Shown here in pieces: positions 1 to 28,726 of a DNA stretch of 28,726 bases. This stretch comes from Abditibacteriaceae bacterium (GTDB lineage Bacteria > Armatimonadota > Abditibacteriia > Abditibacteriales > Abditibacteriaceae). The translations under genes and the position numbers were made by a program. The stretch spans positions 1 to 28,726 of the forward strand of contig JANMKN010000013.1 in assembly GCA_031372065.1 (NCBI GenBank). The letters run 5' to 3'. The notes beneath the pieces were generated by a model, which saw only the letters and a list, made by a program, of their open reading frames with translations, made no database searches and was not told the origin of the DNA. How positions within the stretch are numbered: position 1 is the stretch's first letter; each line of letters opens with the position of its first letter.

Positions 1-19
1 GCATCAATCGCCATGAGTA

Positions 20-1237
20 TTGGGCGATGCCGAGGTGCGCCGCATCATGGGTAACGCGATTTCTTCGCATTCTTACTGGACATACAACGATTATCACGAC
101 TTGCAAAATCTGCGCGCTTTGTGGCACGAAAATTTGCAAAACATCGCACCCGGCGCGCATTACTGGCAAAGCGAAGTGTGCATAATGGAAGGCGGGCGCG
201 ACCTCGGCATGAACACCGCGTTGCGCGTGGCAAAGCTGATTCATTATGATCTGACAGCGGCACAAGCCTCCGCATGGCAGTGGTGGCTGGCAGTGTCGCC
301 CGGCGATTATAAAGACGGTTTAATCTACACCGATTTTAATTCCAAAGGCGGGCCACACAATATCTTGCCCTCGAAAACATTGTGGGCGCTCGGCAATTAC
401 AGCCGCTTTATCCGCCCCGGCGCAGAGCGCGTCGAATTAACAACAACGGCGCTGCCCGATGACATTTTGGCATCGGCTTATGTGGATTCCGCAGCAAAAA
501 AACTCATCGTAGTTTTGGTCAATGAAAGCAAGGCGCCGCGCCAAGTCAATTTGCGTTTTGACCGCGCCGTGGGCGAAATGCAATCGTGGATTACCTCGGA
601 GCATTCCGATTTGCAACGCGGGCCGCTTGTAAGCAACGATTACGAAATTCCGGCGCGTTCGGTTGTCACCTTAGTCAGCGCTTTTGTTTCGCCTGAAACT
701 AAAACTCTGCCTGTCTTGGCGTCTATTCCGCGCCAGAGACAAGGCAACGGGACGATTTACGAAGTGCGTTGCGGGCGCGATAGAATCGGCGAGGACGAAA
801 AAGCGGGCGCTCGTCAAAGCCGCTGGGATATGCCATTTGGCACCGATCTGGGCACCGGTTTTCGTTGGGGCTATTCGTCTTTTGGCAGCAGCGGCGCGAA
901 ACGCGACAACCCAGATTTAGATGGCGGCGTGCGCTACGACGAAGGCGACACTGCCGGGCAAGGCTTGACTTATCGTTTTGAAGTGCCGCCGGAAAATTAC
1001 GCTGTTGAAATTGGCTTTCGCGATCCATGGAAAAACGAAACTCGCAAAATGGATATTTTTATCAACGGCCAACTTTGGCGCGCGGGTGTGCTGGCAAGCG
1101 ACAAAGTGCTAAAGCTAAATGACGAAAACGTGCCCTCGCAAAACGGCCATTTAGAAATCAGCGTGCGCCGTGCAGCGGGCATTACTGATGTGGGCGCCGA
1201 TCCGCTGATTTCGTGGATAAGAATTGCCGCCCATTGA
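20..1237 (+). CDS. GH30-family glycoside hydrolase, C-terminal part (end of catalytic barrel, GH30 beta domain, malectin/CBM-like tail); 5' end missing or disrupted
   Basis: Motifs SSHSYW, YWQSEVC (nucleophile region), SAWQWWLAVSPGDYKDGLIY and ALGNYSRFIRPGA are typical of GH30. The tail GLTYRFEVPPENYAVEIGFRDPW...RKMDIFING is CBM/malectin-like. The NEP acid/base motif is absent and there is an in-frame TGA at 14-16. Confidence 0.8.
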   Translation: MGDAEVRRIMGNAISSHSYWTYNDYHDLQNLRALWHENLQNIAPGAHYWQSEVCIMEGGRDLGMNTALRVAKLIHYDLTAAQASAWQWWLAVSPGDYKDGLIYTDFNSKGGPHNILPSKTLWALGNYSRFIRPGAERVELTTTALPDDILASAYVDSAAKKLIVVLVNESKAPRQVNLRFDRAVGEMQSWITSEHSDLQRGPLVSNDYEIPARSVVTLVSAFVSPETKTLPVLASIPRQRQGNGTIYEVRCGRDRIGEDEKAGARQSRWDMPFGTDLGTGFRWGYSSFGSSGAKRDNPDLDGGVRYDEGDTAGQGLTYRFEVPPENYAVEIGFRDPWKNETRKMDIFINGQLWRAGVLASDKVLKLNDENVPSQNGHLEISVRRAAGITDVGADPLISWIRIAAH

Positions 1238-1315
1238 TTACGGCAATGCGTATTAAGAAAATTTAATGGTGCTGGGCATTCTCAGAAGCGGCAGCAAAAA
1301 TCAAAACTCATAGTA

Positions 1316-1723
1316 ATGATTAAATCCGCCAATAGCCAAACGCCACCGGTTGTTTCGGTTTGCACGGTGTTGCTGGTCGAAGACGATGACATTATGCGTC
1401 TGGTCGCGCTGGCGATGCTCCGACACTTTGATTGTCAGGTGACAATTGCCAAAAACGGTCAGGAAGCGCTGGAATTTTGCGGACAGTCATGGACTTTGGT
1501 GCTGATGGATTGCAAAATGCCGATTTTAGATGGCATTGAAGCTACACGCCGTTGGCGCGCCAGCGAAACAGGTCACACGCCTATTGTGGCACTCACCGGA
1601 GAAACCGACGATGAATGCCGTCGGCGCTGTTTAGCGGCGGGCATGGACGATTATTTAATTAAGCCCCTCACTGCCGCAAGATTACAAAGCGTGTTGCAGC
1701 AATGGTCTGATGATTCTCGCTAA
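1316..1723 (+). CDS. single-domain response regulator (receiver)
   Basis: VLLVEDD, LVLMDCKMPILDG (phospho-Asp), PIVALT and AGMDDYLIKP motifs. Confidence 0.9.
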   Translation: MIKSANSQTPPVVSVCTVLLVEDDDIMRLVALAMLRHFDCQVTIAKNGQEALEFCGQSWTLVLMDCKMPILDGIEATRRWRASETGHTPIVALTGETDDECRRRCLAAGMDDYLIKPLTAARLQSVLQQWSDDSR

Positions 1724-1729
1724 ATCTTC

Positions 1730-3916
1730 TTAAAACGGAAATCTTCCTCTGCCGGGGATTTTGTTGAGAATCTCACCTTTTATGGCGTCACCGGGATTCA
1801 ACCACTTGCTCACCTCTGAAGGCAAATACGAGTAAAGCGATGTGCTGACGCCCACCGTATTGAGGATGCTGAGAGCGAGTTTTAATTCGGGATCGTGTTC
1901 GCGCGCGTCGGCCATGTAGCCTGCGGAAGCCGCTTCATGCGCTTCTTTTTTGTCACCCGTCGAGTTTTCGGCGGCTTTCTTATGCATTCCCGCAGCAGCG
2001 ACATCTAAAGCGGCGATTTCGTTGACATCGGTAGCCGCGCCGCGATTGGCATTAGCTAAGTCGCATTCACGCAAAGCCGCATCCATATCGCCAAGCAGCG
2101 TGTGGCAAAAAGCTAATTCGCGGTGCGCATCGTAATAATTGGGGCGAAGCTTGACGGCTTGTTGCAACGTCGCAATGGCGCGTTTGACTTCGCTTTGTCG
2201 CGCGGCTTCGTCTTTTTGTTGCACGCCGTAATAACGAATTCCATAACCTAAAGCCAGTTGATTCATAGCGTCAGATTCATCTAAAAAGACGGCCTTGCCA
2301 AAGGCCGCCAACGCTGGCGTTTTGTTTTTGCCTTTGGCATCCAGAGCGGCCAACGCATAACCTTGGGCGCGACTGGCTTCAGCAGAATTGGCATCGGCGC
2401 CGATAGCTTCCTGCGCGGCACGCAAGGCTTGTGGCAAGGCTTGTTTGGCATCGCGCGGCACGCTGTATTTGTTGACTGGCGCCATCGTTGTCGTGAGGTT
2501 GGCATTGCCCGCGCCCGCTTCGGCAAAACGACTATAAGCGCGCGATAAAACCGCTAACGAATGCGCGCCCGGCGCGTTGGTCAGCATATTTAAAGCATCG
2601 GCTACCGCATCGGCGTTGCGGCCTTGCAAGCGATGTAATTCGAGCAAGGCTTCATGCGCTGAAAGAAACTTCGGATTGGCGCCAATAGCGGCACTGTAGC
2701 CTTGTTCGGCCACTTCCCATTGCCCGCGTGCTTCGGCGGCGGCGGCGCGTTGATAAAACTTCATCGCCGGAGCATCGGCAGCAATTGGCGTGGCGCCTGC
2801 CGCAGGTTGCAGTTGCACTGCAACTTGATTTTGATAGCCGCCCTGCACTTTGACTGAACGCGTTATGGGCGTATAACCGGGCGCCGAAACCGACACTTGC
2901 ACTTCGCCCGCTTGCAGTAAATCTTTTTCGACCACGCCACTACCGATGCGCTCGCCGTTGATGGAAACCTGCGCGGCTTCGGGTGAGGCATTGACAATTA
3001 ATTTTGGTGGCGTGGGAATCATTGGCGGCGCCGAGGACGCCCGTTTCACCTGCAAGAAAACCAACGGTTGTTCCAGCGGTTTGGCGGTTACGAGTTCGGG
3101 CGTTTGTTCGACTTCAAAGTCGCCGCCTTCGGAGGTTTTCTTGGCCCATGCAGCAATTTTCTGCGAAACATACGAAGACAAAACGCCCATTTCCACGTCG
3201 CCGTTTTTTTGCGGCACTGCGCCTTGAGTTAGGCCTTCCAAAATCCAGTTGGTGAACACGCCATGCCCCAGATTGGCATCTTCATAGGCACGTTGCCCGA
3301 CGCTGCACGCAAAAAACGTGGCGGATTGGCTTTTTTCGTCCTGCGGAACAACAGTTAAGCCGCGACTTAAAACGTCGCTCAGGGTGTTACCTTTGATGCC
3401 ACGCCCCGGCGTCGGGTCTTCGCGGCAGGCATCCACGAAAACAACAAATTGAGAAGCCGGAAGCGCGCCCAATTCATCGGCTAAAGCGCGCAAATCCACC
3501 GCAGAACTTTCGAGTGATGCTATAGTTAATCCCTTGACATCGGTTGGCAAAAGAAAACTTTTGGCATTCACGCCGACGCCTTTGGCAACGCCGTGCCCGG
3601 CCAGAAACACCACTACTTTATCGCCCGCTTGCACGTTCGGCTTGAAGAAACTCGCCACGGCGCCGACGATGTTATCGTGGGTGGCTTCGTTGTCGGCCAA
3701 CATCTTCACTTGATTACGCGGCAGGGCGCCGATTTTCGGATCAACTAAAGCATCGCGCAGGCTAAGAGCGTCTTTGGCCGGAAAGCGCAGCGAGGAAATT
3801 TGCGGATTTTCGTAGGTGCCTACGCCAACAATAAGCGCCCATGTTTTCGGCGCATCAGCGGCGCGAGCGACACTGGCAAAAACGAGCAAACCCAACAATT
3901 TAATTAAGTTTTTCAT
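1730..3916 (-). CDS. exported caspase-like peptidase (C14) with PEGA domain and TPR repeats
   Basis: Signal peptide MKNLIKLLGLLVFASVARA. WALIVGVGTY..LRFPAKDA, FLAGHG (His), FVDACR (Cys), ACSVGQRAYE...GHGVFT and QTP motifs. PEGA-like LIVNASPEAAQVSINGERIG...VSAPGY. Helical TPR-like C-terminal half. Confidence 0.9.
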   Translation of the reverse strand: MKNLIKLLGLLVFASVARAADAPKTWALIVGVGTYENPQISSLRFPAKDALSLRDALVDPKIGALPRNQVKMLADNEATHDNIVGAVASFFKPNVQAGDKVVVFLAGHGVAKGVGVNAKSFLLPTDVKGLTIASLESSAVDLRALADELGALPASQFVVFVDACREDPTPGRGIKGNTLSDVLSRGLTVVPQDEKSQSATFFACSVGQRAYEDANLGHGVFTNWILEGLTQGAVPQKNGDVEMGVLSSYVSQKIAAWAKKTSEGGDFEVEQTPELVTAKPLEQPLVFLQVKRASSAPPMIPTPPKLIVNASPEAAQVSINGERIGSGVVEKDLLQAGEVQVSVSAPGYTPITRSVKVQGGYQNQVAVQLQPAAGATPIAADAPAMKFYQRAAAAEARGQWEVAEQGYSAAIGANPKFLSAHEALLELHRLQGRNADAVADALNMLTNAPGAHSLAVLSRAYSRFAEAGAGNANLTTTMAPVNKYSVPRDAKQALPQALRAAQEAIGADANSAEASRAQGYALAALDAKGKNKTPALAAFGKAVFLDESDAMNQLALGYGIRYYGVQQKDEAARQSEVKRAIATLQQAVKLRPNYYDAHRELAFCHTLLGDMDAALRECDLANANRGAATDVNEIAALDVAAAGMHKKAAENSTGDKKEAHEAASAGYMADAREHDPELKLALSILNTVGVSTSLYSYLPSEVSKWLNPGDAIKGEILNKIPGRGRFPF

Positions 3917-3928
3917 AGTCTTCCTCTT

Positions 3929-3949
3929 AGCCCCCTTACCAAGGGGGTT
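3929..3949. repeat. short palindrome CCCCCTT-acc-AAGGGGG between operon genes
   Basis: Perfect 7-bp inverted repeat at 3931-3937/3941-3947 in a 42-bp intergenic gap. Confidence 0.55.
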
Positions 3950-3958
3950 GGGGTTATC

Positions 3959-4885
3959 TTATCGCTGTTGCGCGGGCACCAAAGCGCGGGCGAAGGGACT
4001 CAGCGAATTAATGATGTCATTCTTGGCATCGGCGATGCCTTCTTCGTCACGCAGTTTTTGGGCGTCGAAGACTTCGAGGGCGCGGCCTAAAACGCCTGTG
4101 TCCCGATAGGCTTCGATTAACAGCAAAAGCGGCGTGTTATCATCGGCGTTTTCGGCTTCTGCTTCCAAATCGGCAACTGTTTTTGTGAGCGCTGTGCCAT
4201 CCGCCGCCGAAAGAAAGGTTACCAAACCAAAGCGCGACTCTTGCACGGGCTTGCTGCTGTTACCAAAACCGCTGAGGCGCCACAAATATGGTCTGTGTTC
4301 GCGCAATTCGGGCGCATCGTCGGGATAATCGGCGCTTAATTTATCAGTGCGCACACTCCAAATGACGTTATCGTAAGCATCAAAGAGCGTAAAGGTATAA
4401 GTCGCCGCGCTATTGAGCGGCAGCCATTCAAATTTCGGTTTTTCCAGGGGCATCCAACCGGAAAAAGTGGGCGTGAGGCGCTCGAACGATGTAGCAGGAC
4501 GAGCCATCACAGCGCCGACGCGGGCATTACCGAGTTTTTGCACCACAGCCGCCGAAGGGCCACTCATCGCCGCCATTTTGGTAGCGCCGACCACGGCTCC
4601 CGCGCCAATCGTCGCGCTTTGGTTGGCGCCGATTTTATAACGCGTGCCGCCACCAAATAAAATAATAATCGCCTGCGCGCCACTGCTACAACGCACCACA
4701 TCGCCGCTTTCGACACGGCCCAAAAGTTTGAGCGGCGCCTTTTTGCCGCCGCTTTCCACTTGCACATTGCCTTTGACCTGCGCCGCCATGCCAACAGGCG
4801 CAGCGTGCGCCACCTGAACAACAGTAAAAAGAGATAAGCCCAGCAAAAATAAGGGCTTCGATGAAGATTGCAAATTGTGTCTCAT
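3959..4885 (-). CDS. exported protein with FecR-like N-terminal beta domain and DUF928-like C-terminal region
   Basis: Signal peptide ending AHA. VGMAAQVKGNVQV...GDVVRCSSGAQAII resembles the FecR N-terminus. PKFEWLP...YTFTL...YPDDAPEL..PYLWRL and a helical end (YRDTGVLGRAL) resemble DUF928. Start overlaps the cyclase stop by 4 nt. Confidence 0.6.
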   Translation of the reverse strand: MRHNLQSSSKPLFLLGLSLFTVVQVAHAAPVGMAAQVKGNVQVESGGKKAPLKLLGRVESGDVVRCSSGAQAIIILFGGGTRYKIGANQSATIGAGAVVGATKMAAMSGPSAAVVQKLGNARVGAVMARPATSFERLTPTFSGWMPLEKPKFEWLPLNSAATYTFTLFDAYDNVIWSVRTDKLSADYPDDAPELREHRPYLWRLSGFGNSSKPVQESRFGLVTFLSAADGTALTKTVADLEAEAENADDNTPLLLLIEAYRDTGVLGRALEVFDAQKLRDEEGIADAKNDIINSLSPFARALVPAQQR

Positions 4886-6828
4886 AAATTCTCTAACTTC
4901 GATTGTTCGGCGACAACTTCATAAACCTGCAACGGCTGTTGCCGCCCACGGATGGCGACTTCGGCGGCTTTGCCAAACGCAATTTGACTTTCGGTAGTTT
5001 CGCCTAATAGGCTGCGCGTGACTTCGGAAATCAAAAAATTGCAGTCCAATTCCTTGGCCGTTTCCTGCAAGCGTGAGGTGACATTCACAGTGTCGCCAAT
5101 GATTGTAAATTCCTGGCGTTCGTCCGAACCGACGGCGCCCACAATGACTGGGCCGCTGTGCAGCGTCAGCCGCACCTCGAATGAGACTTCACCTTTGGCA
5201 CGCAGTTCCGGCGTCATGGTGCGCAAGCGGTTTTCAATTTCCAAACAGGCTTTAAGGGCCAGTTGCGCGTGTTCTTCGTCTGGCAAAGGCGCGCCCCATT
5301 GCGCCATTAAACCGTCGCCGAGATATTTATCCACCCAGCCGCCATGCTGCAAAATAATCTCAGCCAAAAGCGATAAATAACGGTTCAAAACGGAAATCGC
5401 CTGCTCAGGAGGCAACATTTCTACCGTTTTGGTGAAGTTTTTCAAATCGGCGAACAAAACCGTGACAAACATTTCGCGGCCTTGCCCTCCACTGAGATTA
5501 GGATTCGATAAAAGTTCAGTAATAATGCGTGGGTCTTGCTGCCGGCCCCACAATTTCAAAGTTTGCGCGCGTTCCCGTTCTTCGCTGAGGGCGCGATAGC
5601 CGCCCATCAAAAGCGAGCCGAGCATGAGCGACAAAACCGGAAAAACCAGCGGCAAATCGAATTGTGCGTTTGTGAAAAGCCAGATGCTTAAGCCCGCCCA
5701 CAACAATGCGACGATTATTATCGCTGATGAAGCGCGTGCCCAATTCCAAATTGTAAAAAACAGCACGCCCAACGCGCCGACAAACGAAGCAAACAACCAC
5801 GGCAGCCACGGCTTTATTTCTTTGGGCTGGCGGATTTCGTTGCGGTCTAACAGCGTTCTCACGGCGTGCGCCTGCACTTCGACGCCGGGAATGATGCGAG
5901 CGCCTCCAATGCCCGCCAAAAACGGGATATTAGGAAAATCGTTGCAGCCTTTGTAAGTCGCGCCGATAAAGACGATTTTGCCTTTCCAGCGCGGGTCGGG
6001 TTTGGTGGCCGTTGCTACATCATATAAGGAAGCCCATTGAAAAGGCGCCGCTTGTCCGCGTTTTCCGGCGCGGTTGCCGAAGTTGATATACATTTCTCGC
6101 GACGGCAAATCCTTGGCGCTTTTGTAGTAGCCGGCTTTGACCGCAATGCGTCCGGCGAACGAAGCCTCGCGCTTGGTGACTCCCTGCTCCGTTGTTACGC
6201 TCACAGGCTGCATGGTTTGCCATATCGTATCGTTTTCACTGGTTCCAGCTTCGGCCAGCCCCAACGAACTCTCGCCGTTATCATTCACCGCACCGGGAAC
6301 GGAAAACAAAAGCGAGGGCGCCGGCAAAACATAACCGCTGCCATCGGGTTTCAGAAATTTGACAAATACAACATGGCGCGACTGGCTGAGAGCTTGCCCC
6401 AGTTGCACGTCGTTATCCTTGCGCAGCCACTCATCGGTTTCGATGGGTTGTGTCCAGTCCAAGGCAATGACGTGCGCGCCACTGCGGTTCAATTGACGAA
6501 TCGCCGCCGCCAAGTGCCCGCCCCATAAAATAAGCGGCTCAGGCCATTTCGCCAGACTTTTGTCATCCATTTCTACAATAGCAATGCGCTTATCCGGTTG
6601 CGGCGGCGTTAGCATCTCGCGCAAGGTAAAACGCGCACTAAGCCAGCGTTCTGCATAATAATCGGTAGATTGCGAGAAAGCCGCACTGAATAACACCACC
6701 AGCGCCAGAAAAACCGCTGCCGCGCGGCGGCGATTGCGTTTCCACCTTTCGGGCAGCGATGAATTATCCAAGGCTTTTTTCTTTAAGCGCACCGTTTCAG
6801 TATGCCCTGCTTGCAACAGTAAGTTCAT
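4882..6828 (-). CDS. membrane-bound CHASE2-domain class III adenylate cyclase
   Basis: N-terminal TM. CHASE2 motifs IAIVEMDDKSL..W, GAHVIALD, KGKIVFIG and PGVEVQAHAV. Three TMs follow. Cyclase motifs FADLKNFT, DKYLGDGLMA and FTIIGDTVNVTSRLQ (Lys/Thr specifiers point to ATP). Confidence 0.93.
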   Translation of the reverse strand: MNLLLQAGHTETVRLKKKALDNSSLPERWKRNRRRAAAVFLALVVLFSAAFSQSTDYYAERWLSARFTLREMLTPPQPDKRIAIVEMDDKSLAKWPEPLILWGGHLAAAIRQLNRSGAHVIALDWTQPIETDEWLRKDNDVQLGQALSQSRHVVFVKFLKPDGSGYVLPAPSLLFSVPGAVNDNGESSLGLAEAGTSENDTIWQTMQPVSVTTEQGVTKREASFAGRIAVKAGYYKSAKDLPSREMYINFGNRAGKRGQAAPFQWASLYDVATATKPDPRWKGKIVFIGATYKGCNDFPNIPFLAGIGGARIIPGVEVQAHAVRTLLDRNEIRQPKEIKPWLPWLFASFVGALGVLFFTIWNWARASSAIIIVALLWAGLSIWLFTNAQFDLPLVFPVLSLMLGSLLMGGYRALSEERERAQTLKLWGRQQDPRIITELLSNPNLSGGQGREMFVTVLFADLKNFTKTVEMLPPEQAISVLNRYLSLLAEIILQHGGWVDKYLGDGLMAQWGAPLPDEEHAQLALKACLEIENRLRTMTPELRAKGEVSFEVRLTLHSGPVIVGAVGSDERQEFTIIGDTVNVTSRLQETAKELDCNFLISEVTRSLLGETTESQIAFGKAAEVAIRGRQQPLQVYEVVAEQSKLENL

Positions 6829-6876
6829 GCAGAGGCATCCGTATTCTTTAAACTAAAACGCACTTTGCGTCACTCC

Positions 6877-7164
6877 ATGCTCCCCAAACCGCCCGCCGAT
6901 GCCACTTATGGCTACGATCTCGAAAAACTGCTGACCGTTTCTGCGCCGCAAGGCCCGCCCGATTTCGCCGATTTCTGGCAGAAAACGTATGCCGCCGCGC
7001 GCCAAGTGCCGCTCAACATCGCCAAAAGGCAAATCGAAAGCGGCGATCCGCAAATTCACCTCTTTGAAATCGAATTTGACGCGCTCGGCACCGATTCGCT
7101 CGCGCCGCAACGCATCGGCGGCTGGCTAACGGTTCCCGCCGATGGAAAATTCGTAGGGACGTGA
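6877..7164 (+). pseudogene. truncated acetylxylan esterase / cephalosporin-C deacetylase-like (CE7) N-terminal fragment
   Basis: PPDFADFWQKTYAAA...FEIEFDA...RIGGWLTVP matches the AXE1 N-terminus. The frame runs into a REP palindrome and stops before the hydrolase core. Confidence 0.75.
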
Positions 7165-7255
7165 TTCATCACGTCCGCTGTCGGGCATCTGTGCCTTTTA
7201 AGGCGTGCCAAACCGCAGTTGCAGTCAGGCGGACGTGATAAATCACGTCCCTACG
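7152..7255. repeat. GTAG-type REP doublet (REPIN-like)
   Basis: Arms cgtagggacgtgattcatcacgtccgc (7152-7178) and gcggacgtgataaatcacgtccctacg (7229-7255) are inverted with 26/27 identity. Each arm is itself a palindrome with a terminal GTAG. Confidence 0.85.
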
Positions 7256-7260
7256 GAGGC

Positions 7261-7350
7261 AAAAAACCCAAATTCCCCTCAAAAACCCTTGTTTTCCCTC
7301 GAAAAAACGCGCTAAAATGTCGTTAATCCTTGTTTTTCGTCCGATTTTTT
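7261..7350. promoter_or_regulatory. phased A/T tracts (probable curved DNA or leader)
   Basis: A or T runs start near 7261, 7270, 7281, 7292, 7302, 7314, 7323 (weak), 7333 and 7345, about 10-11 bp apart. Confidence 0.5.
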
Positions 7351-7531
7351 GGCGCAATCGCTTATTTTATGGCGCGATTGTTCAGAAACATGGCGCGATC
7401 TTCTATCTTGTGGCGCGACGGCCCAGAAGCATGGCGCGATCTTCCAGAACGTGGCGCAAACCTTTATCTTATGGCGCGGCGCTTCGGAGGCATGGCGCGA
7501 TTCTCTATCCAATGGCGCGAACTTATAGAAC
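7349..7531 (+). repeat. non-coding tandem array of 9 units of 20-21 bp, core RTGGCGCR
   Basis: Cores at 7349, 7369, 7390, 7410, 7431, 7451, 7471, 7492 and 7512. A degenerate tenth unit lies at 7532-7552. Confidence 0.9.
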
Positions 7532-7591
7532 GTGAAAGAGGCTTCCAGAAAAGGACGGGACGATAAATCAGGATAAATTTCAGTTAGGAGC

Positions 7592-8293
7592 ATGATAGAA
7601 ATGCAGTTACAAACGCAGCGCTATTTAAAGCGCATCAGAGACGTCAAAGTGTGGATAGCCGATAATAATGCGGCTTTGACAACCGTTCCGGCCTATGCCG
7701 CGCTCAAAACTGCCCTCAACACGCAGGAAACCGACATCGAAACGCACGCGGCGGATTTTGTCGCCAAAGCGGGCAATTCGAGCCAAAACGTGGTGCTCAA
7801 AGCGCAGTTACTCGACGCCGTGCGCCATGATTTATCGGACATCGTGCGTGGCGCGCAGGCCATTGACGCGACGCAACCCGGCTTTGCCACCAAGTTTCAA
7901 TTGCCCGCGTCCAAAGGCGAAGAATCGGTCATCGGCGCGGCGCGCGTTTTCCTCGGCCATCTGAATGAAACCGCGATTCATGACGCCTTTTTGCAAATTG
8001 GTATGCCCGCCGACCTCAAAGACGATTTAGCGCTGGACATTCAGCACTTCGACGACTACGACAGCACGATGGAAGCTGCGAATCAGGGCCGCATCGCTGA
8101 ATTGCGCGCCTTAGAAACAGCCATCGCCGCTGCCTCGCGCACCGTTGATGCCTTGGATGCCATCATCTATTTCAAGTTCGCCAACGACAAAGCCAAAATC
8201 GCCAGTTGGAAGCAAGCCAAACGCCTCGAAAAAGCCCGCGCCCACCGCGAAGCGCGCAAAGTCGCCGCGAACAGCACAACAACGACAGCCTAA
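7592..8293 (+). CDS. hypothetical alpha-helical protein (233 aa)
   Basis: AGGAG RBS directly upstream, Ala/Leu-rich amphipathic sequence, and a strong hairpin downstream. No catalytic motif recognised. Confidence 0.85.
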   Translation: MIEMQLQTQRYLKRIRDVKVWIADNNAALTTVPAYAALKTALNTQETDIETHAADFVAKAGNSSQNVVLKAQLLDAVRHDLSDIVRGAQAIDATQPGFATKFQLPASKGEESVIGAARVFLGHLNETAIHDAFLQIGMPADLKDDLALDIQHFDDYDSTMEAANQGRIAELRALETAIAAASRTVDALDAIIYFKFANDKAKIASWKQAKRLEKARAHREARKVAANSTTTTA

Positions 8294-8340
8294 ACCAACA
8301 AGCGCCCCGCGAAAATGAATTCGCGGGGCGCTTGTTGGTT
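8293..8340. terminator. perfect 21-bp-stem hairpin (terminator or REP-like)
   Basis: aaccaacaagcgccccgcgaa (8293-8313) pairs with ttcgcggggcgcttgttggtt (8320-8340), 6-nt loop. Confidence 0.75.
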
Positions 8341-8352
8341 AGAATTACAAAC

Positions 8353-8727
8353 ATGGCTACACCTAATCAGCGCACGATGAATGAACAGGAAAAGTCTGGA
8401 TGCTTGTTTGGCGGAATCGCAGGCATCATCGCTGTGGTGGGTGGAACATTTAGTATGGTTTGGGTTGCTAAAGCCGATTATTCTACTTCTGCCATCCTCG
8501 CACTTTCTGTGATTTGCGCGTTAGGAGTATGGTTCGAGCATAAAATTGCTCGTCGGTATAAATATGATTCCTCGTTTTTTCAGGCCAGCTTTTACATAGT
8601 GGCTATAGTCTGCACTATTGCTATGACATTCTTTGCCGAAAACGGAGCCAGAGAGATGAAAGAAGCACAAGAGAAACAAATCCTTGATTCCGTAGCCGCC
8701 AAGCGCGCCCTGAAACACCAGCATTAA
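8353..8727 (+). CDS. small membrane protein (3 predicted TM), hypothetical
   Basis: ATG at 8353 (alternative 8377). Three hydrophobic stretches and visibly AT-richer codons than neighbours. The ORF-track extension to 8206 overlaps the previous gene and is not accepted. Confidence 0.65.
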   Translation: MATPNQRTMNEQEKSGCLFGGIAGIIAVVGGTFSMVWVAKADYSTSAILALSVICALGVWFEHKIARRYKYDSSFFQASFYIVAIVCTIAMTFFAENGAREMKEAQEKQILDSVAAKRALKHQH

Positions 8728-8747
8728 CCCTAAAAGCACGTTTCTGT

Positions 8748-8789
8748 GCCGGTTGGAAACAGGCCCAACACCTCGAAAAAGCCCGTGCC
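8748..8789 (+). repeat. 42-bp diverged copy of 8201-8242 (3' end of the helical-protein gene)
   Basis: 36/42 identity. Reads AGWKQAQHLEKARA versus ASWKQAKRLEKARA. Confidence 0.85.
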
Positions 8790-8874
8790 ATCATAAGCAG
8801 TGCTTGATTTCGTAAAATGGGATGCAGAAAAACGCTGTAAACGTGGTGTCGTAAGAATTTCTGAGGGGGTTTTG

Positions 8875-9831
8875 ATGGAAAACAACTCGCAAGCAGGCAT
8901 AAACGCATTTTTAGCCGGACGCACCGCCGATGCCCCGCTTCTGCTGCAAGCTGCCGTGCAGGAAAATCCGCAGGACGCAGAAGCGCGCAAGTTTTTGGGG
9001 GCTGCTTTAGCGCAAAGCGGGCGCCCTGCCGAAGCCGTCGAACAACTGCGACAAGCCGTGCAACTCAGTCCGCAAAACGCGCAGATTCATTACAATCTCG
9101 GCGTGGCGCAGACGATGAGCGGCGATAGCGAAGGCGCCAAAAATTCGTATTACACGGCGCTGAAATTGAATCCGCAATACGACCAAGCCCGCACCGCCTT
9201 AACGCAAATGGGCGCGCCGTTGCCTGCGGTTTCATCCGTTCCTGCGGCCTCCAATCCCACACAAAGCGGCGAGCCTTTTCATTCTACAGGCGCGATGACG
9301 ACGCACGGGCCGCCAGTTGTCGTGCAAAAACCCAGTGGCGCCGATTATTTCAAGGCGCTTGTCAGCGGCGGCATCGCGGCTTTGGTCGGCGCGTTTATCT
9401 GGGACAAATTCGTTTACTATACCAAAATCGAATTTGGCCTGATTTCCGTGGGCATTGGCATTTTAGTCGGGCTGGCCGTAACCATAGCTGCCGGAGGCCG
9501 ACGCAGCAAAGGTTTGCAAATTTTAAGCGGCCTTTTGGCGTTGTGGGGAATGCTGCTTGGCTACGCGTTGCTGGTCGCGGATGAATTTCACCTGCAAGCC
9601 GCCAGTAATCCTCAACTGGTTCATGTGAATCCGCTGCTTCTGCTGATAGTTTCGTTCGGGTTGTTGCCGACGCTATTTCAAGACAATCCGCTCAGTTTGG
9701 CGTTCGTGGCCTTTGGCGTTTACGAAGGCTGGAAAATTCCCGGTAATCACGCCGCCACGCCCGCGCCGCAACCAGCGCCTCCCATGACAACAGCAGCGTC
9801 TACTGCCGAACCTCCCAAGCCGTTAGAATGA
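8875..9831 (+). CDS. TPR-repeat protein with C-terminal multi-pass membrane domain
   Basis: TPR motifs PQDAEARKFLGAAL and PQNAQIHYNLGVA, a Pro-rich linker, then about 5 hydrophobic helices. GAGGGG precedes the start. Confidence 0.85.
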   Translation: MENNSQAGINAFLAGRTADAPLLLQAAVQENPQDAEARKFLGAALAQSGRPAEAVEQLRQAVQLSPQNAQIHYNLGVAQTMSGDSEGAKNSYYTALKLNPQYDQARTALTQMGAPLPAVSSVPAASNPTQSGEPFHSTGAMTTHGPPVVVQKPSGADYFKALVSGGIAALVGAFIWDKFVYYTKIEFGLISVGIGILVGLAVTIAAGGRRSKGLQILSGLLALWGMLLGYALLVADEFHLQAASNPQLVHVNPLLLLIVSFGLLPTLFQDNPLSLAFVAFGVYEGWKIPGNHAATPAPQPAPPMTTAASTAEPPKPLE

Positions 9832-9882
9832 GCGCACGAAGTTGACGCATTTTAAGGCCGCGCTTTTGCATTCAGCAGGAGC

Positions 9883-11082
9883 ATGAACTTTCTTTTGGCT
9901 TCAAAGTCGGGCGCGCGAAATGTGGCTTTTGTTTTTTGCGGCTTGGCTCTTTTTTCGTGCAATCAATTCTCGCAAGCCGCTACCAAACTGGGCAAAGTGC
10001 ATATCGGCGGCATCAGCGTGGCCGGACTCACAGCCGATCAAGCCAAACGGCGCATCACGCGTGGTTTGTCCAAGAAACTGGATTTCCAGCATAAACTCAG
10101 CGATGGTCATCGCGCCGTTTATCGCAAGCGACGCGATTTGGGTATTTACTTAGCCGTGGACGATATGCTCAAACGCGCCGCGCATGGCGACAAATCTGTG
10201 CCGGTTTTGTTTGATATGAAAGCCAGCCATTTGCAAGCGGCGCTGATGAAACTCAAACCACGCTTTGCCGCCGTCGGAAGCGAGGCACGCATCGGCGAAC
10301 ACAAAGGCAAAGTCGTCATCGCGCCCGAAAAAAACACGCGCACGCTGAATGTCTCGGCCTCCACGCAAAGTGTATTGAAGCAGTTCCGCAAAAATCCCGG
10401 CAGCAACGTTTTGAAATTGCAAAGTTTCGAAAAACCACCCACGCTGACCGCTGCCCGCTTGAAAGGCATCAACGCCAAGTTGGGTTCTTACAGCACGCGT
10501 TTCAATCCCGGCAATGTCAAGCGCACCATCAACGTCAAACTCGGCATCAAGGCCGTAAATGGCACGCTACTTAGCCCCGGCGAAGTGTTTTCGCTGAATA
10601 AAACCATCGGCGAGCGCACACAAGCGCGCGGCTATCGCACTTCGATTATTTTCAAAAACGGCTACAAAGTGGCGGGCATCGGCGCGGGAATTTCGCAAGT
10701 GACGAGCACGCTCTTTAACGCCGCGCTGCTATCGGGCTTGGAAATCGTGAGCTATCAAACACATTCGCGCCCTGTCGCTTACATTCCCATCGCCCGCGAC
10801 GCGACAGTGGCGTGGGGCGACTTCGATATGAAGTTCAAAAACAACACCACAGCGCCGGTTTATATCGCCTACAAAATCAGCGGCAGCCGCGCCATAGCCA
10901 CGCTTTACGGCGCCCAAAAAGCCAAGCCCGATAAAGTGACTTTGAAAGTGACTTCGCAAAACATCGGCCCGCTGGAAAAGAAGGCGCAGCTTTATCGCTG
11001 GATGAAGCGCGACGGCAAACTCATCAAGCAAAAAATCGGCGATTCGCACTACAAATGGAAAAACGGCGATTGGATAGAGTAA
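9883..11082 (+). CDS. VanW-family protein with putative peptidoglycan-binding region
   Basis: GVHIGGISVAGLT-like start of mature part. NGTLLSPGEVFSLNKTIGERT..RGY, GAGISQVTSTLFNAAL, HSRPVAY...RDATV and DMKFKNNT motifs. Confidence 0.9.
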   Translation: MNFLLASKSGARNVAFVFCGLALFSCNQFSQAATKLGKVHIGGISVAGLTADQAKRRITRGLSKKLDFQHKLSDGHRAVYRKRRDLGIYLAVDDMLKRAAHGDKSVPVLFDMKASHLQAALMKLKPRFAAVGSEARIGEHKGKVVIAPEKNTRTLNVSASTQSVLKQFRKNPGSNVLKLQSFEKPPTLTAARLKGINAKLGSYSTRFNPGNVKRTINVKLGIKAVNGTLLSPGEVFSLNKTIGERTQARGYRTSIIFKNGYKVAGIGAGISQVTSTLFNAALLSGLEIVSYQTHSRPVAYIPIARDATVAWGDFDMKFKNNTTAPVYIAYKISGSRAIATLYGAQKAKPDKVTLKVTSQNIGPLEKKAQLYRWMKRDGKLIKQKIGDSHYKWKNGDWIE

Positions 11083-12255
11083 TCAGTCAGCTTTTTCAAA
11101 AATCAGCACGCCAATGTGCCCGCCGAAGCCATAATTCAGGCTCATCACGGTTTGCAAAGGCATTTCGCGCCCGCACGAATCGCTCGTAAGCGGAATATAA
11201 TCCAAATCACAATCGTCGTCGGCTTCTTCCAAGTTCAACGTCGGCGGCGCGTAGTTTTCGCGCAAGGCTTGCAAGCAAATCACGGCTTCCACCGCGCCCG
11301 CCGCTCCGAGTAAATGGCCGGTCAGCGGCTTGGTGGACGAAACCGGCACGCCGCTTCCAAACACGCTTTTAATGGCGCGCGATTCGATGGCATCATTGAG
11401 CGGCGTGGCCGTGCCGTGCGCGTTAATGTAATCAATTTTCGGATTGCCCGCACGCTTCAAAGCGCGCTCCATCGCCCGCGCAATTGAAGCGCCGGACGAA
11501 TTCATGCCCGTCAACGAAGTCGCATCGGCGCCCATATCGTAGCCCGTCACATAACCATAAATTTCCGCGCCGCGCTTGCGGGCGTGTTCTTCGTTTTCGA
11601 GAACAAGCGCGCCAATGCCTTCGGAAGGCACAAAACCGTCGCGCCGTTTATCGAATGGGCGCATGGTTTTCGATTTACTCAGCGCGCCGATCTGTCGATA
11701 GCCCGCCATAACTAACGCTGTAAGCGAGGCTTCAACAGCGCCACACAAAATCCAATCGGCTTGTCCCCATTGAATCATTTGCGTCCCGCGCGCAATGCAA
11801 TGCGCGCCGGTGGCGCAAGCGGCAACAGGACTTGGCGCGGCAAATCCGGCGGCAAGCCACGGCAAATCGCACGTCCAACCTAAATATGGCACATTCCATT
11901 TGCGCTCGCGGCCCTCATGAAAGCGCAAATAATCATTTTCCAGCCAGAATAAATCGCCTTTAGAAGAAGAGAATATGGTGGCAGCCCGCTCGGATTCTAT
12001 TTTTAATTTTCTGAAAGGAAAGGCGTGCCACTGCTGTAATGCCACCCAAAGCGAAGAAGATAATCCGCGCATATTTTTTTGGCGATAGCGGGCCGGTTCA
12101 TAATTAACGCGCGCCGCTTCGGTCAAACCGTGCAGCGTAATGTGTTCCTGGCGCGAATGCAAACGCCAGCGCCAAGCACGCCGTTTTGGGCCACCAAAAT
12201 GCGCCATGAAATCCGTTACCGCCACGCGCGGCGCGTTTGAATTGGTGTTCGACAT
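11083..12255 (-). CDS. beta-ketoacyl-ACP synthase (FabF-like) with divergent N-terminus
   Basis: AACATG (Cys), RPFDKRRDGFVPSEG, YINAHGT, STKPLTGHLLGAAG and SLNYGFGG. Confidence 0.88.
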   Translation of the reverse strand: MSNTNSNAPRVAVTDFMAHFGGPKRRAWRWRLHSRQEHITLHGLTEAARVNYEPARYRQKNMRGLSSSLWVALQQWHAFPFRKLKIESERAATIFSSSKGDLFWLENDYLRFHEGRERKWNVPYLGWTCDLPWLAAGFAAPSPVAACATGAHCIARGTQMIQWGQADWILCGAVEASLTALVMAGYRQIGALSKSKTMRPFDKRRDGFVPSEGIGALVLENEEHARKRGAEIYGYVTGYDMGADATSLTGMNSSGASIARAMERALKRAGNPKIDYINAHGTATPLNDAIESRAIKSVFGSGVPVSSTKPLTGHLLGAAGAVEAVICLQALRENYAPPTLNLEEADDDCDLDYIPLTSDSCGREMPLQTVMSLNYGFGGHIGVLIFEKAD

Positions 12256-12291
12256 TAACTTAAATTCCAGTGCGCTGGTAGATTATCGCCG

Positions 12292-12540
12292 CGCACGAAC
12301 GGCTTTTAGGCCCGCACGAAACGAATTTCACCTGCGCGAATCATCTTTTACACGCACGAAACGCCTTTGCCTACGTGCGAAATGGATTTTACGCCGCACG
12401 AACCATCTTTTGCGCGCACGAACCATCTCTGCAAGCTCGGCAGCCATCTCTGCAAGCGCGGCAACCATCTCTGCACGCGCGTGAGCCATATTTGCACTTG
12501 CGCAGAACACTTTTGCACCTGCACGAAGCGTTTTTCAGCC
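12292..12540 (+). repeat. non-coding tandem array of 12 units of 20-21 bp, core YGCACGAA
   Basis: Units start at 12292, 12313, 12333, 12353, 12374, 12395, 12415, 12436, 12457, 12478, 12499 and 12520. Confidence 0.85.
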
Positions 12541-13359
12541 GCTCAAATCGAAAATCGCCACGTCGGGCGGCGCCCATAGGCGCAGGGGCAAACTGACGGC
12601 GCCGACGCCACGACTGACCCACAAATAATGCTCGTTAGGCCGATAAAGTCCGGCGACAAAGCCACAACAGAAATCGGTATTAAGCATCAGCGCGTGGCCG
12701 TTGGGCAAACAAACTTGGCCTCCATGCGTGTCGCCGCACAAAGTCAAATCGCAAGTGTTGTCCGCGAAAAATTTATAAATATCCGGCGCGTGTGAAAGCA
12801 GTATTTCACAGGCGTTTGTCGGAAGCGGCAAAAGCGCCTGATAGGGCTGACAGTCGCCGAAAGACGGGTCGTCCACGCCGACAATCCACACATTCTGCCA
12901 CGGCGCGGGCAATTCGATGGCTTCGTTGACCAAGACGCGCACGCCGCTTTCGATTAATACTTTTTCCAAAGGCGCACGGCGTTGGGCATCCCACGGGCTG
13001 TCGTGATTGCCCCAAATCGCATAAATGCCGAGCGGCGCTGTGGTTTTTTGCAAGTCACGCCGCAAAGCGGGCAGGCCGCGATAATCGCCGTAAATAAAAT
13101 CGCCGCCCAGCAAAATCACATCGGGCCGCGCGGCGCGCACGCGTTGCCAAGCCTGCAACGTTGCTAATCGTCCGACAGTCGGGCCGTAATGCAAATCACT
13201 GAGAAACGCCACGCGCAGGGGCGGCGCATTTTTGGAAAAATCTTCGAGTTTGAGTCGCAAGCGCGCCACGCGCACGCCGCGCCCAATCATTTGCAAATCG
13301 TAAAACGGCTGATAAAATCGCGCCAGCCACAACGACAATTGCCACGCGATTTTCTTCAA
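12535..13359 (-). CDS. calcineurin-like metallophosphoesterase (YkuE-like)
   Basis: SDLHYG, GGDF, GNHD, LSHAPD, GDTHGGQ and VSRGVG motifs. Start uncertain; TTG at 13359 was chosen because 13650 overlaps the SDR gene. Confidence 0.85.
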   Translation of the reverse strand: MKKIAWQLSLWLARFYQPFYDLQMIGRGVRVARLRLKLEDFSKNAPPLRVAFLSDLHYGPTVGRLATLQAWQRVRAARPDVILLGGDFIYGDYRGLPALRRDLQKTTAPLGIYAIWGNHDSPWDAQRRAPLEKVLIESGVRVLVNEAIELPAPWQNVWIVGVDDPSFGDCQPYQALLPLPTNACEILLSHAPDIYKFFADNTCDLTLCGDTHGGQVCLPNGHALMLNTDFCCGFVAGLYRPNEHYLWVSRGVGAVSLPLRLWAPPDVAIFDLSG

Positions 13360-13412
13360 AGGAATGGCTGAATGACGCTTGGGATGCGCCGCGCGGCGCG
13401 CTTTGTGGTCAA

Positions 13413-14117
13413 TTAAAATATCCGGTCGTCGCAATGAATCACCTGACCTGAAACGCGCTTGCCTTCTTCGCCGAGCAACCAACGCACCGCGCCCATAAGA
13501 GATGCTGTTTCGCCAAAGTGTCCGCTTAAACTTTGCGTTTGCAAGGCCGAAAATGCGCCTTCGTTTAAGGTTTCCGCAAGCGCCGAAGGCACAAACGGCG
13601 GGCAAATGGCGTTGACAGACAAACGTTCGGCGCTTTCGCGCGCCGCGCATCGCATCAAGGCTATTGTCGCCGCTTTTGAAGCCGCATAAGCGACCTGCCC
13701 TGCCGCGCCGCGCTCGCCAACACGCGAAGCGAAAAAGAGGAGTCGTCCGCCGTTTTCGATTGTTTGCAAGGCTTCGCGCGCCACCAAAAACGCGCCGGTG
13801 AGATTGACATTCATGGTTTCGTGCCAGCTTTGCGGCGACTGGCGCAAGAGTAACGCATCGCGCGCGATGCCGGCTGCGTGAATCACGGCAAAAAGCGGCG
13901 GCAACGCAGCGAACATTTGGCGCACGGCGTTTTCATCGCTAATCTCAGCGCGCTGCAAAGTGCAACCTGTTTCGTTTTGCAATTGCGCCGCGCGCTTTTC
14001 ATCATGCCAAAAATGGGCAACGACTTGCCTGTTTTCTTGGCATAAAGCGCGCGTTAAAGCGGCGCCGAGTGTTCCGGTGCCGCCGGTTATCAAAATCGCG
14101 CCACCCGTTTTTTGCAC
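13413..14117 (-). CDS. SDR oxidoreductase, 3-oxoacyl-ACP reductase (FabG-like)
   Basis: ITGGTGTLG, HAAGIARD, VNLTG, GQVAYAASKA (YxxxK) and VNAICP. Confidence 0.88.
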   Translation of the reverse strand: MQKTGGAILITGGTGTLGAALTRALCQENRQVVAHFWHDEKRAAQLQNETGCTLQRAEISDENAVRQMFAALPPLFAVIHAAGIARDALLLRQSPQSWHETMNVNLTGAFLVAREALQTIENGGRLLFFASRVGERGAAGQVAYAASKAATIALMRCAARESAERLSVNAICPPFVPSALAETLNEGAFSALQTQSLSGHFGETASLMGAVRWLLGEEGKRVSGQVIHCDDRIF

Positions 14118-14165
14118 GCTTCCAGTTTACGGAAATTCGCGGCGCGCTCAGTCAAACTGTCGCTT

Positions 14166-14987
14166 ATGATAGTCTGGTTGAACAACACTTTTCTTGATGA
14201 TGCGCTGCCCGCTGTGCCCGCCACCGCCGCTGGAATGCTAACGGGTTGGGGCTGTTATTCCACGCTGGGCGTGCGTGGCGGCCAGCCGTTGCATTTGGCG
14301 CGGCATCTGGTGCGTTTGCGCGCTAATGCGGCGCGATTAAACGTGGAATCTGCTTTTTCCGATGAGGAAATTGGCAGCGCGCTGGCAGAAATTATCGCGC
14401 GCAACGAAGTGGTTTCAGGCATTGCACGCTTGACGCTCACACAGCGCGGCGAAGGGCGCTGGAACACAGAAAGCGGCAGTCATTTTTTAATCGTCGCGCA
14501 AAACGCCAAAGTGCCGCCATTATCGGGTTTGCATTTAATAATTTCGCCGTTTCGCTTTGAAGCACGGCGCCCTTTGGCGGGCATCAAAAGCACCAGTTGC
14601 GATTATCAAATGGCATGGCAAAACGCACACGCGCAAGGCTTCGACGATGCCATTTTGCTCAATCAAAACGGCGCGCTGTGCGAAACAGCACGGGCCAACG
14701 TGTTTTGGGTGCGCGGCGGCGAATTATTCACGCCCTCGCTGGAATGCGGCTGTTTGCCGGGCATCACACGCGAATTGATCATCGAAAACGCGCCGGAATT
14801 GGGCCTTTTCGTGCGCGAAGGCGCCTTTTCGCCACAGGAATTGCGCATGGCCGACGAAGTTTTCATTACCAGCGCCACCAATGGCCCGCGCGGTATCGTT
14901 TCGGTGCGCTTTGACGAAGAGGAAAGTTTTATCGGGGGCGAAATCACCCGGCGTTTGCAGGCATGGTGGCATGAAACCACGCAATAA
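14166..14987 (+). CDS. class IV PLP aminotransferase / aminodeoxychorismate lyase-like
   Basis: HLARHLVRL, GIKSTS (PLP Lys), DDAILLN..G.LCETARANVF, LPGITR and ADEVFITS. Confidence 0.9.
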   Translation: MIVWLNNTFLDDALPAVPATAAGMLTGWGCYSTLGVRGGQPLHLARHLVRLRANAARLNVESAFSDEEIGSALAEIIARNEVVSGIARLTLTQRGEGRWNTESGSHFLIVAQNAKVPPLSGLHLIISPFRFEARRPLAGIKSTSCDYQMAWQNAHAQGFDDAILLNQNGALCETARANVFWVRGGELFTPSLECGCLPGITRELIIENAPELGLFVREGAFSPQELRMADEVFITSATNGPRGIVSVRFDEEESFIGGEITRRLQAWWHETTQ

Positions 14988-15014
14988 AAAACCGGCCTCA
15001 GCAAAGGCCGGTTT
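14986..15014. terminator. bidirectional intrinsic terminator
   Basis: aaaccggcct-cagcaa-aggccggttt between convergent genes. Confidence 0.7.
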
Positions 15015-15033
15015 CATTGCGCAGCACAGCCTT

Positions 15034-16569
15034 TTAGCCTTGAGTGCCGGGCACGGCGCTATCGTCGTCCGCGCTATCCGCCAACAGAGAAGCGCGAAAA
15101 TCATCCAGCACGTTGCGCACATCTTCGGGGCGGGCGTCGTTCAAGCGATTGACGTGTTCCAATGTCTCGGTCTCGGTCTCGGTATCGGTATCGTTTTCCG
15201 CATTGTCGCCCACGTTGACCGGTTGCGGCGCGGTCACATAGTTTCCCGGCAGGGGAACCGATGAGCTACGCAGGACAGGCCCATCACTTGTCGGCGCGCT
15301 CCACGAGGCATGGCGCATACGAAGTTCCATATCAGCCGTCGTCGTTGCTGGGCGACGCCGCACCTCCGGCATTACTTTGGGCAACATAACTATGGAGGGA
15401 ACGGACGGCGGCGTGACAGACATTGCCTGCGGGTGCAAGGTTTGTGGCGGTGCAACGCGCGTTGGCTGAAGCAGGCTTACCGGCGCAATCGAAGCAGCCA
15501 GCGGCAATGCCGGGTTCGCCTTGTTATTTCGCACCATCAGCACCACAGGCTCTTCAATAATGGCTTGCTTTTCCGGCGCAATGGCGCGCTGCGAATTTGT
15601 TTTGGACTCGCCGCTCATTCCATCGCCCATTCCATCGGTTATGACGGAATTGCTATGCCTGTTGTCGTCAACAAGAGCCGCTGATTTGATCGCCGCTTTG
15701 GGCGCAATAGGCACGATACGGCGCTCATTGCGAAGCGCAGCTTTTGGTTCGGACCTTGACGGCGCGCCGGGTTCAAGCAACGGCGCCCATAAAGCAGAGG
15801 GGCCAGACAGAAAAATCAGCCACGCCGCCAAAGCAGGCACCACAGTCGAGGAGAATCGCAAGGTGCGGCGCGCCCGAATGCTGCGCTGCGTGCTGTCTTG
15901 TGCCCTGCCTTGCGGTTCAAAATCAATGTCGCTCTTTCCACACGCCACAAGAGGGACGTTGATTTTTTCAGGGATGCCAACTTCGGCGCTTTTCTCGCCA
16001 ATCGTGCGCCGCAGAATGTCATCGCGCAAATTGGCCGGCGGCAACGGTGCCATGGGGTCAAGCGGCGGCAATTCACGCGGCGCTTCGATTTTAGGACTCA
16101 AACGTGGTGCATGGCGACGCGGCGCAAACGGGTTTGCGCCGTCGGCAAAAATAACTTCGGGCAACAAGCGCGCATCGCTCACCGAGCCGCATGGCGGCTC
16201 AAAGTGTGAGATTTTTGCTTCAACGCGCGCTCGCATTTGCGGCAAAAGCGAAAGCAAACGAATGGCTGTCAGAATGCGGAGCAACAGTCCGGGTGGCACC
16301 GCCGGAGCCGAAAGATGGCGCAGCATTTGATTTTGCTGGTTCCACACCTGCCACACGCCATCGCACTGCGCGCATTCATCAAGGTGCGTGCGCGCCAGCA
16401 AACTTTCTTCGACATTCGCCTCATCATCGAACAGCGCTGTAAGGGCGAGCGCCAGTCGCGCACATTCATCGCGCAGGCCGTCGCGTTCTTGCGGCGACAA
16501 ACTGTCGAAAAATGAATCATCCAAACTGTTTTTGCGCGGTGTTTCGTCAAAAGACTCTCGGCTCGCCAT
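15034..16569 (-). CDS. zf-HC2 (ZAS-type) anti-sigma-like membrane protein with long Pro-rich tail
   Basis: C...LTALFDDE...HLDECAQC (HxxxCxxC), one TM (VVPALAAWLIFL) and a low-complexity C-terminus. Confidence 0.7.
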   Translation of the reverse strand: MASRESFDETPRKNSLDDSFFDSLSPQERDGLRDECARLALALTALFDDEANVEESLLARTHLDECAQCDGVWQVWNQQNQMLRHLSAPAVPPGLLLRILTAIRLLSLLPQMRARVEAKISHFEPPCGSVSDARLLPEVIFADGANPFAPRRHAPRLSPKIEAPRELPPLDPMAPLPPANLRDDILRRTIGEKSAEVGIPEKINVPLVACGKSDIDFEPQGRAQDSTQRSIRARRTLRFSSTVVPALAAWLIFLSGPSALWAPLLEPGAPSRSEPKAALRNERRIVPIAPKAAIKSAALVDDNRHSNSVITDGMGDGMSGESKTNSQRAIAPEKQAIIEEPVVLMVRNNKANPALPLAASIAPVSLLQPTRVAPPQTLHPQAMSVTPPSVPSIVMLPKVMPEVRRRPATTTADMELRMRHASWSAPTSDGPVLRSSSVPLPGNYVTAPQPVNVGDNAENDTDTETETETLEHVNRLNDARPEDVRNVLDDFRASLLADSADDDSAVPGTQG

Positions 16570-16682
16570 ATCTTTGCTTTAGAACGAACCAGTCGTTTCA
16601 AGTTGCGATATAGTGAGATATAGCACGAAGTGACTGGCGTCGCTTGCGCATAAGTTCGATAACCAATGCAATTGGCTTTTTA

Positions 16683-18926
16683 TTAACGCCCAAATTCGGC
16701 GCGTCGCCAGGCGGCGAAAAATTCGGCTTCGCTCAGGCCCGTCGTGGCAAACAGCGCCTCATCAACGCTTTGGCCGGAGCCTAAACGTTGCAGCGTTTCG
16801 GCTACGCGCCCGGCGCCAAAACTGTTGTAAAAAAACGACATCAAGCGATAGCCTTGCGCTTCGGCTTGGCTGAGGGTGTTGACTTGCGTTCCGGCCCGCG
16901 CGAATTGTTCGGGCGAAAAAAGCCCGCTGGTTTTGAGCGAATCGGTGTAAGCCTGTCCCAAACGTGACGCGGTAACCAAATCGGAAGAAACGCCTTGGTT
17001 GACCAATCCCGACAGGCCATAATGCATCCACGGCGGCACTGGCGTGCCGCCTCCGGCCAAGGCGTTGAGAAGAACATAAGTGTGCAAGCGCGCCATGCGA
17101 GCCACGGGAAATAAATCGGGCGTTAGACCGGTGTTCAAAGGATCGGCTTGCGGCAACATCGCGCCTTGCCCGCCCAGACTAATTGGCGGCAAATCACTAA
17201 GCAAAAACATCCGACTGCCATTGACATCGCCACTCAGCGCGGGAAGCGGCGTGCTTTGCCTGAGCCAGCCCGACGCGGTGCGATAAGCGGCAAAATAATT
17301 GAGCGAGGGAAAGAGAATCGCTTCTTCGTCATCGGCACGCCAACCGACATTGTTGGAAGCACGCGCCAATAATTGCGTGGCGGGCGCTAAAATCGGCATT
17401 TGCGGGTCGTTGGGGAAATAGCGCAATAAAATCGGATTGCCCGGCGCGCCATAAACTTGAAGCAATGGCGGTTCAACGCGCGTTTGATTGCCCAAAAAGC
17501 TGGCCGCATCGCGCCAAAGGCCAATCATATCGCGCGGCATACCCGCCAAATCTTTGGCGTTAGTTGCTGACTCAGCGGCATTTGTCTCGTTAGTGGTCGC
17601 GCGATCTTGCGAAAGCAGCCAATCGGCTATCGAAGTTGCATTTAACGAGGCATTCCACGCTTGCGCGGCAGTGGAATAAGCTGCCGAACGCTCCTGCGAA
17701 GGTTGATAAATATCTTCGCCTTGCGTGGCCGCTATCGAGCCTTGCATCCATAGGGTTTCCGCCGCATTGGGCGCCAGTTCTAAGGCTTGATTGAGCCACG
17801 GCGTCGCTTTTTGCGCATCGTTGCGCTGCAAAGCCAAACGCGCCCGCATCACAGCCAATAAAGCGCGCGCCGCCTTTTGCGCCGCCGCATTAGCTTCAGG
17901 ACTCAGACCAAAAGACAGCGCACGAATTTCGCGGCGCGTGACCAAAAGCTGCGCTTCAGGACGTGGCATTGTAGCCGGTGAGCCGCCCGGCGTTATGGTG
18001 CGCACAACCGTATCGCCTTGCATTTGCCCGGCTACGGTGTTGCTGGCGGGAATCAACAACAGTCCCCATGCGCTGGGGCCGGCCTCGGCTTGCCCGCCGT
18101 TGGCCGTTGTTTGCCCGTAATTATCAAGCAAACGAGCGGGCACCGCCAACACATCGTCATCGGCAAAGCGCTGTGCATTGCGATGGCGCGTTGCCAGAGC
18201 CACTTCCACCGCAAAACGCGACAAATTGCCCAAAAACGCAGCGCCATCGGCGCGATGCGTTTCCACAAAACGCGGCGTAAAAACCACCCAACCTTGGCCG
18301 TAAGGCGCTACCATCGCGGCATACAAAGGCTGATTGGCGGGAGCCGCCGCTAAATCGGTGACGGCCAATAATCCCACGCCCGCCGGATGCTCTACAGCGA
18401 GATGATCGCCAGCGGCCATTTGGTAATAAATCGTGCGCACACTCAGCGAACGCAGCGCTTGCACAGGCCGCGTGGCGTTGCCCCACAGCAAACGATGCCC
18501 GCCAAAAACCAGGGCGGCGCGGGCACGGCCAAATAATTGTCCGGCTTGGCGCGCCGAAGGCAAACGCGCCGCCATAGTGCGAAATCCAAAATACTGCGCG
18601 GCATCGGTGTGCAGAAAAACAGTGCCGCCATTGCCCACCCATTGCAATAATGCTTGCCGCCCGCCCGCCTGCCGATCCAGTTCGGCCCGCGAAACGCCAA
18701 GAGAAACCGCATCAATATCTTGGCGGGTCAATAGCGTTGTCAAGCCACCCACCGAATCCGCCTCGATGAGCATTACGCGCGTGTTAGGCAGCGCATTGCT
18801 GCGCGGCGCCGCTGCGGTTGTTCGATTGCTTGCCCCATTCGCCGCATTGCGATTTTGGGCAAAAACGGGAGGCACCACCAAACCACACAGTAGAACGAAA
18901 ACAATGAAAAAGCGAGAAAAAGACAT
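16683..18926 (-). CDS. exported protein: GATase-like N-domain, TPR, degenerate peptidase-MA-like C-domain
   Basis: Signal peptide ending VFA with GGAG RBS. LLQWVGNGGTVF...YGQGWVV, TPR LNQALELAPNAAETL, and PPWMHYGLS...GYRLMSFFYNSFG...FFAAWR. Confidence 0.65.
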   Translation of the reverse strand: MSFSRFFIVFVLLCGLVVPPVFAQNRNAANGASNRTTAAAPRSNALPNTRVMLIEADSVGGLTTLLTRQDIDAVSLGVSRAELDRQAGGRQALLQWVGNGGTVFLHTDAAQYFGFRTMAARLPSARQAGQLFGRARAALVFGGHRLLWGNATRPVQALRSLSVRTIYYQMAAGDHLAVEHPAGVGLLAVTDLAAAPANQPLYAAMVAPYGQGWVVFTPRFVETHRADGAAFLGNLSRFAVEVALATRHRNAQRFADDDVLAVPARLLDNYGQTTANGGQAEAGPSAWGLLLIPASNTVAGQMQGDTVVRTITPGGSPATMPRPEAQLLVTRREIRALSFGLSPEANAAAQKAARALLAVMRARLALQRNDAQKATPWLNQALELAPNAAETLWMQGSIAATQGEDIYQPSQERSAAYSTAAQAWNASLNATSIADWLLSQDRATTNETNAAESATNAKDLAGMPRDMIGLWRDAASFLGNQTRVEPPLLQVYGAPGNPILLRYFPNDPQMPILAPATQLLARASNNVGWRADDEEAILFPSLNYFAAYRTASGWLRQSTPLPALSGDVNGSRMFLLSDLPPISLGGQGAMLPQADPLNTGLTPDLFPVARMARLHTYVLLNALAGGGTPVPPWMHYGLSGLVNQGVSSDLVTASRLGQAYTDSLKTSGLFSPEQFARAGTQVNTLSQAEAQGYRLMSFFYNSFGAGRVAETLQRLGSGQSVDEALFATTGLSEAEFFAAWRRAEFGR

Positions 18927-18945
18927 AAGAACTCCATTTTGCGAT

Positions 18946-19021
18946 TGGTCAGTTGTCACTTGAAATGATTTCTACACCAGTAAAACCATAAAACAAGTGA
19001 GCAATGACAATTGACCAGTGA
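18946..19021. repeat. heptamer repeats arranged as an inverted pair
   Basis: caagtga-gcaatga-caattga-ccagtga (18994-19021) with complementary tcagttg-tcacttg (18949-18962). Confidence 0.6.
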
Positions 19022-20482
19022 CTAAAACACAAACTCTTCGACTACGCCGGTGGTGGTAACAGTGCAAAGCTGCTCGCCGACGGGCGCAACGCCAAAAGGC
19101 GCGGCGGCGCTGGCACGCAGATTACAAATGGAATGACCACTTTCAGGGTCAAGCACCGGCAATAAAGCAGAATCGCAACCGATTAATAGCAATTCGCGTG
19201 TCGAAGAATCAGACTGGTTTTGCAGCAGTGGCAAAGGCCGCGCGCGAACCGGCGCACCTGCATCGAATTGCCAAAGCAATGTGCCATCATTTGCCGTAAA
19301 ACAGCGCACCATACCATCGCTGCCGCCCAAAACGACAACCTCGCCAAATTTATAGCGGCGAAATAATGGTTCACCGCGCAAAAGCACGATTTCATTCGCG
19401 TGAGGATTGCGCGAAAAAGCGAATTTCTTCCAAATTTTTTGTCCGGTTTTCAAATCCAGACACGACAGAGTGCCCGTATCGTCGGCGCAGAAAACGTGGC
19501 CTTTTTCTATGTCTAACGCGGGCGGCGCCACTTGGGGCGAGGGCGTGTGATTATTGCGCGGATATTTCCATAAAACAACGCCCGTGATGGCATCCAAACA
19601 CCACAAACCACCCGCCAAACCAGCGCTTTGCAAAAGCGGCACTAACACACGCGGTGTTTTGTATTGCTCTGTTGTCGGCACTGCCACAATGCCATTGCCA
19701 ATTGGCGCGCCAATGCGCCGCGACCAGATAACTTTGCCGGTGCCCATTTCCAAACCAACCACAAATCCGCCATCGTTGCCCGCGACGATCATTTTATGCG
19801 TCTTGCGGACAAGATGAGTGCGCGGCGCGGGCGCGGCTATCGGCGTTGCAGTAGCGGCATTATTAACGGGATTATCAACCGCCGCTACAGGGGCAGGCAA
19901 CGTAGCGACTGCCAATTCTTGCTGTTCTGTGGTTTGCCACTGCACGGCTGCCGGACGTGCAGTCAGAGGCGCATTCGTCGCGCGTTGCCAGAGAATCTTG
20001 CCACGACGCCAATCGAGCGCGGTTAGCACACCGTTTTCGCTTGGCACGAAAGCCACGCTGCCCTGCACCACAGGCGAAGCGCGCAGTGGAAAATCGGTGT
20101 TCAAACAAGAAACAACAGTGCCTTTTTGCGGATCAAAGCGCAGCAACTCGCCGCCTTCACCCGGCAAAAGCAAAACGTTACCTTCTTTGTCGGAAGCCGC
20201 CACCGGCACGGCGGATGGCACCGAAACCACGCCCAACTGGTCTCCTTTAATGAGCGAAACAGGCGGCACGAAAATCATGCCAACGCAAATGCCAATTAAA
20301 GCGACAACGGCTGCGGCAACAGCGAATTTTTGCACCACGCGCCGCCGTCGCGCCGCGAGAATGCGTTGTGCGCTGCGCGTGCCATAGATGCCAAAAGGAT
20401 CATAGGCTGGGCCTTGCGCTTCTTCAGGACGCGGCGAACCGCCTTTGGCTTTGTTTGGTGGTTGAGGCGATTGAACGGACAT
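19022..20482 (-). CDS. membrane-anchored PQQ-like beta-propeller protein (BamB-like repeats)
   Basis: N-terminal TM. Repeats ALDWRRGKILW, LEMGTGKVIW, LDAITGVVLW, LDLKTGQKIW and ANDGTLLW. Confidence 0.88.
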   Translation of the reverse strand: MSVQSPQPPNKAKGGSPRPEEAQGPAYDPFGIYGTRSAQRILAARRRRVVQKFAVAAAVVALIGICVGMIFVPPVSLIKGDQLGVVSVPSAVPVAASDKEGNVLLLPGEGGELLRFDPQKGTVVSCLNTDFPLRASPVVQGSVAFVPSENGVLTALDWRRGKILWQRATNAPLTARPAAVQWQTTEQQELAVATLPAPVAAVDNPVNNAATATPIAAPAPRTHLVRKTHKMIVAGNDGGFVVGLEMGTGKVIWSRRIGAPIGNGIVAVPTTEQYKTPRVLVPLLQSAGLAGGLWCLDAITGVVLWKYPRNNHTPSPQVAPPALDIEKGHVFCADDTGTLSCLDLKTGQKIWKKFAFSRNPHANEIVLLRGEPLFRRYKFGEVVVLGGSDGMVRCFTANDGTLLWQFDAGAPVRARPLPLLQNQSDSSTRELLLIGCDSALLPVLDPESGHSICNLRASAAAPFGVAPVGEQLCTVTTTGVVEEFVF

Positions 20483-20484
20483 TT

Positions 20485-21789
20485 CTATTCGAAAGACAGC
20501 GGCAACGTGCCTAAAACTTGTGTCAGGGGCGAAGCAACTTCATCATTAAAATGGTCGGCATTAAAATGGTCGGCGGCGCTTTCGACACGTGGCCCAGATG
20601 GTTCGATTTCAATCATGCGCCCGGCTCGCACCGATTCGGCAGCGGCTTCAATGACGCGCAAGGCGCGAACGGCACTTTCCAACGGTGGCCGCGTTTCGGC
20701 TGTGAGCGCCGCTTTGTGCGGTTCGACAACGCACGCCGCTAAAAACGCTTTTACGTCTTCGACAACACCAGCTAAATTCGCCGCCGACACTTGAACGGCC
20801 AAACCCGGAGGCTCCCACAAACGCGCGGCTTCGCATGGCTCATGCAACCATAAGCGCCGCCCACCTTCACACACAATTGAGCGTCCTTCGGTGCCGCAGA
20901 TTTCCAAGCGCGGTAGCGGCGAACTCCAATTTTCTGCGGGCGCAAAAAGGGCCAAAGCACTGGCGCCATCGGCAAAATGCAGCCACAACGTCGCCACGCC
21001 CGCACGTTCAGCGCCTAAAACGGCCACTGGTGCCGCCACAGGCAGAGAATCGCGCGATTCTCTGCCTGTGGCGGCGATGGGTGCGGCAAAAGCGAGCAGT
21101 AAATCGGCGGCGGCATAGCTGGAAGAAAGCGCTAAAGCCTCATCGCGCGACAAAGGCTTGGCCGCGCCGGTAGAGACACCATTTGCTGAATTTTTTTTCA
21201 CTTCGCGAGGCCGAAACAATCCGGCGCCCCAGCGCAGCGACAAACCCGAAACCGGGCCGAGCATTCCGCGTTCGAGCAAGCGCCACGCGGCTCGGTGTGC
21301 GGCGGCCTGTCGCAAAGGGCGCGCGCACCACAATTGCAAACCTTGTCCCGGCAAAGGCGGCACCAACAGTTTTTCCAAATCGCTGGCCGCTTGCGCCGTG
21401 GGTGCGGGCGGGCCATCCACCCACAAATGGCGCGGCCCCAACGCGCCGCGCATCGCTAAAATCACTTCGGCGGCCACATCCGGCCCAGCGGCGCATAAAA
21501 CGGCATCAAGCGGCACTTCGCGCAGCATTTGGCGCCAATCTTCGTAGATGGCGCGCACACGCGCAACTTCACCGACGCGTCGCGCACGGGACACATCGGC
21601 ATCGCAAAGGGCAACAATATCCGGCTGTGCGGGCGGTTGATATTGAATTTCGGTGTGCGCGCCCGGACGGCGCCCCCACCACGCGCCCGTATCCGGCGGC
21701 GTCAGCGCATCTGGCCCCGACAAAGCTGGCAAAAGCGCCCATTCCGTGACTGCTCCCGCTCCGATAATGCCAATTCGCACACGACGCAT
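20485..21789 (-). CDS. Gfo/Idh/MocA-family oxidoreductase-like protein
   Basis: RIGIIGAG, IVALCDAD, IYEDWRQML..PLDAV and LEICGTEG. The usual EKP motif reads DGP. Confidence 0.8.
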   Translation of the reverse strand: MRRVRIGIIGAGAVTEWALLPALSGPDALTPPDTGAWWGRRPGAHTEIQYQPPAQPDIVALCDADVSRARRVGEVARVRAIYEDWRQMLREVPLDAVLCAAGPDVAAEVILAMRGALGPRHLWVDGPPAPTAQAASDLEKLLVPPLPGQGLQLWCARPLRQAAAHRAAWRLLERGMLGPVSGLSLRWGAGLFRPREVKKNSANGVSTGAAKPLSRDEALALSSSYAAADLLLAFAAPIAATGRESRDSLPVAAPVAVLGAERAGVATLWLHFADGASALALFAPAENWSSPLPRLEICGTEGRSIVCEGGRRLWLHEPCEAARLWEPPGLAVQVSAANLAGVVEDVKAFLAACVVEPHKAALTAETRPPLESAVRALRVIEAAAESVRAGRMIEIEPSGPRVESAADHFNADHFNDEVASPLTQVLGTLPLSFE

Positions 21790-22009
21790 AATTTCGATAA
21801 TTCAGCGACCAAAAGCCCTTTCAGTTTAACAGTGACTTTTCGGCATTCGCTGCGTAAAATCAAAAGAAGTGAGCTTTTGTAAACTTAGTTCGCCGTTTTA
21901 CCGTCCGATGCGGGTTTTCTGCTCGTGACCACGCGCAGAAACACGGCCCCGCCTTTGCATTGGAAACAGGGCCATTATCGCTAATCGAATTTCGAAAGGA
22001 AGCGACTTT

Positions 22010-24538
22010 ATGATTACCAGCCGTTTTCCGGCAAGTCCCGGACAGCCTTCGTTCAAACGCCGTATTTCGCCACTGTTGGTTTTGGGTGGCATGGCCGCAT
22101 TCGGATGCCTCGCGCCCATTGTAGCGCCACAGAGCGCGCCGCAAGTGCAAGCGCAAGAAGCGCAAGGCGCCATCAATGTTTACATCAACGACAAACCGTT
22201 AAATTTTGGCACGGCCCGCCCTGCCCGCATTGGAGGCCGCGTTTTCGTGCCGATGCGCGCCATTTTTGAAGGTTTAGGCGCGCAAGTGCAATGGGACGGT
22301 GCTACGCAAAGCATCAACGCCCAGCGCGGCGCCACTGTGGTGCAAATGCAAATCGGCAATCGCAACGCCACCATCAACGGCAACGCTGTGAACCTTGACC
22401 AGCCGCCGTTGCTTTATGGCGGCGCCACGATGGTGCCTTTGCGCTTCGTCGGCGAAGCCCTGGGCGCTGAAGTGCGTTGGAGCGAAATCCAACAGTCCGT
22501 TTTTATTACCAGCAACACCGGTAGCGGCAGCAATCCGTTGCCTAATCCGGGCACCACACCGGGAACAATACCCGGCACCACACCTGTCACACCAGTAACA
22601 CCCGGAACCATACCGGTAATCCCGGTAACACCAGGCACCATACCGGTCAACCCCGTCCCACCAACCACGCCGCAAAGCAATGAAATCGTTGGCACCGTTG
22701 TCAAGGCCGATGCCACTCCGCCCGCCACTATCACTGTGCGCAGCAAAGACGCCAACGGCGCGGCAACGGTGGACACCTATCAGATTTCGCCCGGAGTGCG
22801 GCCTCAACGGAGTTATGCCCGCTTTCCGCAACAGGCTGGCGCGCAACCCGATTGGCAAGCACCAACGCCCGTCGCCTTGGCTGCTCTGATAGGCGGAGAA
22901 GAAGTCAATTTGAAATTGAATGCCAACAGGCAAGTCTCGATGATCAACACGCAAGTGATGTTGGCTCCGGGACAAGTCAAAAGCGCGACGCGAGATCAAA
23001 TTGTGTTGAACGATGGACGCGACACCACGTTAAAAATTGGCGATCAGGTGAAATATGTCAACAAAGCCGGACGCCCCAATATGGGAGTAGATGTGCGCCC
23101 CGGCGACAACGTCGCCTTGTTCGTGGCACCTTCGACTTACACCATTTTTGCGGTCTACGGACGCGATGAAGAAGTCAAACAAGCGGGTGGCACGCCAAAT
23201 CCAGTGACACCGGGCACAACTCCTTTTATCCCCGGCACAACTCCTATTGTCCCCGGCACGACGCCTGGCACAGTGCCACCAATCAACAATGGCCTGATTC
23301 AGGCTGTGACGCATAACGCCACACAACCACTGAAGGCAGGCTCTACCATCAACATTACGGTGCGCGGCACCATGACGGGCTTGCGTGGCTCGTTCACCGT
23401 ATCGCCACGCATGGCCGCGCTGCCTTTAGTTGAACGTGCTGATCGTGCGGGAATCTACACCGCTGTTTACACCGTGCAACCCGGCGACGATGTGCTGAAC
23501 GGACGCGTCACAGTGGCGATGACTGGCCCAAACAATGTCGTGGACACGCAGCAATCGCAACAACCAGTGACCATTGACACCTCAGCGCCGCGCATTACGG
23601 GCGTCTTTCCTTCCAATGGCAGCCAAACCAACAACACCATGCCGAATATTGCGGTTTACGCCGATGATATTGGCGGCAGCGGCCTCGCGCGCGGCACCAT
23701 CAGCCTGACGCTGCCCAACGGACAAACTGTCAACGTGCCAGCCGTCGTTGTGGTCGGTGGTTTGAGCGGCGAAACACCGCGCGCTTTGCCTCCGGGCCAA
23801 ATTAGCTTGCGCGCCACGGCAAGCGATGCCGCAGGAAACGAAACACAGGCGATTTCGGTGTTTACCGTAATGGGCAATGCGCCCGGCGCGGTCAATGCGG
23901 TAACGCACAACGCCCGCGCCACCCTGCGCGGCAATGACGTGCTGGTAACTGAACTGCGTGCCGATGCCAATGGCCGCGCTACCTTCGATTTAGTTGGCGA
24001 CAACAACCGCCTGATTGCGGTCAACTTACCGATGCGCGAAATCGAAGCGGGCCGTTATCAGGGCACTTACACCGTGCAAGGCAATGAAGGCACCAATAAA
24101 TTGCGTGTCGTGGGCCGCTTCACGGGCGCCGATAATCGCACCGTCACCAACGAAGCCACCACTATGGTCACGTTGTCCACCGCTCCCGCCGTGCAAAAAG
24201 GCGTCCTGAGCATAACGGCCCCCACCGATAACGCGCAAGTGCAATCGCCCCTCACGGTGCGCGGACGCGCTTTAGGCGGCGCTATTGTGGATGTGGCGAT
24301 TCGCGCCGAAGGCACCAAAGTCACACGCGTGTTGCTTTTCGAGAGCCGCCGCCCTTATACGCAGGAACTCGGCACGCAGCAAATTCAGGCCAATAACAAC
24401 GGCGTTTGGTCTACGCGTCCGATTGAACTGCCTAAGCCCAAAGATGTCGAAGATCTCCAATTCGTCATCACCGTGACGCAAACCGACAGTCTCAATCGCC
24501 GCAGCGATCCGATTACCATTACGGTGAAACCGCAGTAA
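22010..24538 (+). CDS. large exported protein: copper-amine-oxidase N-terminal-like (stalk) domain, Pro/Thr linkers, Ig-like beta domains
   Basis: GRVFVPMRAIFEGLGAQVQWD and GATMVPLRFVGEALGAEVRW. TPGT repeats, DTSAPRI...ASDAAGN (Big-like) and two AVTHNA-starting domains. Confidence 0.85.
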   Translation: MITSRFPASPGQPSFKRRISPLLVLGGMAAFGCLAPIVAPQSAPQVQAQEAQGAINVYINDKPLNFGTARPARIGGRVFVPMRAIFEGLGAQVQWDGATQSINAQRGATVVQMQIGNRNATINGNAVNLDQPPLLYGGATMVPLRFVGEALGAEVRWSEIQQSVFITSNTGSGSNPLPNPGTTPGTIPGTTPVTPVTPGTIPVIPVTPGTIPVNPVPPTTPQSNEIVGTVVKADATPPATITVRSKDANGAATVDTYQISPGVRPQRSYARFPQQAGAQPDWQAPTPVALAALIGGEEVNLKLNANRQVSMINTQVMLAPGQVKSATRDQIVLNDGRDTTLKIGDQVKYVNKAGRPNMGVDVRPGDNVALFVAPSTYTIFAVYGRDEEVKQAGGTPNPVTPGTTPFIPGTTPIVPGTTPGTVPPINNGLIQAVTHNATQPLKAGSTINITVRGTMTGLRGSFTVSPRMAALPLVERADRAGIYTAVYTVQPGDDVLNGRVTVAMTGPNNVVDTQQSQQPVTIDTSAPRITGVFPSNGSQTNNTMPNIAVYADDIGGSGLARGTISLTLPNGQTVNVPAVVVVGGLSGETPRALPPGQISLRATASDAAGNETQAISVFTVMGNAPGAVNAVTHNARATLRGNDVLVTELRADANGRATFDLVGDNNRLIAVNLPMREIEAGRYQGTYTVQGNEGTNKLRVVGRFTGADNRTVTNEATTMVTLSTAPAVQKGVLSITAPTDNAQVQSPLTVRGRALGGAIVDVAIRAEGTKVTRVLLFESRRPYTQELGTQQIQANNNGVWSTRPIELPKPKDVEDLQFVITVTQTDSLNRRSDPITITVKPQ

Positions 24539-24558
24539 TCAGAAAACTGACGCAAAGT

Positions 24559-24599
24559 AAGCAAAACGCCCGTCGAAATTTTCGACGGGCGTTTTGCTT
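24559..24599 (+). terminator. intrinsic terminator
   Basis: Perfect 19-bp stem aagcaaaacgcccgtcgaa / ttcgacgggcgttttgctt. Confidence 0.85.
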
Positions 24600-24679
24600 T
24601 GGTTGGTCAATCTTCACGTTCGCGTTCTCGAAACATAGCCAATGGCGCGCGTGGCAGCGAAACTGGGCATAGGAAAATC

Positions 24680-25114
24680 ATGAAATTATTCTGGTTGATG
24701 TTAGCCGGTGCTTTGGGTGCCGCCGCGCGCTACGGACTGACGATTGCTATTCAAAATTGGCTCGCCTCGCGCGGTGAACGCAGTTTTTTAGCGACAAATT
24801 TAGGCGCGACATTTCCGCTTGGCACGCTGCTCATTAACGTTTCCGGCTGCTTTTTTTTGGCTTTTTTGACGACTTTGGTGCTACAAGGCATGGTCAAACC
24901 AGAACTACGCCTCATTTTGGGCACTGGCTTTTTAGGTGCGTTCACTACATTTTCGACATTTGAAGTGGAATCAGAAAACTTGCTGTCCAGCAGTCAATGG
25001 CTGCCTGCTTCGGTTTATATTTTTGGTAATTTGCTTCTCGGATTTGCGGCGGTTATCTTAGGTCGCTTCGTCGCCCTACGCTTTTTTGGCTCCGCTGTGG
25101 CTGGAAACGCCTGA
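24680..25114 (+). CDS. crcB: fluoride efflux channel CrcB/FluC
   Basis: GALGAAARY, FPLGTLLINVSGCF and GTGFLGAFTTFSTF. AGGA RBS before ATG 24680. Confidence 0.95.
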   Translation: MKLFWLMLAGALGAAARYGLTIAIQNWLASRGERSFLATNLGATFPLGTLLINVSGCFFLAFLTTLVLQGMVKPELRLILGTGFLGAFTTFSTFEVESENLLSSSQWLPASVYIFGNLLLGFAAVILGRFVALRFFGSAVAGNA

Positions 25115-25232
25115 TTTCCTCAAATAATCCTTGCTTGGCTCAACCTGCACCTCTATGAGGCTTCGCTACACTACAAAGAGCGTGTGATGCGGTTCTATGG
25201 GCCTCAAATGCACCAAGTGAAAAGGAGAATTT

Positions 25233-25691
25233 ATGACTGGAACTTTGCAACAATTTTTGGTGACGGCGATTCCCGCCACCAAAGGCGAACTGTTGGAGGC
25301 ATTGGCGCGGTTGCCCGAAGACAAGCGCGGTTGGTGCGCGGGTGGCAAAGCGCGCACGGCGTTGGATTTGGTCGCCGAATGCGCCATTCTTAATGGCTAT
25401 ACTGCCGACCTCATCATCAGCAAGAAATTCGATTTCGCATTAGCGGATTTTCAAAAAGAGAAGGACGATTTGGGCGCCGATTTAGAAGCCTTAAAAGCCT
25501 TGCTGAACGAAAACACTGCCAAAGTGGTGGAGGTCATTCAAAATGTGCCCGACGAGGATTTGGAAATCATCATTGAATTTCCGTGGGGGCCGTCCACCGT
25601 CGCCGAAACTTGCTCTTATCCCTATTGGAACATGAAATACCACACAGGACAGATTAATTTCATCTCTTCGATTTTGGGCTGTCTGGACTGA
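25233..25691 (+). CDS. DinB/YfiT-like four-helix protein
   Basis: LPEDKRGW...ARTALDLVAEC...WNMKYHTGQINFI pattern, with AGGAG RBS. Confidence 0.75.
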   Translation: MTGTLQQFLVTAIPATKGELLEALARLPEDKRGWCAGGKARTALDLVAECAILNGYTADLIISKKFDFALADFQKEKDDLGADLEALKALLNENTAKVVEVIQNVPDEDLEIIIEFPWGPSTVAETCSYPYWNMKYHTGQINFISSILGCLD

Positions 25692-25698
25692 ATTGTTG

Positions 25699-25731
25699 AA
25701 AACGGCGGCGCCTCCAAAGCGCCGCCGTTTT
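25699..25731 (+). terminator. intrinsic terminator
   Basis: aaaacggcggcgc-ctccaaa-gcgccgccgtttt followed by a T-rich run. Confidence 0.75.
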
Positions 25732-25743
25732 GTCTATTTTGCC

Positions 25744-27225
25744 ATGCGCTTTCTTCTTTTGCTTTCGCTGATTTTTTCCGGCGCGGCGTCAGCCCAAACT
25801 ACCGAAGACGCGAAAAAAGCACTTCTGCAAGCGGTGAAATTTTATCATCGCGATGTGGCAACGCGGGGCGGCTATGTTTATCAATACAGCGCCGATTTAA
25901 AATTGCGCGAGGCCGAAGGTGTGCCCGATAAAGACACCATTTGGGTTCAGCCGCCGGGCACGCCCGCTGTGGGTCTGGCAATGCTCGAAGCCTACGAAGC
26001 CACCGGCGAAAAAGCGTGTCTGGAGGGCGCACTGGATGCCGGAATTGCTTTAGCGCGCGGCCAATTGCAGTCCGGCGGCTGGTATTACAGCATTTCGTTT
26101 GGCGATACGCCGTCTTTGAGATTTCATCGGCGCGACCCAAATGGCAAATTGCAAAACGATCCGACGCCGCCCGCCGAACGCACCGGCGCCGGAGGCTGGG
26201 ATTTATGGAAAAAGCGCAACTACGAAGCGAATCTTTCCACTTACGATGACGATGTGACGTTCGCCGCCTTGCGCTTTTTGACGCGGCTTGATAGCGCCTT
26301 AAAATTTGCCGACGCAGAAACCCACGACGCGGCTCTTTATGCTTTGCAAGCCTTGGTGGGCACGCAGTTTCCCAACGGCGCGTGGGCAACGAATTTTGAT
26401 CGTTTTCCCGCCACGCCGCCCGATGTAAAAAACTACCCGATTTTGCGCGCTTCGTTGCCCGAAACGTGGCCACGCTTGTGGCCCAAAGATTTCACCGGCT
26501 GCTATGTCACTAACGACGAACTGATGTCGCGCGGCATTGACACGCTGCTTTTGGCGAGCGCGATTTACAAAGACACAAAGTATTTAGATGCAGCGCGGCG
26601 TGCAGGCGACTTTTTATTGCTGGCGCAGTTGCCCGAACCGCAACCGATTTGGGCGCAGCAATACAACGCGCAAATGCAGCCGGTTTGGGGCCGCGCTTTC
26701 GAGCCAACAGCCTTAACCAGCCGCGAATCGCAGGCGATTATGCGCTCTTTAATTGCCTTGTTTCGCGCCACCAATGACAAGAAATATCTGGAGCCAATTC
26801 CGCGCGCCTTGGCTTATTTGCGCCGCTCTTTGCGACCCGACGGAAAACTGGCGCGCTTTTATGAAATTCGCACCAACAAACCGCTGTATTTCACGCGCGG
26901 CCCCAATGCGCAAGGCCATGTCCTCACCTACTCCGACCAAAACCTTGCCAGCAATTACGGCTTCCTTATCACGCCCGATATGGAGGGCATCGAAAGCGAT
27001 TATCAAGCCGTTTTGCAAGGCAAACCTGCTGCGGCGCTGCCAATGCCGACACAAACCGAAATTCAAAAAATCATCACTTCTCTTGATGCGCGCGGCGCGT
27101 GGACAGAAGCGGGCACGGTGCGCGATGCCAAAAGCCAAAAGCAACAGCCAAAAGGCGGCATTATTCGCTCGGCGACTTTTATCGAAAACGTGCGGGCGCT
27201 GTGCCGTTTCATCAAGGCAAATTGA
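25744..27225 (+). CDS. exported pectate-lyase-like (PL10/PelA-related, alpha/alpha barrel) protein
   Basis: Signal peptide ending ASA. IWVQPPGTP, GQLQSGGW, STYDDDVT, QFPNGAW, TNDELM and QPIWAQQYN..MQPVWGRAFEP..L.SRES. Confidence 0.75.
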   Translation: MRFLLLLSLIFSGAASAQTTEDAKKALLQAVKFYHRDVATRGGYVYQYSADLKLREAEGVPDKDTIWVQPPGTPAVGLAMLEAYEATGEKACLEGALDAGIALARGQLQSGGWYYSISFGDTPSLRFHRRDPNGKLQNDPTPPAERTGAGGWDLWKKRNYEANLSTYDDDVTFAALRFLTRLDSALKFADAETHDAALYALQALVGTQFPNGAWATNFDRFPATPPDVKNYPILRASLPETWPRLWPKDFTGCYVTNDELMSRGIDTLLLASAIYKDTKYLDAARRAGDFLLLAQLPEPQPIWAQQYNAQMQPVWGRAFEPTALTSRESQAIMRSLIALFRATNDKKYLEPIPRALAYLRRSLRPDGKLARFYEIRTNKPLYFTRGPNAQGHVLTYSDQNLASNYGFLITPDMEGIESDYQAVLQGKPAAALPMPTQTEIQKIITSLDARGAWTEAGTVRDAKSQKQQPKGGIIRSATFIENVRALCRFIKAN

Positions 27226-27266
27226 AGAACGCAAACCGAGGCCTTGAGATTGCTAATTTGGCGCGC

Positions 27267-27788
27267 ATGGCAACCAAGAAAACGCCCAAGGCGAAATTCG
27301 ATTATTCGCTCGATTATAAAAACCTTGATTTGCGCAAGCAACCCGAACTTTATCGCATTGGCGTCGGCGAACAAGGCGTGCTTTTAGTCGAACCGTATAA
27401 AAGCGAAATCCTGCCTCATTGGCGTTTTCGCACGCCCGAAGTGGCGCGTGAATCAAGCCAGAAAATCTACGAAATGTTTCTCGACTACAAAGAGAAAAAC
27501 GATTTCGTCGGCATGGATATGGCGCGCAAGTTTTTGCAAATGGGCATTACACGCAGCCGCCGCTATGCCAATCATAAAGGCGGCAATAAATATGATGGCC
27601 CGGTTCCCGATGACAAAAAAGGACAAAGCGGCGCGCATGGGAGAAAAGAACTACCGAAATCGCCCGAAGACCCCCAAAAAGCCCAATCTGCGCGCATTTT
27701 CCAAGATAAATACAATCTGGCGAAAAACGACGAAAAATATCAAAATATAGCGTGTGAACATCGTGAAAAATACGAAACCAAAACTTAA
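27267..27788 (+). CDS. DUF4385-family protein
   Basis: YRIGVGEQGVLLVEPYKSEILPHWRF and DFVGMDMARKFLQMG.TRSRRYANHKGG. Confidence 0.85.
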   Translation: MATKKTPKAKFDYSLDYKNLDLRKQPELYRIGVGEQGVLLVEPYKSEILPHWRFRTPEVARESSQKIYEMFLDYKEKNDFVGMDMARKFLQMGITRSRRYANHKGGNKYDGPVPDDKKGQSGAHGRKELPKSPEDPQKAQSARIFQDKYNLAKNDEKYQNIACEHREKYETKT

Positions 27789-27928
27789 AAACTACTATTT
27801 TATCGCTCCACAAAAATTCACGATTCCTTACCGGAAATGGAAAAACGGCTCGTTTTTCCATAGCTCAAAGAATGCGCCAAACAAACTTTGCTCTTCGGGG
27901 CACAAAATCAAGCGAGGAAAATAGAACC

Positions 27929-28363
27929 ATGAAAAGCCAGTTGACGAGTCGTATCGCCGTTTTGAGCCTGCTCGGTCTGAGCGCCGCTGTAAGTTTCAGC
28001 CATCCGGTTTTGGCCGCTGATGGCGATGGCGCCAAGCCCGAAAAGAAAGAGCGTCCTGCGGGCGGACGGGGCGGACAACGCGGCGGCGGCCCTTTGATGA
28101 AAGCGTTGGAAAGCCTCGATTTGAGTGCTGATCAAAAAGACAAACTTAAGCCGATTCTCAAAGAACACGCCGAAAAATCCAAAGCGCTGCGCGATGACAC
28201 CACCACAGAGCGCAAAGCCAAAATGGAAAAAATGAAGGCGCTCATGGAAGAAACGCTCGGCAAAGTGCGCCCGATTCTGACCGAAGCGCAAAACAAGCAA
28301 TTGGATGAAGCCCTTGCGAAAGCCCGCGCCGAACGCGGCGGTGGCGACAAGCCCAAAGCCTAA
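27929..28363 (+). CDS. Spy/CpxP-like periplasmic protein (LTxxQ motifs)
   Basis: Signal peptide, LDLSADQKDKL and ILTEAQNKQL motifs, GAGG RBS. Confidence 0.8.
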   Translation: MKSQLTSRIAVLSLLGLSAAVSFSHPVLAADGDGAKPEKKERPAGGRGGQRGGGPLMKALESLDLSADQKDKLKPILKEHAEKSKALRDDTTTERKAKMEKMKALMEETLGKVRPILTEAQNKQLDEALAKARAERGGGDKPKA

Positions 28364-28379
28364 CAACTAAATCGTTATA

Positions 28380-28424
28380 AAAACAAAAAAGGCGGGAGCA
28401 AATTGCTCCCGCCTTTTTTGTTTT
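28380..28424 (+). terminator. intrinsic terminator
   Basis: aaaacaaaaaaggcgggagcaa / ttgctcccgccttttttgtttt inverted repeat. Confidence 0.88.
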
Positions 28425-28469
28425 TGTTGCGGCTAAACTGAGCGTTGCATTTTGCAAAGGCACTCATTC

Positions 28470-28607
28470 ATGCAACAACCAATTAACCCGCAGGTGCGCA
28501 TCGGGCACGTTCATCTCAAAGTCGCCGATTTAGAGCGCGCCTTGAATTTTTATTGCGGCGTTTTAGGTTTTGAACTAATGCAACGCTTGGTCGTGTTTCA
28601 GAAGTGA
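28470..28607 (+). pseudogene. VOC/glyoxalase (CatE-like) gene 5' part, interrupted by IS
   Basis: Translated by hand: MQQPINPQVRIGHVHLKVADLERALNFYCGVLGFELMQRL, then VVFQK* from IS sequence. Not in the ORF track because it is too short. Confidence 0.85.
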
Positions 28608-28726
28608 TGCTGTTTTGAATTGAGGGCATGGATGTATAGTTTGATGACGGCTTGGTGCATTTCGAGTGATTTGGAAAAGCAAATGGTTTTGCGCTGCAAT
28701 CGCTTGAGATGGGTGCGAAAGTTGAG
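28589..28726 (-). mobile_element. IS1-family element, right end with transposase (InsB-like) C-terminus
   Basis: Minus strand reads LNFRTHLKRLQRKTICFSKSLEMHQAVIKLYIHALNSKQHHF* (stop 28598-28600). The terminus begins GGT (ggtcgtgtttcagaa), as IS1 ends do. Confidence 0.88.

Follow-up and report, generated by a model that had tools for sequence, protein, structure and literature searches.

A tandem array of nine 20/21-bp units and the helical-bundle protein gene that follows it, found in the genome of an Abditibacteriaceae bacterium, are real and lie outside every family tested. New here is a single genome with some 265 arrays outside genes and some 80 helical genes that lack annotation, together with array families that include gene-less siblings and the absence of arrays from 39 of 39 comparable sites in a congener. 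The array sequences vary while their period stays constant, and the pattern recurs in another phylum. The results listed by literature searches include no description of this module of a gene and a phased array, and the protein-plus-repeat system is apparently undescribed so far. The best explanation, which is offered tentatively, is that the cognate protein would bind the array as DNA, at sites spaced two helical turns apart that were later copied elsewhere. The features of the window, i.e. the whole stretch of 28,726 nucleotides that was analysed, are collected in Table 1.

The array and its surroundings

The nine units of the array read ttggcgca-atcgct-tatttt, atggcgcg-attgtt-cagaaac, atggcgcg-atcttc-tatctt, gtggcgcg-acggcc-cagaagc, atggcgcg-atcttc-cagaac, gtggcgca-aacctt-tatctt, atggcgcg-gcgctt-cggaggc, atggcgcg-attctc-tatcca and atggcgcg-aactta-tagaac, starting at 7349, 7369, 7390, 7410, 7431, 7451, 7471, 7492 and 7512 with spacings of 20, 21, 20, 21, 20, 20, 21 and 20. 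Their tails follow the order A, B, A, B, B, A, B, A, B, an alternation that is broken once and produces a 41-bp higher-order unit; the periods reported by TRF are 41, 21 and 61. The earlier note, made from the letters alone, had listed the same units, spacings and tail order and had proposed a higher-order unit of about 41 bp, all of which was reproduced. The core motif [ATG]TGGCGC[AG] has a genome-wide frequency of 5.5e-4 per base per strand, and the 184-nt array holds nine copies, all in phase, against 0.10 expected. The array sequence is identical in contigs of two public DNA runs (spanning 7127–8163 and 7016–8092), which belong to one study and are possibly the source samples themselves; no RNA run is among the public runs listed as containing the sequence.

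A gap of 59 nt separates the end of the array at 7532 from ATG 7592, and three of the six frames across the array are free of stops. Because the spacings break codon phase, no peptide repeat is present and the open frame of the gene begins only five codons before ATG 7592, the array is taken to be non-coding, as the earlier note had held when it denied that it was a peptide repeat. A decayed heptad-coding ORF, one of the outcomes that the same note had named as speaking against its reading, was considered and is unsupported, since the spacings break phase and no peptide repeat is found. Folded as RNA, neither strand of the array does better than shuffled sequence (z −0.69 and +1.79), and an Rfam search of the array returned no match near gathering score and no CRISPR repeat match.

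Table 1. Features of the window around the cassette and of the second array
Feature	Coordinates	Strand	Basis or remark
GTAG-type REP-like doublet, 27-nt arms	7152–7255		left border of variable region
Best sigma-70-like promoter candidate, TTGTTT-18-TAAAAT	7289–7318	+	predicted, weak; 8.4 bits; upstream of array
Imperfect inverted repeat around array, 20 nt, 80%	7323–7342 with 7558–7577		repeat search
Nine-unit 20/21-bp array	7349–7532	+	core RTGGCGCR, 6-nt middle, tail class A or B
Gene of all-helical bundle protein, 233 aa, large unnamed family	7592–8293	+	ORF, profile, predicted fold
Perfect 21-bp hairpin after stop	8293–8340		multi-copy hairpin family
3′-only remnant, 42-nt 86% copy of gene 3′ end (8201–8242)	8748–8789	+	sequence match
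Second array, without a gene, from a different family (that of the C146/C210 paralogs)	12253–12530	−	absent at site in G001, G002

The promoter candidate was scored with E. coli weights and lies below the threshold of a separately used terminator/promoter scan; as the best candidate of the locus stands upstream of the array, the array may be in a leader. The earlier note had described the gene as closed by a strong hairpin, and a perfect 21-bp hairpin is indeed there, but it lacks a T-run and is absent from the terminator scan output. Members of the same hairpin family are found 3′ of a paralog on contig C102 and 3′ of a gene remnant in genome G003. A copy of the gene 3′ end 0.5–1 kb downstream of the intact gene brackets a small membrane-protein gene, and a like arrangement occurs at C265:14129–14252 of the same genome. 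The REP-like doublet need not belong to the cassette. An acetyl xylan esterase (AXE1) gene at 6865–7255 of the window is truncated at this doublet, while congener G002 carries an intact 298-aa version (L071); further copies of the GTAG-type REP lie on contigs C46, C355, C309, C219 and C348. Elsewhere in the window, an 842-aa gene (22010–24538) contains internal 21-bp (23213–23266) and 30-bp (22547–22649) tandem repeats that code for Pro/Gly/Thr-rich peptide repeats and are unrelated to the arrays.

The helical-bundle protein

Homologs fit a start at ATG 7601 (230 aa) better than one at ATG 7592 (233 aa). A direct search with the 233-aa protein finds one close relative (71%), and a profile of 16 sequences extends the family to 4,920 cluster representatives (E 0.001), of which 596 reach 1e-30. 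AlphaFold2 predicts a confident, rod-shaped, all-helical bundle (pLDDT 95) with helices at 2–24, 33–92, 110–124, 127–135, 142–195 and 200–209. No consistent Pfam family was found among 150 homologs or 14 paralog representatives, and neither a PDB sequence search nor PADLOC gave an above-threshold match for the protein. Foldseek searches of PDB and BFVD returned no match at E 0.001, VIA-align found generic bundles only (Z at most 10.7), and no Nop, Cas, Rep or transposase entries were among the fold matches listed. The description of the gene product in the earlier note as an uncharacterised helical protein, for which it had proposed structure prediction and Foldseek, thus holds. DUF6261 (PF19775), a family linked to HagB, was an Atlas lead at 0.87 only and was rejected, matching 0 of 150 homologs and 0 of 14 paralog representatives.

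The family alignment has no invariant column, and its conserved columns, which are hydrophobic, Pro/Trp/Asn or Arg/Lys, i.e. structural or basic, show neither an HUH nor a DDE, Tyr or Ser catalytic pattern. The conserved basic positions are R10, R17, K70, R74, R78, R86, R89, K101, R103, R118, R186, R193, K195 and R214, of which six are replaced in this protein (D17, L74, Q89, Q103, D186 and Y193); the mean net charge of the family is about zero. Viral contigs, plasmids and JGI metagenome contigs yielded no relative with the queries used. Among the loci L194–L248, homologs also come from contigs labelled Verrucomicrobiota and from a small number of MAG contigs with unexpected labels (Clostridia, Akkermansia, Actinomycetota), which may be binning errors.

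Association of arrays with the gene

The genome contains 13 profile hits, and after two contig-end 3′ halves are left out, 10 of the remaining 11 have an upstream signal of period 20, 21, 42 or 61, as compared with 81 of 1,465 control genes. Among 55 loci from other genomes, mostly Acidobacteriota, 50 have enough upstream sequence; a period of 20, 21, 41, 42 or 63 is found upstream in 30 of these 50, as compared with 1 of 48 windows downstream of the gene and 0 of 40 windows far upstream, counts that are not independent as the genomes are related. Autocorrelation of homolog flanks was the check that the earlier note had proposed for its array and gene cassette, and it supports that cassette, upstream arrays being far commoner in homologs of two phyla than in control flanks.

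The other 20 of the 50 loci have no upstream array period. A sister genus contributes eleven syntenic orthologs (11 genomes), which make up one array-less clade (FastTree support 0.999) at a conserved site next to a gene that reads as fabH in translation. This clade looks like a domesticated version of the protein, and with it as evidence the protein needs no adjacent array. Its members (L035, L036, L040–L045, L049, L051 and L004) are single-copy, syntenic and have a basic C-terminal tail. The neighbourhoods of acidobacterial homologs contain no recurring partner gene, and no partner ATPase is among the recurring neighbours.

The motif G[CT]GC[AG], which was picked post hoc, is enriched in the arrays of this protein subfamily, and protein similarity correlates weakly with array similarity (rho 0.21, permutation p 0.02; 0.11 for pairs below 50% identity). 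Judged from these sequence comparisons, recognition of arrays may be subfamily-specific, though the indication is a weak one. In the gene-linked arrays of this genome the period follows the protein subfamily: a group of ~310-aa proteins with a helical and a beta domain and the C404/C277/C34 group have 41/42-bp units that often contain hairpins and a more frequent upstream promoter, and the shorter groups have mostly 21-bp units. A separate class of arrays has a 14-bp period; 14 of the 1,465 control genes have one upstream, and some homologs from Acidobacteriota have one downstream (L214, L220).

The array population of the genome

A scan for periods of 20, 21 and 40–42 nt found 286 regions in the genome and none in 1.98 Mb of shuffled sequence; 270 regions are at least 90 nt long, and all except five deep within ORFs make up the 265 extragenic arrays. 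When neighbouring genes were clustered, 80 proved to encode helical bundles, in some cases followed by a C-terminal beta domain, and 60 of the 72 with enough flank have the upstream period, a figure that is partly circular because array neighbours served as seeds. Comparison of profiles between this family and the C129-type cluster gave a probability of 4%, so homology may not extend to all of the 80 genes. The array families are unrelated in unit sequence, and their autocorrelation peaks only at 20–21, 41–42 and multiples, a 7-nt sub-period being absent. Many of the 41/42-nt units contain hairpins, and some arrays are very homogeneous.

Single linkage, a method that can chain unit types, sorts the arrays into 131 sequence groups. 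A gene-linked array is present in 48 groups, and 36 of these 48 also have gene-less members, some of them at contig ends. The array at 7349–7532 has two siblings, both gene-less: a nine-unit array on C132, between desaturase-like and NUDIX-like genes (named from their translations), and a decayed one on C161. Both have whole units in common with it, including the 6-nt middles, and among the recurring middles are ATCTTC-TATCTT in C11 and C132, ACGGCC/ACGGCT, and AACCTT, AACTTC and AACCTC. The 6-nt parts that the earlier note called variable are present as it listed them, but they are not unique, and their recurrence among siblings points to a shared vocabulary and not to guides or acquired spacers. 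The second array of the window (12290–12500) is in turn a sibling of the array before the paralogs on C146 and C210. The single cassette of the earlier note stands, while the gene-less siblings and the genome-wide population lay beyond its view.

Within families the polarity of the array relative to the gene is constant, and gene-less siblings occur in either orientation to their neighbouring genes. Of the 209 unlinked arrays, 48 show some inverted content. Among the gene-less arrays there are head-to-head doubles, made of an array and its reverse complement, and others that join the units of two families; loci noted for either are C14:1614–1970, C25:18892–19055, C295:2690–2908 and C68:6984–7291. 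Three acidobacterial genomes queried with their own gene-linked array contain 1, 1 and 2 siblings, defined by the lack of a helical-gene match within 1.5 kb, and A-tracts are strand-biased in 17 of 22 acidobacterial arrays.

Empty sites and routes of spread

The array at the 12.3-kb position of the window is absent in the congeners G001 and G002, where the flanking genes abut via a stop/start overlap. The synteny comparison covered 2.4 Mb of the 5.3-Mb G002, in which one such gene and one real array are found, adjacent to each other. Both flanks are syntenic in G002 for 42 of 227 testable arrays, namely 0 of 44 gene-linked cassettes as compared with 42 of 183 unlinked arrays, and once three coding or short arrays are dropped, G002 lacks the array at 39 of 39 syntenic gene-less sites. 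Gain of the arrays in this lineage would be the simpler reading of these absences, the 12.3-kb site being compared in two relatives and the others in G002 alone. The arrays occupy intergenic spots where G002 often carries REP-like palindromes. Exact junctions are unreadable as the intergenic DNA is too diverged at ~80% identity, and since the flanks of the cassette at 7349–8293 are non-adjacent in the congeners, there is no empty site for this cassette itself.

Flanking direct repeats that could represent a target-site duplication are found for 13 of 218 arrays and 63 of 925 controls, i.e. at background. Single cases of a flanking duplication were noted on C317, C364 and C404, and a ~13-nt degenerate one at the 12.3-kb array of the window. 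Siblings have no shared ends, and a shared terminator is seen in 2 of 68 against 1.9%. A protein match lies near 5 of the 209 unlinked arrays: two of the five are gene-linked arrays missed by the rule, one match is array-derived, one is a 5′ fragment and one is the sibling on C298, a clear internal deletion that retains the array, the promoter and the 3′ end of the gene. Isolated gene remnants are mostly 3′ ends, including the one at 8748–8789 and one in G003. The Y1 transposase family PF01797 has seven matches elsewhere in the genome and does not match the helical gene, and no match to the reverse transcriptase family PF00078 was found in the genome, whose assembly is 94% complete. The arrays would most likely have spread by host recombination or slippage together with decay of duplicated cassettes, a route favoured by the lack of a catalytic signature in the protein.

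Promoters and the nature of the element

Scored with E. coli weights, 19 of 53 cassettes have a strong promoter-like site in the interval from array to gene, as compared with 7 that have one upstream of the array and 6 and 4 in antisense (Wilcoxon p 0.004); 3 of 65 gene-less arrays have one beside them. With the predicted promoter in this place many arrays would fall outside the mRNA. In several cassettes of the 41/42 type, as at this locus, the best predicted promoter is upstream of the array, which would be transcribed there. Taken together, the predicted positions favour a DNA element beside a promoter.

B-DNA makes one turn in 10.5 bp, and the arrays are phased repeats at whole helical turns beside the predicted promoter of the gene. 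The reading of the arrays as DNA sites for the cognate protein is supported by the fixation of the period at 20–21 or 41–42 bp across unrelated sequences, by the association of array and gene in two phyla, by the conserved basic columns, by the lack of RNA structure, by the predicted promoter placement in many cassettes and by the occurrence of gene-less siblings in either orientation. It is proposed that the rod-shaped protein would coat the array that lies just upstream of its gene and would likely regulate its own adjacent promoter, and that it would also bind the gene-less siblings in other parts of the chromosome; DNA binding, autoregulation and the specificity of each subfamily for its own array are what we infer, and the bundle fold and promoter positions are predictions. 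The same reading is weakened by the lack of a recognisable DNA-binding fold, the near-zero net charge of the family and the six basic residues absent from this protein, by the upstream promoter at this locus, the array-less clade and the 20 array-less loci out of 50. Furthermore, it leaves the origin of more than 200 gene-less arrays unexplained, as only one internal-deletion derivative and one 5′ fragment lie beside the 209 unlinked arrays. A bolder and doubtful proposal is that of a new protein-plus-repeat replicator or chromosome-addressing system in which dozens of divergent rod proteins of one genome each recognise their own phased array family and drive or stabilise its intergenic spread without known transposase chemistry; it would amount to a natural library of orthogonal protein-DNA address pairs in several phyla.

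A rival reading is that of a bipartite selfish element: the protein, acting by itself or together with a host or Y1 enzyme, would mobilise its cognate array, and gene-linked copies would then be autonomous and gene-less copies non-autonomous, in the manner of REPINs with RAYTs. Gene-less members in 36 of 48 gene-containing families, the 39 empty sites in G002 and the 12.3-kb site empty in G001 as well, the contrast in synteny between gene-linked and unlinked arrays, an array load that tracks gene load (one gene and one array in 2.4 Mb of G002), the acidobacterial siblings and the use of spots often filled by REP-like palindromes in G002 all fit such an element. It is nonetheless unlikely, given conserved columns without an HUH, DDE, Tyr or Ser pattern, target-site duplications at background level, siblings without common ends and a search of viral contigs and plasmids that yielded no relative for the queries employed. 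Also improbable is an array that is transcribed and acts as a repeat RNA, a leader or small RNA bound or coated by the protein. The upstream promoter and the inverted repeat that brackets the array at this locus, the single array polarity within families, the strand bias of A-tracts and the hairpins in many 41/42-nt units are all compatible with it, but the array folds no better than shuffles, 19 of 53 cassettes have the promoter downstream of the array, such promoters are rare beside gene-less arrays and the period is that of B-DNA turns. Between the two mechanisms that the earlier note had offered, same-face DNA sites or a repeat RNA, the former is thus the better fit in terms of period constancy, RNA fold and promoter placement, with the reservation that the best promoter here is upstream.

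It is more improbable still that the arrays are a by-product, i.e. promoter-proximal minisatellites amplified by slippage that hitch-hike on an often duplicated and transferred gene and are left gene-less after its decay. The C298 sibling, the recurring 3′-only remnants, the homogeneity of some arrays and the persistence of array-less orthologs are what this would predict; the equal period of 20–21 or 41–42 in unrelated sequences of two phyla is left unexplained by it, and gene remnants are scarce beside the 209 unlinked arrays. Least credible, and strongly disfavoured, is a TIGR-like guide array of two alternating repeats with 6-nt split spacers, or else a decayed heptad ORF. The alternating tails with their 41-bp unit and the three stop-free frames recall one or the other, yet the 6-nt parts recur within the array and its siblings, the alternation is broken once, codon phase is disrupted and Nop is found neither by Pfam nor among the fold matches listed.

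Comparison with known systems

Iterons and operator or centromere arrays are phased direct repeats of ~21–22 bp beside the gene and promoter of a presumed binding protein. The arrays described here differ in being chromosomal with dispersed siblings, and the protein has no Rep, ParB or ribbon-helix-helix Pfam match and no partner ATPase. If the proteins do bind their own arrays, theirs would be a nucleic-acid-binding fold that has gone unrecognised, and its many specificities would be orthogonal by nature. CRISPR arrays have 25–36-nt repeats with unique spacers of similar size, whereas the whole unit is 20–21 nt here and has no Rfam CRISPR match. Unlike a MITE or IS derivative, the arrays show no target-site duplication above background and no shared ends.

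TIGR-Tas systems, as far as the available text describes them, have alternating edge and loop repeats, unique 8–9-nt split spacers, 36-nt guide RNAs and a Nop domain (PMC12045711). Two alternating short repeat types beside the gene of a largely helical protein of similar size are a likeness to this account. In contrast to it, the middles here are common to the siblings on C132 and C161 and not unique, the alternation is broken, the higher-order unit is 41 and not 36 nt, the unit of most of the related arrays is a single one of 21 bp and gene-less siblings are dispersed. No Nop domain was detected, in that the 150 homologs have no Pfam match to one and neither Nop nor Tas is among the fold matches listed. 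Helical genes with a beta domain and arrays are present in this genome, and the 233-aa protein has no extra domain.

In the accessible part of a genomic language model survey, the main periods are 5, 18 and 60–79 nt, and clusters with a multiple-of-3 period and a lag-3 peak are dropped (10.64898/2026.10.21.760802). The STAR elements of Staphylococcus aureus are one family with a 14-bp motif and spacers of at least 40 bp (PMC3532100). They resemble the present arrays, on that text, as dispersed intergenic direct repeats of lineage-specific abundance whose function and dispersal route are obscure, but it names no cognate gene for STAR, and the arrays of this genome form dozens of families that keep to a fixed helical-turn period and are linked to a protein superfamily.

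In REPIN-RAYT systems, according to the portions of the sources at hand, the gene is flanked by its own repeat family, of which many extragenic copies are gene-less, and a genome may have several cognate pairs; REPINs are ~100-bp inverted REP doublets, and RAYTs are single-copy, vertically inherited and have HUH and tyrosine motifs (10.1101/2021.07.10.451892, PMC3116915). On this description, the bipartite layout and the gene-less extragenic relatives of the gene-side repeat are shared. The arrays here are direct tandem repeats of 20/21 or 41/42 bp, the one at 7349–7532 has no stable fold and is no inverted doublet, the gene encodes a helical bundle with no PF01797 match and no conserved HUH or Tyr column, and the cassettes are multi-copy and non-syntenic. 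Should the proteins also spread the arrays, the population would resemble REPINs while running on another engine, and it would give dispersed intergenic repeats of obscure origin a source that can be put to the test.
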